From NCBI GenBank assembly GCA_963795855.1, contig CAWCIZ010000003.1, positions 800,001 to 864,000 of the forward strand: a DNA stretch of 64,000 bases, given 5' to 3'. The notes under the pieces were generated by a model. It did not search any database and had not been told where the DNA came from. It saw only the letters and a program-made list of their open reading frames with translations. The DNA is from Vulcanimicrobiota bacterium (GTDB taxonomy: Bacteria > Vulcanimicrobiota > Vulcanimicrobiia > Vulcanimicrobiales > Vulcanimicrobiaceae). Below are positions 1 through 64,000 of this stretch, piece after piece. The position numbers and the translations under genes were made by a program. Positions within the stretch are counted from its first letter, which is position 1. Every line of letters begins with the position of its first letter.

Positions 1-96
1 TGTATCAGAATTGTTAATTACCCGGGATGCGTGTCCTGCGCCGCAAAGGCCTGCGCGGTAGGGCAGCCTTGCTGCCCGCAAGAAAGTGATGCCGCC

Positions 97-399
97 ATGT
101 CCGCCTCTTATCTCTTGGAGGTCCTCAGCGGGCCCCTGGACGGAAAAACCTGGACGTTCGATGACGAGATCGTCATCGGCCGCGACGAAACGCTCGCCGA
201 TGCGTGCATTACGCTGGACCGGTACATTTCGCGCCGCCACGCGCGGCTACGCGCGCAAGCCGGCACTTTGCTGCTCGCCGACCTGAAAAGCAGAAACGGC
301 ACGCGGATCGACGACCGGCCGGTCAGTGACGAACAGCCGCTCGAAATCGGTGCTCCCTTTCAGGTGGGCCGGACGGTGCTGCGGGTTACCAGACGCTAA
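97..399 (+). CDS. FHA domain protein
   Basis: IGR...ISRRHA...DLKSRNGT FHA motifs; ATG at 97 preferred over GTG at 31. Confidence 0.85.
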   Translation: MSASYLLEVLSGPLDGKTWTFDDEIVIGRDETLADACITLDRYISRRHARLRAQAGTLLLADLKSRNGTRIDDRPVSDEQPLEIGAPFQVGRTVLRVTRR

Positions 400-404
400 A
401 AACC

Positions 405-1250
405 ATGCAGCTCGTGACGGCGGCTGCGCCCGCTCGAGCGGCACTTGCCGCTCTGCCGCGCCCGCTCGGATTCGTACCGACCATGGGTGCCCTCCACGCG
501 GGACATCTCCGGCTCGTGCAGGCGGCGCGTGAACGATGCAGTGCGGTTGCCGTGAGCGTGTTCGTCAATCCGATGCAATTCGGGCCGGGCGAAGACTTCG
601 ACCGCTACCCGCGCGACGTCGAGGCAGATCGGCGCAAGCTCGATGCGTGCGGCGTGGACGTGCTGCTGGCGCCCGACCTGGAAGCGATGTATCCGCCCGA
701 TTTTTCTACGTCGGTCGACGTCGGCGATATGGCGAAGACGTACGAGGGCGCAATTCGTCCGGCGCATTTCCGCGGCGTCGCGACGGTCGTCGCGAAACTC
801 CTGAACATCGTTCGCCCCGACGTGCTTTTTCTCGGCCAGAAAGACGCACAGCAGACGGCCGTGCTGCGCAAAACCGTTCGCGATCTGGATTTTCCGCTCC
901 GCGTGGAGATCGTTCCCACCGTGCGCGAACCGGATGGGCTCGCGCTTTCGAGCCGAAACGTGTATCTTACGCCGCAGCAGCGCGCCGCGGCCCCGTCGCT
1001 GCATCTAGCGCTGGAAAGAATGCTTGCGGAATTGCGCGCGGGGAGCGATGCGAACGCTGCTCGCGGGCGCGCGCAAAACGTGCTCGACGCCTGCGCGTCG
1101 CTCGATTATCTCGACGTGGTCGACATGGACACGTTCGCACCGCAGCAGCATTTGCACGCGCCGGCGTTCGTCATCGGTGCCGCTCGTTTCGGAACGACGC
1201 GTTTGCTCGACAACTTGCTCGTCCTGGGAGATCGCGATGACGGCGTTTGA
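405..1250 (+). CDS. panC: Pantoate--beta-alanine ligase
   Basis: VPTMGALHAGH, FVNPMQF, RPAHFRGVATVV, GQKDAQQ, LSSRN motifs. Confidence 0.97.
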   Translation: MQLVTAAAPARAALAALPRPLGFVPTMGALHAGHLRLVQAARERCSAVAVSVFVNPMQFGPGEDFDRYPRDVEADRRKLDACGVDVLLAPDLEAMYPPDFSTSVDVGDMAKTYEGAIRPAHFRGVATVVAKLLNIVRPDVLFLGQKDAQQTAVLRKTVRDLDFPLRVEIVPTVREPDGLALSSRNVYLTPQQRAAAPSLHLALERMLAELRAGSDANAARGRAQNVLDACASLDYLDVVDMDTFAPQQHLHAPAFVIGAARFGTTRLLDNLLVLGDRDDGV

Positions 1251-2442
1251 CGGCGCGCGCATTCTGCTATGCGTGACCGGCGGCGTCGCGGCATATAAAG
1301 CCGCCGCGTTAACCAGCACGCTCGTGCAGGCAGGCGCGCTGGTGGACGTCGTCATGACGGCGGAAGCCGAACGCTTCATCGCTCCGCTCACGTTCTCGTC
1401 GCTGACCGCGCGTCCCGTGTACACGTCGCTGTGGGACGCGCCCGAACGCATTCCGCACATTCGTCTCGTGCGCGAAGCGCGCGTCGCAATCGTCGTGCCT
1501 GCCACCGCGAACCTTCTCGCCAAACTCGCGCATGGAATAGCGGACGATCTCGTGACGACGGCGCTCTTGGCCGCGCGCATTCCGATCGTCATCGCACCCG
1601 CGATGAACGATGCGATGTACGGCAACGAAGCGACGAAGACGAATCTTCGCACGCTGGCCGAGCGCGGCGTTACGTTCGTCGATCCCGACTCGGGATTCTT
1701 GGCCGAACGGGAGCGCGGCGTAGGGCGCCTCGCCTCGGAAGAGGCGATCCTCGGTGTGCTGGAAACCGTGCTCGCGCGTACACAATCGCTGCGAGGAACG
1801 CGCGTCGTCATCACCGCGGGCCCTACGCGCGAAGCGTTCGATCCGGTTCGGTTCGTCAGCAATCCGTCGACTGGCGCAACCGGCATCGCCTTGGCGCGCG
1901 AGGCGGCGCAGCGGGGCGCGGACGTGACGCTGATCCTCGGTCCGACCGATTTAGAACCGCCCACGGGCGTGCGCGTCGCGCGCGTAGAAACCGCGCGTGA
2001 GATGCTCGATGCTTCGCTCGAACACGCTTCGGGATGCGCGCTTTTCATCGCATCGGCCGCGGTATCCGATTGGCGGCCCGAAACCGTGCAAACGCAGAAG
2101 GTGAAGAAGACGGACGCCGATCTCACCGTGACGATGGCGCGCAATCCGGACGTTTTGGCCGCAGTCGCCGAACGCAAAGGCGAAGCGTTCCTCGTCGGCT
2201 TCGCCGCCGAGACGCAGGACCACGAAGCGAACGCGCGCGAGAAGCTGCAGCGCAAGAAGCTGGACGCGATCGTCGTGAACGACGTTTCCGGAAAGCGGGC
2301 GTGGGGAGCACAGCGCAATTCGCTCACCGTTCTTTGGGGCGCGCACGGCCGTCGCGACATCGGCCAAGCCTCGAAAACGGTGTTGGCGGCGCGGCTGCTG
2401 GATTGCATTCACGAGCTTCGGAGCGGTAAGCCGTGCTCTTGA
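1237..2442 (+). CDS. coaBC: Bifunctional phosphopantothenoylcysteine decarboxylase/ligase
   Basis: TGGVAAYKA, PATAN, PAMN, TAGPTRE, GFAAET motifs; ATG 1237 overlaps the end of panC. Confidence 0.96.
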   Translation: MTAFDGARILLCVTGGVAAYKAAALTSTLVQAGALVDVVMTAEAERFIAPLTFSSLTARPVYTSLWDAPERIPHIRLVREARVAIVVPATANLLAKLAHGIADDLVTTALLAARIPIVIAPAMNDAMYGNEATKTNLRTLAERGVTFVDPDSGFLAERERGVGRLASEEAILGVLETVLARTQSLRGTRVVITAGPTREAFDPVRFVSNPSTGATGIALAREAAQRGADVTLILGPTDLEPPTGVRVARVETAREMLDASLEHASGCALFIASAAVSDWRPETVQTQKVKKTDADLTVTMARNPDVLAAVAERKGEAFLVGFAAETQDHEANAREKLQRKKLDAIVVNDVSGKRAWGAQRNSLTVLWGAHGRRDIGQASKTVLAARLLDCIHELRSGKPCS

Positions 2443-3209
2443 CCATCGACGTCGGGAACACGGAAACCAAACTCGGCGCCTTTGCGATGAACGGCTCGGA
2501 GCTGCTGCAGTTTTGGCGCGTCACGACCGAATCGAAACGCACGGCGGACGAATACGGCGTATTTTTCGCGCAGCTTTTCGCGACTGCGGAGTTGCGCGCT
2601 TCGGACGTCGAAGCGGTCGTGATTTCCAGCGTGGTGCCGAAGCTCGACCAAACGCTCGAACACGCGTGCAAGCGCTATCTCGGGTGCAGCCCGCTGTTTT
2701 TCAAATCGCATCGCCAAACGCTCATGCCTATTCTGACCGACCGCCCGGGCGAAGTCGGCGCGGATCTCGTCGCTGCGTCCATCGGCGCGCGCGAGTTGTA
2801 CGGTTCGCCGCTCATAGTCATCAGCTACGGCACGGCAACGGTGTTCATGGCCGTTTCGTCACGGGGCGAATACGAGGGCGTGGCAATCGCGCCGGGCATC
2901 AACATTTCCATCGACGCGCTCGTTGGGCGCACGGCGAAGCTGCCGCAGATCGCGCTCGAAGCACCCGGGCGCGCGATTGGAACCGACACGATTTCGGCGC
3001 TGCAATCGGGCATCGTCTACGGATTCGTCGGCCAGACCGAGGCGCTGGTTGCGCGCATGCGCGCCGAGATGGGCGTGGACGCCAAGGTGGTTGCGACCGG
3101 CGGCATGGCGGACGTCGTCGCGCGGCACACTGCCGTCGTGCACGCGGTCAACCCGCATCTGAGTTTGATCGGCCTGCGGCTGTTCTACCAGAAGCGCGAT
3201 CCCGGCTAA
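2433..3209 (+). CDS. coaX: Type III pantothenate kinase
   Basis: IDVGNTET, SSVVP, GAD, GTAT, ATGG motifs; CoA operon context. Confidence 0.95.
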   Translation: MLLTIDVGNTETKLGAFAMNGSELLQFWRVTTESKRTADEYGVFFAQLFATAELRASDVEAVVISSVVPKLDQTLEHACKRYLGCSPLFFKSHRQTLMPILTDRPGEVGADLVAASIGARELYGSPLIVISYGTATVFMAVSSRGEYEGVAIAPGINISIDALVGRTAKLPQIALEAPGRAIGTDTISALQSGIVYGFVGQTEALVARMRAEMGVDAKVVATGGMADVVARHTAVVHAVNPHLSLIGLRLFYQKRDPG

Positions 3210-3236
3210 GACCGTAGGCAGGGGCGGCGGGCGCCG

Positions 3237-3245
3237 TGCTATACT
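3237..3245 (+). promoter_or_regulatory. Extended -10 element (TGcTATACT) 9 nt upstream of dusB
   Basis: TATACT at 3240-3245 preceded by TG; no Shine-Dalgarno before the ATG at 3255. Confidence 0.6.
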
Positions 3246-3254
3246 ACGCACCGT

Positions 3255-4268
3255 ATGAATCCCCGGACCGTCGAGCCGCTGATCATCGGACCGCACGCTA
3301 TCTGGCCGCCGCTCATTCTGGCGCCGATGTCGGGCGTGACCAACCGCACCATGCGGGCGCTTTACAAGCCCTTCGGTCTGGGCTTGACCGTCACCGAATT
3401 CGTCTCGGCCAACGCGCTGCAGTACGCTTCGAGCGCCAAGCGCACGATGGAGATGATCGATCAGCACGGGCTTGAAAAGCCGGTCAGCACGCAGCTCTGG
3501 GGTGACGATCCGGATGTGATGGCAAAGGCCGCAAAAGTCGTGCGCGAATGCGGCGCCGACATCGTCGACATCAACTTCGGATGCCCCGCACCGAAGATCA
3601 CCAAAATCAACGGCGGTTCGGCGTGCCTTCGCGACGTCGACCGGTGCGAAGCCATTATGCAAGCGGTCGTGAACGCCGTCGATTGTCCGGTTACGATGAA
3701 GATGCGGCTGGGCTGGGGCGAGAGCGACTTGGTGTACGTCGACGTGGCGAAACGCGCGCAGAAGGTCGGCGTGCGCGCCGTCACCTTGCACGCGCGGACC
3801 GCCAAACAGTTTTATAAAGGCAGCGCGAACTGGGAGCACATCAAGCGCCTCAAGCAGTCCGTTGACATCCCCGTCATCGGCAACGGCGACTTGGACGAGG
3901 CGCATCAAGCGATGCAGCGCATGCGTGAGAGCGGCGTGGATGCGATCATGCTGGGACGCGCGACGCTCGGCAATCCGTGGCTCATCTCGCAGATCCGCGA
4001 CCTCATGGAAGGGCGCGACGCGCAGGCGATGCCGTCGCCCGCCGACCGTTTGCGCTATGCGATTCGCGTGCACTATGCCGTGATGATCGAAGAGTTGGGA
4101 GAATCGCGCGCCGTGCCGCAGATGCGCAAGCATCTGGCGCTGTACCTCAAAGGGATTCCGGGCGCTGCGATGCTGCGCGAGCGCATCATGCATCTCGATC
4201 GGGCGCCCGACGTCGTCAACGTGGTCGAGGAAACGATCGCGTCGCTCGAACGCGCGGTGGCGGCGTGA
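3255..4268 (+). CDS. dusB: tRNA-dihydrouridine synthase
   Basis: LAPMSGVT, DINFGCP, HARTAKQ, IGNGD, MLGRA motifs. Confidence 0.93.
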   Translation: MNPRTVEPLIIGPHAIWPPLILAPMSGVTNRTMRALYKPFGLGLTVTEFVSANALQYASSAKRTMEMIDQHGLEKPVSTQLWGDDPDVMAKAAKVVRECGADIVDINFGCPAPKITKINGGSACLRDVDRCEAIMQAVVNAVDCPVTMKMRLGWGESDLVYVDVAKRAQKVGVRAVTLHARTAKQFYKGSANWEHIKRLKQSVDIPVIGNGDLDEAHQAMQRMRESGVDAIMLGRATLGNPWLISQIRDLMEGRDAQAMPSPADRLRYAIRVHYAVMIEELGESRAVPQMRKHLALYLKGIPGAAMLRERIMHLDRAPDVVNVVEETIASLERAVAA

Positions 4269-5536
4269 AGGTTGAACTCGAGCCCGCCGGCGGGCAATCG
4301 CTGTACGACGAAGCCTACGAAAACTATAAGAACTACGTGAATCCGCCGCTCGCGCGGGTCATGAAACTTTCCGGCAGCCCGGTGGAAGTGCGCGCGCAAG
4401 GCTGCACCGTGTGGGATCAAAACGGCAAGGCGTATCTCGATTTCGCCGGCGGCTACGGCGTCTTCACGCTCGGGCACAGCCATCCCAAAGTCATCGCGGC
4501 GGTAAAGGCGCAGATGGAGCTGATGTCGCTGTCGGGCAAGACGATGTTCAACATCATGCTGGGCCGCGCGTCGAAACGGCTGGCGGAACTGGCGCCCGGC
4601 GATTTGCAGATCTCATTCTTCGGAAACAGCGGCGCCGAAGCCGTCGAAGGCGCGATAAAGCTCGCGCGCAAGGCGTCGGGGCGAACGAAGATCGTCGCGA
4701 CGAACAACGCGTACCACGGGAAGACGCTGGGCGCGCTTTCCGCGAGCGGGCGCGACTACTTCAAAAGCGCGTATGCCCCGCTGCTCGAGGGCGTCGCGCA
4801 CGCGCAATACGGCGTGGCGGACGGATTGGAAGAACTGCTCGCCGACGCTGCAGCGTTCATCGTCGAACCCGTGCAAGGCGAAGGCGGCGTCAACGTTCCG
4901 CCCGCCGGGTATTTGCGTGAAGTTCGTGCGCTGTGCGATCGCACGGGCGCGCTGTTCGTCGCCGATGAAGTGCAAACCGGTCTGGGCCGGTGCGGCATGC
5001 TGTTCGGCTGCAACCGCGACGGCGTCGTTCCCGACGTCATGACGCTTGCCAAAGGCTTGTCGGGCGGAATCATACCGGTCGGCGCGTACATTGCGCGCCC
5101 GGGCGTGTGGAACGCGGCGTACGCAAAAGATCCGGTCATGCATACGTCGACCTTTGGCGGCAACGAACTCGCATGCGCCGCGGCGCTCGCCGCGATGGAC
5201 GCGTTAATCGAGGAAGACTTGGTCGAGAACGCGCGCGCGCGCGGCGAAGAGTTGCTTTCCGGCGCGCGCGAACTCGCACGCAAATATCCCGCCGTCGTCA
5301 AAGAAGCGCGTGGTTTGGGACTGCTCGTCGGCGTCGAACTAACGAGTGAAGGCTACGGGGGCTGGATCATTCCGGAGATGGTCAAGCGCGGCGTTACGGC
5401 CGCGTGGACGCTGAATATGCAGCGCGTGATTCGCCTGGAGCCGCCGCTCGTCGTCACGCAAGGCGAAGTGGAACGGGCTTTGGATGCGCTCGAAGCAGGG
5501 CTGGCGACTGCCCAAGAGAAGCTCGGCGCACTCTAG
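4265..5536 (+). CDS. Class III PLP-dependent aminotransferase (putrescine/ornithine aminotransferase-like)
   Basis: SGAEAVEGA, YHGKT, EPVQGEGG, DEVQTG, TLAKGL, STFGGN; GTG start overlaps dusB stop (GTGA). Confidence 0.9.
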   Translation: MKVELEPAGGQSLYDEAYENYKNYVNPPLARVMKLSGSPVEVRAQGCTVWDQNGKAYLDFAGGYGVFTLGHSHPKVIAAVKAQMELMSLSGKTMFNIMLGRASKRLAELAPGDLQISFFGNSGAEAVEGAIKLARKASGRTKIVATNNAYHGKTLGALSASGRDYFKSAYAPLLEGVAHAQYGVADGLEELLADAAAFIVEPVQGEGGVNVPPAGYLREVRALCDRTGALFVADEVQTGLGRCGMLFGCNRDGVVPDVMTLAKGLSGGIIPVGAYIARPGVWNAAYAKDPVMHTSTFGGNELACAAALAAMDALIEEDLVENARARGEELLSGARELARKYPAVVKEARGLGLLVGVELTSEGYGGWIIPEMVKRGVTAAWTLNMQRVIRLEPPLVVTQGEVERALDALEAGLATAQEKLGAL

Positions 5537-5540
5537 CGGA

Positions 5541-6005
5541 ATGCCGTACGTCGAAACATCCATCGTGATTGCCGCTCCCGCTCGCGTCGTCTACGAATTG
5601 GCCAAACAACAGGAACGCTTTCCGGACTTCATGCCCGACGTCGAAACGGTAACGGTGCTGGAGCGCCATCCCGATCATCTGCTCACGCGGTGGAAAACCC
5701 TAGTCGAAGAAGCGCCGATCGAATGGGTCGAGGAAGACCGTTTCAACGACGCCGAGCTTCGCATCGATTACAAACTGCTCGAGGGTGATTTGGACAAATT
5801 CGAGGGCGCGTGGACGTTTGCGGAAAACGGCGGAGAAACGCACGTCGTTCTGGGCGTTGACTACGATTTCGGCGTTCCGACGCTCGCGGAGCTGATCGGC
5901 CCGACGCTCGAACGCAAAGTGCGCGAGAACAGCGACATGATGCTCGCAGCCCTTAAGCGCGAAGCGGAGGGTGCAGCGGGCGCACACGGGGAGAGCGTAC
6001 TGTGA
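5541..6005 (+). CDS. SRPBCC/START-fold (polyketide cyclase-like) ligand-binding protein
   Basis: IAAPARVVY...FPDFMPDV...GDLDKFEGAWTF pattern. Confidence 0.85.
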   Translation: MPYVETSIVIAAPARVVYELAKQQERFPDFMPDVETVTVLERHPDHLLTRWKTLVEEAPIEWVEEDRFNDAELRIDYKLLEGDLDKFEGAWTFAENGGETHVVLGVDYDFGVPTLAELIGPTLERKVRENSDMMLAALKREAEGAAGAHGESVL

Positions 6006-6016
6006 ACGCCTGTAAC

Positions 6017-7126
6017 ATGCCGAAATTCTGTTTCGTCGTGCATCCGCTCTCGATTGACGATATCGAAAGATACGAACCGAGTGCCAAAGGCAAAGGCCCG
6101 GCAATCATCCGCAAGATCATGGAGTGGATGCCGCCGTGGGCCGCCGTCCACGTGACCGGCGTGCGCACGCCCGACGGACGCGAGACCGAAGGATGGTTCG
6201 TTTCCGCCGCGCTGTTTCCGGAACAGATGATCGAGTTTCCGCGTGAAGAGGTCTACAAACGGATCGTTCGCGCGATTGAAATCGGTGCGGAATTGGGCGC
6301 CGAAGTCGCCGGGCTCGGCGCGTTCACCGGCGTTGTGGGCGACGGCGGCGTCACGGTCGCCGAGCGTTCGCCGATTCCGGTAACGACCGGAAACTCGCTG
6401 ACAATCGCAGCGGGCATCCAAAGCCTATTCCGCGGCGCCGAAGAGATGCAAATCGATGCGAAGGACGCAACGGCGGTGATCGTCGGCGCAACGGGGTCCA
6501 TCGGATCGGCATGCGTCCACCTCGTCGCGCCCAGAGTCAAACACGTCGTTCTCGTCGCGCGCAACCAAACGCGCCTTGCGAAATTTCACGAGTCGGTCCG
6601 CGACGATCTTCCGTGCAGTTCATCGGCGACGACGGATATCTCCCAAGCCGTTCGCCAAGGCCGGCTGATCTTGACCGCGACCAGTTCCACGCAGGATGTG
6701 ATCCAACCGGAGGACTTGCAAACCGGTGCCGTCGTCTGTGAACTTTCGCTTCCGCATGACGTGAGCCGGCGCGTCGCGCAGGACCGGCCCGACGTCTTGG
6801 TTACCGAAGGCGGAAACATGCTCGTGCCGGGAAACGTGCGTTTCGAACGCGTGCGGGAACCCGGTTTGGATTGGGATACGAATTTGCCGCCGCGCACGGC
6901 GCTCGCGTGCATGAGCGAAACGATGGTGCTCGCGCTGGAGAACCGCCTCGAGTGTTACACGCTCGGCCGCGGTATCGAACTGGGCAAAGTCGTCGAAATT
7001 GCGGAGATGGCGCAGCGTTGCGGCTTCACGCTCGCGACCATGCGCGCATTCGATACCGCGATCACGCCGGAAAGAATCGCCGCGACGCGTGCTGCAGCGC
7101 AAGAGCGCCGCAAGGTCTTCGCATGA
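6017..7126 (+). CDS. Acyl-ACP/thioester reductase-like Rossmann protein (AAR/PigE-N family; often labelled shikimate dehydrogenase)
   Basis: FVVHPLS, GLGAFT, TTGNSLT, GATGSIG, and ACMSETMVLALE containing a candidate catalytic Cys. Confidence 0.75.
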   Translation: MPKFCFVVHPLSIDDIERYEPSAKGKGPAIIRKIMEWMPPWAAVHVTGVRTPDGRETEGWFVSAALFPEQMIEFPREEVYKRIVRAIEIGAELGAEVAGLGAFTGVVGDGGVTVAERSPIPVTTGNSLTIAAGIQSLFRGAEEMQIDAKDATAVIVGATGSIGSACVHLVAPRVKHVVLVARNQTRLAKFHESVRDDLPCSSSATTDISQAVRQGRLILTATSSTQDVIQPEDLQTGAVVCELSLPHDVSRRVAQDRPDVLVTEGGNMLVPGNVRFERVREPGLDWDTNLPPRTALACMSETMVLALENRLECYTLGRGIELGKVVEIAEMAQRCGFTLATMRAFDTAITPERIAATRAAAQERRKVFA

Positions 7127-8028
7127 AGTCCGTCGTTTCCGTATCGCTCGGAAGCAGCACTCGCGATCATCGCGCACAGGTACGTCTCCTCGGCGAAGAC
7201 TTCGACATCTCGCGCGTCGGGACCGACGGAAAGCTCGATGCGGCGATCGCCAAAGTGCACGAACTCGACGGTAAAGTCGACGCAATCGGCTTGGGCGGCA
7301 TCGACGTTTATCTGTATGCCGGAAAGCACCGCTATGCGCTGCGCGACGGTCTGCGTTTGCTCGAAGCAGCGAAAACGACGCCGGTGGTCGACGGCAGCGG
7401 CCTGAAGAATACGCTCGAGCGGGAAGCGGTGCGCTTCATACAAGAGGATTTGGGCATCGATCTGAAAGGCATGCACGTGCTCATGGTCAGCGCGCTGGAT
7501 CGCTTCGGCATGGCGCAAGCGCTGGTCGATGCGGGCGCTGACGTGCTCTTCGGCGACTTCATCTTCGCGCTCGATCTCGACAAACCGGTCAAAGGGTTGC
7601 ACGAGTTCGAGGAAATGGCGGAAAAGTATCTGCCGGATGCGTGCAAACTGCCGTTTCAGTTTTTTTATCCCACCGGCAAGAAACAAGATCGGCCGCCGCA
7701 GCCGAAGTATCCGCAGTACTACCATGACGCGGACATCGTCGCCGGCGATTTTCACTTCATGCGCCAGTTCATGCCGGACGACATGACGGGCAAGATCGTC
7801 CTCACCAACACGGTCACGGAGAACGACGTGGACGAGCTGCGCAAACGCGGCGTGAAACTGCTGGTCACCACGACGCCCGATTTTCAGGGCCGCTCCTTCG
7901 GAACCAACGTGGTCGAGGCGGCGCTCCTGGTGCTGCTCGGAAAGACCTGGTCCGAGGTCACGCCGGCCGACTACGAGCGTTTGCTTGAGAATCTCCATCT
8001 GCAGCCCCGCGTGCTCAGCCTGAACTAG
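7123..8028 (+). CDS. Uncharacterised protein of the family usually labelled quinate 5-dehydrogenase
   Basis: VSVSLGSSTRD, GLGGID, VDGSGLKNTLER, GRSFGTNVVEA; ATGA overlap with upstream gene. Confidence 0.7.
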   Translation: MKSVVSVSLGSSTRDHRAQVRLLGEDFDISRVGTDGKLDAAIAKVHELDGKVDAIGLGGIDVYLYAGKHRYALRDGLRLLEAAKTTPVVDGSGLKNTLEREAVRFIQEDLGIDLKGMHVLMVSALDRFGMAQALVDAGADVLFGDFIFALDLDKPVKGLHEFEEMAEKYLPDACKLPFQFFYPTGKKQDRPPQPKYPQYYHDADIVAGDFHFMRQFMPDDMTGKIVLTNTVTENDVDELRKRGVKLLVTTTPDFQGRSFGTNVVEAALLVLLGKTWSEVTPADYERLLENLHLQPRVLSLN

Positions 8029-8221
8029 CGGGCCCACGATCGGCTGCCACCTTTGCGGCAGAGGGCGGGTTCACGCATACATAACCGGGATGTGGGGAAA
8101 AGCAGCAGGCCAGTACCCCGGGCATTGCGAACCAACCGCGCCAGCGCCCCCGCTTTAGGGGCGCTTCATTGCAGAGGCCGTCCGGTTTTGGCCGGACGCC
8201 TTCATTACTGAGGGTCCGTAC

Positions 8222-8740
8222 TTGAACGAGAAAGAGATCGTCCTTACCAGAGAGGGTCTGGAAAAGCTCGAGCGTGAGCTCGACGATCTGAAGACCATCC
8301 ACCGCAGGGAAGTCAACGACCGCATCCGCCAGGCCAAAGAGTTCGGCGATCTCAGCGAAAACGCGGAGTACGAGGACGCCAAGCAAGAGCAGGCCTTCAT
8401 CGAGGGCCGCATCCTGAAGCTCGAGTCGATGATCCGCAATGCGCGGCTGATAGAAGAGTCCGATTACGCGGCGGGTGAAGTGCACCTCGGCTGCACGGTG
8501 AAGGTGAAAGACCTCAAGACCGGTTCGAGCCACGAGTTTTCAATCGTCGGCTCCGCAGAGGCAGATCCGGCGAACCACCGCATCAGCAACGAGTCGCCCC
8601 TGGGCCGCGCGCTCATGGGGCACAAGAAAGCGGAAACGGTCGACGTCGTCACGCCGCGCGGCACGGTCAAGTACAAAGTCGAATCGATTAAGAGCGGCGG
8701 CATCGCCGCCCCGAAAAAGGCCGCAAAAAAGGCTTCTTAG
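8222..8740 (+). CDS. greA: Transcription elongation factor GreA
   Basis: GDLSENAEY and ISNESPLGRAL motifs. Confidence 0.97.
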   Translation: MNEKEIVLTREGLEKLERELDDLKTIHRREVNDRIRQAKEFGDLSENAEYEDAKQEQAFIEGRILKLESMIRNARLIEESDYAAGEVHLGCTVKVKDLKTGSSHEFSIVGSAEADPANHRISNESPLGRALMGHKKAETVDVVTPRGTVKYKVESIKSGGIAAPKKAAKKAS

Positions 8741-8774
8741 TCAGAACCCGCCGTACCCATTTCCAGGAGCACTC

Positions 8775-8804
8775 GAAAACCCGCATCCGTGCGGGTTTTC
8801 TGTT
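8775..8804 (+). terminator. Probable intrinsic terminator after greA
   Basis: GAAAACCCGCA-TCCG-TGCGGGTTTTC hairpin followed by TGTT. Confidence 0.75.
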
Positions 8805-8923
8805 GCGATGCTTTTTCGAGAGAACAAGTTTTGAAGCAGCCATCCTGGCCGGTTCGAAAAAGCCCAACGCTCCTGGAAACGGATACGACGGGTGCCTGAC
8901 TGTTCGCTGAGAACTATTGCGCG

Positions 8924-10417
8924 ATGAACGAGGACCTGGGAAAGACCGAGGCGGCTCTCGTGCAGGCTCGGCGCGACAATTTGGCGGCAATGCGGTCGCG
9001 CGGCACCGATCCCTTCACGCAAACGCGCTATGCGGTCGACGCGGCGGTTCTCGAACTGCTCGAAAAATATGCGTTCTTGGAAACGGGCCAGCGAGCCGAA
9101 ACGGAAAACTGGTCGCTCGCCGGCCGCATCATGTCCAAACGCGACATGGGCAAGACGATCTTCGCCGATTTACACGACCGAACCGGGCGTCTGCAGCTCT
9201 ACGTTCGCAAAGACGAGATCGGCGATGCGGCGTTCAACGATTGGAAAGACCTGGATATCGGCGATTTGGCGGGCGTTCAGGGGTTCATGTTCCGCTCGCA
9301 AAAAGGCGAGCTCTCGCTGCACGTGCGCAGCTTCGCGGTGCTGTGCAAATCGCTCTATCCGCTGCCCGACAAGTGGCACGGTTTGACCGACGTCGAAAAG
9401 CGCTACCGGCAGCGCTACGTCGACCTGATTGTGAATCCGGAGGTGCGCGACACGTTCGTTCTGCGCAGCCGCATCATCGCCGAAATGCGCAGGTTCATCG
9501 ACTCGTACGGCTTTTTCGAGGTCGAAACGCCGACGCTGCTGCACGTGGCGGGCGGAGCCGCGGCGCGTCCGTTCATGACCCACGTGAACGCCCTCGATCA
9601 ACTGATGCAGATGCGCATCGCGACGGAACTCAATCTCAAGCGGCTGATCGTCGGCGGTATGGAGCGCGTCTACGAAATCGGACGCATCTTTCGCAACGAG
9701 GGCATCGACACGACGCACAACCCCGAATTCACGATGCTCGAACTCTACGCCGCGTACTGGGACGTCAACGATATGATGGCGTTCAACGAAGCGCTGATCG
9801 CGCACTTGGTGTCGACCAGCACGGGCGGCAGAGACGAACTCGTCATCGGCGAGCATACGATTTCGTTCAAGCGGCCGTTCGCGCGGATCGAATATCTCGA
9901 CGGCATCGCACAGTATGGCGGCTACACGCGCGAACGATTGCTCGATCCGCAGGGCGCCGCGGAAATTTTGGCCGATCTCCGCTTGCCCGAATCGCCAACG
10001 CATGGGCACGCGCTCGACAAGATCTTCGAGCGCGTTTTGGAACCGCACCTCACCCAGCCGACCTTCGTGACCGGCTATCCGGTGCTTATTTCGCCGCTCG
10101 CGAAGAGACGCGCCGCCGATCCGGACATCACCGATCGGTACGAACTGTTCTGCGCGAGCATGGAGATCAGCAACGCGTTCACGGAACTCAACGATCCGGA
10201 CGACCAGCGAATGCGCTTCGAAGCGCAGGTCGGCGAACGCGCAAAAGGCGATGAGGAGATTCCCGAACCGGACTGGGATTTCGTGCGCGCGCTCGAGTAC
10301 GGCATGCCGCCGACGGCCGGCATCGGAGTCGGCGTGGATCGGCTCGTGATGCTGTTGACCGGTCAGCAGAGTATCCGCGACGTCATTCTGTTTCCGCTGC
10401 AAAAGCAGCACGGATAG
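8924..10417 (+). CDS. lysS: Lysine--tRNA ligase (class II)
   Basis: RYRQRYVDL, FRNEGID, HNPEFT, YGMPPTAGIG motifs. Confidence 0.98.
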   Translation: MNEDLGKTEAALVQARRDNLAAMRSRGTDPFTQTRYAVDAAVLELLEKYAFLETGQRAETENWSLAGRIMSKRDMGKTIFADLHDRTGRLQLYVRKDEIGDAAFNDWKDLDIGDLAGVQGFMFRSQKGELSLHVRSFAVLCKSLYPLPDKWHGLTDVEKRYRQRYVDLIVNPEVRDTFVLRSRIIAEMRRFIDSYGFFEVETPTLLHVAGGAAARPFMTHVNALDQLMQMRIATELNLKRLIVGGMERVYEIGRIFRNEGIDTTHNPEFTMLELYAAYWDVNDMMAFNEALIAHLVSTSTGGRDELVIGEHTISFKRPFARIEYLDGIAQYGGYTRERLLDPQGAAEILADLRLPESPTHGHALDKIFERVLEPHLTQPTFVTGYPVLISPLAKRRAADPDITDRYELFCASMEISNAFTELNDPDDQRMRFEAQVGERAKGDEEIPEPDWDFVRALEYGMPPTAGIGVGVDRLVMLLTGQQSIRDVILFPLQKQHG

Positions 10418-10419
10418 CC

Positions 10420-10578
10420 ATGCAACTGCTCAAGTGCGCTCACGAACCATGCACGTGCAGCGTCGACGTCGGCGCGCAATACTGCTGCAGCGCATGCAAG
10501 GAAGACGCCGCCCAAACCACTCCGCCGAGCGCGCATAACGGCTGCCGCTGCCGTCACACTTCTTGCGAAGCCAGGTAA
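10420..10578 (+). CDS. Bacterial metallothionein-like peptide (52 aa; absent from the ORF track)
   Basis: Manual translation MQLLKCAHEPCTCSVDVGAQYCCSACKEDAAQTTPPSAHNGCRCRHTSCEAR; 9 Cys and 3 His in an SmtA/BmtA-like spacing. Confidence 0.8.
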   Translation: MQLLKCAHEPCTCSVDVGAQYCCSACKEDAAQTTPPSAHNGCRCRHTSCEAR

Positions 10579-10695
10579 CACAAGACGCTCCGGCGTCCGT
10601 GCTCTTTGCCGCTAGGGTCTTGTCACAATTGCAGGCAGCGTTGGGGTCATTCGTGAAAACCGCCTGATAACCGAGCTTCTTCGAAAGGAAACGCC

Positions 10696-11421
10696 GTGTA
10701 TAGACGGGCGTGGATTGCCGTTTGCCTCTGCGCGCTGCTCGCGCCGGCTTCCGCGCGTGCGGATCAGGCGCAACTCTTTCTCGGCGCGACCGCGTTTACC
10801 GGCGTGCATAAGGATGCGTCGAGCGTCATCAACAATGGCTACGTCGTTGCGCTGCCGCTCTATGCGTTGCGTGCCGAACGCAAGCAGTTCGAAGCGCTCG
10901 TCGAAGACGCACCGCCGATGCATGTGGCTCTGCCCGGCGCGACGTACGGCGTGCATACGGTAAGCGTCGGATACGCGGATGCCGTGGCCCGCTATTGGAT
11001 GCTCGGCGGCCGGCTCGGTGTGGGTTTGGGCGACTCGCTGTACGTTCACGAGAACGACTACGGAAACGGATCGTACGCGGGCGTGCGCGCGGCGGGGACG
11101 CGATACGAACTGCTCGGCGCGCTTCCGCTTTCGCGCGGGCAGCGGGTGGTAGCGCGATTTGCGCTCGCGCCGGACATGCACCAGCGGTTCATGCAGTGGG
11201 CGAACGGCTTGCGGCCGTTCGACGATTTCGGCAGGGCTTCGCTCGTCGACGCGTCGGTGCAATTCGAAATGCCGCGCGGCGGCCGACATACATGGGTCTT
11301 CGGAGCGCGGTATCTCAACTATGCTGGAGGTAATTATCCGCCGTATTGGGATCACGCCGAAGACCGCACCGGCGTCGTCGCCGCGTTCGCGGCGTGGGGC
11401 TTCGCGTTCGGGCGTTTCTAG
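10696..11421 (+). CDS. Exported protein, probable outer-membrane beta-barrel
   Basis: Signal peptide ending ARA, alternating aromatic beta-strands, C-terminal Phe. Confidence 0.55.
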   Translation: MYRRAWIAVCLCALLAPASARADQAQLFLGATAFTGVHKDASSVINNGYVVALPLYALRAERKQFEALVEDAPPMHVALPGATYGVHTVSVGYADAVARYWMLGGRLGVGLGDSLYVHENDYGNGSYAGVRAAGTRYELLGALPLSRGQRVVARFALAPDMHQRFMQWANGLRPFDDFGRASLVDASVQFEMPRGGRHTWVFGARYLNYAGGNYPPYWDHAEDRTGVVAAFAAWGFAFGRF

Positions 11422-11481
11422 GCGAGCGTCCGGCTATACGGGGTGTGCAACCAACGGAAAGTTGCCGCGGTTTTGGGCAAT

Positions 11482-11922
11482 ATGGATTTGACGAAAACCT
11501 ACCCTCGCAGCGTGCACGAGAAGATGCTCGGCGTCGTGCAGCTGCCGCGGACCATCGACAAAGGCAAAGCGAAAGCGTACGGAAACGTCGGTGAGTACAA
11601 TTACGACTGTCCGATGGACCAGGCACTTTTTGAGTTCCTCGGCGTGGACGGCGATGAACTGCTGGCGGTAATCAAGAACGCGAAGAGCGATGCGGAAATC
11701 GAGGCGTACGGCAAACAGTTCGTCGACCGAAAATCGCCTGACGAGATCGAGCGCTGGAACGATGAATGGCTGACGCACAAACCGGAAGGCTCTTCACTGG
11801 AATACTTCCTGAAACTGCGCAACCAGGTTGCACCGGATCGCACGGACGTGACGAGTTGGGCGGACCTGTTGGATCTGGACGAGAAGCGGACCGTTCCGCG
11901 CCGCGACACGGCGAGCGTGTAA
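11482..11922 (+). CDS. DUF5069-like protein
   Basis: PRS...GVVQLPRTIDK...EYNYDCPMD...LLDLDE pattern. Confidence 0.75.
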   Translation: MDLTKTYPRSVHEKMLGVVQLPRTIDKGKAKAYGNVGEYNYDCPMDQALFEFLGVDGDELLAVIKNAKSDAEIEAYGKQFVDRKSPDEIERWNDEWLTHKPEGSSLEYFLKLRNQVAPDRTDVTSWADLLDLDEKRTVPRRDTASV

Positions 11923-12704
11923 CGATTATTCGCGCCGCCGTTGAGTACGACGGCACGAATTTTTGCGGGCTGCAGTTTCAGCCCGCCGTACGCAGCGTCG
12001 CGGGCGAGTTGGAGCTCGCACTTTCAAAACTGCTGCGCCACCCCGTGAAAGTCACTGCCGCCGGCCGCACCGATTCCGGCGTGCATGCAACCGGACAGGT
12101 CGTCTCGTTTACAACCGAGGCGGCCTTTCCATTCGATCGTCTGGCGATCGCGCTGAATACCTCGCTGCCGCAGGACGTGAGCGTGCGCGACGTCGCAGTC
12201 GCATCCGAGCGTTTCTCCGCGCGCTTTTCTGCAGTCGAGCGCGCGTACGTCTATGCGATTTACAACCGGCGGGAAACCTCGGCGCTGCTCGCGCGGTACG
12301 CCTATCATGCGTGGCAGAACGTTGACGTCGTTCGTTTCGCCGAAGGCGCGCGGCACGTGATCGGCGAGCACGATTTTCGCTCGTTTTGCGGAGCGCTGCC
12401 CGAGAGTGGCCCGACGATCCGTACGGTGAAAAAGTTGGACGTGCGGCGCGACGGAGATCTGATCCGCGTCGAAATTCGCGCCGACGGGTTTCTGCATCGC
12501 ATGGTCCGCACGATTGTCGGCACGCTCATCGAGTGCGCAACGGGGCGCCGCGAGCCTGCGGACGTCGCGCAAATTCTTCTCGCTCGCGAACGCGCTCGCG
12601 CGGGGCTTACCGCGCCGCCGCAAGGCCTCTATCTGGCAGGCGTTCGATACGCCGACGGCTACGATTCGTTCAAGGAGCCGCCGGTCACCGCGTCGTTCGT
12701 GTAA
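11919..12704 (+). CDS. truA: tRNA pseudouridine(38-40) synthase (start codon unclear)
   Basis: EYDGTNFCG, AGRTDSGVHA, FLHRMVR, TAPPQGLYL; no canonical start codon at the expected position. Confidence 0.93.
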   Translation, partial: VTIIRAAVEYDGTNFCGLQFQPAVRSVAGELELALSKLLRHPVKVTAAGRTDSGVHATGQVVSFTTEAAFPFDRLAIALNTSLPQDVSVRDVAVASERFSARFSAVERAYVYAIYNRRETSALLARYAYHAWQNVDVVRFAEGARHVIGEHDFRSFCGALPESGPTIRTVKKLDVRRDGDLIRVEIRADGFLHRMVRTIVGTLIECATGRREPADVAQILLARERARAGLTAPPQGLYLAGVRYADGYDSFKEPPVTASFV

Positions 12705-13186
12705 TCGCACCGCACGAAGGTCATCGCGTACGGATTGCGCTCGTCCGGTTTGCACGCGCCGATGATTTCACGCACGCACTTACGCTGCGGCGGCACGTAG
12801 TACACGTCGCCGTCGACCTCCGCGTCGATTTCCGTGACGAACGCGGTGTCGACGTACGGCGCAAATTCGTTGAAGATCGCGGCGCCGCCGATAACGGCGA
12901 TTTCGCGATCGCCCGCAGTAATCTCGAACGTCTCGTTGACCGATCGCGCGATTTCGGCGCCGGCCGGGGAATACTCAGCGTTGCGCGTCAGAACGATGTT
13001 GCGCCGCCGCGGAAGTGCCCTTCCGATGGCTTCGAACGTCTTGCGCCCCATCACCACGGGCTTGTCCAGCGTCAGGCGCTTGAAATGCTTCAAGTCTTCG
13101 GGCAAGTGCCACGGCAGAACGCCGCCGCTGCCCATGACTCGGCGCCGGTCGTGTGCGACGACGAAGATCACGCGCGGACGTCGCAC
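12659..13186 (-). CDS. folA: Dihydrofolate reductase
   Basis: LPWHLPEDLKHFK, MGRKTF, IGGA motifs; downstream of thyA. Confidence 0.95.
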   Translation of the reverse strand: MRRPRVIFVVAHDRRRVMGSGGVLPWHLPEDLKHFKRLTLDKPVVMGRKTFEAIGRALPRRRNIVLTRNAEYSPAGAEIARSVNETFEITAGDREIAVIGGAAIFNEFAPYVDTAFVTEIDAEVDGDVYYVPPQRKCVREIIGACKPDERNPYAMTFVRCDYTNDAVTGGSLNES

Positions 13187-13191
13187 TATGT

Positions 13192-13986
13192 TTAAACGGC
13201 GACTTGCGCGCGAATCGGCGGATGCGCCTCGTAGCCTGCGAAGACGATATCTTCGAAGCGGTAGTCGAACAGCGAGTGCGGGCGCCGCTTGAAGACCAGC
13301 ACCGGCGGGGCAAGAGGATCGCGCGTTAGTTGCAGCTGCGCCTGCTCGAAGTGGTTGCTGTACAGATGGCAGTCGCCGCCGGTCCAGATGAATTCACCCG
13401 GCTCCATGTTGCACTGATGCGCGACCATGTGCGTGAGCAGTGCATACGACGCGATGTTGAACGGCACGCCCAAAAAAACGTCCGCGCTGCGTTGGTAGAG
13501 TTGGCACGAAAGCCGGTTTCCGGCGCTGTAAAACTGAAAAAGAACGTGGCACGGCTGCAGCGCCATCTCCCCCAAGTCGGCGACGTTCCAAGCGCTGACG
13601 ATGAGCCGTCGCGAATCCGGGTTGCGCCGCAGTTCCGCCAAAACGTTCGAAAACTGATCGATCGTGTTTCCGTCGGGCGCGCGCCACGAACGCCACTGCG
13701 CGCCGTATATCGGCCCCAAGTCGCCGTTGTCGTCCGCCCACTCATCCCAAATGGAAACGCCGTGCTCCTTCAGCCAGCGCACGTTGGTGTCGCCGCGCAA
13801 AAACCACAGCAGTTCGTACACGATCGATTTCGTGTGCAGCTTCTTCGTGGTGAGGAGCGGAAAGCCGGCATGAAGATCGAACCGCATTTGATAGCCGAAT
13901 ACGCTGCGCGTCCCGGTGCCGGTGCGATCGGTTTTTTCTACACCGCGTTCGATGATGTGGCGGAGGAACTGCTGATACTGTTGCAC
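13192..13986 (-). CDS. thyA: Thymidylate synthase
   Basis: DRTGTGT, YGAQWR, LQPCH, QRSAD, PFNIASY; GTG start at 13986. Confidence 0.97.
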
Positions 13987-14070
13987 GTCGGGATGGCCTA
14001 TTCGCCGCCGGCGCGCGCCGGTCCTCAAAGTGAAGGGCGGTCCCATAACGCAAGCGACACCGATGAGAGA

Positions 14071-14488
14071 CTAATAGCCCAGCCGTTCGAATAACCCGAG
14101 CAGCGCAATGCGATCGGTCCGCGTCACCGTGGATGCGAGCGTCTCGCCGACCACGCGATCGACCTCGTCGAGCGCTTCGTCCAGGCGTTGCCGTCCCGAT
14201 CGCGTGATCGATATGTAAGTCGCGCGCGCATCGCGTTCGTGTGAAGCACGCTCTACGAGACCGATTTTCGCGAGCGGAAGAACGGCCCGCGTTACGCCGG
14301 AGGGCGTTAGCTGCAAGCGGTTGGCCAGGTCGACCGGCCGAAGCCGGCCGCCGACCACGGAAGCCAATTCGTTCAGGATGACGAAGTCGGTGAAGCCGAT
14401 GCCCGGCAGGACGGATTCGACGCGCTTGCGCAGCCAAGCGTCTATGCGAGCCTACGCCCAAGGCGATAGCGACGTTTTCGGTGAGCAT
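14071..14488 (-). CDS. MarR-family regulator (one apparent frameshift near 14450)
   Basis: Joined frames read MLTENVAIAL...DAWLRKRVESVLPGIGFTDFVILNEL...LTPSGVTR...RDARATYISIT. Confidence 0.8.
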
Positions 14489-14499
14489 GGCAGACAACA

Positions 14500-14517
14500 T
14501 ACTTGACTAGTCAAGTA
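14500..14517. promoter_or_regulatory. Perfect 18-bp palindrome TACTTGACTAGTCAAGTA, candidate MarR operator
   Basis: Lies 11 nt upstream of the marR ATG, in the divergent marR/rplM intergenic region. Confidence 0.65.
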
Positions 14518-14546
14518 CTTGTCAAGAAAATTCGTGCGCAAAGTGC

Positions 14547-14575
14547 TTGACCCGCGCGCGAATTTCCCGTAGACT
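14547..14575 (+). promoter_or_regulatory. Sigma70-type promoter of rplM (TTGACC-N17-TAGACT)
   Basis: Near-consensus hexamers with a 17-nt spacer; ATG 9 nt downstream. Confidence 0.75.
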
Positions 14576-14584
14576 TGCCGGGTT

Positions 14585-15010
14585 ATGCGGACCTACCAAC
14601 AAAAGACCGCCGAAACGAAGCACGACTGGTATATCGTCGATGCGGCCGGGCTGCGTCTCGGCACGCTGGCAGTGCGTATCGCGCGCGCGCTTTCCGGCAA
14701 GCACAAACCGACCTGGACCCCGCACATCGACGACGGCGACCACGTCGTCGTGATCAACGCGGACAAGATCGAACTCGGCGGCAAAAAGTGGGACAACAAG
14801 GTCTACTACCGCCACAGCGGATATCCGGGCGGCCTGAGCATCGAAACCGCTCGTCAGGTCAAAGACAAGCATCCGGAGCGTCTCATCGAACGCGCCGTTC
14901 GCGGCATGCTTCCGACCAACCGCATGCGCAACGTCCAACTGAATCGTCTCAAAGTTTATACCGGAACGGCTCATCCGCATGACGCGCAGCAGCCGATGCC
15001 GCTGGCGTAG
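14585..15010 (+). CDS. rplM: 50S ribosomal protein L13
   Basis: WYIVDA...LGTLA...[10 protein letters not shown]...HSGYPGG. Confidence 0.98.
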
Positions 15011-15018
15011 GAGTTTAC

Positions 15019-15408
15019 GTGAACGAAAATTTTCAAGGCACCGGCCGTCGTAAGCGCTCCATCGCGCGAGTTCGCATCTCGCTCGGTCAAGGCGTCATCA
15101 CCATCAACAAAAGACCGATCGATGATTACTTCCCGCGCCAGACGCTGCAGCAAATCGTGCGCCAACCGCTCGACGCGACGCAAAGCGGTTCGCGCTTCGA
15201 CATCGACGTCAAAACGCAAGGCGGCGGGCCCACCGGACAAGCCGGCGCCGTTCGGCACGGCATCGCTCGCGCGCTCGTTTCGATGGACGAATCGCTGCGC
15301 GAAGTGCTGCGCAAGCAGGGTCTGCTGACTCGCGATCCGCGCGAAAAAGAATCGAAGAAGTACGGACGCAAGCGCGCCCGCAAACGCTTCCAGTTCTCCA
15401 AGCGCTAA
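15019..15408 (+). CDS. rpsI: 30S ribosomal protein S9
   Basis: GTGRRK...[10 protein letters not shown]...FQFSKR. Confidence 0.98.
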
Positions 15409-15416
15409 TGAAACCG

Positions 15417-15445
15417 AAAAGAGCCGCCGAACGCGGCTCTTTTTT
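15417..15445 (+). terminator. Intrinsic terminator after rpsI
   Basis: AAAAGAGCCGC-CGAAC-GCGGCTCTTTTTT. Confidence 0.85.
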
Positions 15446-16487
15446 GTCCTACACGCTTCCGCTCGACGCGGCACTCATCGTTTTGGGCGTCGTTGCGGCG
15501 CTTTGGCGTCCTTCGCCGGAGTGGGTCGAGCGGCGGTTCAGCAACGGCTACTATCCGGCATGGCAGCATTTTTGGTCGGCATTCACGCCGTCGTTGCCGT
15601 TTGCGCTCGGCGATATAGTCGTGCTGGCCGGCGTCGCGATCGTCGTGGCGGCGCTGATTTTTGCGCGGCCGTGGTGGCGCGCGCTCCTCGGCATCGCCGC
15701 GGTTGCCGGACTCTACGCCGTGTGGTTTTACGCCGGCTGGGGTTTCGGGTACGACCGCCCGCCGGTTCAAACCCGCGTCGTCTACTCGCCCGCCCGATTG
15801 AATTCCGCGCACGTGCTGGCTCTTCGGGCGCGTGCAATCGCCGAAATGAATCGTCTTGCACGGGCTGCGCATGCGCAGCAGCGCGCAGACGATCTCGACA
15901 TCGAGCAGTTGCGCGCCGCCTGGATGCCCGTAGTGGAACGCCTGGGCGACGGCTGGACTCCCCGCGTTCATGCCGCCAAATCACCACTTGCCGGCTGGTT
16001 CATGGACAAGAGCGGCACGAGCGGCTTCACCAACCCGTTTACGCTCGAAACGCAGCTCGCTCCGGATCTGCTGTGGTTCGAGCGCCCGTTTTCACAGGCG
16101 CACGAGTGGAGTCACGTGGCCGGGTTCAACCGGGAAGACGAAGCAAACTACATCGCCGTGCTGACGTGCCTGCGCGATCCCGACGTCGTCGCCCAGTATT
16201 CGGGCTGGCTCGAGCTCTTTCTCTACCTGCCGCAGAAAACGCACTATCGCCGCGCCGAGTTTACGGCCCAGGTATGGGCGGATTTCCAGGCCATACGCGA
16301 ACGCAACGCCCATTTCGTCAACCTGGACCTCTCGCGGTTCTCGTGGCGTGTCTATAACCGCTATCTGAAGAGCAACAACGTGGCCTCCGGCGTCCAAAAT
16401 TACGACCAGGTCACCGACCTCATGGCCGGGATCCCGCTCGATCTGCAGGGGCTGCCGGTCGCCGCGGCCAAGGGGACGGCCCGGTAA
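15444..16487 (+). CDS. DUF3810-like membrane zinc metallopeptidase
   Basis: N-terminal TM helices, SGFTNPFTLE, HEWSH and EDEANY; TTG 15444 chosen because ATG 15408 precedes the terminator. Confidence 0.75.
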   Translation: MSYTLPLDAALIVLGVVAALWRPSPEWVERRFSNGYYPAWQHFWSAFTPSLPFALGDIVVLAGVAIVVAALIFARPWWRALLGIAAVAGLYAVWFYAGWGFGYDRPPVQTRVVYSPARLNSAHVLALRARAIAEMNRLARAAHAQQRADDLDIEQLRAAWMPVVERLGDGWTPRVHAAKSPLAGWFMDKSGTSGFTNPFTLETQLAPDLLWFERPFSQAHEWSHVAGFNREDEANYIAVLTCLRDPDVVAQYSGWLELFLYLPQKTHYRRAEFTAQVWADFQAIRERNAHFVNLDLSRFSWRVYNRYLKSNNVASGVQNYDQVTDLMAGIPLDLQGLPVAAAKGTAR

Positions 16488-16530
16488 ATCCCTTGGGTTT
16501 TGGGGTGGGATTTGATCGGGTATACCACGT

Positions 16531-16923
16531 GTGATGTTCGACAGCCAAAACACTCAGCGTTTAACCGACCTCGACGCGCATGAAAATGCGATGGCGCTCC
16601 CCATTGCTGAAGTGGTCTCGCAGCTCGTCGAGATTTTAGGCGCCACGACGGTCGCGGTCATCGGCGGCGTCACGGAAACGCGCGCCGTCCAGCAGTGGAC
16701 CACCGGGCGAGAACCCCACCACCCGCACGTACTGCGCTTCGCCCTGCAGATAGCCACGATGATCTCTTCCAAAAACGGCAGCTGCGAGGCTGCTCGCGCT
16801 TGGTTCCAGGGAAGCAATCCTCGTCTCGAGGACGGAATCCCCGCCGTGATGCTGCGCAGCGAACCGCTGGAAAACATTCAAGCGCCGCTCATGAGAGCCG
16901 CGCGCGCTTTCGCCTCCCGCTGA
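16531..16923 (+). CDS. Xre/MbcA/ParS-like antitoxin-type HTH protein (no adjacent toxin)
   Basis: N-terminal HTH and C-terminal ARAWFQGSNPRL motif. Confidence 0.6.
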   Translation: MMFDSQNTQRLTDLDAHENAMALPIAEVVSQLVEILGATTVAVIGGVTETRAVQQWTTGREPHHPHVLRFALQIATMISSKNGSCEAARAWFQGSNPRLEDGIPAVMLRSEPLENIQAPLMRAARAFASR

Positions 16924-17007
16924 CCCGTATCACACCTGCAACGCCATCTCCGGCGCAGCCGCCAATGCCATCTTGAACGCGTCTGCGCTGCTTGAGAGAA
17001 TGGCGGC

Positions 17008-17661
17008 ATGGTATTACGCGCCGGCGCCGTCGTTCACGAACCCACCCTCCGGGGCGATTCCGTGCATGTCCTCGGCGACGTAGATGAATCCAATTCTTCC
17101 GAATTGGAAGAAGTGCTCGCTCGCGTCGTTCCGCTCGGCCGCAACGTCACCATCGATTTGACTCGCTGCCGATACATCGGATCGGCGGCATTGCGGCTTC
17201 TGCTCCGCGCAAGGCGTAACGCGCATGCCGATTTCGGCACGCTGGTGCGTCCCGAGAGCCTGGCCGATCGCGTGTTGCGGGTCGCAAAGCTCGACACGTT
17301 TTTGAGCGTGCAGCAGGTCGAGGTGGAGCAGGCCGACGTTTATCACTCGGACGAACCGATCCGCGTGGTTGCGCTCGAAGGCGAATGGGATCTTTCCCGC
17401 GGCGCCGAGCTGCGCCGCAAATTGGATCGCGCGAGCCGCGATCCGCGCGTCGTGCTGGATCTTTCGGGTATGCAACTGATCGACTCCAATTGCATGGCGA
17501 TGATCGTCCGCATGCGAACGCAGCGCGTGGCAAAGGGATATCCGTCGGCACCGCTGGTCATTCCGCACCGCGGCGTACGAAAACTCTTCACCATTTCCGG
17601 TTTAGCCCAGTTGTGGAGCATCTTCGATACGCTCGATGAGGCATTTGCGGCACTGCAATAA
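17008..17661 (+). CDS. Tandem STAS (anti-sigma factor antagonist) domain protein
   Basis: Two repeats: GDVD...IDLTRCRYIGSAAL and GEWD...LDLSGMQLIDSNC. Confidence 0.8.
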   Translation: MVLRAGAVVHEPTLRGDSVHVLGDVDESNSSELEEVLARVVPLGRNVTIDLTRCRYIGSAALRLLLRARRNAHADFGTLVRPESLADRVLRVAKLDTFLSVQQVEVEQADVYHSDEPIRVVALEGEWDLSRGAELRRKLDRASRDPRVVLDLSGMQLIDSNCMAMIVRMRTQRVAKGYPSAPLVIPHRGVRKLFTISGLAQLWSIFDTLDEAFAALQ

Positions 17662-17690
17662 TTCGATAACACCGTCGTTGCTCTGAGGAC

Positions 17691-17933
17691 ATGGCCGCTG
17701 CTTATCGTAGCGGCATGTTCGACGTAGCCGGACCCCTGGCAAATGCGCTCGCTCTTTCGCGCAACGGTTTAGCCGACGCCGCAACCGGCACCGCTCGCGC
17801 GCAGACGCCGTACGGTTCGCCTCGCAGCGATGCCGCGATGGCCGGCGCTGCGGAACAAGCGATCTTTCAGGAAGCGCTGCTCGACGCGCTGCACGCCCGC
17901 CTTGCCGAAATCAAGAATGCCGCACATGGATAG
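17691..17933 (+). CDS. Small protein in the FlgB position (highly divergent)
   Basis: 80 aa, directly upstream of and overlapping flgC; sequence similarity weak. Confidence 0.4.
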   Translation: MAAAYRSGMFDVAGPLANALALSRNGLADAATGTARAQTPYGSPRSDAAMAGAAEQAIFQEALLDALHARLAEIKNAAHG

Positions 17934-18261
17934 CCTCGGGTTATTGAAAACCGCGGCTTCCGGCATGGATGCGCAGCGCGCCGTCCTCGATATCGAGGCG
18001 CGCAACGTCGCCGCTGCCCAGGCCGCAGGGCCCAAAGGTTCGCCGGAGCGGCTCGTGCCCGACTTTCGCGTCGTGGAAAACGACGGCGACGCGCCGCAAG
18101 TTCTGGTTTCCGGATCGCACGTGCAGCGCGGATCGAGTGTCGACGTCATTACGGAAATGGTGTCGGTTCTGAACGCCGCGCGGGCCTACGAAGCCAACGC
18201 GTCCGTGTTCGACATCGGCAAACGTTTGGCCGAACGCACCATCGACATGGGCAAACTATGA
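17926..18261 (+). CDS. flgC: Flagellar basal-body rod protein FlgC-like (short)
   Basis: ASGMDAQR...ARNVA and VDVITEMV...RAYEANA. Confidence 0.85.
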   Translation: MDSLGLLKTAASGMDAQRAVLDIEARNVAAAQAAGPKGSPERLVPDFRVVENDGDAPQVLVSGSHVQRGSSVDVITEMVSVLNAARAYEANASVFDIGKRLAERTIDMGKL

Positions 18262-18527
18262 AGGTCGAAGTTCTCGTGCCGGACGTCCCCTTTGAAACCG
18301 AACGTCGCGCGCCTGCGGGCAATGCGGTGTTCGGTAAGGTGCTCGACGATGTGGCCGCGGTGCTGGATAAGGCGGACGCCGCGGAAAACGCGTTCGCGGC
18401 GGGATCGGGCGATCTGCAAAATGCGGTGTACGAACGCGCGCGTGCGGACGTCGCGCTTTCGGTCGCGACTGCGGCTGCGGGGCGTACTGCACAGGCGCTT
18501 GAGTCGATTCTGAACATGCAGGTATAA
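18258..18527 (+). CDS. fliE: FliE-like basal-body protein
   Basis: FGKVLDDV...ADVALSVA...ILNMQV C-terminus; follows flgC. Confidence 0.8.
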   Translation: MKVEVLVPDVPFETERRAPAGNAVFGKVLDDVAAVLDKADAAENAFAAGSGDLQNAVYERARADVALSVATAAAGRTAQALESILNMQV

Positions 18528-18530
18528 AGC

Positions 18531-19995
18531 GTGGACGTTCTCGCCGTTCTCGCGCGTTGGAACTCACTGCCCGCGCGGACTCGCGCTATTGCTTCGTTTG
18601 CGTTCGCCGCGGCTGCCGCAGTTTCGATCCTTGCGGGCATCGTAACGCATCCGCAGCGTTCGGCGCTGTTCGCGAGCGCGTTGCACCCCGAGCAGGCTCT
18701 CCGAAGTTGAAGAACGGCTCGCGAGCTGGAACGTCGCATTCACGCCGGTCGCGGACAACGTGCTCGTCCAAACGGGACGGCGGAACGATCTGCTTCTGCG
18801 CCTTTCGATGGCGGGCGTGCCCCACGCGCACATCGACGCCTCTGCGGACGTTCTGGGAAAACTCGGCGCGCTTACGCCGCAAGCGGTCATCGACGCGCAA
18901 GCGCGCGACGGTCTCGCCGGAGACATCGAATTGGGGCTGCGCGGAATTCAAGGAGTGGAAGACGCGCGCGTGATCGTGGCGCCGGCGAAACCGGCATACT
19001 TCGCAGACGACGGTTCACGCGATGCTAGTGCCAGCGTACGGCTGCAGCTCGCGCCGAACTCGCGGCTCTCGGCGGACGCGGTGAACGGCATTCGCTCCTT
19101 CGTCGCCGCAAGCGTGCCCGGGCTGGACGAGCGCCGCGTCACGATCGTGGACGATCGCGGCGTCGCGCTGGGGGACGGTTCCACCCAGGATGACGCGGGC
19201 GATATGCAGCGTTCTCTTCAAACCGCGCTCGACGCGGCGCTCGGCGCGGGAACGTCAATCGTTCGCGTGCACGTCGAATACGACCGTCGCGCGATTACGA
19301 GCAAAGACGTACGGCGCGCTCCGCTTTCGCCGCTGCCGATTAGCGCGACCATGCAGGACGAACGCTACGACGCTGAGGGCAAACGCTACGACCGGTCGGA
19401 CCAGCAACTCGATCGCGGAAGCGAAACGCGCGAGGTGGCATCGTCCGCCGCGCCGGGACGCATTGCGCGCATTTCCGCAGCGGTCTTCGTGGACGCCGCG
19501 CACGGCATCGATCTGGAACAAGTGCGCGAACTCGCAACTGCGGCGCTTGGGCTGGATCCGCACCGCGGCGATACGATCGAGGTTGCCGCGATCGCCTTTG
19601 CACGGGTACCTGCGGTGCGCAAGGACGGCTGGTGGCTGGCATACGGCGCAATCGTACCGCTCCTTCCAACGCTTGCCATCGCCATTGCGGCACTGGTTGC
19701 ACTGAGTTGGGCTCACGGGCCGCTCACATCGCTGATACGAACGATCGCAGAGCGCGCAAGCATTACGCGCGCGGCGCAAGCCGCACAAGGAATTCCGGCG
19801 GCGCGCGTTCGGGGAGCGCTTGCGAACGAACCGCCGCACGCCGCCGCGGCAATCATCAGTGCGCTGCCGGCTGCTACAGCCGCCGCGGTTCTCGATATGT
19901 ATCCGGAACACGAGCGGGCGGCGATTATCCGACGCATGCAGCGGCCTGCATCGCCGCTGCTGTCCGACGCGGAGAGCTTCATTGCCAATGCCTGA
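18531..19995 (+). CDS. fliF: FliF-like MS-ring protein with C-terminal FliG-middle-like domain (frameshift near 18700)
   Basis: TM1; ring motif GVEDARVIV...ASASVRL...VAASVPGL...VTIVDDRG; RGDTIEV; TM2; then NEPPHAAAAIISAL...AAVLDMYPEHERAAIIRRM. Confidence 0.8.
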
Positions 19996-20476
19996 AAACT
20001 TTCGCACCTTAGCCGAATTGCTGGGGCCCGCTCCATCGGAACGCGTTGCCGATTCACCGTGCGATGAGGATGACGCAATCGCCGATTGCGGCACCGAAGA
20101 TACGGCCGTCTGGGGTGAGGAAATGGCCGAGCTGGCGCGAGAGGTGCGGCTGTTTCGCGCGCACGTCGCGGAAGCAGTCGACGCGGCGTTGGAAACGCTG
20201 CTCGCCGATATCGCCGCCGAGGTTCTGGCACGCGAATTGCTGTTGGCACCGGTAGACGTTCAGCAAATCGTCGAGCGCGCGGTTCGGCGTTTCGACGGTG
20301 AACGAACGCTTCGCATACGCGTGCATCCCGATGAGGTGCAACGGGTTGAATCCGAGGTACCGGTCATTGCGGATTCGACTCTGCGCCGTGGTGACGCTGC
20401 GATCGAGTTATGCAACGGCAGCGTCGACGTCTCGCTCGGCGTGCGGCTCGAAGCGGTGCTGCGCGCAAACTCGTGA
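19988..20476 (+). CDS. fliH: FliH/SctL-like ATPase stator protein (short)
   Basis: IRVHPDE...DSTLRRGDAAIE...GSVD C-terminal pattern. Confidence 0.8.
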   Translation: MPENFRTLAELLGPAPSERVADSPCDEDDAIADCGTEDTAVWGEEMAELAREVRLFRAHVAEAVDAALETLLADIAAEVLARELLLAPVDVQQIVERAVRRFDGERTLRIRVHPDEVQRVESEVPVIADSTLRRGDAAIELCNGSVDVSLGVRLEAVLRANS

Positions 20477-21705
20477 TTGCGCGCGGAACGGTGCTCGGCG
20501 CTGCCGGTGGTCTCGTGTCGGCTCGGCTTCCGGGCGCGGTCGTGGGCGCAGGCGTACGACTTCGCACTTCAAGCGGCAGCGTTGCCGGCATCGTAACCGC
20601 GCTGCGAAGCGAACGAACGTTGATTGCCGCATACGATGCACTCGAAGGCCTTCGCGTCGGCGACGACGTGTATGCGCATCCCACGGCACTGATGATGCCG
20701 CTCGGTATGCCGATCCTCGGCCGCGCGATCGACGCCGCAGGCACGCCTTTGGACGGCGGTCCGCCGATACGCGGACGCGCGACGAGCGCTGCGCTCCATG
20801 CGCCCGAACCATCGCAACGCAAAGCAGTTCGCACGGCCTTCTGGACCGGGATCCGCACGGTCGATGCGCTGCTTACCGTCGGGCGCGGAGCGCGCATCGG
20901 CATCTTCGGACCGCCGGGTTGCGGTAAATCGACGCTGCTGCACTCGCTGATTCACGCTTCCGGAGCCGACGCCGTCGTCGTCGGTTTGGTCGGCGAGCGC
21001 GGACGCGAAGCGGAGGAGTGGGTGCGCGTGTGTCCGCCGCACGCATGCGTCGTCTGCGCCACCAGCGATCGCAGTCCTGCGCAGCGCATCCATGCGGCGC
21101 GCGTCGCGATGGCGCAAGCCCACGCGCTGCGCTCGCGGGGTTTACACGTCCTGCTCGTTCTCGATAGCCTTGCGCGGTATGCTGCCGCGCTGCGCGAAGT
21201 CGCATTGGCTTGCGGCGAAAGCGTCGGCCGAGCGGGCTATCCGGCAAGCGTCTTTGCCGAACTCGCGCGTTTCCTTGAAGTGGCGGGCGCGTGCAAGCGC
21301 GGTTCGATTACGCTGGTGGGAACCGTGCTCTCCGACGGTGACGAGCGCGATCCGGTCAGCGACGCCGCGCGCTCGCTGCTCGACGGGCACATCGCGCTTT
21401 CACCGAAGCTCGCGCATGCCGGACGCTTTCCCGCAATCGATCTGCTCGCGAGCGCCAGCCGGACGATGGGCGAGATTGCGGACCCGGTGCATCTCGAGCA
21501 CGCGAGCGCGGTTCGCCGCGCCGTGTCGGTGCTGGCGCAGAGCGAGGACGCGCGCAGCCTGGGCATCGCCCCGACCGACGCGTTCGCCGTCCGCGCCATC
21601 GCCGCGGAACCCTACATCGACCGGCTGCTCCGCCAAGGCAAGCTGCCGTCCTCGCCCGCACAGACGCTATCGGCGCTCGCCGCCGTTGCCGATATCTTGA
21701 GGTAA
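20473..21705 (+). CDS. fliI: FliI/SctN type III export ATPase
   Basis: Walker A GPPGCGKST, GERGRE, LDSLARYA, GYPASV, LDGHIAL, FPAID. Confidence 0.92.
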   Translation: MIARGTVLGAAGGLVSARLPGAVVGAGVRLRTSSGSVAGIVTALRSERTLIAAYDALEGLRVGDDVYAHPTALMMPLGMPILGRAIDAAGTPLDGGPPIRGRATSAALHAPEPSQRKAVRTAFWTGIRTVDALLTVGRGARIGIFGPPGCGKSTLLHSLIHASGADAVVVGLVGERGREAEEWVRVCPPHACVVCATSDRSPAQRIHAARVAMAQAHALRSRGLHVLLVLDSLARYAAALREVALACGESVGRAGYPASVFAELARFLEVAGACKRGSITLVGTVLSDGDERDPVSDAARSLLDGHIALSPKLAHAGRFPAIDLLASASRTMGEIADPVHLEHASAVRRAVSVLAQSEDARSLGIAPTDAFAVRAIAAEPYIDRLLRQGKLPSSPAQTLSALAAVADILR

Positions 21706-21708
21706 GCC

Positions 21709-22260
21709 ATGGACATCAGCACGGATATCGCCGCCGTTCGCCAGCGCATCGCCGAAATTACCGGACAAAGCCTCCTGCCCGCTCCGCCGGTTCAACCGTC
21801 CGGCTCTTTTGCTTCGATGGTGTCGGCTGCGATGAACCCGGAGTCCGTCGCAGGACCGGCTCCCGTTCCACCGCAGCGCATCGCACAGCTCGTGGGCGCA
21901 AATGCGAACGCCTGGGGCGTCGACCCCGCGCTTGTAAAGGCCATCATCGCAAACGAGTCGGGATTCGACGCAAACGCCACGTCGAAGACCGGCGCGCAGG
22001 GCCTGATGCAGCTCGAGCCGGGGACCGCCGCCGGCCTGGGGGTTGCAAACGCTTACGATCCGGCGGAAAATATTTCGGGCGGGACGCGTTACATGAGAGG
22101 CCTTCTGGATCGTTTCCATGGTGATCTGCGCCTGGCAATTGCCGCCTACAATGCGGGGCCGGCGGCAGTGGAGAAGTATGGCGGAGTTCCACCCTATGCC
22201 GAAACGCAGGCCTACGTCGACAACGTACTCGACAGTTATCAGCGGTACAAGACGCAGTAG
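21709..22260 (+). CDS. Lytic transglycosylase (SLT domain)
   Basis: [26 protein letters not shown]. Confidence 0.93.
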
Positions 22261-23813
22261 CATCATACTGCTGCTGGCTGCAGCTCTCGCACTTCCCGCA
22301 ATTACCGCGCGCGCCCAGGCGCAGTCACTTTCCACGGTGCTCGACGCGCGTAAAACCGCGCTCGCCGCGATGCACGTGCACCAGCCCAGGAGCCTCGAGG
22401 TCATCGGCATCGTTACCGGCGGCGGCTTGACGGGCGAATTTCATACTTGGCAAACCGCGGACGGCAAAGCGCGCTTCGAAGAAGATTACGGGGTGCGCAA
22501 AGAGACGACGCTGCGCATCGGACGCAAAGAATATGTCGTGAACGAAAGCGACGACGTGCGCCAGTCTGCATGGGCTACTGCTGCAGCGGCAGCTGACCGA
22601 CGATTTCGTGGACGACGACCGCTTCGTCACTCAGCCGCAATACGACTCGTACATCGGACAAAAGCGCCTTCCGGATGGGCGTTCGGTCTTCGAACTCGTC
22701 GTCGCGCCGCCCGGCGGCCAGCCGGAAACGGTCGATTTGGACGTGAAGACGCTGATGATCGATCGCGTCAGTTACGACGAAGAAGACGGAATCTCGACGC
22801 AGGATTATTACGGCTATAGGCACTTCGACGGCATCGTAATGGCCGAGCGCGAAACGGATTCGAACGGCGATCATGCCTACGACGTCACGCGGATTGCAAA
22901 CAAGGTCTACGTCGATCGGCCGATTGCGTCTTCGTTGTTCGAAGTTCCCCAAGGCGCGGTGGTGCAGAACGACAAGCCGATTACGGTCCCGCTCATCGAG
23001 CGCCAAGGCCATTATTACACGATCGTTCGCATCGGAACGCACGATTACACGTTCTTGGTCGATACGGGAGCGCAGTCTATCGTGCTCGATTCCCACGTCG
23101 CTTCGCAATTGGGTCTGGAGACCGAAGGGCATCTCGAGGTGTCCGGCGTGCAGCGAGTCGGCGGTATGGGCATAACGCCGCTCAAAAGTCTGCAAATCGG
23201 CGGCGCCACGCTGCCGGTGCACGTGGCGACCGTCATCGATCTGCACGGCGTCACCGGCACGTTCGACGCCGACGGCGTGCTCGGATATCCGTTTTTCGCG
23301 GCGGCGGAAGTGACGATCGATCCCGTGGCAAAGACGATGACGTTCGGGAAACCCGGCGCACTGCAGGTAAAAGGTGAGCCGATTGTGGTCGACGCCGACC
23401 GGCAACTCATCGAAGTGGACGGGAAAGTGAACGGCGCGCAAGGGCGTTTTGTGATCGACACCGGCAACAGCACCGAACTCTTGCTGTTCCAGCCGTTCCT
23501 GCACTCGCATCCGTACCTGGTGCAATTCGGCGACCGGCATTTTGCGAACGACTACGGCGTGGGCGGCGAGGTTCGCGCCGTATCCGCGATCATCGACGAA
23601 CTCGACGTCGGGAATTATCGTCTCTACAACAGAAACGTCAGCCTCATGCTGAGCGATCAAGGCGCGTTTGCCGACCGGTTCGACGCCGGCAACATCGGTA
23701 TGGGCGTGCTGCAAAACTTCATCGTGACGTTCGATCTCGCGAACGCGCAAATGTACCTCGAACGCGACGCTGCTTTCGACGACGGACGCTATCGCGCTCG
23801 CCTCGATCACTAA
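22230..23813 (+). CDS. Exported double retropepsin-like aspartyl protease (start approximate; frameshift near 22565)
   Basis: Signal-like [27 protein letters not shown]...DGVLG and FVIDTGN...GNIG. Confidence 0.8.
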
Positions 23814-23873
23814 GACACCGCTCCGCAATAATTCCGAAGCAGCCTCATCACGCGGCGCTCCTAGCGTAAGTGC

Positions 23874-24426
23874 ATGACGATTACGGAGCAGTTGCAGTTC
23901 AGCGTTCTCACGGCGCCCGTCGCTACACTCGACAGACGCGTGCTCTCGCAGGCTTGGTATTCCGCGCTCTATCCCAGCGGCGCTTCACGGGCCGAAAAGT
24001 CGCCGCAACCTCCGAAAGCGCAAGAGCGTCCCGCACCTGCCCCGCGCGCTCGTGAACGAAAGTCACGCGCGCGTTTGGACGAGCGGTTCCTGCGCTCCGC
24101 ATTCGGCCGAGCCGGCAAAAGCATCGAACCGCTCGGGGTTTGCTCCGCTCGATCGGCGCGCGCCGCGATCGCCGCTCGCACGCAAGATCGAACGCACGCT
24201 GCTGCATCCGCGCGCGTCGTCGAGAAAAACATCGTTTACTATCCATGCATCGCACGGCCGGATTCATGTGTTGCTGCAGAACCGGCCGCGCGGTCTGAAA
24301 CTCATCGCCATTTGCCCGCCGAATGCGCGTTCGTACGTCGCGGCGGCGCTCGCTCAGGCGCGTTACGCGCTCGCGCTGCGAGGCATGGCGCTCGATGCGG
24401 ACGTGCGCGCGGAGATGCCATGCTGA
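23874..24426 (+). CDS. Hypothetical protein with FliK C-terminal-like domain (frameshifted)
   Basis: Low-complexity linker, then GRIHVLL...LKLIAIC...ALAQARYALALRGM, resembling the FliK/T3S4 fold. Confidence 0.45.
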
Positions 24427-25139
24427 TTTCGAACGCGGCGTCGCGGGCGCTGGATGAGATCGCCGTGCGGGAACGCGACGTGCTGCAGGCGTTCGCGCCG
24501 GGCGCAATACCGGAACGCGCAGACGTCTCCGCGCCGCCGTCGTCGCAACCGGTGCTCGATCCGTTGTCCGCCGCACCACCGGCAGATGCTTATTTCATCA
24601 CGACGGACGATCGCGGGCGCACGCTTTTCACGCGCGACGGTCAGTTCAGCATAGAGAACGGAACGCTCGTCGATCGCCAAGGCCATCCGGTGCTCGGTTA
24701 CGCGCACGATGGAGCGCCTCTGCAACCGCTGCAAGTCGATCCGGTCGACGCTTCGCTCGGCTTTTCGACTAACGCGGCGCTGCAGCCCGACGGAGCCCTC
24801 ACGTACGAGCGAAGCACGATCGATCCCCGAAACGGCCGAAGCGAACTGGTGCGAGCGATCGCGGGGCGGCTCGCGCTGGCACGGTTCGTGCCGGGAACCA
24901 AACTCGCGACGGTCGACGCGCAACATGCAGCCGCGCCAACCGGAATCGCCCCGCACATCGGACGCGCGGCCGACGGCAACTTCGGCGCAATTACGCCCTT
25001 CGCTGCGCAGCGCAGCGGCATTGACATCGACGCGGGTTTGGAGCGTTTGCAGGAAGCGTATCTTGCGCTCGATGCGATTCGCGCTGCCGGCAAAGCGCAA
25101 GGCGGAGTTCAGAAAACCGCGATGGATTTGCTGAAGTGA
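24420..25139 (+). CDS. FlgF/FlgG-like rod protein
   Basis: AYFI...FTRDGQF...GTLVDRQGHPVLG; C-terminal SGIDI... Confidence 0.75.
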   Translation: MLISNAASRALDEIAVRERDVLQAFAPGAIPERADVSAPPSSQPVLDPLSAAPPADAYFITTDDRGRTLFTRDGQFSIENGTLVDRQGHPVLGYAHDGAPLQPLQVDPVDASLGFSTNAALQPDGALTYERSTIDPRNGRSELVRAIAGRLALARFVPGTKLATVDAQHAAAPTGIAPHIGRAADGNFGAITPFAAQRSGIDIDAGLERLQEAYLALDAIRAAGKAQGGVQKTAMDLLK

Positions 25140-25894
25140 CGGTTCTCGGATTCGAACGCCAAAGCGAAACGATCGCGGGGCGGCGGATTCGGCGCGCGCG
25201 CTTCGAGCGACGGTCTACGCTTCCGGTGTCCGCGGCATGCCTGGTCGCAAACGGCGTGCGTGAAACGCTTGGCGCGCTGCTCGCGACGCCCGTTTCGTTA
25301 CGGCTGCTCGAGCCGGCAATCCCCGATCCGGCGGCGTGGCGCGCGATTTGCGACGGCGCGCAACTCTACACCGCGCGCGGATCCAATTGCGACGCGGCGT
25401 TCGTGCTGCGCCCGCGCGACGCGGTCGCGCTCGCCGGCACCGCTTTTGGCGAAGAGCCCAACGATTCGCGGCAGTTGTCCGCGGTCGAACAAGAGGTGCT
25501 CGTCCGCATGCTGCAAGGGCTCGCGACCTGCTTGGCTCCGGTTTGCGGCCGCGATCTTCAGCCGCTCGAACGCATTCTTGACATAAACGGATTCACGACC
25601 TATTTCGAGCTGCTGCTCGAACGGCCGGCGTCTGCGCGGATCGGCGTTGCGCTCTCGCGGGATCCGGTTTCGCGAGGCGCCGGAAACCTGCGCATCGAGG
25701 ACCTGCTGCAGGTCGAAATCGAGGTTTCCGTGCAATTCGCGTCGGGCGCCCTTCCGGCCGCCGCATTTCTGGACTTACGCCCCGGGACCGACGTGCCGAT
25801 GAAAACAAGGGTAGGGGAACCGGGCCTGCTCAAACTTGGCGGCGCCGTGCTTGCCCGCGGTGAATGCGGAGTCTCGGCGACCGAAGCGCACTGA
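25136..25894 (+). CDS. FliM-like switch protein with C-terminal SpoA domain
   Basis: LSAVEQEVL and C-terminal IEVSVQF...LDLRPG...LARGECG; upstream of fliN. Confidence 0.6.
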   Translation: MTVLGFERQSETIAGRRIRRARFERRSTLPVSAACLVANGVRETLGALLATPVSLRLLEPAIPDPAAWRAICDGAQLYTARGSNCDAAFVLRPRDAVALAGTAFGEEPNDSRQLSAVEQEVLVRMLQGLATCLAPVCGRDLQPLERILDINGFTTYFELLLERPASARIGVALSRDPVSRGAGNLRIEDLLQVEIEVSVQFASGALPAAAFLDLRPGTDVPMKTRVGEPGLLKLGGAVLARGECGVSATEAH

Positions 25895-25930
25895 TCGTGA
25901 CTGCGGTCCGGTAAAGGATACGATACGAGG

Positions 25931-26209
25931 ATGATGGCCGAACAAAAGAAACCGATGGTTGCGGATCAGCAAAACTTGGATTTGCTGATGAATGTGTCGC
26001 TCGAGGTGACGGCGGAGCTGGGCAAATGCAAATTGTCGGTGTCGGACATACTCAAACTCGGTACCGGCTCGATCGTTGAACTCGAGCGTCTTGCCGGCGG
26101 CCCCGTCGATCTGCTCGTGAACAGCAAACTCGTCGCGCGCGGCGAAGTGGTCGCCATCGACGAGAATTTCGGTGTCCGCGTCACGGAGCTGATCCAGAAG
26201 CCGACGTAG
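25931..26209 (+). CDS. fliN: Flagellar switch protein FliN
   Basis: [10 protein letters not shown]...GSIVELER...[16 protein letters not shown]. Confidence 0.93.
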
Positions 26210-26251
26210 CGCCCTCACGTTCCGGCAACATCCGCGCGCTACCGTGGCGTA

Positions 26252-26908
26252 ATGGATGGACTGCTTGCCATTGCAAACCACGCTCGCGCCACGCTGCCGC
26301 TCGACACGCTCGCCGCGCTCACCATCTTATCGGTCGCACCGTTTTTGCTCGTCATGTGTACGTCGTTCGTGCGCATCGTCGTCGTGCTCTCGCTCGTGCG
26401 TTCCGCAATCGGCGCCGCGGCGCTGCCGCCCAATACCGTTTTAACCGGTCTCGCGCTCGTTCTCACACTCGTCATCATGTCGCCCACGCTCACGCGCATC
26501 TCGAATGAAGCGGTGCAGCCGTACTCCCAAGGCCGCATCACGCAATCGCAGTTCATCGACCGTGCCGCCGGGCCGCTGCGCGCGTTCATGCTGCGTCAAA
26601 CTCGCGCGGCGGATATCGACCTTTTCGAGCGCGTCGCGCACGGCACGCCGGGGCCGTACGGCAAAACGCCGATGCTCGTTTTGGTTCCTGCGTTCGTCGT
26701 GGGAGAACTGCGCGACGGATTCGCGATCGGATTCGCGCTCTATCTGCCTTTCGTCGCGATCGATCTGGCCGTTGCGTCGATCTTGATGGGCCTCGGGATG
26801 TTCATGCTCAGCCCGCCCGTCATATCGTTGCCGGCCAAACTGCTGCTGTTCGTGATGGTCGACGGTTGGGCGCTGGTCTGCGGAGGCGTCGCCGCGAGCT
26901 TTAGATAA
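26252..26908 (+). CDS. fliP: Export gate protein FliP/SctR (no N-terminal signal extension)
   Basis: TSFVRIVVVLS, PPNTVL, PAFVVGEL, LGMFMLSPPVISLPAKLLLFV. Confidence 0.93.
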   Translation: MDGLLAIANHARATLPLDTLAALTILSVAPFLLVMCTSFVRIVVVLSLVRSAIGAAALPPNTVLTGLALVLTLVIMSPTLTRISNEAVQPYSQGRITQSQFIDRAAGPLRAFMLRQTRAADIDLFERVAHGTPGPYGKTPMLVLVPAFVVGELRDGFAIGFALYLPFVAIDLAVASILMGLGMFMLSPPVISLPAKLLLFVMVDGWALVCGGVAASFR

Positions 26909-26921
26909 GAGGTGCGCTGAC

Positions 26922-27815
26922 ATGCGCATAAGTCAGGCGCTCGCGACGCAGCGGCCGTTTTTTTCCTTCGAGTTCTTTCCGCCCAGGACCGACGAGGCGT
27001 GCGCGCATCTGCTGGAAACCGCGCGAACGCTGCGCGAATTGCGTCCGGCATTCGTTTCCATCACGTACGGTGCGGGCGGTTCCACCCGGGCGCGGACCGT
27101 CGAACTTTCCAAGCAGATACAAAGCGAGATCGGGCTCAACGTCATGGCGCACGTAACGTGCGTTGCCAGTTCCCGCTCGGACCTGCGATCGGTCTTGAAC
27201 GACCTCGAGGCGGCCGGCATCGAAAACGTTCTCGCGTTGCGTGGCGACCCGCCGCGCGAAGCGCCGGCTTCCAACACGGCGCCGGCCGCATTCGGCCACG
27301 CCGACGATCTCGTCGCGATGGTGGCGCGAAACTACCATTTCTGCATCGGCGGCGCCTGTTATCCGGAGAAGCATATCGAGGCGGTGAGTCTGGCAGACGA
27401 TCTGCAGTACCTCGTGCGTAAAGTGGATGCGGGAGCGGAATTCCTGATCACGCAGCTGTTCTTCGATAATGACAAGTATTTCGAGTTCGTCGATCGAGCG
27501 CGCCGAATGGGCATCTCTGTCCCGATTCTGCCCGGCATCATGCCGATCACGAACTACGAACAAATTCAGCGGTTCACGGCGATGTGCGGGGCGACGATTC
27601 CGCCAAAATTGCTCGCCGAATTGGAGATTCGTCGGGAAGAGCCCAAGGCGGTGGAAGAACTCGGCGTGGCTTTTGCTACACTCCAGTGCACCGATCTGCT
27701 GCGGCGCGGCGCTCCCGGCGTGCACTTTTACACCTTGAACAAATCGCCCGCAACGCGCGCAATCGTGAGCGCGCTCCTCGCAGCGACCGCGTGGAGGTCG
27801 TTCATCAACAGGTAA
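26922..27815 (+). CDS. metF: 5,10-methylenetetrahydrofolate reductase
   Basis: SFEFFPP, TYGAGG, LRGDPP, ITQLFFD, HFYTLN. Confidence 0.96.
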   Translation: MRISQALATQRPFFSFEFFPPRTDEACAHLLETARTLRELRPAFVSITYGAGGSTRARTVELSKQIQSEIGLNVMAHVTCVASSRSDLRSVLNDLEAAGIENVLALRGDPPREAPASNTAPAAFGHADDLVAMVARNYHFCIGGACYPEKHIEAVSLADDLQYLVRKVDAGAEFLITQLFFDNDKYFEFVDRARRMGISVPILPGIMPITNYEQIQRFTAMCGATIPPKLLAELEIRREEPKAVEELGVAFATLQCTDLLRRGAPGVHFYTLNKSPATRAIVSALLAATAWRSFINR

Positions 27816-27849
27816 CGTCGCGGCAACGCCGCTCCGGTAGAGTGCGGCC

Positions 27850-28116
27850 ATGGCGGCATTCGACGGGCTGTTGCGCGAAGCGCTGGTAATTGCGGCGCTG
27901 CTCTGCTTACCCGTGCTGTGCGTGGCGACGCTGGTTGGAACCGTCGTGGCCGTATTTCAGGCGGCTACGCAAGTGCAGGAGCAAACGCTCTCGCTGCTGC
28001 CAAAGCTCATCGCGGTCGGCGTTACCGTCGCCGTATTCGGCGGTTTTGCGATGCACGCGTGCGCGGCACTGTTCACGGACGTTCTCGCGCAAATCCCGGC
28101 GCTCGTCGGCGCGTGA
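27850..28116 (+). CDS. fliQ: Export gate protein FliQ/SctS
   Basis: FQAATQVQEQTLSLLPKL. Confidence 0.93.
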   Translation: MAAFDGLLREALVIAALLCLPVLCVATLVGTVVAVFQAATQVQEQTLSLLPKLIAVGVTVAVFGGFAMHACAALFTDVLAQIPALVGA

Positions 28117-28829
28117 ACGCAACCGCACTTCTGGTCTTCGCGCGTTGTGCGGGCTTTATTTTTCGCGCGCCGGGGTTTTCGCATCCCTCCGTTCCGCCGC
28201 CGGTGCGCGCGGCATTCGCGCTCGTGCTTGCACTTGCGGTCTTCCCCGCCGTACACGCCATCCGCTCGCCGGACGGCGCCGCGTTCGTTGCTGCCGTTGC
28301 AGCGGAGATTGGCATCGGCGCTGCAATCGGTTTTGCGGCGTCGGTGTTGTACGACGGCGCCTACGCAGGTGGGCGCGCGCTCGACGATTACGTCGGTATC
28401 CGCGGCAGCGTCCCGAACGCGCAACTCTACGCGGGCGCCGGTTTTGGGCGCGTCTGGTCGCTCGTCTTTACCGCGGGTTTTTTTCTGCTCGGCGGGTACC
28501 GCGTGCTGATCATCGCGTTTTGCCGAAGCTTCGAAAGCGTGCCGCCGGGCACTGCCATTTCGGCGCACGATTGGTATGCCTATGCGCTCGCGCTCCCGGC
28601 GAGCATCATCGAAGCGGCACTGCTCGTCGCCGGACCGGCGATCGCGATGGTGTTCGTGGCGCAGTTTACGCTCGGAGCGCTCACGCGCGTCATTCCCCGC
28701 TTCGCGAGCTTCACGCTGTCTTTTCCAATCGTTTTCGGCATGGCGCTGATTGCGACGATTCTGGCAGTCCCGCTGCTGTTCGCGCAAAGCGCGCTTCCGT
28801 GGCTCCGCGTTCCTTTTCTTGCGCGATAG
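28113..28829 (+). CDS. fliR: Export gate protein FliR/SctT
   Basis: FAR...PGFS...VPPPVR; multiple TM helices; LTRVIP...FP. Confidence 0.85.
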   Translation: MNATALLVFARCAGFIFRAPGFSHPSVPPPVRAAFALVLALAVFPAVHAIRSPDGAAFVAAVAAEIGIGAAIGFAASVLYDGAYAGGRALDDYVGIRGSVPNAQLYAGAGFGRVWSLVFTAGFFLLGGYRVLIIAFCRSFESVPPGTAISAHDWYAYALALPASIIEAALLVAGPAIAMVFVAQFTLGALTRVIPRFASFTLSFPIVFGMALIATILAVPLLFAQSALPWLRVPFLAR

Positions 28830-29826
28830 ATGGCCGGCGAAAAGCAATTCGAAGCGACGCACTCGCATCTCGAACGCGCCAAACGCGAGGGCGACGTCGC
28901 GCGCTCGCAGGAACTGGGCAACGTCGCCGCTTTCGCGGCCGCGTTGGGCTCGGTCGGCGTACTGATTGCGCCGCTTGCGTCGGCGGCGCGAGGCGCGCTG
29001 ATCGCAGCGAGTGCCGGGCGAGTCGACGCGGCGTCGTGCGCAACTGCGGCCGCGCTCATGCTCGTGCCGATTGCAGCAGCCGCGGCAGCCGCGCTCGGCG
29101 CGAACGTCGTGCAAAGCGGCGGTCTGCGCTTGGCTGCCGTTTCGTTCAAAACCGAACGCCTCTCGCCGGGCGAGAACCTCAAGCGCATGTTTTCTCGCGA
29201 AGTCTGCGGTTACGGCCGCGCGAGCGACGATCGCGTTCGTCTGTGCGGGAGCGGCGATCGTTCCGGCGTTTGCGGCAATTTACGCGTCCGCGCTGCACGC
29301 GGCCGGTTTGGGCGGAGCCGCAACGGCGGCGTGGAGCGGAGCGCTGCGCGCCGCAGCCGCCGCATGCGCGATAGGCGGCGTTTTTGCGTGCGCGGATTAT
29401 GGCGTGCAATTCGCGCGTTGGCGTAAGCGGCTGCGCATGTCGTTCGAAGAACTGCGGCGCGACAGCAAGGAGAACGACGGCGATCCGCTCGCGCGCAGCC
29501 GGCGGCGCGCGCTGCACCGCCAAATCGCGCGCGGTTCCCTGCAGCGCGTGAAAGATGCCGCGTTCGTGGTGACCAACCCGACGCACATCGCGATCGCTTT
29601 GGAGTACCGGCCGCCGCAAGTCCCGGTGCCGCGCGTGCTGGTGCGGGCCACAGACGACGCGGCTGCGCGCGTTCGCGATCTTGCATCGGCGTATGGCATT
29701 CCGCTCGTTGAAAACGTGGCTTTGGCGCGGCAGTTGTACGCGTCGGCGAAAGCGGGCGACTTCATTCCGCACGAAACCTACGTTGCAGTCGCGGAGATCG
29801 TCGCGGCGCTGAGCAAGACGCGGTAA
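28830..29826 (+). CDS. flhB: FlhB/SctU export switch (frameshift near 29200)
   Basis: EKQFEAT...KREGDVARSQEL, LRMSFEELR...GDP, NPTH autocleavage site. Confidence 0.9.
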
Positions 29827-29863
29827 CGTTGCGGCAATATCGCGGTGGGATGCTGAGGGCAAG

Positions 29864-31882
29864 ATGAATCGCGCTTCGACCTATGCTTTTGCGGCGCTGT
29901 TGCTGTGCATCGTGGCGATTCTCATCGTGCCGCTCCCGCCGTTTCTGCTCGACGTGCTGCTGGGCGTGAATGTCTTCACGTCGGCGCTGGTGTTGCTGCT
30001 GAGCGTGACGATCGAGGAGCCGCTCCAATTTTCCGCATTCGCTCCAGCCCTGCTCATCGCGACGCTTTTCCGATTGTCGCTAGACGTGTCGGCGACACGG
30101 CTGATTCTTACGCAAGGCCATATCCCGGGTGGGGCGGGCGCGATTATCCCGGCGTTCGGCGAGTTCGTCGTGCGCGGAAATCTGGTCGTCGGGCTCATCG
30201 TCTTTGCGATTCTCGTCACGATTCAGTTCATCGTCATTGCGAGCGGATCCCAGCGCGTCGCGGAGGTCGCGGCGCGCTTCACGCTCGACGCAATGCCCGG
30301 AAAGCAGATGGCGATCGATGCGGACGTCCACGCAGGCGTGCTCGATGCGGACGGTGCGCGCCGCAAGCGCGAACGCGTTCAGAAAGAAGCGGATTTCTAC
30401 GGCGCGATGGACGGCGCCGGAAAGTTCGTCAAGGGCGACGCAATCGCGGCGCTCATCATCGTGGTGCTCAACCTCACGGGCGGTGTCGCCGTCGGCGTAT
30501 TCTACCACGGCATGTCCGCCGTCGACGCGCTGCAAACGTTCGCGCTGCTCTCCATCGGAAACGCGCTCGTGACGACGCTTCCCGCGTTCCTGATCTCCAC
30601 GGCAATGGGTATGATGGTCACTCGCGTCGCCGCGGACGGTTCGCTGGGATCGGATCTGGCGTCACAACTGTTTGCGCGTCCGGAGATACTGCGTGCGGCG
30701 GGCGCGCTGCTGCTCGCGCTTGCCGCCGTTCCGGCTTTGCCGCGCCCGGTTTTCATCGTGCTGGGATTGAGCGCGTTTGCGGGTGCACATGCAGCGCAAA
30801 AACGCAAGTCGTTTACGGCGGCGCTCGCGCAGCACGAACGAGACGCTGCTAAGCGTCAAGCGATCCGCCGTCCGGAGATGGCGCTCGGGCTCGTCGGCGT
30901 CGACGCGGTCTGCATCGAAATCGGCTCTAATCTCGCGCACTTGCTTGCATCGCCGCTGGCGGACGCGCTGCTCGACCGCATCGGCGAAGTCCGCCGCGCA
31001 CTTGCAGCGGAGATCGGCATCGTGCTTCCGGGCGTGCGTCTGCGCGACGATTTGACGCGCGATCCGAACACGTATGCGATTCGCGTGCGCGACGAACTCG
31101 CCGGCGAGGGCACATTGCAACTCGATCGTATGATCGCCGTTGCGGAAGACCCAATCCTGGAGCAGATCGACGGCGAAGCGGCCTTCGAGCCCGTCTACGG
31201 ATTGCCCGCGAAATGGATCGATCCCGCGCAGCGCGAGCGCGCGTTGGAACGCGGCGCGCTCGTTTTCGACGCGATCTCGATCGTCGGATCGCACTTGGCA
31301 GAAGCCGCGCGCTCGCACGCCGGCGCGTTGCTTGGGCGTCAGGAACTTCAAACGCTGCTCGAACATTTGCGCGCGACCGTGCCGACTGTCGTGAAAGAGA
31401 TCGGAACGGAAGCGCTGCCGCTTTCCGCCGTGCAGAAGGCGTTTGCGCTCTTGCTCCGCGAGCGGATCTGGCCGCGGGATCCCGTCGCGGTCCTCGAGGC
31501 AATGATCGAAGCGGCGCCGGCGAGCCGCGATCCGCGGGATCTCGCCGAGGCGGCTCGGCGCGCGGTCGTCCCCACGCTGCTGCGGCGGCGCGGGGTCGAC
31601 GAACTCGAACCCTTGCTGCTCGATCCCCAGTTCGAGCGGAGCCTCGGCGATTCGCTGGACCCGCAGCTGGCCTCGCGCCTGCGAGACCATGCGCAAGTCT
31701 ACCTCGCGCAGATGCCGCCGAGCCGCGCTGCGCTGGTTTGCACGACGGCGGTGCGGCCGCTCATCGCCGACTTTCTGCTGCGTTCGGGGGTCAGGCTGGC
31801 GGTATACAGTTATGGCGAAATCCCCGCAGAAACTCGCCTGACCCCCGCGAGTATCCTTAAGGAAGAATCGTTGGCGGCTTAG
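29864..31882 (+). CDS. flhA: FlhA/SctV export gate protein
   Basis: RVAEVAARFTLDAMPGKQMAIDAD and FYGAMDGAGKFVKGDA. Confidence 0.96.
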   Translation: MNRASTYAFAALLLCIVAILIVPLPPFLLDVLLGVNVFTSALVLLLSVTIEEPLQFSAFAPALLIATLFRLSLDVSATRLILTQGHIPGGAGAIIPAFGEFVVRGNLVVGLIVFAILVTIQFIVIASGSQRVAEVAARFTLDAMPGKQMAIDADVHAGVLDADGARRKRERVQKEADFYGAMDGAGKFVKGDAIAALIIVVLNLTGGVAVGVFYHGMSAVDALQTFALLSIGNALVTTLPAFLISTAMGMMVTRVAADGSLGSDLASQLFARPEILRAAGALLLALAAVPALPRPVFIVLGLSAFAGAHAAQKRKSFTAALAQHERDAAKRQAIRRPEMALGLVGVDAVCIEIGSNLAHLLASPLADALLDRIGEVRRALAAEIGIVLPGVRLRDDLTRDPNTYAIRVRDELAGEGTLQLDRMIAVAEDPILEQIDGEAAFEPVYGLPAKWIDPAQRERALERGALVFDAISIVGSHLAEAARSHAGALLGRQELQTLLEHLRATVPTVVKEIGTEALPLSAVQKAFALLLRERIWPRDPVAVLEAMIEAAPASRDPRDLAEAARRAVVPTLLRRRGVDELEPLLLDPQFERSLGDSLDPQLASRLRDHAQVYLAQMPPSRAALVCTTAVRPLIADFLLRSGVRLAVYSYGEIPAETRLTPASILKEESLAA

Positions 31883-31902
31883 CGAACACCCCGCAGGCCC
31901 AT

Positions 31903-31931
31903 TTGACCGTCCCGTCCGGGACTGTTAGACT
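31903..31931 (+). promoter_or_regulatory. Sigma70-type promoter of secD (TTGACC-N17-TAGACT)
   Basis: Same hexamers and spacer length as the rplM promoter. Confidence 0.7.
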
Positions 31932-31983
31932 TCTAGGGTTTGGCCCGTCCTTGTGGCGGGTGCTGCTTTTTTCCGCGGTACAC

Positions 31984-33339
31984 ATGAGCTGGAATAGATA
32001 TAAGAATCCGATCAAGGCGCTGGTCGTGCTGGCGATCCTCGCGCTCAGCCTGTGGGCGATGCTGCCCATTCAGAAGAAGATCCATTTGGGTCTGGACCTG
32101 CGCGGCGGCGCGCATCTGCTGCTCCAGCTCACGCCGACCGAACAGGTCAAGACGATAACGCCGGAGATTCAGGCGGACACGATGCAGGTCATCGATCGCC
32201 GCATCAACGGCCTGGGCGTGACGGAGCCGCAGATCGCAAAAGTCCGCTCCGATCGAATCTCGGTCGATTTGCCGGACGTCAAAGATCCGGAAAAGGCGGA
32301 AGCGGCGCTCAAGCAAGTCGCGGTGCTCGAGTACAAGATCATGCCGGACAACGTCCGCGTGGCCGCGGATGCTGCGCTTGCCGCGTGCAACGCGAATCCG
32401 AAGGACAAGAAGGCCTGCGATTTCGTGAACATCGGCGCGTACAAAGCCAGCGGGCCGGTCGTGTACAGCGGTAAGGATTTGAAGTCGGCGCAGCCTGCGT
32501 TCGACCAAAGCAATAACCCGGACATCATCTTCACGACCAAGGATCCGAAGAAATTCTACGACATCACCTCGAAGAATCTCGGCCGTCCGCTCGCGATGTT
32601 CTTGGACAAACACTATCTCTCCGCGCCGACCATTCAAGGCCCGATTTCGGATACGGGTCAAATTACCGGCCAGTTCACCCAAGACCAAACGGCGTCGCTC
32701 GCTAACGACCTCAACGCCGGCGCGCTGCCCGTCGGCATCGTGATCATCGAAAACGACACGATCGGGCCGACGCTCGGCAACATCGATCTCGCCATGTCGC
32801 TGCGGGCGTCGATGCTCGGTCTAGCGCTCGTGCTGCTCTTTATGATGTTCGTGTACCGTCTGCCGGGCTTTTTGGCCGACGTCGCTCTCTTGATTTACGT
32901 TGCGATGATGCTCGGGCTGCTCGCAGCGGCGCACGCGACCCTCACGCTTCCCGGGATCGCGGGCTTCGTGCTTTCGATCGGTATGGCGGTCGACGCGAAC
33001 GTCCTGATCTTCGAGCGCATCAAAGAAGAATTGTGGGCCGGCAAGACGATGCGAGCGGCGGTGCGCACCGGCTTCTCCCGCGCATTTACGGCCGTGTTCG
33101 ACAGCCATTTCACGACCATCGTCGGCGCAGGCGTCCTATTCGAACTCGGTACCGGCACGGTGAAGGGTTTTGCGTACACGCTGTTCTGGGGAACCGTCTT
33201 CTCGCTGATCACCGCCGTCTTCATCACGCGGTTTTTCGTCGACGTGCTCGTCGAGAACAACGTCGCCACGAATCCGGCGCTGTACGGCGTGAAGCGGGAC
33301 GAAGTCGGCATCTTTGCAAAGGCGGGGGCTGGAGCGTAA
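31984..33339 (+). CDS. secD: Protein translocase subunit SecD
   Basis: LGLDLRGG, RINGLGVTEP, GALP, IGMAVDANVLIFERIKEE. Confidence 0.96.
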   Translation: MSWNRYKNPIKALVVLAILALSLWAMLPIQKKIHLGLDLRGGAHLLLQLTPTEQVKTITPEIQADTMQVIDRRINGLGVTEPQIAKVRSDRISVDLPDVKDPEKAEAALKQVAVLEYKIMPDNVRVAADAALAACNANPKDKKACDFVNIGAYKASGPVVYSGKDLKSAQPAFDQSNNPDIIFTTKDPKKFYDITSKNLGRPLAMFLDKHYLSAPTIQGPISDTGQITGQFTQDQTASLANDLNAGALPVGIVIIENDTIGPTLGNIDLAMSLRASMLGLALVLLFMMFVYRLPGFLADVALLIYVAMMLGLLAAAHATLTLPGIAGFVLSIGMAVDANVLIFERIKEELWAGKTMRAAVRTGFSRAFTAVFDSHFTTIVGAGVLFELGTGTVKGFAYTLFWGTVFSLITAVFITRFFVDVLVENNVATNPALYGVKRDEVGIFAKAGAGA

Positions 33340-34676
33340 ATGTTTTTCCGCAGACTCAACTGGAACGTCGTCAGCTGGTTTCGCACGGTTTCGCTGATTT
33401 CTTCGCTGATTATCGCGGCGGGTATCGGCACGATGATTTGGCACGGATTCCAGGGCGGCAACGGTTTCCACGCAAACAAAATGCTGCAGCTCGGCCTATC
33501 GTTCACCGGCGGCACTTCGGTCGACGTCTCCTTCGCGCAGCCCGTTCCACTCGATAAGCTCACGCACTTCGCTTGGGCCGCTGAATCTCACCGACGAAAC
33601 GATCCGCAGCGTCGGCAACCCAACCGGAAACGGCTATGGCCGGTATCAAATCGAAACCGAAACTGCCCTCGGCAACAACACGCCCCAGCTCTGGCAAGCG
33701 CTCAACAATGCCGGAACGGTGGATCGCGCCAAGTCGCAGATTTCCTCCGTCGGCCCGACGCTCGGCCGCGAATATCTCACCAGGGCGGTCGAAGCGCTGA
33801 TCATCGCGCTCGGCATCCAGTTCCTGTACATCGCGTTCCGTTTCGGTTGGAACTACATCTTCGGTTTGGTCACCGTGATCGCGCTCGTCCGCGATGCCGT
33901 GATGATGATCGGGATCTACGCGATGGCCGGCAAACGCGCCGACGACGCCTTCCTTGCCGCGGTGCTGACCGTAATCGGTTACTCGGTCATGGACACGATC
34001 GTCATTCTCGATCGAATCCGAGAGAATACGAAGCTCATGGCGGGCCAGTCATACGATAAGATCGTCAACACCTCGATCTTGCAGACGATGACGCGCTCGT
34101 TCAACACGCTCGCGACCGTCGTCATTACGCTGGTCGCGCTGCTTGCGCTGGGCGGCACGTCCCTGAAGAGCTTCGGCTTCGCGCTGCTGGTCGGTATCTG
34201 TTCCGGTGGTTACCACTCGATCTTCTTTTCTGCTCCGCTCGTGCTCGGTTTCCGCAAACGGCAGACTCGATGCGGCGGCGCGCAAGCGTGCCACGGGCGC
34301 GGCGGTGGATCGCACGCGCTCGGCGCGCAGCGTCGCTGAAAGCAAAGCTCTCGGGGCGCACGGCGGGGCCGCGCGCGAAGACATCGTTGCCGCGCGCAAG
34401 GCGCGCCGGCAAAAGGCTAAGTCAACGCGTCCAACCGACTCTTCGCCGGTGCGCTACAAACGCAAGCGCGGCGATGCGGCAGCCGGAACGACGATGGTCG
34501 AATCCGCGCCGGGAACGTACGAGGAAGAGATCGACCCGCTCGACGCGCAAGCCGCAGGTTTGGACGAGGCGGCGTTCGAGCAAGGTCACGAAGAGATCAC
34601 CCTCAACCTCGACGAGTTCGAACCCGAACGCGAGATGCCGCCGCACGATGCACCGGCGGAGCACCGCGAAGAGTAA
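33340..34676 (+). CDS. secF: Protein translocase subunit SecF with a long charged C-terminal tail (frameshifts near 33575 and 34265)
   Basis: LGLSFTGG, VGPTLG, IGYSVMDTIVILDRIREN; tail inferred from ORF 34206-34676. Confidence 0.88.
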
Positions 34677-34788
34677 GGCGCTTCCACCTCCGACCCGCTC
34701 CGAGGCTGCCTTCGAGCGCCTCTTGGCGGAGTTCGGAACGGCCGCGCACGACGCGGTTTCCGAGCGCGGCTCGGATTTCGTCGAGTCT

Positions 34789-36636
34789 ATGTTCGCCCGT
34801 CAAAAGGAATTTTTGGCGCGCGATGATTTTGCGGGGATCGGCGAGCGTGATTCATTTCCTACGAAAGTCGTCGGCGTTTCGTTCGAAGGCCGGCAGGATG
34901 CAGTCGCGGGATTGCTGCCGGGGCAGCCGCTCGAACTGGTGCGGCACCCGGATAATCCGGTCGATCCGAACGCCATCGCGGTGCACTACGGCGCCCTGCA
35001 GATCGGCTTTCTGCGCAAGCAGATCGCCAAGCATCTCGCTCCGCTGATCGACGGCGGCGTTCGCTACACGGCTCGCATCGAACACGTTACCGGCGGCGGC
35101 CCGAGTGACGCGGACGGGTCCGAGAAGAAGTTCCGCGGCGTCAACATTCGCGTCGAGCGCGATCGCGCGCCGAGGCCCGATGCCTTCGCCGTTCAGGCGC
35201 GTGCAGCCGCGGATCACGACGCATTACGTAGGGCGCTGATTGGCGACGCGCACCCGCACGAAGCGCAATCGGCACTCCTCGCGCGCATCGACGCGGGAAA
35301 GAATACGCTCGCAGTCTTGGGGACGGGGCGCGGCAAGTCGTTCTGTTTTCAGTATCCTGCGGCGTATCGCGCGCTCGAATCCGAACAAAAAACGCTGGTG
35401 GTGTACCCGCTGCGCGCGCTGGCGAACGATCAGTTCGAGGCGCTGACGCGGCGTCTCGACGGTTTCGGGTTGCGCATTTACCGTGCCAACGGCGCTATCG
35501 GCGCGGAGGAACGAACGCTGCTGATGGAAGCCCTCGCAAGCGGTGCGTGGGACATCGTACTGGCGACGCCGGAGTTTCTGCAATTTCACCGGGACGCGTT
35601 CGCTGGCCGCAGTGCGCCGTCGTTCGTGGTGGTCGACGAAGCGCATCACATCTTCGAATCGAAGCACCGCGCCGCGTACGGACAGCTCGGCGGAACTATT
35701 GCGGGGCTCGGTTCCCCGCAGGTGCTCGCCCTCACCGCTACGGCCGGCGACGACGCTTTCAATCAGATAACTTCAGACCTTGCCATCGATGCATGGGTCA
35801 TCGATCCGACGGTGCGTGAAAACTTGCGCGTCGTCGACGCGCGAGGAACGAAAGACAAACTCGCGTATTTGGTTCGCACGTTTGAAGAGCCGGGCAAAGG
35901 CATCGTGTACTGCAACTCGCGGAGTGAGGCTACGAAGACCGCCGACGCCCTGCGAAGGCGCCTGCAGAACGACGTCATGTTTTATCATGCGGGCATGCCT
36001 TCTCCGGAACGGGCGGAAGTTGAAGGCCGCTTTCGCAGCGGCGAAGTGCGCATCATCGTTGCCACCTCAGCATTCGGTGAAGGCATCGATTTGCCGGACG
36101 TGCGCAACGTCGTGCTCTATCATCTCAACTTCGACTTCACCGAGTTCAATCAACAGGCCGGCCGCGCGGGCCGCGACGGTGCGGATGCGAACATTCACTT
36201 GCTCTTCGGCGAGGCGGATCGGCGCATCAACGAATTCATCATCGATCAAGAGGCGCCGACGCTCAACGTGCTGCGCGAACTGTATAAGGGCATGCGCGCC
36301 ATGGCGAGGGATGCGACGCTGCGAATGACGTTCGCGGATATCGCACGTACGCTCGATCTGGACAAGGCCAACGAACGGACGGTGGGCACGGCAGTTCGCA
36401 TTTTCGAAGACGAGCGACTGCTGGAAACCGGCATCGACGACGACGGCCGCTACATACGCTTTTTGCCGGCCGCCGGTAAGGTGGATCTGACCAAGAACGA
36501 GCGTTTCGCCGAAGGCGAAGCCGCACGCGAAGATTTTGCGAGATTTTGCGAACTGATCTTGACTGCCGGTACGCAAACGCTGCAGCGAATCATCAACCGC
36601 CCGATCTATCCCGAGCGCGTGGAGCTGCGCCGCTGA
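34789..36636 (+). CDS. HIRAN domain + RecQ-like SF2 (DEAH) helicase (start approximate)
   Basis: HIRAN: TKVVGVSF...RHPDNPVDPNAIAV...IGFL; helicase: GTGRGKS, DEAHH, TATA, YHAG, QQAGRAGRDG. Confidence 0.85.
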   Translation: MFARQKEFLARDDFAGIGERDSFPTKVVGVSFEGRQDAVAGLLPGQPLELVRHPDNPVDPNAIAVHYGALQIGFLRKQIAKHLAPLIDGGVRYTARIEHVTGGGPSDADGSEKKFRGVNIRVERDRAPRPDAFAVQARAAADHDALRRALIGDAHPHEAQSALLARIDAGKNTLAVLGTGRGKSFCFQYPAAYRALESEQKTLVVYPLRALANDQFEALTRRLDGFGLRIYRANGAIGAEERTLLMEALASGAWDIVLATPEFLQFHRDAFAGRSAPSFVVVDEAHHIFESKHRAAYGQLGGTIAGLGSPQVLALTATAGDDAFNQITSDLAIDAWVIDPTVRENLRVVDARGTKDKLAYLVRTFEEPGKGIVYCNSRSEATKTADALRRRLQNDVMFYHAGMPSPERAEVEGRFRSGEVRIIVATSAFGEGIDLPDVRNVVLYHLNFDFTEFNQQAGRAGRDGADANIHLLFGEADRRINEFIIDQEAPTLNVLRELYKGMRAMARDATLRMTFADIARTLDLDKANERTVGTAVRIFEDERLLETGIDDDGRYIRFLPAAGKVDLTKNERFAEGEAAREDFARFCELILTAGTQTLQRIINRPIYPERVELRR

Positions 36637-36641
36637 GCCCG

Positions 36642-37553
36642 ATGCTGGCTCGCGCGCTGCGCGAAGGGGACACGGTGGCGTTGATTGCGCCCGCGGGTCC
36701 GCTTTCGAGCGAAGAAGAATTCGTGCGCGCCGAGCAAGCCGTTCGTTCGCTCGGCCTCGTTCCGCGCGTCGCGCGCAACGCACGAGAGCGACGCGGTTAT
36801 CTGGCGGGATCGGACGAGCAGCGCGCGGCGGATTTCAACGAGGCGGCGCGCGATCCGGCCGTACGCGGCATCTTTGCCTTGCGCGGCGGCTACGGCACGA
36901 TGCGGATATTGGACGCGATCGATTACGCCGCTCTCGCGGGAGATCCGAAGGTCGTGCTCGGCTACTCGGACCTTACGGCGCTGCTCAACGCGATTGCGCA
37001 GCGTACGGGACTCGTCACGTTTCATGGCCCTGTAGCCGCGCTTTCCGAATTCAGCGAGAATGAAACGGCTTGGCTGCGCGCGGCCGTGATGTCGGCGAAA
37101 CCAATCGGTGCACTTCAATGCGCGCAAGGCGCCGCAATCGTCGCCGGCTCCGCGACCGGACGAATCTGCGGCGGAAATCTTTCGCTCGTGACGGCGCTGC
37201 TCGGAACGCCGTACGAGATCGACACAACGGATGCGCTATTGACGATCGAAGAAGTCGACGAGGCGCCGTACCGAGTGGACCGCATGCTCACTCAGTTGCG
37301 CCTGTCGGGCGCACTTCATCGCGCGGCGGGGATTCTCGTTGGCCGCTGCGCTCGCTGCGATGTGGATGAAAACCACGCGTACGCCGCAATGCCGCTTGCG
37401 CAAACGCTTGCCGATCGGCTCGGCGATCTCGGCGTTCCGGTGCTCTCGGACCTGCCCATCGGACACGACGGCGAGCAGTGGACGCTTCCCATCGGCTTGC
37501 CCGCGCGGATGGAACGGTCGGGAATCGTCATCGACATTGCTGCCGTGCGGTAG
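36642..37553 (+). CDS. LD-carboxypeptidase (peptidase S66)
   Basis: RGGYG, GYSDLT, HGP, GGNLS, EEVDE, IGH. Confidence 0.92.
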   Translation: MLARALREGDTVALIAPAGPLSSEEEFVRAEQAVRSLGLVPRVARNARERRGYLAGSDEQRAADFNEAARDPAVRGIFALRGGYGTMRILDAIDYAALAGDPKVVLGYSDLTALLNAIAQRTGLVTFHGPVAALSEFSENETAWLRAAVMSAKPIGALQCAQGAAIVAGSATGRICGGNLSLVTALLGTPYEIDTTDALLTIEEVDEAPYRVDRMLTQLRLSGALHRAAGILVGRCARCDVDENHAYAAMPLAQTLADRLGDLGVPVLSDLPIGHDGEQWTLPIGLPARMERSGIVIDIAAVR

Positions 37554-37607
37554 CGGAGGGCTCCATTTCATGCGCGCGTGAACCTTTTTTGAGCGATACT
37601 GGGACGT

Positions 37608-38357
37608 ATGGAACAAGCGTGGGTTGTGACCGGCGAAGACGAGGTCGAAGCAGTTTTGCGAAGCGACGTGTTGTGGGCCCGTCCACTCGGCGAACGCGTT
37701 CCCAAGGCGATGCAAGGAACGCCGCTCGCAGCAATTTTCGACCGGCTCGTTCGCATGAACGACGGCGAACGTCACACGACGCTTCGCAATGAAGTCGAGG
37801 ATCGGCTGGCTACGTGGGATCCGGAACAGGTCGCCGCGATTGCCCGGGATGCCGCGCTGCGCGTCGCGCCAAGCGACATCGCCGGGTACTCCGTCGCAAC
37901 GCTGATCGGAATTCGCGAACCGGAACGCGTGCTTCCGGCGATTCGCGACTTCGCCGGCGCGATAGCGGCCGGTGCAAATGATGAAGCCGTCGCCAAGGGC
38001 AGCACGGCCACGCAGGCGTTGCTGGATGCGCTCCCGAGCGGCCTCGATCGCGACGAGGCTGCAAACCGGCTCGGCTTTCTTTTCCAAACCTACGCTGCGA
38101 CGGCGGAACTCATCGAAAACCGGCTGAACGCGCGGACCGATGCGCCGGCGCTGCTGACCCGGCGATATGCTGCCGCGGATTTGGAGATGTTCGGAAAACA
38201 TATTCGAAAGGGCGATGCGATCGTGGTGTTGCTTACTGCGCCGCGGTTTCATTTCGGCGCCGGCCGGCACGCGTGTCCCGGACGGCAAATCGCGGAGACG
38301 ATTGCCGGCGCTGCCGTGGCCGTCATTTCCGCAAATCCAGACCGAATATCCGTCTGA
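37608..38357 (+). CDS. Truncated cytochrome P450-like protein (249 aa)
   Basis: DGERHTTLR, QTYAATAELI (I-helix-like) and heme motif FGAGRHACPG. Confidence 0.7.
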   Translation: MEQAWVVTGEDEVEAVLRSDVLWARPLGERVPKAMQGTPLAAIFDRLVRMNDGERHTTLRNEVEDRLATWDPEQVAAIARDAALRVAPSDIAGYSVATLIGIREPERVLPAIRDFAGAIAAGANDEAVAKGSTATQALLDALPSGLDRDEAANRLGFLFQTYAATAELIENRLNARTDAPALLTRRYAAADLEMFGKHIRKGDAIVVLLTAPRFHFGAGRHACPGRQIAETIAGAAVAVISANPDRISV

Positions 38358-39009
38358 TTTGATCGCTGCCTTCGCTCGAAATGCGCAAGGCGCGGTCGCT
38401 CGCGTTGCGCATCACCCACCGGTTGCGCAAAAACGTCTCGAGCAATGCGGCGCCAAGTGCTCCCGCAACGTGATGCGTGCGTTCCGTCCAGTCCAAACAC
38501 GCGGGTCCAAAGCGGCGGCGTTCGCGGCGCAGGGTTTCCACATCGATGCCCAGTTTCACGAAAAACACTTCGCCGCGTGCGGTCAGGTGAAACGCATTTT
38601 CGCGCAATCGGATGCAGCGATCCCCGACGAGCGTTTGGGTGAGGCGCACGCCGAGGCGCCCGGCAAGGTGATCGTAGCACGAGCGAGCTTCGCGTAGCCG
38701 CTCCATCGAGGTATGCTGATTCAGCGAAGTGACCTGAGCGGCCGGAGCGATCGCTGCCAGCGCCTCCATCGCGTGCGCAACGTGAGGCGACGCCAGTCGA
38801 AACAAGCGCCGGCGGCCGGCAGTGCGAACGCAAAGCAGGCCGCCGGTAACGAGCTTCGCGAGATGCGCGCTGGCGGCTTGAGGCGACGAGTCGCCGCGTG
38901 CAGCGAGTTCCGACGCGGAGAGTTCGCCGCCGTCGAGCAGCCCGAAAAGCATCTTCGAACGCACCGGATCGCCGATGAGCGCGGCGACCCGTCCCAGTTC
39001 CGGAAGCAT
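38323..39009 (-). CDS. ArsR/SmtB-family regulator (long form)
   Basis: IGDPVRSKML...SAHLAKL; ARSCYDHLAGRLG; CLDWTER. Confidence 0.9.
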   Translation of the reverse strand: MLPELGRVAALIGDPVRSKMLFGLLDGGELSASELAARGDSSPQAASAHLAKLVTGGLLCVRTAGRRRLFRLASPHVAHAMEALAAIAPAAQVTSLNQHTSMERLREARSCYDHLAGRLGVRLTQTLVGDRCIRLRENAFHLTARGEVFFVKLGIDVETLRRERRRFGPACLDWTERTHHVAGALGAALLETFLRNRWVMRNASDRALRISSEGSDQIRRIFGLDLRK

Positions 39010-39098
39010 GCCTCGAGTTTAGCACATCGACGCTTAAGCGTCGCGTGAACTATCGATCCATACTTGTCCAGCTCGGCAGCGCGTGTTAGCCGAGCGTG

Positions 39099-39311
39099 TT
39101 ACGCCGCGACGTGAACAGTCACGGCCTTTTGCGAGGGAATCGGCACTTCCTTACCCTCCGCACGAAGTTCGGTAATGCGATAGGCAATTGCATCGCTCAG
39201 CTTTCGGATTACGTTTTCTTCGCTGTCTCCGACTGCGTAGATGCCCTCGATATCGAGCACGTATCCGCCGTAGTTCTCTCGTCCTTTTTCAACGACAACG
39301 GTGTAATCCAT
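39099..39311 (-). CDS. HicB-like antitoxin
   Basis: YTVVVEK...YGGYVLDIEGIYAVGDS...LRAEGKEVP. Confidence 0.8.
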   Translation of the reverse strand: MDYTVVVEKGRENYGGYVLDIEGIYAVGDSEENVIRKLSDAIAYRITELRAEGKEVPIPSQKAVTVHVAA

Positions 39312-39323
39312 AGTGGCGGTTCC

Positions 39324-39443
39324 TCACTTTAGGCCGAGGCGCTTCTGGAGATTATGCCATGAACCCTTGGACAATTGATGGCCTGAATTCCCCGACACGG
39401 TAATCTTATCGCCATTCGCCGGATGCTCCGACTAGCGGTGGCA
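39324..39443 (-). pseudogene. HicA toxin remnant
   Basis: Manual translation CHR*SEHPANGDKITVSGNSGHQLSKGSWHNLQKRLGLK*; in-frame TAG, N-terminus absent. Confidence 0.6.
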
Positions 39444-39444
39444 C

Positions 39445-40146
39445 CTACGCAATGACGCGTGCCGCCTCGGAGGCGTCCGTTTCGGCGTAGAAGCGATTGT
39501 GCGTTTCGGTCACGTGCGGCGCCCACGGATCGACTTGAGCGGCGCTTACTGGGAAGTGCACCGTCGGTCCGGCTGCATCCGCGTAACTCGATCCGTCGAA
39601 CGGCTCGAATTCGCGGCTCTCGCGATGCGCGACGACAAGAGACCCGACACTCTTCGCGGCCGCATTTGCCGCCTTGCGCAAGCCATCGTCCAAACGCGCG
39701 TCGCCCGCTAGCGTATCGTACAGTTTGATTGCTGGACGGTCGGCATGCCACGGCATGTCCGGCGTGGCCGCCGAGAAGCGTACCATGCCCTGCACCGACG
39801 CTGCATCCTCGCGGATAGCCGCAACTTCGGAGCGATCGTTTTTTCGCGCAGCGATGCCGTCGTTGAGCGCTTTAACCGATGATTCGACGCTGCGCATTTT
39901 CGCGCTGTCGAGATCCAGTACGTCAAAGGCGGCGGCAGGTCCCCACGTTTGCCCGTCTGCGCCGTATTTCTGATGCATCACGTCGCCGACGAGCGCTTTG
40001 CCCATGGCGTGCGAATCGCTCGCGTTCTTCGCGATCGCATCCGCGACATCGCTTGGCACGCCGGGCGACACCATCGTTTCGGGGCTGGCTGCCAAGTACT
40101 GCACGCCGGCATGTGAGAGCGCGTCGGCGAAGCCCAGCGAGGCCAT
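39445..40146 (-). pseudogene. 3' half of an interrupted clostripain-like (peptidase C11/CHAT-fold) gene
   Basis: Begins MASLGFADAL...YLAASPETM, the segment following the CL of the clostripain-type CLM motif; abuts the element left end. Confidence 0.75.
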
Positions 40147-40177
40147 ATTATACGAAGTACAAAGGAGTATATCATTT
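40147..40177 (+). repeat. Left terminal inverted repeat
   Basis: ATTATACGAAGTACAAAGGAGTATATCATTT; 24 of 28 aligned positions match the reverse complement of 60693-60720. Confidence 0.8.
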
Positions 40178-40214
40178 CGTCACGAAGGCGGCGCGAAACT
40201 AGGAGGCGCGCGCG

Positions 40215-41361
40215 ATGCTGCGACTGGCCTTTACCTCGAGCGCTTTTCGGCTCCATGGCATAAGTCGACCGGACATTCCCGTCATTATCGATGACAGCGA
40301 CATGTCCATCGCGCGCATACCAACTCTATGGCTTGTGTACGTCGCTACAATCCCCGGTAAGACCCGCAGCCCAAGGACTTGGCTGGCGTATGGAACGGGA
40401 GTTGTCGATTGGTTGCGAGTTTGCGATGCAAACGGTTGGAGTTGGGAAACCGCTACGGAAGAGCAGGTGGCTGCATATCGAGACAATGCTATTTCGGAAG
40501 AGAGCAGACTTTGTCGAGCGAGTCCTGGATCCGAAGTCGATTAATCTTTATCTCACAAGTCTGTGCCCGCTTCTACAAGTGGTGCGAAGAACGCGGCTAC
40601 GTTAAGGAAAGCCCTTTCAAATATGTTCGCTCAAACCGCGGTAAGCACGGTTTGTTGGCACATATTAATTCCGAGCGCGATTCATCAAAGACTCCTAGTT
40701 GCGTTACCCGAAGTCAAAGGAAAAACTCCTCGATTCTACACCGTCGGCGAAAGACGAAAGATCCAGTCACTCATGGGAACCCGGGATAGATTGTTCATGC
40801 GATGGGCGCTTTATACCGGGATGAGGATCTTCGAGATCGTGATGCTGGCGTTGAGCGATCATCCCGCACCAGGATACGTACGCTTCTGGAAAATGGCGAA
40901 AATTAAACATTCTCGGGAAAGGCGGCTACAGGAGAGATGTTTGGGTTCCATCATTCATTTTGGATGAGACGTGGACCTATATACGGTTACATCGTTCAAA
41001 GATACTTTCGGAGTGCAAAGCGCGGGGTGGTAAAACCGGCGAATCGGCGCTCTGGCTGGGTCGTTGGGGAAGTAAGCTCACTGAAGCCGGCGCGAGAGTA
41101 GCTTTCAATGCAGCGCTTGAAGCAGCCGGTATTACCGACGGCGTGTTTCACGATTGCAGGCACACCTACGCTATTACCACTCTCGATCGCCTGATGTTGA
41201 AGTCTAGCGACCCGAAGGCGAAGTCGCGTAATCCCCTCGAGGCGTTGAAAAAATTGCTTGGGCACAAGCATCTTTCGTCGACCGCGATCTATCTGCAGGC
41301 GCGAGAACAGTACTTGGAAGACCTCACGGACGATGACATTGAGGCGCCCGACAGTGTCTAG
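40215..41361 (+). CDS. Tyrosine recombinase 1 (GinA-like; several frameshifts)
   Basis: AGGAGG RBS; SAM-like N-domain; YTGMRIFE, FHDCRHTYA, LLGHKHLSSTAIY. Confidence 0.85.
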
Positions 41362-43103
41362 GGCCCTAAAACGCCACAAGGCATTCGCCGTTAAACTTCC
41401 CGCCAAGGGCTATGATCATGCAACAACATGGGCTTTCCTGGATCCTCACACGGCAACACAATGCACATTTGATTTCAGCAGAATGGCACAAGAAGCTAGG
41501 TCCGATCGTGCCGGACCTCATGGATGCAGCAAAGCGCCTTGAAGGTCACCAAAACCGCTCCGTTAGGGGTCGGAGCGCTGTATTGAATTGGTTGTTTGAA
41601 TACCTCGTTAAAGCGAATTTAAAACCAAAAGCGACAGATCTCACCGATCAGATCCTTGTCGACGCAGTTAAGTCGCGAGGACTGAAAGGGCATGCGCCCA
41701 GCGTCGTCCACGGAAAGTTAAGAAGTATTGTAAATGAGGCACTGCGTTTACAAAACGTGCAGTTAAAAGACGATTTACGATCCCTTCGCCCCTGAGCGTT
41801 TAGCAGCACAACATAGTGAGAGTTTGTCGAGAGAACAACGCGAAGCAATCCTCCAGGCCGCAATGATTGACGTTAGGCGGATCTGGGATGAATTCGAGCG
41901 AGCGCGTTCGGCCGAGGCGACGAGTGCTATGACAGTCCGTCGCTAAAATTGCCACTGAAAATGGCGGCTTTCTTCCGATTATAGGCTATGGGAAAAATTA
42001 CAAGCGACTAAAGAAAACCAAGGCGATGCGCGCATTGTGGGCATTGAAGGCCCGCGAGCGCCGTGCAGGAAGACCCGCCGACGTTAGGACGTTTGATAGA
42101 TGGCTTTATGCCACCGTTGAATCACTTCTGCCGTTTCTCATAGTCATCGCATATAAGCTCGCGGGAAACGTGTATTCGCTTTTGGAGAGTAAGCGCGATT
42201 TGTTGCGTGACGTGGACGACGTTATCCGAGGATCGCGATGCGCAGTTAGTTTCTACAAACCTAGAGCACGCAGAATATTGACGCACATGCTTAATCCGGC
42301 GGGTCGATTCTCGGTTCCCAGCCTTATCAAACAAGTGCTTGCAATGACAGATCCTTTGGTCCCGCTCGTGCCGGAAGCGATGAAGAACCGGTTGTTTATT
42401 TGCTTTAACCGTGTTGGGAACAGCAAGGGAAAACCACAGACGCTCAAGTCGACGCCAGGCTCAATGCGCCGATGGTGCCAACGACATAATCTCATGAACA
42501 AAGACGGAACGCCGTTAACGTTCACTCTCGACATGTTGCGTCCGACGAAGATCAACGACGTTTACGAGGACTCCGGTGGGGATCTGCTTCTGGCGTACAA
42601 GGTAGCGAATCACAAGGTGCTCTCCACAACGTATGATTACCTGAAGGGTATACGCGCAGCCGATCTCGATCGAAAGTCGATAGCTGACGCTCAGGGGCAG
42701 ACTCTTTACAGCATCCACCGAACGACGCGAAAAACACTCCCGAGACGGATCGCAGAAATCAAAATCTCGTGAGGAAAGGGCCAGAGCTGTCGAGCGAGAC
42801 TGTCTTGATCCAACGGACCCACCAAGATACACGGAAAAAGACCTGTGCCCGGAGTGGATGTTCACACTCGCCGATCCGCACCTTGCTGTACCGAATGATC
42901 CGAAATATGTCGCGAATATAATACTTGATCGAGATGCGTTCCTTGAGGCACGTGAAAGGATCGACGCAACTCGTTTTGCTCGGTATTATGCGAACAAATT
43001 GCGGATCATCGATCAAGAAATTCTACCAAAATTATCCCCAGATGTAGTAAAAGAAGCCACAAAGATAGCGGCTGGTTTACCGCTGCGGATGGAGATATAC
43101 TAA
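41354..43103 (+). CDS. Tyrosine recombinase 2 (GinB-like, degenerate active site; frameshifts)
   Basis: LAGNVYSLL, KPRA, DMLRPT, ANHKVLSTTYDY; Cys-containing C-terminus. Confidence 0.7.
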
Positions 43104-44931
43104 TGGACGCTCAAGTGCAAAGCGAAACTACGCGAGGTCCCGCGGTGTCTGCTCGGAGCTGTTTCAATGACGATGTTTGGTATCTGCCCAACGCTGTAGT
43201 TACATCAGCAAGTAATCATATTCATTGGAAGGTGCAACTCGGCGAAGGTCGATGTCTAACAGATCCAATACACGAGAAGATACTTTCCACGTGTAAACAG
43301 ATGCTGTACTGCATGCTTAAAGGCGATTACGGATTTTACAAGAACGCGCGCTGCCGCACCGTGTTTGGGACCTGGAGCGCCCTAAGGCCATTAGTGGTGT
43401 GGATGATTGCGCAAGGTCTGACCGCGTTTTCGGAGATGGATGAAAACCAAATAGCAGACTTACAAGGCAAAAGTCACGTCAAGTGGGTTGTCCGAGAGCC
43501 GCCAAGGCCGATTACTCTTCCCTTTAAAAGTGCTTGTGGCGCTGCGCGATAAGATTGAAGACCAACCTCCCATTAAGCCTCATGTAATGATGGAAATCCT
43601 GACGCTACCGTCCACGGCGCAAAACGAGTGCAAGACGCCTGCGATCCCAGACCATATTGCCATGCCGTTATTTCGAGAGGCGCTGGAATTCATTGAGGCA
43701 AATGCGGATTTTATTTGTGAAGTCTACGCGCAAGATTGGGAAAGCCGGCGTGTTCACTATCGGGCTACCGCAAAGGCTGGCATGACGCATGGCGCCGGCG
43801 CGTTGCGTGTGAGTCGCGAACACTTCGAAAAATATGCGTCATGCGACGTCATTCAGGCCGGTAGCCAGATCTATGCAATTCGAGAGATCTCGCAAGTGAA
43901 CGAAATGGTAACCCTACTGGAGACTGCCTGCTTTATCGTAGTGGCCGGGTTCGTTGGCATGCGCATTAGTGAGATCGGCTCATTAAAATCGGGTTGCCTT
44001 TCGGTCCAAAAGAGCAATCGCGGTCTAACATTACTTACCGTGCACGGCCTTCTTTTTAAGACTTCCAGAGAAGAAGAGGGTGTCCCGTGGCAGTGGGTCG
44101 CCGGTTGGGACGGGCCAGAAAATGTGGTCCGGAAAGCGATCGAAACGCTTGAGCGGCTTCGTCGCGCAGAAAAGTGTGAGCCAGCATCGAGTAGATATTT
44201 ATTTACCAGAAGTCACGGCCGCTTTGTGGATGGAGACGCGAATCCCCTGAAGAGCTCCTACTTTACTGCGCGAGTCAATAAATTTGCACGGCTTTATGAC
44301 ATTGAGCCGTGGCATTTTACGCCTCGCCAATTTCGACGCACCTTTGCACGGTGGGTAACGCGAAAGGACCCGAACGCGTTGCTCGCGCTTCGTCGTCACT
44401 TTGCTCATGTCTCGGTGCAAATGACGGAATTCTATTCATTCTGGGATAGTGACCTAGTCCAAGAAGTGTTAGACGCGGATATTGAGCAAGACTATGAAGC
44501 ATTGGACGAGATACTTGCCGCGGATCATTTGGCGGGCCAAAAGGGCGAAGAAATTCTGTCTCGCAACTACCGATTCCGTGGTGTCGCCGGAGAGGAAGCG
44601 CGGGAAGTCTATATCCGCGCCGAACTTGCGCGTCCGGCCGATGAACAGCTGATCATTATGCGTCACGATTACGGATATTGCATTTACTTAGACTGACAAG
44701 GCGGCCTGCGGCGGTGAACGCTGGCGCATCGGTATTGACACGTGTATGGGATGTTCAAACGCCGTATTTACGAAGCAGCATGTGCCTTTCTTAGTGCGCC
44801 AGAAGGAAGCGCGGCGTTCGATTATAGGCGCGCCAATTTTTAAGACGCTTTCAGTCCGAGCTCAGACCGACGCACAAAATGGACTTGAGCGCGTAGAAAA
44901 GCTGCTGATCGATCTTACGGGGGCGGCCTAG
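43103..44931 (+). CDS. Tyrosine recombinase 3 (GinC-like; frameshifts)
   Basis: SCFNDDVW N-terminus; VGMRISE, PRQFRRTFA, HFAHVSVQMTEFY; Cys-rich tail GYC...CGG...CMGCSN. Confidence 0.85.
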
Positions 44932-45215
44932 TGACGAAGAAAGAGCAAACGTTGCGCAATCTCAACGCGGCTTTGTCGCGCCTAATGAAAGGAAAACCAA
45001 CGAATGAACACAATCAGAAAAACAAGAGCCAGGTTTCTGTAGCGGCGGTGGCCCGAGAGGCAGGCGTCAAGCCCGTCACTGTTTTTAGATACCCATCTGT
45101 ATGCGATCGTATAAGGGAATTGAAAAAGCGATCGAAGAGTGCCAAGAGAACAGCAACCCGCGTCGCGAATGCGGCGGCTGAAAATCGTGAGCTAGAAGGC
45201 AGATTCGGTGTCTGA
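44931..45215 (+). CDS. Small HTH/coiled-coil protein (GinD/TnpC-like)
   Basis: SVAAVAREAGVKPVTVFRYPSVCDRI then a helical tail; coupled to recombinase 3. Confidence 0.65.
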   Translation: MTKKEQTLRNLNAALSRLMKGKPTNEHNQKNKSQVSVAAVAREAGVKPVTVFRYPSVCDRIRELKKRSKSAKRTATRVANAAAENRELEGRFGV

Positions 45216-45375
45216 TCGATCGAAATATGGAATTAACGGTTAGTCTTTCAAAATATGAGCTGTGGCGTCCGATCCGAATATCGCGGATATCGTCGGAGCC
45301 CGTCTATAGTGCGACCCGACAAGTTGCACAGCGGATACGCGAACATTAGTCAGTGCAGACGAAAGCATAGCAGCC

Positions 45376-46153
45376 GTGCGTGATTTGAGCGTCGGAATTC
45401 TCATAATCGGTTCCCTCTTATGGGACCCGGACAAAAAGCGCGTTAATTGGCGCAGATTCCCGTCTAAATATGAACGCTCAACGATATGTATGGACTCATA
45501 CCCGTTATGGGCGAACTTCTAAGGGGCGAGAATGCACCCATACGATGGTGTTCTCGACGTCGGCCGCGCAGAGCACCGCCGTCGTCGTACCCTGTCAAAA
45601 CGCGTTGAGCTCGTTCGATGATTTACGCCAAGAATCTCAACAACTCGCAGTTGCCGAAGGGCTTGGCGAAGGAAAAACTTGGAAGGACTTCGGAGCGGTT
45701 GGCATTCTTTCGAACCCGTGTTCACCCGAGGCGCAAACGCTGCTAGAGCCGTGGTCGAAGTATTTCCGGGAGCATTTCAACATTGACTGCAAAGTAACAA
45801 GGGTGAAGGGCGCCGGCGAGGAGCCGAGTCTACAGAGTGATGGCGTGCTTAACGTTGCATGGCCAAAGTGCATACGAACGCAGGAGTCAAGCGCATACGA
45901 TATTCTGCTCGCCACGGCCAATGCGCCAAACCTAAACGGAGACGATTCCTATCCAACGGCGGAGCAGATTGCGGACCGGTTCACCCAGCAGCAGTACATC
46001 ACATATTTCTCTGAAAACGTGAAGGCAGATATTTTCACCGCCGACGATCCCGAGATTTGGTCTAACGTCACAACATGGAATCCGGATTGGATATCTGTTG
46101 AAGAGCGCGTCTGCATTGATGCGGCAATTACAGCTCGGCAATCCGGCGCCTAG
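45376..46153 (+). CDS. Hypothetical protein, gamma-glutamylcyclotransferase-fold-like (frameshift near 45455)
   Basis: GTG 45376 reads VGILIIGSLLWD; continues RYGRTS...TMVFS. Confidence 0.45.
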
Positions 46154-46273
46154 TATCGCCGAGCATTCTTTCGCCCCGTAGCGACCAAAAACCACTAGGA
46201 GAGGCGGATGAGGCGGTTTCCTAGGAGTTGGTGAAGTCATCTACCTCTGTCCGCTGCAAAGAAAGCGTTGCAT

Positions 46274-47267
46274 ATGAATTGGGTGTTTCAATCGAATCCG
46301 AAATTGTTTGACCTTTCGAAGGCGCTCGACGAGCGATCTGCGCACACACGACATTGGGCGATGAATCAACTGCGCTCGGAAGTCACGCCCGGTGACCGTG
46401 TCTACTTCTGGCGCTCCGGCGTGGATGCGGCTCTCGTTGCCATCGGCAGAATTACTTCGCCGGTGTACGAACGTGAAGGCAACCCGTTTGGTCGGTGGGC
46501 CATCGACGTCGAATATGAGTACAAGATTCAACCTACTCTAAGCCGTGCTGAGGTCCTCGCCGACGATACGCTGACGAACGTGCGTGTTTTCAAAGGAGCA
46601 CAAGGCACCAACTTTAAGATCGATGCAACTCAAGCGGCTGCGCTCGACAGACTTACTGATCAGCGGCGTGTTCGCATTGAGGGCCCTGTGGGACCACCGC
46701 CCCCCGACAGATCCTATGCGCGCGGTGACGGAAGCTCTTCGTCATGTGCATACTACAAACGTTCGCGCGATCTCAGGTTTCATGGCCGACATGGACCCAA
46801 CGCATTTTGAATGGCTGGTCGCTGCCGTCTTTGTGCGCGCTGGATATACCGACGTTGAAGTTACGCCGCCCAGTGGTGATCGCGGCATCGACGTTAAAGC
46901 AACGGCACCGGGAGTTGTCCCGATTCGCGTCTTTATTCAGGCCAAACGTAAACCTTCCGTCGGCAGCCCCACTGTAACGCAACTACGTGGTTCTTGTCCG
47001 TCTGGCTACAGTGGCATACTCGTAACGTCAGGCACTTTTACGGACGAAGCATACGACGAAGCAGCAGACAAGACGAAACATAATCAAATCACCTTAATCA
47101 GCGGGAAAGAATTCGCGGAGCTCCTGTTGGACAATGGGATCGGCACGCGACGGATACCATTGGAAACCCACTCGTTAGCGCTGGATGAAATAACGCTCCC
47201 GTTCTTACAGGAAATTGTCCAAGTGCCGGCAGAAGCGACTGCTGACGCAACGGCTCTGCGTCCATAG
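46274..47267 (+). CDS. EVE domain-Mrr-type restriction endonuclease fusion (frameshift near 46700)
   Basis: WVFQSNP...PGDRVYFW...GTNF (EVE/PUA-like); FEWLVA...GDRGIDV...IQAKR...VTSGTFT (Mrr catalytic). Confidence 0.8.
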
Positions 47268-47431
47268 CAAGAAAGTAGCAACTCTAGATGGGCAGATTCC
47301 AGACGATCTCCGATCTAGGCAAACCGTCATGTTTTTGAACTGGCCAACGGCGGGTTCGTGAACTCTGCAATTGAAGCGGCGGCTCCAACGGTCATCGCTC
47401 GTGCTCATTGCCGAATCTCTGTCAGATCAGC

Positions 47432-48356
47432 TTAAACATCGTGCAGTTCTTCGATCAAAGCAAGGTCGCCGATTAAACTTCCGGCCGGCGATACCGTTGC
47501 CGTATGCAGGCTGTTGAACGGTGCACGCTCCGGATCGCCAGGCGATGCATAGCGCAGCGTATTGTACGCGGCTTCGAACTGAGGATCGTTCATGATGCCA
47601 GCTTTATCTGCTAGATGGAAAATCGGAGCGGCGCCGGTTGTGGACATGAGGCCACCCGATTCGTCAAAGTCCAGCAATCCGAGGCCGCGGATATGTGCGA
47701 GGTCGGCAAAAGTGTAGTGCAATTCGCCGAAGCGCAACGAACTATGGCGGAACGACGACAGCAATGCGTCGCGGGAATCGTCGGGATAGAGGCGCGTCAA
47801 TAGCTCCTCTCGCGCGCGGGCTTCCCGCGACGAAACCCGAATTGGTCCCGTCTGCAAAAAGCTAATGAGGGCGAGCAGTCGCACCTGGCGTGGGGTGAGA
47901 TCGCGTATCCGCTCGATGGCAATGCGAGCGGCAAGCGCTTCGAGCGATTCGTCGGGCGCTTTCAGCCGCTCGACGACAACGTCCGCTAAAACGTGAAGCT
48001 GCAAGCCATCGTCAGTGTCCATCGCTGTCGCAAAGGCCTCTTGCAGGGCGCCGGTTACTTCGGGGAGTGCGAATAACACATCGAGTCGCGATTCGTCGAA
48101 TTGACGCGCGTGCTCGAGTGCATCCACGCGCGCATCCAGGAGTACAACGAATCTTCGCAATCGTTCTTGCGCCGTTTCCAAATCGGAGCCGAAAATGAGA
48201 TCATTGGCGCCGCCGCCGAAGCGTTGGCCCAAGACGCGCACGAGCGCAGGTCGCGCGCGGCGCGCGATCGTGCCAAGGCCAGCATCAAGTGCCTTGCTCG
48301 CGAATATAATCGACGGCAAGCGAGACGATTTCCGGTGGAACCGGCGGCAGGCTCAT
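47432..48356 (-). CDS. Hypothetical protein (Abi-alpha/LPO_1073-like impression; 5' frameshift)
   Basis: About 300-aa ORF with helical N-domain and a wHTH-like end (SPAGSLIG). Confidence 0.4.
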
Positions 48357-48588
48357 GGCGTAGTCGATTCACCTTCAGGGTGGTAACTTACTCACGTTCG
48401 CTCAACTCTGCAGCTCATTATTGGGGACCCGGACCTGAACGGGCCGCTTCCGGTATAATAGCGTCAAGTCGCGGTTCCATCACATCTCGAAGTCTTGAAA
48501 GCGCATCGGCCGCCCAGTTTGCCAATTCGGCGATCTGTGTTGCATCGTTCCGGTTAATGTTCTCCCGGACTAGCGTCAGTAACCTTGT

Positions 48589-48852
48589 TCATTTCGAGTC
48601 TTCGAAAAGGTTCGCGATCTCGTCATTCGACGCGTCGAAATCGTCCGCGATTTGTATGTTTTTTCCATCGACGCCCAATTCACGCTTCCGATGCGCCTTA
48701 TCTGCTTCGCCTTTTGGGGACTTGGAATCTTCGGGCAAATCCCACAATTCGCGCTCGCTCTTGACGTACGCGTCAGAGTTTCCGTAGACGCCTTTCAATT
48801 CACCGGCAAATGACTTGCCAACCCGACGCTGCGTTTTATCGTCTTCCTTCAT
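48589..48852 (-). CDS. Small antitoxin-like protein
   Basis: RELGVDGKNIQIADDFDA resembles the C-terminus of Phd/DUF2281-type antitoxins. Confidence 0.4.
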   Translation of the reverse strand: MKEDDKTQRRVGKSFAGELKGVYGNSDAYVKSERELWDLPEDSKSPKGEADKAHRKRELGVDGKNIQIADDFDASNDEIANLFEDSK

Positions 48853-49753
48853 CCTATTGCGACCCGTCTGCGGTTGTGATGCGACAATAATCAGCGGCTG
48901 GAACGTCCCAGCATGGCAAGAAAATTAATTCCTATAACTGAGTTCGTCCGCGGTCGGAACCCGGTCGCGCGTTGGCTGTCCATCTCGCCTGAGGACGCCT
49001 TCCTCGTTCCAAATGCCTTCAACCCGGTCGCGTACGCCGGAGGTCGTGTGGCATAGGTCGTTCCATATTTCGCTGGGTGTCAGGAGATCACGTATTCCGA
49101 CAACTAGCTCTGAAAATCTCATGCCTGCTATTACCTCGTCTGATATGCATGGTTTCGCCGTTCCCCGACCGAGCCGGTTCGACGCCGTTTCCGCCGATGA
49201 AGGCCCTGGCCTGGCCTAGTTTGGTCGTAGTAACCAGTCTTCGAGCTCTTCGTACAGTGTGGGCCACAGCGCCGTGCCGATCTTCCCGATTGCGGTTCCC
49301 TCGTCGGAATACATGCGGGTCAGCAGCTCGCTTAGCATCTCGTTCATAGGAGCTGCAGTACCCGCAACAGCGCCAGACGGGACATCGCGGCCGGCCGCAC
49401 GACGATTAACCATTGAATCCCCGCCACGGTTGTTCCGCATGGTTAGTCATTGTCCATGTGTCAACGCGAATTTCGGCTTCTAGAAGTAGTAATCCCAAAC
49501 GGAGCATCGGCCCTACTGCGCGCGCCGCTGATCAGCGGCACGGTCCAAACACTCTCGTGCCCAATTAGGTTCATCACGCACGTCGTCGTGCAAGCGCTCG
49601 AGTTCAAGATCTGCCCCGTCAATGGGTGATGAGCGAAAAAAATCAAACAAGTTAGCGTAAGCGTGCCCGGGTTCGTTCCTAATTTCCGATTGTTGCGATT
49701 CGTCGTTCAATTTTTGTCACCTCACATTTACGTGCTTATGCGGTCTGGCCTTT

Positions 49754-49993
49754 TCATCGTCTAACTTCGTGCAGCAGCTTCAGAAATGCCACGTAGGCCC
49801 GCTGTTCCTGTTTGCATGCACGAGACAATGCGCGAGACCATTGAAAAGCGGTTAAAAAGGCAACCGAAACGCCGGCAAGCATGACGCCCCAATGTGGTAG
49901 CAGTCGCGCAGTGGCGCACTCATAACCTAAAAGTAGAATCGCCAAGTTCGTGACGGCGTAGATCGGAAACATGGGTCGAAACGGAGCTTTCAT
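49754..49993 (-). CDS. Small membrane protein
   Basis: Two hydrophobic helices in 79 aa. Confidence 0.4.
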   Translation of the reverse strand: MKAPFRPMFPIYAVTNLAILLLGYECATARLLPHWGVMLAGVSVAFLTAFQWSRALSRACKQEQRAYVAFLKLLHEVRR

Positions 49994-49999
49994 TGCGAG

Positions 50000-50296
50000 T
50001 CACCTTTCGGACGCTCTGAGGCGCAAAGGCATTCCGCTCGACCGGCGTAGTTTTACCGCTCGCTGGATCTCGTATGAAACGATACTTGCATAGCGCGACA
50101 GCGCTTGTCGTTGCTCCGGCACGGACCACGCGTCGATGAGGCGTGACACTTCGGCTGACTTCGCAAATACGTATCGAATGTGCCCATCGCTGAGCAGTTT
50201 CCGGTTTAACAGCTTCTGTCGATTAAACAAAAGCCATGATGCCAGCTTAAGGTTCTCAACAGCGACCGTCTTGAATCCCCTGTCATTCCAAGGCAC
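50000..50296 (-). CDS. Small mobile-element protein (DUF5659-like impression)
   Basis: NLKLASWLL...YVF...RLIDAW pattern; divergent from the XRE gene. Confidence 0.4.
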   Translation of the reverse strand: MPWNDRGFKTVAVENLKLASWLLFNRQKLLNRKLLSDGHIRYVFAKSAEVSRLIDAWSVPEQRQALSRYASIVSYEIQRAVKLRRSSGMPLRLRASER

Positions 50297-50390
50297 TTAG
50301 AACGTTCCCCCGATGGAGCCCCGAGCTAGTGCCTTGCGCTGGATTTCCCCAGGCCGGTGAATTGGGGCGTTATTACACGCCATATATGGC

Positions 50391-50651
50391 GTGGTGCATC
50401 CCGAGTTCCTTCTGTACGCTCGCCTGGTGGCGGACCACCAGTACAAGCGGGCTCTCAAACGTCTAGCCGCCAACATTCGGAAGCGGCGACGAGAGCTCGG
50501 CCTAACGCAGGAAGACGTTGCTCATGCGGCCGACATGGCGGTTCGACATTTTCAAAAGCTCAAGGACGCGGACGTTAACGTCACGCTGCGGACGATGGCG
50601 AAAGTTGCGCGTGCGTTGAAAAGCGAACTACGCGAGTGTTCTAGCCCTTGA
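50391..50651 (+). CDS. XRE-family HTH regulator
   Basis: NIRKRRRELGLTQEDVA...NVTLRTMAKVARAL. Confidence 0.85.
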   Translation: MVHPEFLLYARLVADHQYKRALKRLAANIRKRRRELGLTQEDVAHAADMAVRHFQKLKDADVNVTLRTMAKVARALKSELRECSSP

Positions 50652-50790
50652 GTTGCCCATTTGCCGCTGTCAGTTCAAATTACGTTTGAGGACGTGGAGC
50701 GGCTTGTAACGCACTTGCGACGTGGGTCCCCTGCCGGGCTATCGGCATCGCTTCCATATTGACACCGTAAGTACTGTTGAAACCGGCAAG

Positions 50791-51825
50791 TCATTCTGTG
50801 TCGTCGTTGCGCATACGCGCTTTTCGCGCCAATGTAGATTCCTTACGGTTAATTTCTTTAAAGCGTGGAGTGAGATTTTCCGGATACTCAAAGTCGGCGG
50901 TAGGATTTCCCGTATATCGTTCGCGTTCTTCCGGCGTGTAGGATGGATAAACGCTGTAGCGCTGCAAATTGATATGTTCTTCCAAGAGAAACCGACCCTC
51001 TATTGCAAAGAACATCGGATCAATCTCAGCGCGCACAACGTCCGCCAGCCAGTTTGCGGCCCGGGTAGCCTCGTGAATGCGCTGATAACAATCATTCTGC
51101 CAATACTCATACAGCGATCTAAGTTCTTCTCGTGTAGTCTTGAATTGAAGAAACCGCTCGCCGCGGTAAAACTGATCGCCGCGATAGAAATCGTCGCGGA
51201 CGCAAATCGAGTTGAGCCATGAAGCGCAGTGCCGCTCCTGCGAGCGTCATGGAAAACCGGCGTAGCGCCGCCTCAAGCTGAGGGCGTCTCCCGAAGAACA
51301 CGGCAGCTTGGACACGATCGCGAAACTCGATCACGTCATTTACGATATCAGTGTACCAGCCGGCGTCGCCTGTAATGCGTAGGATGTCCAATCTCGCCAC
51401 ATTGATAAGCGGCACTTAATGACCGCCTCGTCGATTAGCGTGGAATATACCAGATCGCTTGTGTCGCCAACTCGATCAATTTGATCTATCGTCAGGTGTT
51501 CGTTTACCCACAGTTCATGCGCTGTTTTTATGGCATGGAGCCTTTCGATTGGGTAATCTGCTCGCAGGACTGGATCGTCTATGATTCCATGATCGTGGCG
51601 GCAAAGTAGGATAAGGTTGCTGTAATCATCGCGCTCGACGGGCGTCAATGGGCTGTCGCCACGTGGTCCGTCCGGGCTATCCGCGACGATATGAGCCTCG
51701 TGTCCTACATTTGCAGCGTCGCCGCCCACGGAATCCATTGTTAGCCGACGACGGCAGTTTTCGAATGAACATCGGCCAGCGGCGCGACCCCATAACAATC
51801 GACGTGAGCGTTCTGTTACAGCCAT
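50791..51825 (-). CDS. HNH endonuclease with unknown C-terminal domain (frameshifted across three ORFs)
   Basis: LWGRAAGRCSFENC...EAHIVADSPDGPRG...NLILLCRHDHGIID. Confidence 0.8.
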
Positions 51826-51849
51826 TGCGAACTCGGGCTCTGCGCGTTT

Positions 51850-52999
51850 TTAAGCTTGCGCCGGACGAAGCTTCACGGTGACGTCGCGGCCGAGCTCGAC
51901 GACGAAATTCGTCAGCCGCAATTCCGGATAAACGCGCGATATCGGCCGGCGACAGCGCCAATTCTTCAACTAACTCATCAAGTCGGCCGGGCGAACTTTC
52001 GCGAAGGGCAGCGATCGCATTGGCGAGTACGCGCGGATGCTCAAAGGGTACCTGATCTTCAAAAGGCTCGCGCTCCCGCCAACCACGTCGGTTGCGGTTA
52101 ATCCATAACCGCTTCGCCTGGTCTTGGGGAACCATTCCCAAGCGCTCACTGCGTCGAAGCATCGCGGCGACCGAAGCCTTCCACTGCGGTTTTAGCATCA
52201 ATAGCGCATCGAGCGACACGAGTGGTACTGATCGTCGGAAGGTTAGCTCAGGCATCAAGAAAGCACTACCAAAGTCAAAAGCCTGCTGTTCAATGATTTT
52301 GTGGGTTTCAGGATTTGCTTCTACGAAGCGCTTATCCACCGCGCGGTGCAGAACTAAATGTCCAATCTCATGCGCAACGTCAAGCCGCTGATGGCTCGGG
52401 CTTACATCGCGACAATTGATAACGATGAACGGTCGACCAGAGCCAGACCACTGGGAAAAGCCGTCTATCGTATCGCAGCGTACGAGTTGCGTGATCACAA
52501 CGATTCCATGGCTTTCGGCTAGACGAACTACATCAGAAATAACGCCGTCCCCCAAGCCCCAGTGCCGCCTAAGCGCAGTAGCAGCCTGCTCAATCTGGGT
52601 GGGCTGTATCTCGCGAGGATCACTAGGCGGGTGAAAATCGGGGATGTTTATCTCCGGCATGATCACGTGTACGTCGAGCACATCGACGAGATGTTGTGCC
52701 CACGCCATCTGCCTTACTGCGGCTAGACGATGTTTTGGTCGTGTCTTCGAGCGGAAATCGCGAAAGAACAGGGGACGAAGCGCTGGTTGTATTCCTGGAC
52801 GCATGAAGAATGCCAACGGCAACTCAAGCGCGGTCGCAATACGTGCGGCGGTCTCCGGTCCCGGATGAGCCTTGCCAGTCTCGTATTTGTGCAGTAGTTG
52901 TTTCGAAGTGCCGACAATCGACGCCAGGTCCTCTAGCGACATTGCGCGCGCTTCGCGAGCCTCCGCAATGCGCGCGAAGGATGCGCTGGCATTTTTCAT
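51850..52999 (-). CDS. XRE HTH + ImmA/IrrE zinc metallopeptidase
   Basis: HTH (LEDLASIVGTSKQLLHKYETG), HEIGH, EQQAFDFGSAFLMP; stop inferred after a frameshift near 51905. Confidence 0.88.
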
Positions 53000-53602
53000 G
53001 CGCTGGTGTGTACGTCGTTTGGAGCAGTACGCTTCTTTTTGTCGAGGCTGCACGTCGCGTTTATCCGCGACGATTTCAACGGGCACCGGTTCACGGAGCG
53101 TGGTCATAAGATCCACAAATCCCTCGGCGTAATCACCATGGCCATCGGGAAAGCGAATGTCGATGTACTGCGGCTCTTCAATGGCGCCTGGATCGAATAC
53201 AATCTGGATTTCTGCAACAACCTTTGCGAAATTAAATGCGAGCTGTCTTCCGTGTTCGTACATGCGGAACAGCGTAGGCGCAGGAACCTGGCTGCGCGCC
53301 TCCAGCCTTGCGAGTCGTGAGCCGTACGCCGGAGTCTCCAGTGACGTATAATACGTCGAGCCGTGAGGATGTCGTTCTGACTGCATGGTAACGCCGTCAA
53401 GCGTTAAATCGAGCAACGCGTTTTGAATGTCGTGGTAGCGGTCCTGGCCCAACACAGGCCCGATGTGGTAGTCCGGGCGGTAACGGGCCTTTACGTGCGC
53501 GGCGGTGCTACGGCACGCTGCGATTATTGCGGTCGCGATTGCAGCCTGGTGGGTCTTGGGGAACTGCGCTTCAAACAGCGCGAGCATCTCTTCCTGGGGC
53601 AT
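52996..53602 (-). CDS. Hypothetical protein coupled to the ImmA/IrrE gene (candidate toxin)
   Basis: About 200 aa; a one-base change in the A-run near 53040 gives a TGA overlapping the next ATG. Confidence 0.55.
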
Positions 53603-53737
53603 GCGCCCTCCTCAAAAACGTCAACCCGTGTCTTTTAACGCACTTTTTTGCAAAAATCGTCAACTGTCCTGCTGGTTTAGTCGCTATTTGTCTACGTCGC
53701 TTCGCCTCGTTGGGCCCCGGCAGTGGAATGGGGGGCC

Positions 53738-54658
53738 TTAGTTGGCATCGTCGCCTCCCGGCGCGCCGAGGCTGCCGAACGAGACGGACGCACGAGCCAA
53801 ATACGAATACAGAGCGACACAGAGGTTGACGGCGAAGGTCGCGTCATCGCGTTCAGAGACGTCGAATCCTTGATGAACCGGATGCGACATCCACCCGTTG
53901 GCTGTGCGGATTAATTGCCCTAATAAGGCAAACGGATCCGAAGCGCGCCGCCTTTCGCGTAGTTGTCCCGCGATTCGATCGATGTAGGGAGCAAAATACT
54001 CACCTTCGTTACGTTTCTCGCCCAGCGCGCCGCCGACGGCTTCGGTTATTCGCTCAAGCGCTGTACGAGCAGTCGCGACCGCTTCACCGTAGCGACCGTC
54101 GGAAAGGAATCGCGAAGCAGCCTCTATCAGCTCGGACGCATGGGCCCAGTTTCGACCTGCAGCGGGAGGCGGCGCTGGCAGTTCGATAATTCGAACCGCC
54201 GCGCTACCAATCGCGCCCAATGCGCGCGTCCACACATCGCGCGGCACCTGCAGTGGCGGAATAAAGTTTGTAGTGTAGCGTCCTAGATTGCCATCACCGG
54301 CCGGTGTTCCGATCGCGCGCAAATCGACGTTGAAATGCGGTTCTTTGCCCGCACGAACGCGTTCGATTCCGGCCACTTGATGATCTGATAGCGGAACGAT
54401 CAGTTCCGCCGTGCCTCTTGCCACAGATTGAACCGGAATCGCGATCCCGCCGCCTTCACTGGACCATTTCAACATGCCCTCAAATAACAGCGGATAATGC
54501 TTCGACTCGTGCACAATCTGCACGCCGATGTGTAACATCGGCCCAAAGGCGCTACGAGAGCCGCGCACACGCGCGGGGTCCATTTCAATAATGACAAGCG
54601 GAGCGCCAGGGCGATGCTCGTTGGAAAGTCTCGATTCGCATTGAGGTGTCCAAACCAA
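53738..54658 (-). CDS. Hypothetical protein with HEPN-like helical C-terminal domain
   Basis: Beta-rich N-domain; YGEAVATARTALE...SHPVH. Confidence 0.45.
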   Translation of the reverse strand: MVWTPQCESRLSNEHRPGAPLVIIEMDPARVRGSRSAFGPMLHIGVQIVHESKHYPLLFEGMLKWSSEGGGIAIPVQSVARGTAELIVPLSDHQVAGIERVRAGKEPHFNVDLRAIGTPAGDGNLGRYTTNFIPPLQVPRDVWTRALGAIGSAAVRIIELPAPPPAAGRNWAHASELIEAASRFLSDGRYGEAVATARTALERITEAVGGALGEKRNEGEYFAPYIDRIAGQLRERRRASDPFALLGQLIRTANGWMSHPVHQGFDVSERDDATFAVNLCVALYSYLARASVSFGSLGAPGGDDAN

Positions 54659-55145
54659 AGAGAGGGCCCGTAGGTGGGCCCTCGCGAGTTATTTATTTTT
54701 TAAGGCATCGGATAAGGTATCAAAACCTTCGCGTTTCAGATAATTGCCCAGCTTCATGTCGTTGCGCGCGCCGGGGGCGAAGATCAGGGTAATCCTTACG
54801 CAAGGTGCCTATTAGCGTATCACTGCGTTTGCGATGAATTTCGCCGTTGACGTCGCGATGGCGATCGATCGAGACCCGGCTGTTGCCGTTTCCCCATGGG
54901 GCGTTCTCCTTTGCCGCTGTGCGGCCGAAGGAGGCGGGCGAAATCGGGAGAACGCGAGGCCCTGGATGACTAGGGATCGCGGCCGTTTCGGACGGCCCGC
55001 CTCTGGTGATAAAGCGACGGCGTTAGGGCGCCGTCGCTTCCTTACTTTCGGGATAGTTTTCCACAGCCCTAGCGGGGAACATACGTTCGGACACAAAATC
55101 TTGTGGTGTTAGGTGGGGATAGGCTGTGAATAGGGGCGAACGAAC

Positions 55146-56215
55146 GTGAGCATGAGCGGGCGTGATGGTCTGTACCTTGCGGACCTCTTTGCGGGAGCCG
55201 GTGGGATTACTGAGGGCTTTCGCCGGGCCGGGTTCACTCCGGTGGCCGCGGTTGAGTTTGACCGCTGGGCGGCACAAACGTACGCGGCGAACTTCGGCGA
55301 CCACGTGCTCGCGTGCCCGATCGAAGACGTCGTTGTCGATCATCGCGACGGTATGCTCACATGGAGCGGCCGAAACGTCGCCGGCGAACCATTAAGTTTT
55401 GAAACGCCCGAAATTGACGTGCTGGTCGGTGGGCCGCCCTGTCAAGGTTTTTCTCCGCTCGGGCGCATGAACGATTGGGATTACGATGATCCCCGGAACA
55501 AACTCTGGAAGCACTACGTACGAATACTCGATACCCTCCAACCCAAGGTCTTCGTGATCGAGAATGTGCCCGAAATACTGAAGTCGGCGGAGTTTGATCG
55601 GCTTCGTAAACACGTAAAACGTCTTGGGCACGGATACGATCTCGCTTACGGCGTGCTCAATGCCGCCTTTTTCGGCGTGCCACAAACCCGCAAGCGCGCA
55701 ATCATCATTGGCAGTCGTATCGGCGCGCCCACTCTACCGCCCGAAATGTCGAGCGCATGACAGTGCGGGACGCTATCAGCGATCTACCGCTCAAAACCCA
55801 ACGGCGAAAATTGGCATATTGGCCGCAACCCACTTCCCATGTCGGTCGAACGATATAAATGCGTACCGGAAGGCGGCAATCGCTTCGATCTGATGGAAAA
55901 GCGCCCCGATCTTACGCCGAATTGTTGGAAAAAGAAAAAGACTGGTAGCACGGATGTATTCGGACGCATGAGGTGGGACGAGCCGGCACCTACCATCCGC
56001 ACGGAATTCTTTAAGCCCGAAAAGGGCCGATACTTACACCCACAAGCTCACCGCCCGATCACGATTCGAGAAGCGGCGCGCCTTCAGACCTTTCCCGACG
56101 AGTTTATCTTCGCCGGGTCCAACGTGCAGGTCGCAAAGCAGATAGGAAATGCCGTCCCCGTAAAACTTGCCACCGCGATTGCGCGTCACGTGCAATCATT
56201 GCTTGGTCGCCGTGT
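55146..56215 (+). CDS. DNA (cytosine-5) methyltransferase (frameshifts; end approximate)
   Basis: DLFAGAGG, GGPPCQGFS, ENV, GVPQTRKR, REAARLQTFPD, QIGNAVP. Confidence 0.95.
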
Positions 56216-56833
56216 CAAGAAACAAAAGAGAAACATCAAGCAAACAGCAGCAGCGCCTAAACCGCGCATAAGCGATCGAGTACGCCTGCTCGATTTTCTG
56301 ATGGCGCATCCCGACCAAATTTTTGACAACGAGTCATTGCGAAGGATGCTTGGGGAAGGAACGAACAGACAGTTGGACTCGTCGGCTTCGCTCGCTTCGA
56401 GAGGCGCAGTATGGTGGCTATACGGTTCTCAGTCACCTTGATCGCAAGGAACTTAAGCCAGGTCAATACATTTTCCCAAAACAACCGCGACGCGAAGCAA
56501 AGAAGGGACCGCGCATATCGGGGAGGGTGCGCGGTGAGGTGCTGCACCGTGACGCGTATACGTGCCAGGCTTGCGGCCTTGCTCGTGGCGAGCGTTACGA
56601 CGACGGCCGCGCGGTCAAGTCTACATGTAGCACACAATCAGGCGCATTCTCAGGGCGGAAAGCCAACCGTGGAGAATTGCTTTACATTGTGTTCGAGATG
56701 CAATGAAGCGGAATCCGATATCGGTCCGGATCGACCTGTCCTTTCAAAAACCATGGCTCAGGTGCGCCGACTTCCACGCCACGAGCAGCAACAGATCTTC
56801 AGTTTTCTACTCTCCGTGTTCAAAGATGAATAA
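56210..56833 (+). CDS. wHTH-HNH endonuclease (frameshifted; start approximate)
   Basis: WTRRLRSLR, RDAYTCQACG...LHVAH...GG...NCFTLCSRCN. Confidence 0.75.
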
Positions 56834-57220
56834 ATCTGAACAGATGGCGCGAGTTCGTTCTCGGGATACGCAGCCTGAGCTGCTCTGTGCGCCAACTTCT
56901 ATCGTCGCAGCATGTGCGCTACCGTCTGCATCGTCGGGATTTGCCGGGGCGACCGGATGTGTACATAGGACGTCTTCGCTTGGCGCTTTTTGTTAACGGG
57001 TGCTATTGGCACGGGCACGACTGCCGTCGAGGCGGTCGTCCAAAGACCAATGCCGACTTCTGGAACACGAAGATTGAACGCAACAAAGTTCGAGATGCTT
57101 CGGCGCGGTCGGCATTGTCGAGCATGGGTGTAGAGAGTTTGACGCTATGGACGTGCGAGATGAAGCTTTCCTTTCGTCTGTCACGCGATCGCGAAACGAT
57201 ATCGGAAAGCGGTAAGGTGA
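56826..57220 (+). CDS. vsr: Very short patch repair endonuclease (frameshifted)
   Basis: MARVRSRDTQPEL, LPGRPD, FVNGCYWHGH, FWNTKIERNKVRD. Confidence 0.92.
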
Positions 57221-58115
57221 ACGAATTTCTTCCAAGGCTTTCGTCAGCTCGGGAGTCGTTTCTAGCAAAAATAAAGGCTGAAATACTTTGGATAAAGCCA
57301 CTCGATAAGGTAAAAGAGCGGATTAGTAAGAACCTTCCTTCCCAGGTCCTCGGTGCGGTGAGCATTGCCGATGTCGACAACGCATCATCGATTCGCATAG
57401 CGTGGGAATGGGCGTCCCGCTTGGCGGGCAACTTTGCAGCGGAAGAACCGCGGCAAGATTCGGGAAGCTCTTCCAGTTCGCGGTTCGAGATTTTTTGCAA
57501 GAAGGCTTTCACCTAGGCAGCGACCTTAGGCCCGGCGATTGGCAATGGAAAACGGAGTATCCGGTTTCGCACTTTGATCAGTATGCTCACTTGGACGATA
57601 TTCGTGAAGCACTTGAACGCGATAAGGAATTGCGAACGATATTCTCCGAGCAGTACCTTGTCGTTCCCGACATTGTTGTATATCGCAGTGCGGTCTCCGC
57701 TAAATCAGTAGGGCGGAGCCCGGACTACGATAAGATCGCGGCGCTTTCTCCATTGCTTGATGACGCTCAACTGTCGCGTAGTCATCCGCTGCTTCACGCC
57801 AGCGTGTCGTGCAAGATAACGATGCGATCAGATCGTGCGCAAAATAGTCGAACCGAAGCCTTAAATTTGATTCGCAATCGCAAAGGGCGTGTCCCGGCAA
57901 TCGTGGCGGTGACCGCAGAACCGCTACCGACTCGCCTCGCTTCCCTTGCGCTTGGCACCGGCGACGTTGATTTCGTGTATCATGCCGGGCTACCTGAATT
58001 GCGGGAAGCTCTTGCAGTCGTCGGCAATGAAGATCAGCTCGATATGCTGAACACATTAGTTGAAGGTCGTCGCATCCGCGATGTCGCTGATCTCGTGCTT
58101 GATCTTCTCATTTGA
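57217..58115 (+). CDS. NgoMIV-family type II restriction endonuclease (frameshift near 57440)
   Basis: VPDIVV, HASVSCKITMRSDRAQNSRTEALNLIRNRKGR, TAEPLPTRLASLALGTGDVD. Confidence 0.88.
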
Positions 58116-58127
58116 GACAGGGGGAAT

Positions 58128-60203
58128 ATGGCGGGCGATAAAACACCTAAGGATAGCGGCACCGGTGGTCAACCCTTAAACGAGCTACAACAACGCGAGG
58201 CTGGCGGTGACAGTCCGGGAGCCCATCTCGATTTTCACGGGCGCATCATAGAACATCTCGGCCTACAGATGTACCAAAGCCCGACGGCCGCTATCGCAGA
58301 ACTTGTTTCGAACGCGTGGGACGCCATTCTACAAAGGTACAAATCACGCTACCCGACACGCTCGGCGACGATGCCACGATCGTGATCAAAGATTTCGGGA
58401 ACGGAATGACGCTTCAGGAGATAAGAGAGCACTACCTCAAGGTAGGCCTTAAATCGACGCGGATCCAATCCTGACGAACGCAGCCCGCTGCTTGGTCGCG
58501 CAATACTTGGAAGAAAAGGCATTGGAAAATTTGCAGGCTTCGGCATTGCGCGCAAAATCATAGTCGACACGATTAGTCGGAATACGGGTGAGCACACGAA
58601 ATTCGAGCTCTGATTATGATCGAATTCGCGGCGCAGGCGATGAATACGTCAATATCGCTCCCCTTGAGATACCCGGAGCTGAATACGAAGGGCCCGACCA
58701 ATCCCGTAAAGAGCAACACGGTACTACGATTACTCTTGCGGATTTCAGCATCTCCCGACGACCTCCCGGAGACCAGATGCGTAACAGCATGTCGCGGCGC
58801 TTTAGCTTCGGCGCGACCATTTCTGATTTCGAAATATTTATAGACGACGTGCCGTACTTGCGGATATCGATTCTGACGGCGTTCAGTTTAGCTTTCCACG
58901 GGACTACGAAGAATCTGAGCGCCCCTCAACTTTGGTTCGCATCGACGGCGAATGGGGTGTGGAAAGACTCTCCGATGGCAACGATATTAAATGGCGTTAC
59001 CGGTTTTACACCGACACAATAAGCGAAAAGGAGCTCGCCGGCGTTGCTGTCTTTACGTCCGGTAAGGTTGCACAGATGCCGTTCCTTTTCAATCTTGCCG
59101 GTGGCCTAGGCGGTCAGCACGGAGTCGCCTACATGGCGGGAAGAGTGGAGGCGGACTTTCTAGACCATCTTCCGCGGGACATCATTGCGCCCGAGCGTCA
59201 ACGAATCGATTGGGAGGCGCAGGAGGCTTCCGTACTGCTCGAATGGGGACAAAGCCGAACCAAAGAACTGTTGCGTATTTGGCATGATCGACGCGGTGAA
59301 AGGCGTCGTCAGCGTTTAGCATCACGAATGGCAACAATAGAGAGCGAGCTCGCGTCAATGCAAGGACGTGAGCGTCAGCCAATCGACAACATTGTGAATA
59401 ACCTCGCGCGCATGGAGAGCATAACGGATGCGCAATTCCTTGACACGGCGCGCTCGCTGGTTGTCGCTTGGAAAGCAGGTCGTCTCAAGGATTTGATCGA
59501 GAAAATAGGCGATGCTGAAGCACTTGACGAGGCTCAAATGCTTCAGATACTCTTGGAGGCAAACGTCTTAACTGATCTCCAAATGGCAGAGGTCGTCCGT
59601 ACCAAGATAAACATTGTTCGCGAGTGGCGCAGGCGAGTGGAGCGGCGCGACGTCGAAACTTCTCTTCGCGACTATATTGCTGAACATCCCTTTTTGATAT
59701 CGCCGCGCTGGAACACGTTTGCCATTGAACGACGCGTAAATACGATAATATCGGATGCCGCCGCAGAATCTGGAATAGAGACAGACCCGGCGTACCGGGG
59801 CAGAATCGACCTCATTATGTCAAGTAATGACACGCTGCTCGTGATCGAGTTCATGCGCCCAGGTGTGACACTCGATCGCGATCACGTCCAGCGCTTTCAA
59901 ACGTATATTGCGGAAATTAAACCCGCATTGGCTTCGAACAATCTACTTCCGCTCAAGAATGTTATTGGCTATCTCGTGGCCGACAACACAAATCGACGAC
60001 CGGCAGTAACACAATTAATTGCCGATATGTTGAAGAACGAGCAATACGTCGTTACATGGAAGACGCTGTTAGATATGGCGGAAGCGGAATGGTATGATCA
60101 GATGGAGATATTAAAGGACCGGTCAGGTGATGAAACGCGTATTCAAGACATTGCAAGGGATATAGAAAGACCTACATTGCCAAATGGTCTTGACGACGTA
60201 TAG
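58128..60203 (+). CDS. GHKL (MORC/HATPase_c-type) ATPase with C-terminal PD-(D/E)xK-like nuclease (frameshifts)
   Basis: AELVSNAWDA, DFGNGM, GRKGIGKFAG, HGTTI; C-terminal RIDL...VIEFMRP. Confidence 0.82.
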
Positions 60204-60213
60204 TTAGAACGTT

Positions 60214-60399
60214 TTAATCGGCACGTCGGCTGGATAGCGCGTCCCGGGCAGCACGCTCCGCTGCTATGCGAACGAATTCGGAGATGCCCAGCTTGGCGGC
60301 CGACGCTCCACGTACGATCAGGTCCTTTTGCTCTGCTGAAACCTTTATCTCAATGCGATGCCGAGTCGTCGCGGAAGGGCTAGGTTCGCTGCGTTCCAT
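60214..60399 (-). CDS. DUF1778/TacA-like ribbon-helix-helix protein (orphan)
   Basis: RIEIKVSAEQKDLIVRGA...ISEFVRIAAERAARDAL. Confidence 0.7.
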   Translation of the reverse strand: MERSEPSPSATTRHRIEIKVSAEQKDLIVRGASAAKLGISEFVRIAAERAARDALSSRRAD

Positions 60400-60692
60400 G
60401 CGCGTTCGTTCATCGCGCAATGTGTTCGCCCTGCGGCATGGGCGCGCCCAAGAACATGAGCCGTCTACAGTTTCTATACGGAGACTTTTTGGCGCCGGTG
60501 GACTGACGACCGGCGTTGTACGGGCCGGTGAATCGCTCAGACTCACCGCTTCTCATTACGAAATTAAATCACGACGAGCTTCGGGAACGGCGCGCGCGGT
60601 GCCGTAATGGGATACGGCCAGTCGCGTAAGTTCGCATTATCATCGAACGCGTTATCCAAATGCACGAAGCCGCCTTTCAAATCGGCTACGCC

Positions 60693-60720
60693 AAATGATA
60701 TAGTTTGTATTTTATATAAT
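60693..60720 (-). repeat. Right terminal inverted repeat
   Basis: Reverse complement reads ATTATATAAAATACAAACTATATCATTT. Confidence 0.8.
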
Positions 60721-60724
60721 TGGC

Positions 60725-61233
60725 CAGGCATTGATTTGCTACTACCCCGTCGATTTTTCGATTGGCATCCTCCGGATGCGCCTGCGCGTGCAACTTTACG
60801 CCGTCCGCAATAGCCTGCGCGATCTTCGGCATGGGCATGATCTGGTGCGCGCTGTCCGCTTCCAGACCGCCGCCGTCGCCGGCCCCGTGATCGGTGAGTT
60901 CGATCCAGGTTTGCTGTGCGCCGGAGTCTCAGCGTTGTCGAGCACGTGCGCCACGAACTTGGCGAGATTCTTTTCGGACGCCATGTCGTGCGGCGCATCG
61001 ATCGACGCCTGGCCGATTCCCCCGTCCGCTACGCTGAAGCTGTCCGTGCGCAGCACGCCGGTTCCCACCGACGTCGTGTCTTCGACGGTGTACTCGACGC
61101 GCGAATCCTTCGCGCTGGTTTGCAACGCTTGGCGAAGCGTGACGCCTTGCGATTCGTCCAAATTGTTGTCGCCGTCGCGATAGATGCCGAATTCGACGCT
61201 TCGCTGCGCCGGCCGGCGAACTGATTCAACCAC
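60725..61233 (-). pseudogene. 5' half of the interrupted clostripain-like peptidase gene (frameshift near 60928)
   Basis: YRDGDNNL; then TWIELTDHGAGDGGG (candidate catalytic His) ... IDGVVANQCL (candidate catalytic Cys) ending at the element boundary. Confidence 0.78.
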
Positions 61234-61369
61234 AGTACGAGCCCCTTACAGATGTGTGTGTCGTACGGGGCTTTCACGACGAGGCTAAAACTTGAAATAA
61301 ATGAACTGCGTCGTGGGCGGCTGATACCGGAAAAACTGAAAAACGAACAGCAGCGCCGCGAGCGCGGCG

Positions 61370-61720
61370 CTCTGCACGGACAACGAAAAATACACTTCGG
61401 CACGCACGATCGGGCCGGCCAGCAGTTGCGGAAAAACGCCAGGTAGAGCGCATCCATGGGTCCGCGCGCATGCCGGGGAGCATTGCTATGGTCGACGTGG
61501 CGAAATTCGTGTATTTGAGCCTTCCCAAGAAGGCGAGGTTCGCGGCGACGCCGAGCGACAAAAACAAGCGGCGGCGCCGATCGCCCGCTCGAGCGGCAAC
61601 GCAAATGCATAATCGCTCACGGTGAGCGCAAGCAGGAAAAGAAGGTACCATCTGTTCCAACTCGCGTAGAAGACGTAGCCGGCGACGAGCAGCACCGAGA
61701 TGGTCGCGATCCGCGAACAG
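61370..61720 (-). pseudogene. MBOAT (AlgI/DltB-like) O-acyltransferase remnant
   Basis: LLVAGYVFYASWN...LTVSDY, ANLAFL..LKYTNF and LAFF(P)QLLAGPIVR across frames; most of the gene is deleted. Confidence 0.7.
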
Positions 61721-62209
61721 TTCAGGCCGTTCGAGCGCGACGTATCTTCGCTGCGGCCCGCATACACCGGATCCGGATTCGGCCGACGAAAAATTTGCGC
61801 GCGGATTGCCTGCATTTCCGCCGCATTTGTTTCAGCCGGTTCCGAAATAGTGCCGCCGGCAGCGTTTATGCGCAAACGGGCAAGGGTTTCGCTTCGCGGA
61901 TGCGCGGCGAATGGAGTATGCGGGATCGGACCGTGCGGATGCCACTGCTTGCGCGCGCGCTGCCGCATTCGCGAGAAGTTCGCGAACGTCGTCGCCGACT
62001 TGCAGCCGAGGCAGGATCGAGGGCGCGCTCGTATTGGCCGCTCACAAAAATGGCGGCGGCCGCGGCGACGACGAGTAAGACAGCGAAAGCGAGCATGGTT
62101 AGTGCCCGCAGCGAGCCGTTCACTTCGGCCAGGTCTGCGTCGGCGCTACACCGCAACTCCTGCACGAGCCCCGAGGGCACCGGCCACATGCAGCGAATCG
62201 GAAAGCGCT

Positions 62210-63883
62210 GTGTCGCAATACGTGTACTCGATGTACCGGGTCGGAAAAACCGTTCCGCCCAAACGGCAGATCCTCAAGGACATCTCGCTGAGTTTCTTTC
62301 CGGGCGCGAAAATCGGCGTGCTCGGTTTGAATGGCGCCGGTAAGTCTTCGCTGCTGCGCATCATGGCGGGCGTCGACACGGAATTCGACGGAACCGCCGA
62401 GGCGATGCCCGGCATGTCGATCGGCTATCTGCCGCAAGAACCGGTACTCGATCCCGACAAAACCGTGCGCGAAACGGTCGAAGAAGGACTGGGCGAGATT
62501 CTTGCGGCGCGCAATCGTTTGGAAGCGGTGTACGCCGCATACGGCGATCCGGATGCGGACTTTGACAAGCTCGCAGACGAGCAGGCGAAGCTGGAAGCCG
62601 TGCTCGCCTCCCACGATGCGAACAACATGGATCTGCAGCTGGAAATCGCCGCGGACGCCCTGCGCTTGCCGTCGTGGGATGCGAAGATCGCTCCCCTTTC
62701 GGGCGGTGAAAAACGCCGCGTCGCGCTCTGCCGTTTACTGCTGTCCAAGCCGGACATGCTGCTGCTGGACGAGCCGACCAATCATCTGGACGCCGAAAGC
62801 GTCGAATGGCTGGAGCAATTCTTGCAACGCTTTGCGGGAACGGTCGTTGCGGTTACGCACGATCGCTACTTCCTCGACAACGCGGCCGAGTGGATTTTGG
62901 AGTTGGACCGCGGTCATGGCATTCCGTGGAAGGGCAACTATACGTCGTGGCTGGAGCAGAAAGAAGCGCGTCTCGCGGCGGAAGAATCTGCCGAATCGGC
63001 ACGTCAAAAATCGCTCAAACGCGAGCTCGAATGGGTGCGCACCAATCCGAAGGGCCGGCAGGCGAAGAACAAGAGCCGCATCGCGCGTTTCGAAGAACTG
63101 AGCAGTTACGACTACCAAAAGCGCAACGAGACGCGAGAAATCTTCATTCCGGTTGCGGAACGCCTGGGCGATCGCGTCATGGAGTTCGACGGCGTCCGCA
63201 AAGCGTACGGCGAAAAACTGCTGATGGACGAGGTCAGTTTCCGCATTCCGGCGGGCGCAATCGTCGGCATCATCGGTCCGAACGGCGCCGGCAAATCGAC
63301 GTTGTTCCGGATGATCGCCGGCAAAGAGCAGCCGGACGCCGGAACCGTTTCAATCGGCCCAAGCGTGAAGCTGGCCCTGGTCGATCAAACGCGCGAGTCG
63401 CTCGAAAACGAGAAAACGGTCTTTGAAGACGTCACCGGCGGATTGGATTTGCTTACGGTGGGGCGCTTCGAAATGCCGTCGCGCGCTTATCTGGGTCGCT
63501 TTAATTTCAAAGGCGCCGACCAGCAGAAGAAAGTCGGTCAGCTCTCAGGCGGCGAGCGCGGGCGTTTACACTTGGCGAAGACGCTGGTCGCGGGCGCCAA
63601 CGTGCTGCTGCTCGACGAGCCGTCGAACGACTTGGATGTCGAGACGCTGCGCGCGCTGGAAGATGCGCTCGGCGAATTCGCGGGAACCGTTATGGTGATT
63701 AGTCACGACCGGTGGTTTTTGGACCGCATCGCTACGCACATCATCGCTTTCGAAGGAGACTCGAGCGTGTATTTCTTCGAAGGCAACTATCACGAGTACG
63801 AGGAGAACAAGAAAGCGCGCCTTGGCGAAGAAGCCGCGCGCCCGCACCGGCTTCGCTATAAGCCGTTGACGCTGCGCGCGTAG
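62210..63883 (+). CDS. ettA: Energy-dependent translational throttle ABC-F ATPase
   Basis: ILKDISLSFFPGAKIGVLGLNGAGKS, two ABC domains, ELEWVRTNPKGRQAK. Confidence 0.96.
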   Translation: MSQYVYSMYRVGKTVPPKRQILKDISLSFFPGAKIGVLGLNGAGKSSLLRIMAGVDTEFDGTAEAMPGMSIGYLPQEPVLDPDKTVRETVEEGLGEILAARNRLEAVYAAYGDPDADFDKLADEQAKLEAVLASHDANNMDLQLEIAADALRLPSWDAKIAPLSGGEKRRVALCRLLLSKPDMLLLDEPTNHLDAESVEWLEQFLQRFAGTVVAVTHDRYFLDNAAEWILELDRGHGIPWKGNYTSWLEQKEARLAAEESAESARQKSLKRELEWVRTNPKGRQAKNKSRIARFEELSSYDYQKRNETREIFIPVAERLGDRVMEFDGVRKAYGEKLLMDEVSFRIPAGAIVGIIGPNGAGKSTLFRMIAGKEQPDAGTVSIGPSVKLALVDQTRESLENEKTVFEDVTGGLDLLTVGRFEMPSRAYLGRFNFKGADQQKKVGQLSGGERGRLHLAKTLVAGANVLLLDEPSNDLDVETLRALEDALGEFAGTVMVISHDRWFLDRIATHIIAFEGDSSVYFFEGNYHEYEENKKARLGEEAARPHRLRYKPLTLRA

Positions 63884-63887
63884 ACCG

Positions 63888-64000
63888 CTACAAGCGCGCG
63901 GAGCGCTTTTGCTGCTTGGCGAAATACATCCGCTCGTCCGCAATTTGCAGCAGCGTTTCCGCGTCGGCCGCGTCGTCCGGATACAAACTCACGCCGATCG
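63888..64000 (-). CDS. GGDEF domain protein, C-terminal end (runs off the window)
   Basis: IGVSLYPDDAADAETLLQIADERMYFAK. Confidence 0.85.
   Translation of the reverse strand, partial: IGVSLYPDDAADAETLLQIADERMYFAKQQKRSARL

What the first reader, a model, noticed from the sequence alone, without database searches (positions are those of the whole stretch)
17691..31882. Miniaturised flagellum-derived type III secretion machine without hook, filament or stator genes
Seen: flgB-position gene, flgC, fliE, fliF, fliH, fliI, a FliK-like gene, one FlgF/G-like rod gene, fliM-like, fliN, fliP, fliQ, fliR, flhB and flhA. The export gate and ATPase keep their conserved motifs, while the structural and rotor parts are short and divergent (FlgC 111 aa, FliH 162 aa). 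I see no flgE, flgD, flgK/L, fliC/D, motA/B, flgH/I, fliJ/O, sigma28 or chemotaxis genes, and no secretin or injectisome needle genes. The cluster is bounded by unrelated genes on both sides. Known: injectisomes evolved from flagella, and flagellar export cores have been repurposed (Buchnera basal bodies, nanotube CORE complex). Inference: this may be an independent, non-motile exaptation of the basal body as a secretion or conduit device.
Basis: partly seen in the sequence, partly recalled or inferred. Interest (0 to 1): 0.85.

Follow-up and report, generated by a model that had tools for sequence, protein, structure and literature searches.

The report
Non-rotating second flagellar export machine
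Most genomes sampled across a little-studied bacterial phylum keep a stripped-down flagellar base that has lost its motor, bearings and filament yet is conserved, so it probably works as an undescribed protein-export tube rather than a swimming organ.

Summary
The cluster is real. It is a second flagellar-type export machine, separate from a complete motile flagellum elsewhere in the same genome. Corrections: FliF carries a fused FliG middle domain; the 'rod' gene is probably a D2-less FlgE; flgF, flgG, a FlgJ cap and a dedicated sigma-28 lie in a satellite operon about 105 kb away.

It is widespread in Eremiobacterota/Vulcanimicrobiota. FlhA occurs in 114 of 128 high-quality class genomes without flagellin and in 60 of 61 phylum-wide genomes, against flagellin in 20. 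It is under purifying selection but was deleted in several lineages. FliG stator contacts and the FliM CheY site are gone.

Best reading (0.7): a non-rotating, ruler-gated, rod-length export conduit; substrates unknown. Export-gate trees place it beside injectisomes, but the ATPase tree and the FlhA AU test do not confirm this. Nine literature searches found no description. The scan earlier noted only a broken flhB/flhA look-alike in another genome.

The parts
17691..17933 (+). FlgB-like proximal rod protein, shrunk to about 70-80 aa
   Evidence: position before flgC in relatives; hhalign to longer FlgB set E 5e-4, probability 31%; no Pfam hit
17926..18261 (+). FlgC, 111 aa
   Evidence: Pfam Flg_bbr_C 5.6e-8; TIGR01395 7e-14
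18258..18527 (+). FliE
   Evidence: Pfam FliE 3.8e-7
18531..19995 (+). FliF MS-ring protein fused to a FliG middle domain, no FliG_C; frameshift near 18700 in this assembly
   Evidence: Pfam YscJ_FliF, YscJ_FliF_C, FliG_M; about 490-aa single ORF in relatives
19988..20476 (+). FliH, C-terminal part only, 162 aa
   Evidence: Pfam FliH 8e-12
20473..21705 (+). FliI export ATPase
   Evidence: TIGR02546 and TIGR03496 about 1e-104, both below cut-off; catalytic motifs intact
21709..22260 (+). lytic transglycosylase (SLT), probable peptidoglycan opener for the rod
   Evidence: Pfam SLT 3.5e-28; same place in both classes; only a remnant or nothing left where the cluster is deleted
22257..23813 (+). 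exported double aspartyl-protease gene; passenger; frameshifted here
   Evidence: Pfam Asp_protease_2; kept in 3 of 7 genomes that deleted the cluster
23874..24426 (+). FliK-like ruler and switch protein, about 180 aa; frameshifted here
   Evidence: model of same-genus copy matches 2RRL and 5CUK; profile comparison alone weak, E 0.12
24420..25139 (+). D0+D1 axial protein at the flgE position (D2-less FlgE), 239 aa
   Evidence: model pLDDT 90, best PDB match a hook chain nearly tied with rod chains; tree outside FlgF/FlgG
25136..25894 (+). FliM without the CheY-binding N-terminus
   Evidence: Pfam FliMN_C; hhalign 95%, E 6e-8; motif absent
25931..26209 (+). FliN
   Evidence: Pfam 1.7e-24
26252..26908 (+). 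FliP
   Evidence: TIGR01103 over cut-off
26922..27815 (+). metF; passenger
   Evidence: Pfam MTHFR; kept in 7 of 7 genomes that deleted the cluster
27850..28116 (+). FliQ
   Evidence: Pfam Bac_export_3
28113..28829 (+). FliR
   Evidence: Pfam Bac_export_1
28830..29826 (+). FlhB with NPTH cleavage motif; frameshifted in this assembly
   Evidence: Pfam Bac_export_2 on both pieces; one frame in 11 of 11 relatives compared
29864..31882 (+). FlhA of the non-motile clade
   Evidence: Pfam FHIPEP 1e-200; 38% identical to the genome's motile FlhA; trees

Best explanation
An ancient paralogue of the flagellar basal body, kept for protein export instead of rotation. FliPQR-FlhB-FlhA sit in an MS ring whose C-ring is cut down to a sorting platform (FliF-FliG_M fusion, FliM without CheY site, FliN), fed by FliH-FliI. 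The gate exports FliE, FlgB, FlgC, FlgF and FlgG, which build a rod under a FlgJ-type cap while the SLT opens the peptidoglycan. A D2-less FlgE adds at most a short end piece, since no FlgD cap is found. A short FliK ruler then triggers the FlhB switch to late substrates, which cannot be flagellin and are probably transcribed by the dedicated sigma-28. With no stator, P/L ring, secretin or filament, the product is a fixed rod-length tube ending in the periplasm or at the outer membrane. Shown: gene content, distribution, selection, loss of motor features. Inferred from known flagellar assembly (own knowledge): order of assembly, switch, tube. Not known: expression, substrates, where the tube ends.
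For: Separate complete motile flagellum in G000. FlhA in 114 of 128 high-quality flagellin-negative class genomes (hand cross-tab). In 61 phylum genomes: FlhA family 60, flagellin 20, MotB plug 23 (3 weak), FlgD 19, FlgI 21. Satellite in 5 of 5 flagellin-negative class genomes and 5 of 5 from the other class. dN/dS 0.04-0.38 over 15 machine genes against G187. Both basic stator-contact positions of FliG replaced in 6 of 6 distinct other-class copies, kept in 9 of 9 motile copies. CheY-binding motif in 6 of 6 motile FliM, 0 of 19 reduced-system FliM. Gate, ATPase and NPTH motifs intact. The satellite flgG is broken or missing in 7 of 8 genomes that lack the main cluster.
Against: No substrate, chaperone or translocon was identified. 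The system is dispensable: cleanly deleted in 7 genomes from four genera. The sigma factor stays in 6 and the 98-aa gene in 9 of 10 genomes without the cluster, so their link to the machine is looser than gene order suggests. In this class FliJ and FliO are missing from the cluster and branches are long, which could mean relaxed function. No outer-membrane exit is evident; closed genome G125 has the system and no secretin match.
Confidence: 0.7

Rival explanations
1. An assembly checkpoint or envelope sensor: completion of the rod lets the gate export an inhibitor and so switches on the dedicated sigma-28. The output is gene regulation, not delivered cargo.
For: Sigma factor is the conserved last or next-to-last gene of the satellite in both classes, with shared changes in its promoter-reading regions (invariant N70-G71, S-x-Q-R). 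FliK ruler and FlhB switch are kept.
Against: FlgM is found in 18 of 61 genomes, nearly all with a motile flagellum. The sigma survives deletion of the machine in 6 of 10 genomes.
Confidence: 0.13
2. The export gate is kept as a CORE platform for membrane nanotubes or a similar contact structure; the rest is trailing baggage.
For: CORE (FliO/P/Q/R, FlhB, FlhA) supports nanotubes in Bacillus (PMC6456723, passages). Gate genes are among the most conserved here.
Against: That paper reports nanotubes without flgB-fliF or fliI, yet these genes are under purifying selection here and are deleted together with the gate. FliO is absent from this class's cluster. Nanotubes are disputed (PMC7532143, search listing only).
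Confidence: 0.08
3. A cryptic motility organelle using an unrecognised filament and stator.
For: Full rod set, a hook-like protein and, in the other class, full-length FliG, FliJ and FliO.
Against: No flagellin, MotB, FlgD or FlgI match in most carriers. Stator-contact charges and CheY site lost. FliG_C absent in this class. The cultured member of the family shows no flagella and glides with pili (PMC9758169, passages).
Confidence: 0.05
4. A decaying relic of a lost flagellum with no present function.
For: Frameshifts in this assembly; repeated losses; an earlier scan note of broken flhB/flhA in a relative.
Against: Mostly intact ORFs, fixed order and dN/dS far below 1. Other-class FlhA stays at 72% identity or more over the 120 best hits, with shorter branches than the motile copies.
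Confidence: 0.04

Closest known systems
Motile bacterial flagellum (fla/che-type operon)
   Same: Homologous gate, ATPase, MS/C ring, rod, ruler, sigma-28; gene order flgB-flgC-fliE-fliF-(G)-H-I-fliK-flgE-fliM-N-P-Q-R-flhB-flhA.
   Different: No stator, P ring, FlgD or flagellin match; torque and CheY sites lost; forms its own clade apart from the phylum's motile flagella.
Myxococcales secretin-less T3SS (Abby and Rocha 2012, PMC3459982; passages)
   Same: Non-motile, no secretin, no needle; proposed to translocate proteins, possibly not outside the cell.
   Different: Myxo systems lack FlgBCDEK, FliEG, FlgH and MotAB and belong to the SctV clade. This system keeps rod, FliE, FliG parts, FliM and sigma-28, and its FlhA is outside the SctV clade.
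Injectisome (NF-T3SS)
   Same: Non-rotating type III gate with ruler and switch; export-gate trees place it on the same side of the deepest split.
   Different: No secretin, SctD, needle or translocon recognised; flagellum-specific flgB, flgC, fliE present; FlhA scores above SctV models.
Buchnera hook-basal bodies (recalled, not checked in a call)
   Same: Flagellar base without filament or stator, thought to export proteins.
   Different: As recalled, a reduction of the only flagellum in an endosymbiont that keeps rings and hook. Here it is a paralogue in free-living cells, often beside a working flagellum, with no P ring or FlgD.
Lysobacter enzymogenes flagellar T3SS (PMC7688988, abstract)
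   Same: Flagellin-less flagellar export system reported to promote secretion of non-flagellar proteins.
   Different: It still exports FlgD and is reported for one strain; it is not a distinct miniaturised phylum-wide paralogue.
Nanotube CORE complex (PMC6456723, passages)
   Same: FliP/Q/R, FlhB, FlhA used outside motility.
   Different: CORE function does not need rod, FliF or FliI, which are conserved here.

Membership tests
Flagellum, genomic definition of Abby and Rocha 2012 | Eight core T3SS genes plus flgB, flgC, fliE, at least 10 genes, no secretin in the cluster | tested here: met
   Definition read; genes found (flgB weak). An automatic tool would probably call it a flagellum.
Motile flagellum | Flagellin filament | tested here: not met
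   No flagellin over cut-off in 114 high-quality FlhA-positive class genomes or in 41 of 61 phylum genomes.
Motile flagellum | Stator (MotA/MotB) and FliG torque helix | tested here: not met
   MotB plug 23 of 61, strong hits only with flagellin; FliG_C absent here; basic contacts replaced in the other class. MotA was not searched.
Motile flagellum | Hook cap FlgD and P ring FlgI | tested here: not met
   FlgD 19 of 61, FlgI 21 of 61, tracking the motile set. FlgH, FlgK and FliD were not searched genome-wide.
Motile flagellum | CheY-controlled switch (FliM N-terminal motif) | tested here: not met
   0 of 19 reduced-system FliM against 6 of 6 motile; some start codons are predicted.
Injectisome (NF-T3SS) | Secretin SctC in the locus and no flgB/flgC/fliE | tested here: not met
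   No secretin in the cluster; G125 has none genome-wide; rod genes present.
Injectisome (NF-T3SS) | Core genes fall inside the Sct clade | tested here: not met
   SctV and SctRSTU clades have 100% support without these sequences.
Sister group of injectisomes | Core genes branch with Sct to the exclusion of all motile flagella | tested here: inconclusive
   For: FlhA C20 trees SH 98-99; FliPQR+FlhB 99.9/99 and AU p 0.009 and 0.042. Against: FlhA AU p 0.26 and 0.06; ATPase tree places it among flagellar FliI; FastTree on FliPQR+FlhB disagrees.
Injectisome (NF-T3SS) | Needle, tip, translocon; delivery into another cell | not testable with these tools
   None recognised in the loci; these evolve too fast to exclude; needs secretome and imaging.
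Type III export gate (functional) | Intact FlhA, FlhB NPTH, FliPQR, ATPase motifs | tested here: met
Type III export gate (functional) | Expression and actual export | not testable with these tools
   No RNA holder listed.

The most novel reading that the evidence does not exclude
This is a surviving early stage of the flagellum-to-injectisome transition: the sister lineage of all injectisomes, which had already lost stator contacts, bushing, hook cap and filament but still builds the flagellar rod and uses FliG, FliM, FliK and sigma-28. It would come before the Myxococcales stage and be held in a whole phylum with a cultured member.
Probability: 0.25. Interest if true: 0.95.

Novelty: new variant of a known kind. 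Interest (0 to 1): 0.82.

Why it matters
It adds a third, phylum-wide kind of type III machine between flagellum and injectisome, defined by a clean set of losses (stator contacts, P ring, hook cap, filament, CheY input) and its own sigma factor. Automatic annotation would call these genomes flagellated, so motility predictions for Eremiobacterota based on export genes would be wrong for most members. Its further shrinkage in one class (FliF-FliG_M fusion, 70-aa FlgB, 180-aa ruler) is a natural minimal export machine. Natural deletion genomes and a cultured, non-flagellated family member make the function testable. If the sister position holds, it makes the long-open question of how a flagellum became an injectisome directly testable.

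Tried and rejected
Shared export gate for a scattered flagellum: rejected; the motile set has its own gate, rod and FliE. Pseudogene in this genome: rejected; secF is broken the same way and relatives are mostly in frame. Stops seen in same-genus fliF alignments were the fliE stop. metF and the protease as components: rejected by natural deletions. The 98-aa gene as a strict component: not supported, kept in 9 of 10 genomes without the cluster; ESM Atlas gave nothing above 0.8. Sigma-28 regulon by consensus promoter pattern in 5 genomes: matches at about control level. Expression: no RNA holder listed. Complex prediction for the sigma factor with the 98-aa protein: no result obtained. FliK by profile comparison alone: E 0.12, settled by structure instead. 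Three unnamed FlhA representatives that also branch near SctV (P0037, P0062, P0131): taxon not found; the one close locus shows fliF-flhA alone (L214). Range outside the phylum: among the 150 best representatives, three placed in the tree (P0001-P0003) and one fragment by score (P0004) are of this type. The careful C20 FlhA tree did not finish, and the unconstrained FlhA run timed out before supports. Ji et al. 2021 was not held.
Full report
Observation. The region 17691-31882 holds, on the + strand, flgB-like, flgC, fliE, fliF, fliH, fliI, slt, a protease gene, fliK-like, an axial gene, fliM, fliN, fliP, metF, fliQ, fliR, flhB and flhA. Gate and ATPase motifs are intact. Structural parts are short and mostly score below curated cut-offs. 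fliF, flhB, fliK and the protease gene are frameshifted, as is the neighbouring secF. Among 11 relatives compared, flhB is in one frame in all, and each other gene is broken in at most one. I read these as assembly errors; reads were not checked. Source labels of close homologues name Vulcanimicrobiaceae, Ca. Tumulicola, Cybelea and Eremiobacteraeota.

A separate motile flagellum. G000 (86% complete) has three flagellin-family matches. It has a second full export gate with FliF, a 359-aa FliG, FliI, FlgD, FlgE, Mot and Che genes on contig C2, and flgB-flgL, FliE, FlgH/I and FliD on C1 (some labels rest on my own gene calls and recognition). The two FlhA are 38% identical. The window cluster is a second system.

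Anatomy. FliF ends in a FliG middle domain, and no FliG C-terminal torque domain follows; the same three domains are listed for most of the 120 best homologues. The 239-aa axial protein folds as D0+D1 (pLDDT 90). Its best PDB match is a hook chain, nearly tied with rod chains. It stands after fliK, where flgE stands, and in a tree it groups with its other-class orthologues (88/94) outside FlgF and FlgG. The 180-aa gene before it has the FliK/PscP switch fold. A satellite about 105 kb upstream (G000:C3:709876-713131) encodes FlgF, FlgG, a 50-aa FlgJ-type cap (hhalign E 1e-4), an FliA/WhiG-type sigma (E 4e-34, below cut-off) and a 98-aa unknown.

Distribution in the class. A FlhA match was found in 357 of 385 genomes, and in 193 of 208 high-quality ones. 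Flagellin passes its cut-off in 85 of 214, which leaves 80 of the 208. By hand cross-tabulation, 114 of the 128 flagellin-negative high-quality genomes have FlhA. These tallies include genomes flagged unpublished (16 named, G228, G260); no alignment or tree uses them. Gene order is conserved in 20 regions from 18 genomes, between rplM-rpsI and secD; in the most distant family it is split in two. Five of five flagellin-negative genomes have exactly three rod C-terminal matches and the satellite.

Distribution in the phylum. In 61 sampled genomes the FlhA family is in 60, flagellin in 20, MotB plug in 23 (3 weak), FlgD in 19, FlgI in 21 and FlgM in 18. Of 20 FlhA loci fetched from outside the class (source labels include Xenobia), 12 show all or part of the same operon in less shrunken form. 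That form has full FliG, FliJ, slt, a 300-aa FliK, no flgD, a 270-aa axial gene, FliM/N/O and the gate, with no mot genes. One more locus has the markers, five are motile flagella and two are lone flhA copies. The satellite flgF-flgG-flgJ-fliA, without flgA/H/I, is in 5 of 5 such genomes.

It cannot be a motor. In the class that keeps FliG_C, the two basic stator-contact positions are replaced in 6 of 6 distinct copies and kept as R or K in 9 of 9 motile copies (the E. coli numbering R281 and R297 is recalled). The CheY-binding motif is in 6 of 6 motile FliM and 0 of 19 of this system. The cultured family member has an outer membrane, no flagella and no flagellin gene (PMC9758169, passages). 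Its Table S8 lists fliN and no other flagellar gene (supplement searched). I did not test that genome for the cluster.

It is selected but dispensable. Against same-genus G187, dN/dS runs from 0.04 (fliN) to 0.38 (fliH), with secD at 0.17; dS is near 1. Of 12 high-quality genomes without FlhA, 10 also lack the FliF fusion, while 8 of 8 controls have it. Eight were inspected at secD. Seven show the flanks joined on one contig with only remnants, keeping metF in 7 and the protease in 3; in one the contig ends. Satellite flgG is broken or missing in 7 of 8 inspected, though some breaks may be read errors. The sigma stays in 6 and the 98-aa gene in 9 of the 10.

Origin. The reduced FlhA of both classes are sisters (FastTree 0.997; C20 SH 100), apart from the phylum's motile FlhA clade. 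The system therefore probably dates to the phylum ancestor. In FlhA trees, ordinary flagella form one side of a branch (SH 99 without the long-branched class; 98 with it), leaving this system with SctV and two or three unnamed sequences. FliPQR+FlhB gives the same split (99.9/99, bootstrap stopped at 150 iterations before convergence) and rejects grouping with the phylum's flagella (AU p 0.009) or Bacillota (0.042). Against this: the FlhA AU test rejects neither (p 0.26, 0.06). The F1-rooted ATPase tree puts it among flagellar FliI with weak support. FastTree on FliPQR+FlhB disagrees and pulls the long-branched copies alone to Sct. The reduced FlgF groups with the phylum's motile FlgF (87/94). 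I give the sister reading 0.25.

How it most likely works. By analogy with known flagellar assembly (own knowledge), the gate exports FliE and rod subunits under a FlgJ cap, the SLT opens the wall, a D2-less FlgE ends the tube, and a short FliK flips FlhB to late substrates. No stator, P ring, hook cap, filament or secretin is tied to it; closed genome G125 has no secretin match at all. The likely product is a fixed, rod-length export conduit to the periplasm or outer membrane, with late cargo under the dedicated sigma (0.7). Rivals: assembly checkpoint (0.13), nanotube platform (0.08), cryptic motor (0.05), relic (0.04). Substrates, expression and end point are unknown.

Comparison and novelty. 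It meets the genomic definition of a flagellum and fails those of a motile flagellum and of an injectisome (PMC3459982, passages). It differs from the Myxococcales system by keeping the rod and from CORE by conserving parts that CORE does not need. Nine searches found no description. Paoli et al. 2022 (PMC9259500; passages and supplement files 1 and 6 searched) list both gene sets of one genome under ordinary flagellar names; their file 2 could not be read. Ji et al. 2021 was not held and may bear on this. PMC10284905 and PMC7203096 (passages) do not treat it. The scan's earlier notes hold one look-alike, a broken flhB/flhA pair read as ordinary inactivation; two more look-ups were blank.

Verdict. 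Real, conserved, non-motile and apparently undescribed: a new variant of the type III family, interest 0.82.

Noticed in passing
L059:7150-8040 (G000:C3 about 711150-712040): About 830 bases are inserted at the 3' end of the satellite flgG, with a near-duplicate of the gene's last 50 or so bases on the far side, like an integration site.
   Followed up: no
L294-L305 (other-class genomes): Many proteins with only the FlhA cytoplasmic domain, up to 16 family matches per genome. They include a conserved 435-495 aa type, tandem-domain and TPR-fused forms. Possible soluble substrate adaptors; not seen in the window's class.
   Followed up: partly
L214:19-3434: fliF directly followed by flhA among housekeeping genes, in an unnamed organism whose FlhA type (P0062) also branches near SctV. 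Possibly another reduced system.
   Followed up: partly
L076:14855-16672 and L077:10600-12459: A MetF-domain gene sits beside flhA in the other class too, echoing metF inside the window cluster, though of a different length.
   Followed up: no
L077, L076, L087: Duplicated fliN (two or three copies) and fliQ (two copies) in the other-class operon; lone extra flhA copies at L078 and L089.
   Followed up: no
window 40000-62000: Low-GC (51-58%) island with a DNA methyltransferase-like gene and few ORFs fitting the genome's codon model.
   Followed up: no
window 16531-17661: An Xre/MbcA-like gene and a double STAS-domain gene lie just before flgB; among the regions they were seen only in same-genus G191.
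   Followed up: partly
G000:C6:134000-141700: A lone flagellin-family gene next to genes that look like a chaperone-usher or spore-coat-U-type pilus cluster (label by recall).
   Followed up: no
G304:C3:76702-77382 and others: A second FliA/WhiG-like sigma persists in flagellin-negative genomes, including some that deleted the reduced system.
   Followed up: no
G386:C52 (L088): A genome with a motile-type operon including FlgD and FlgI but no flagellin or MotB match; assembly gap or a further reduction.
   Followed up: no
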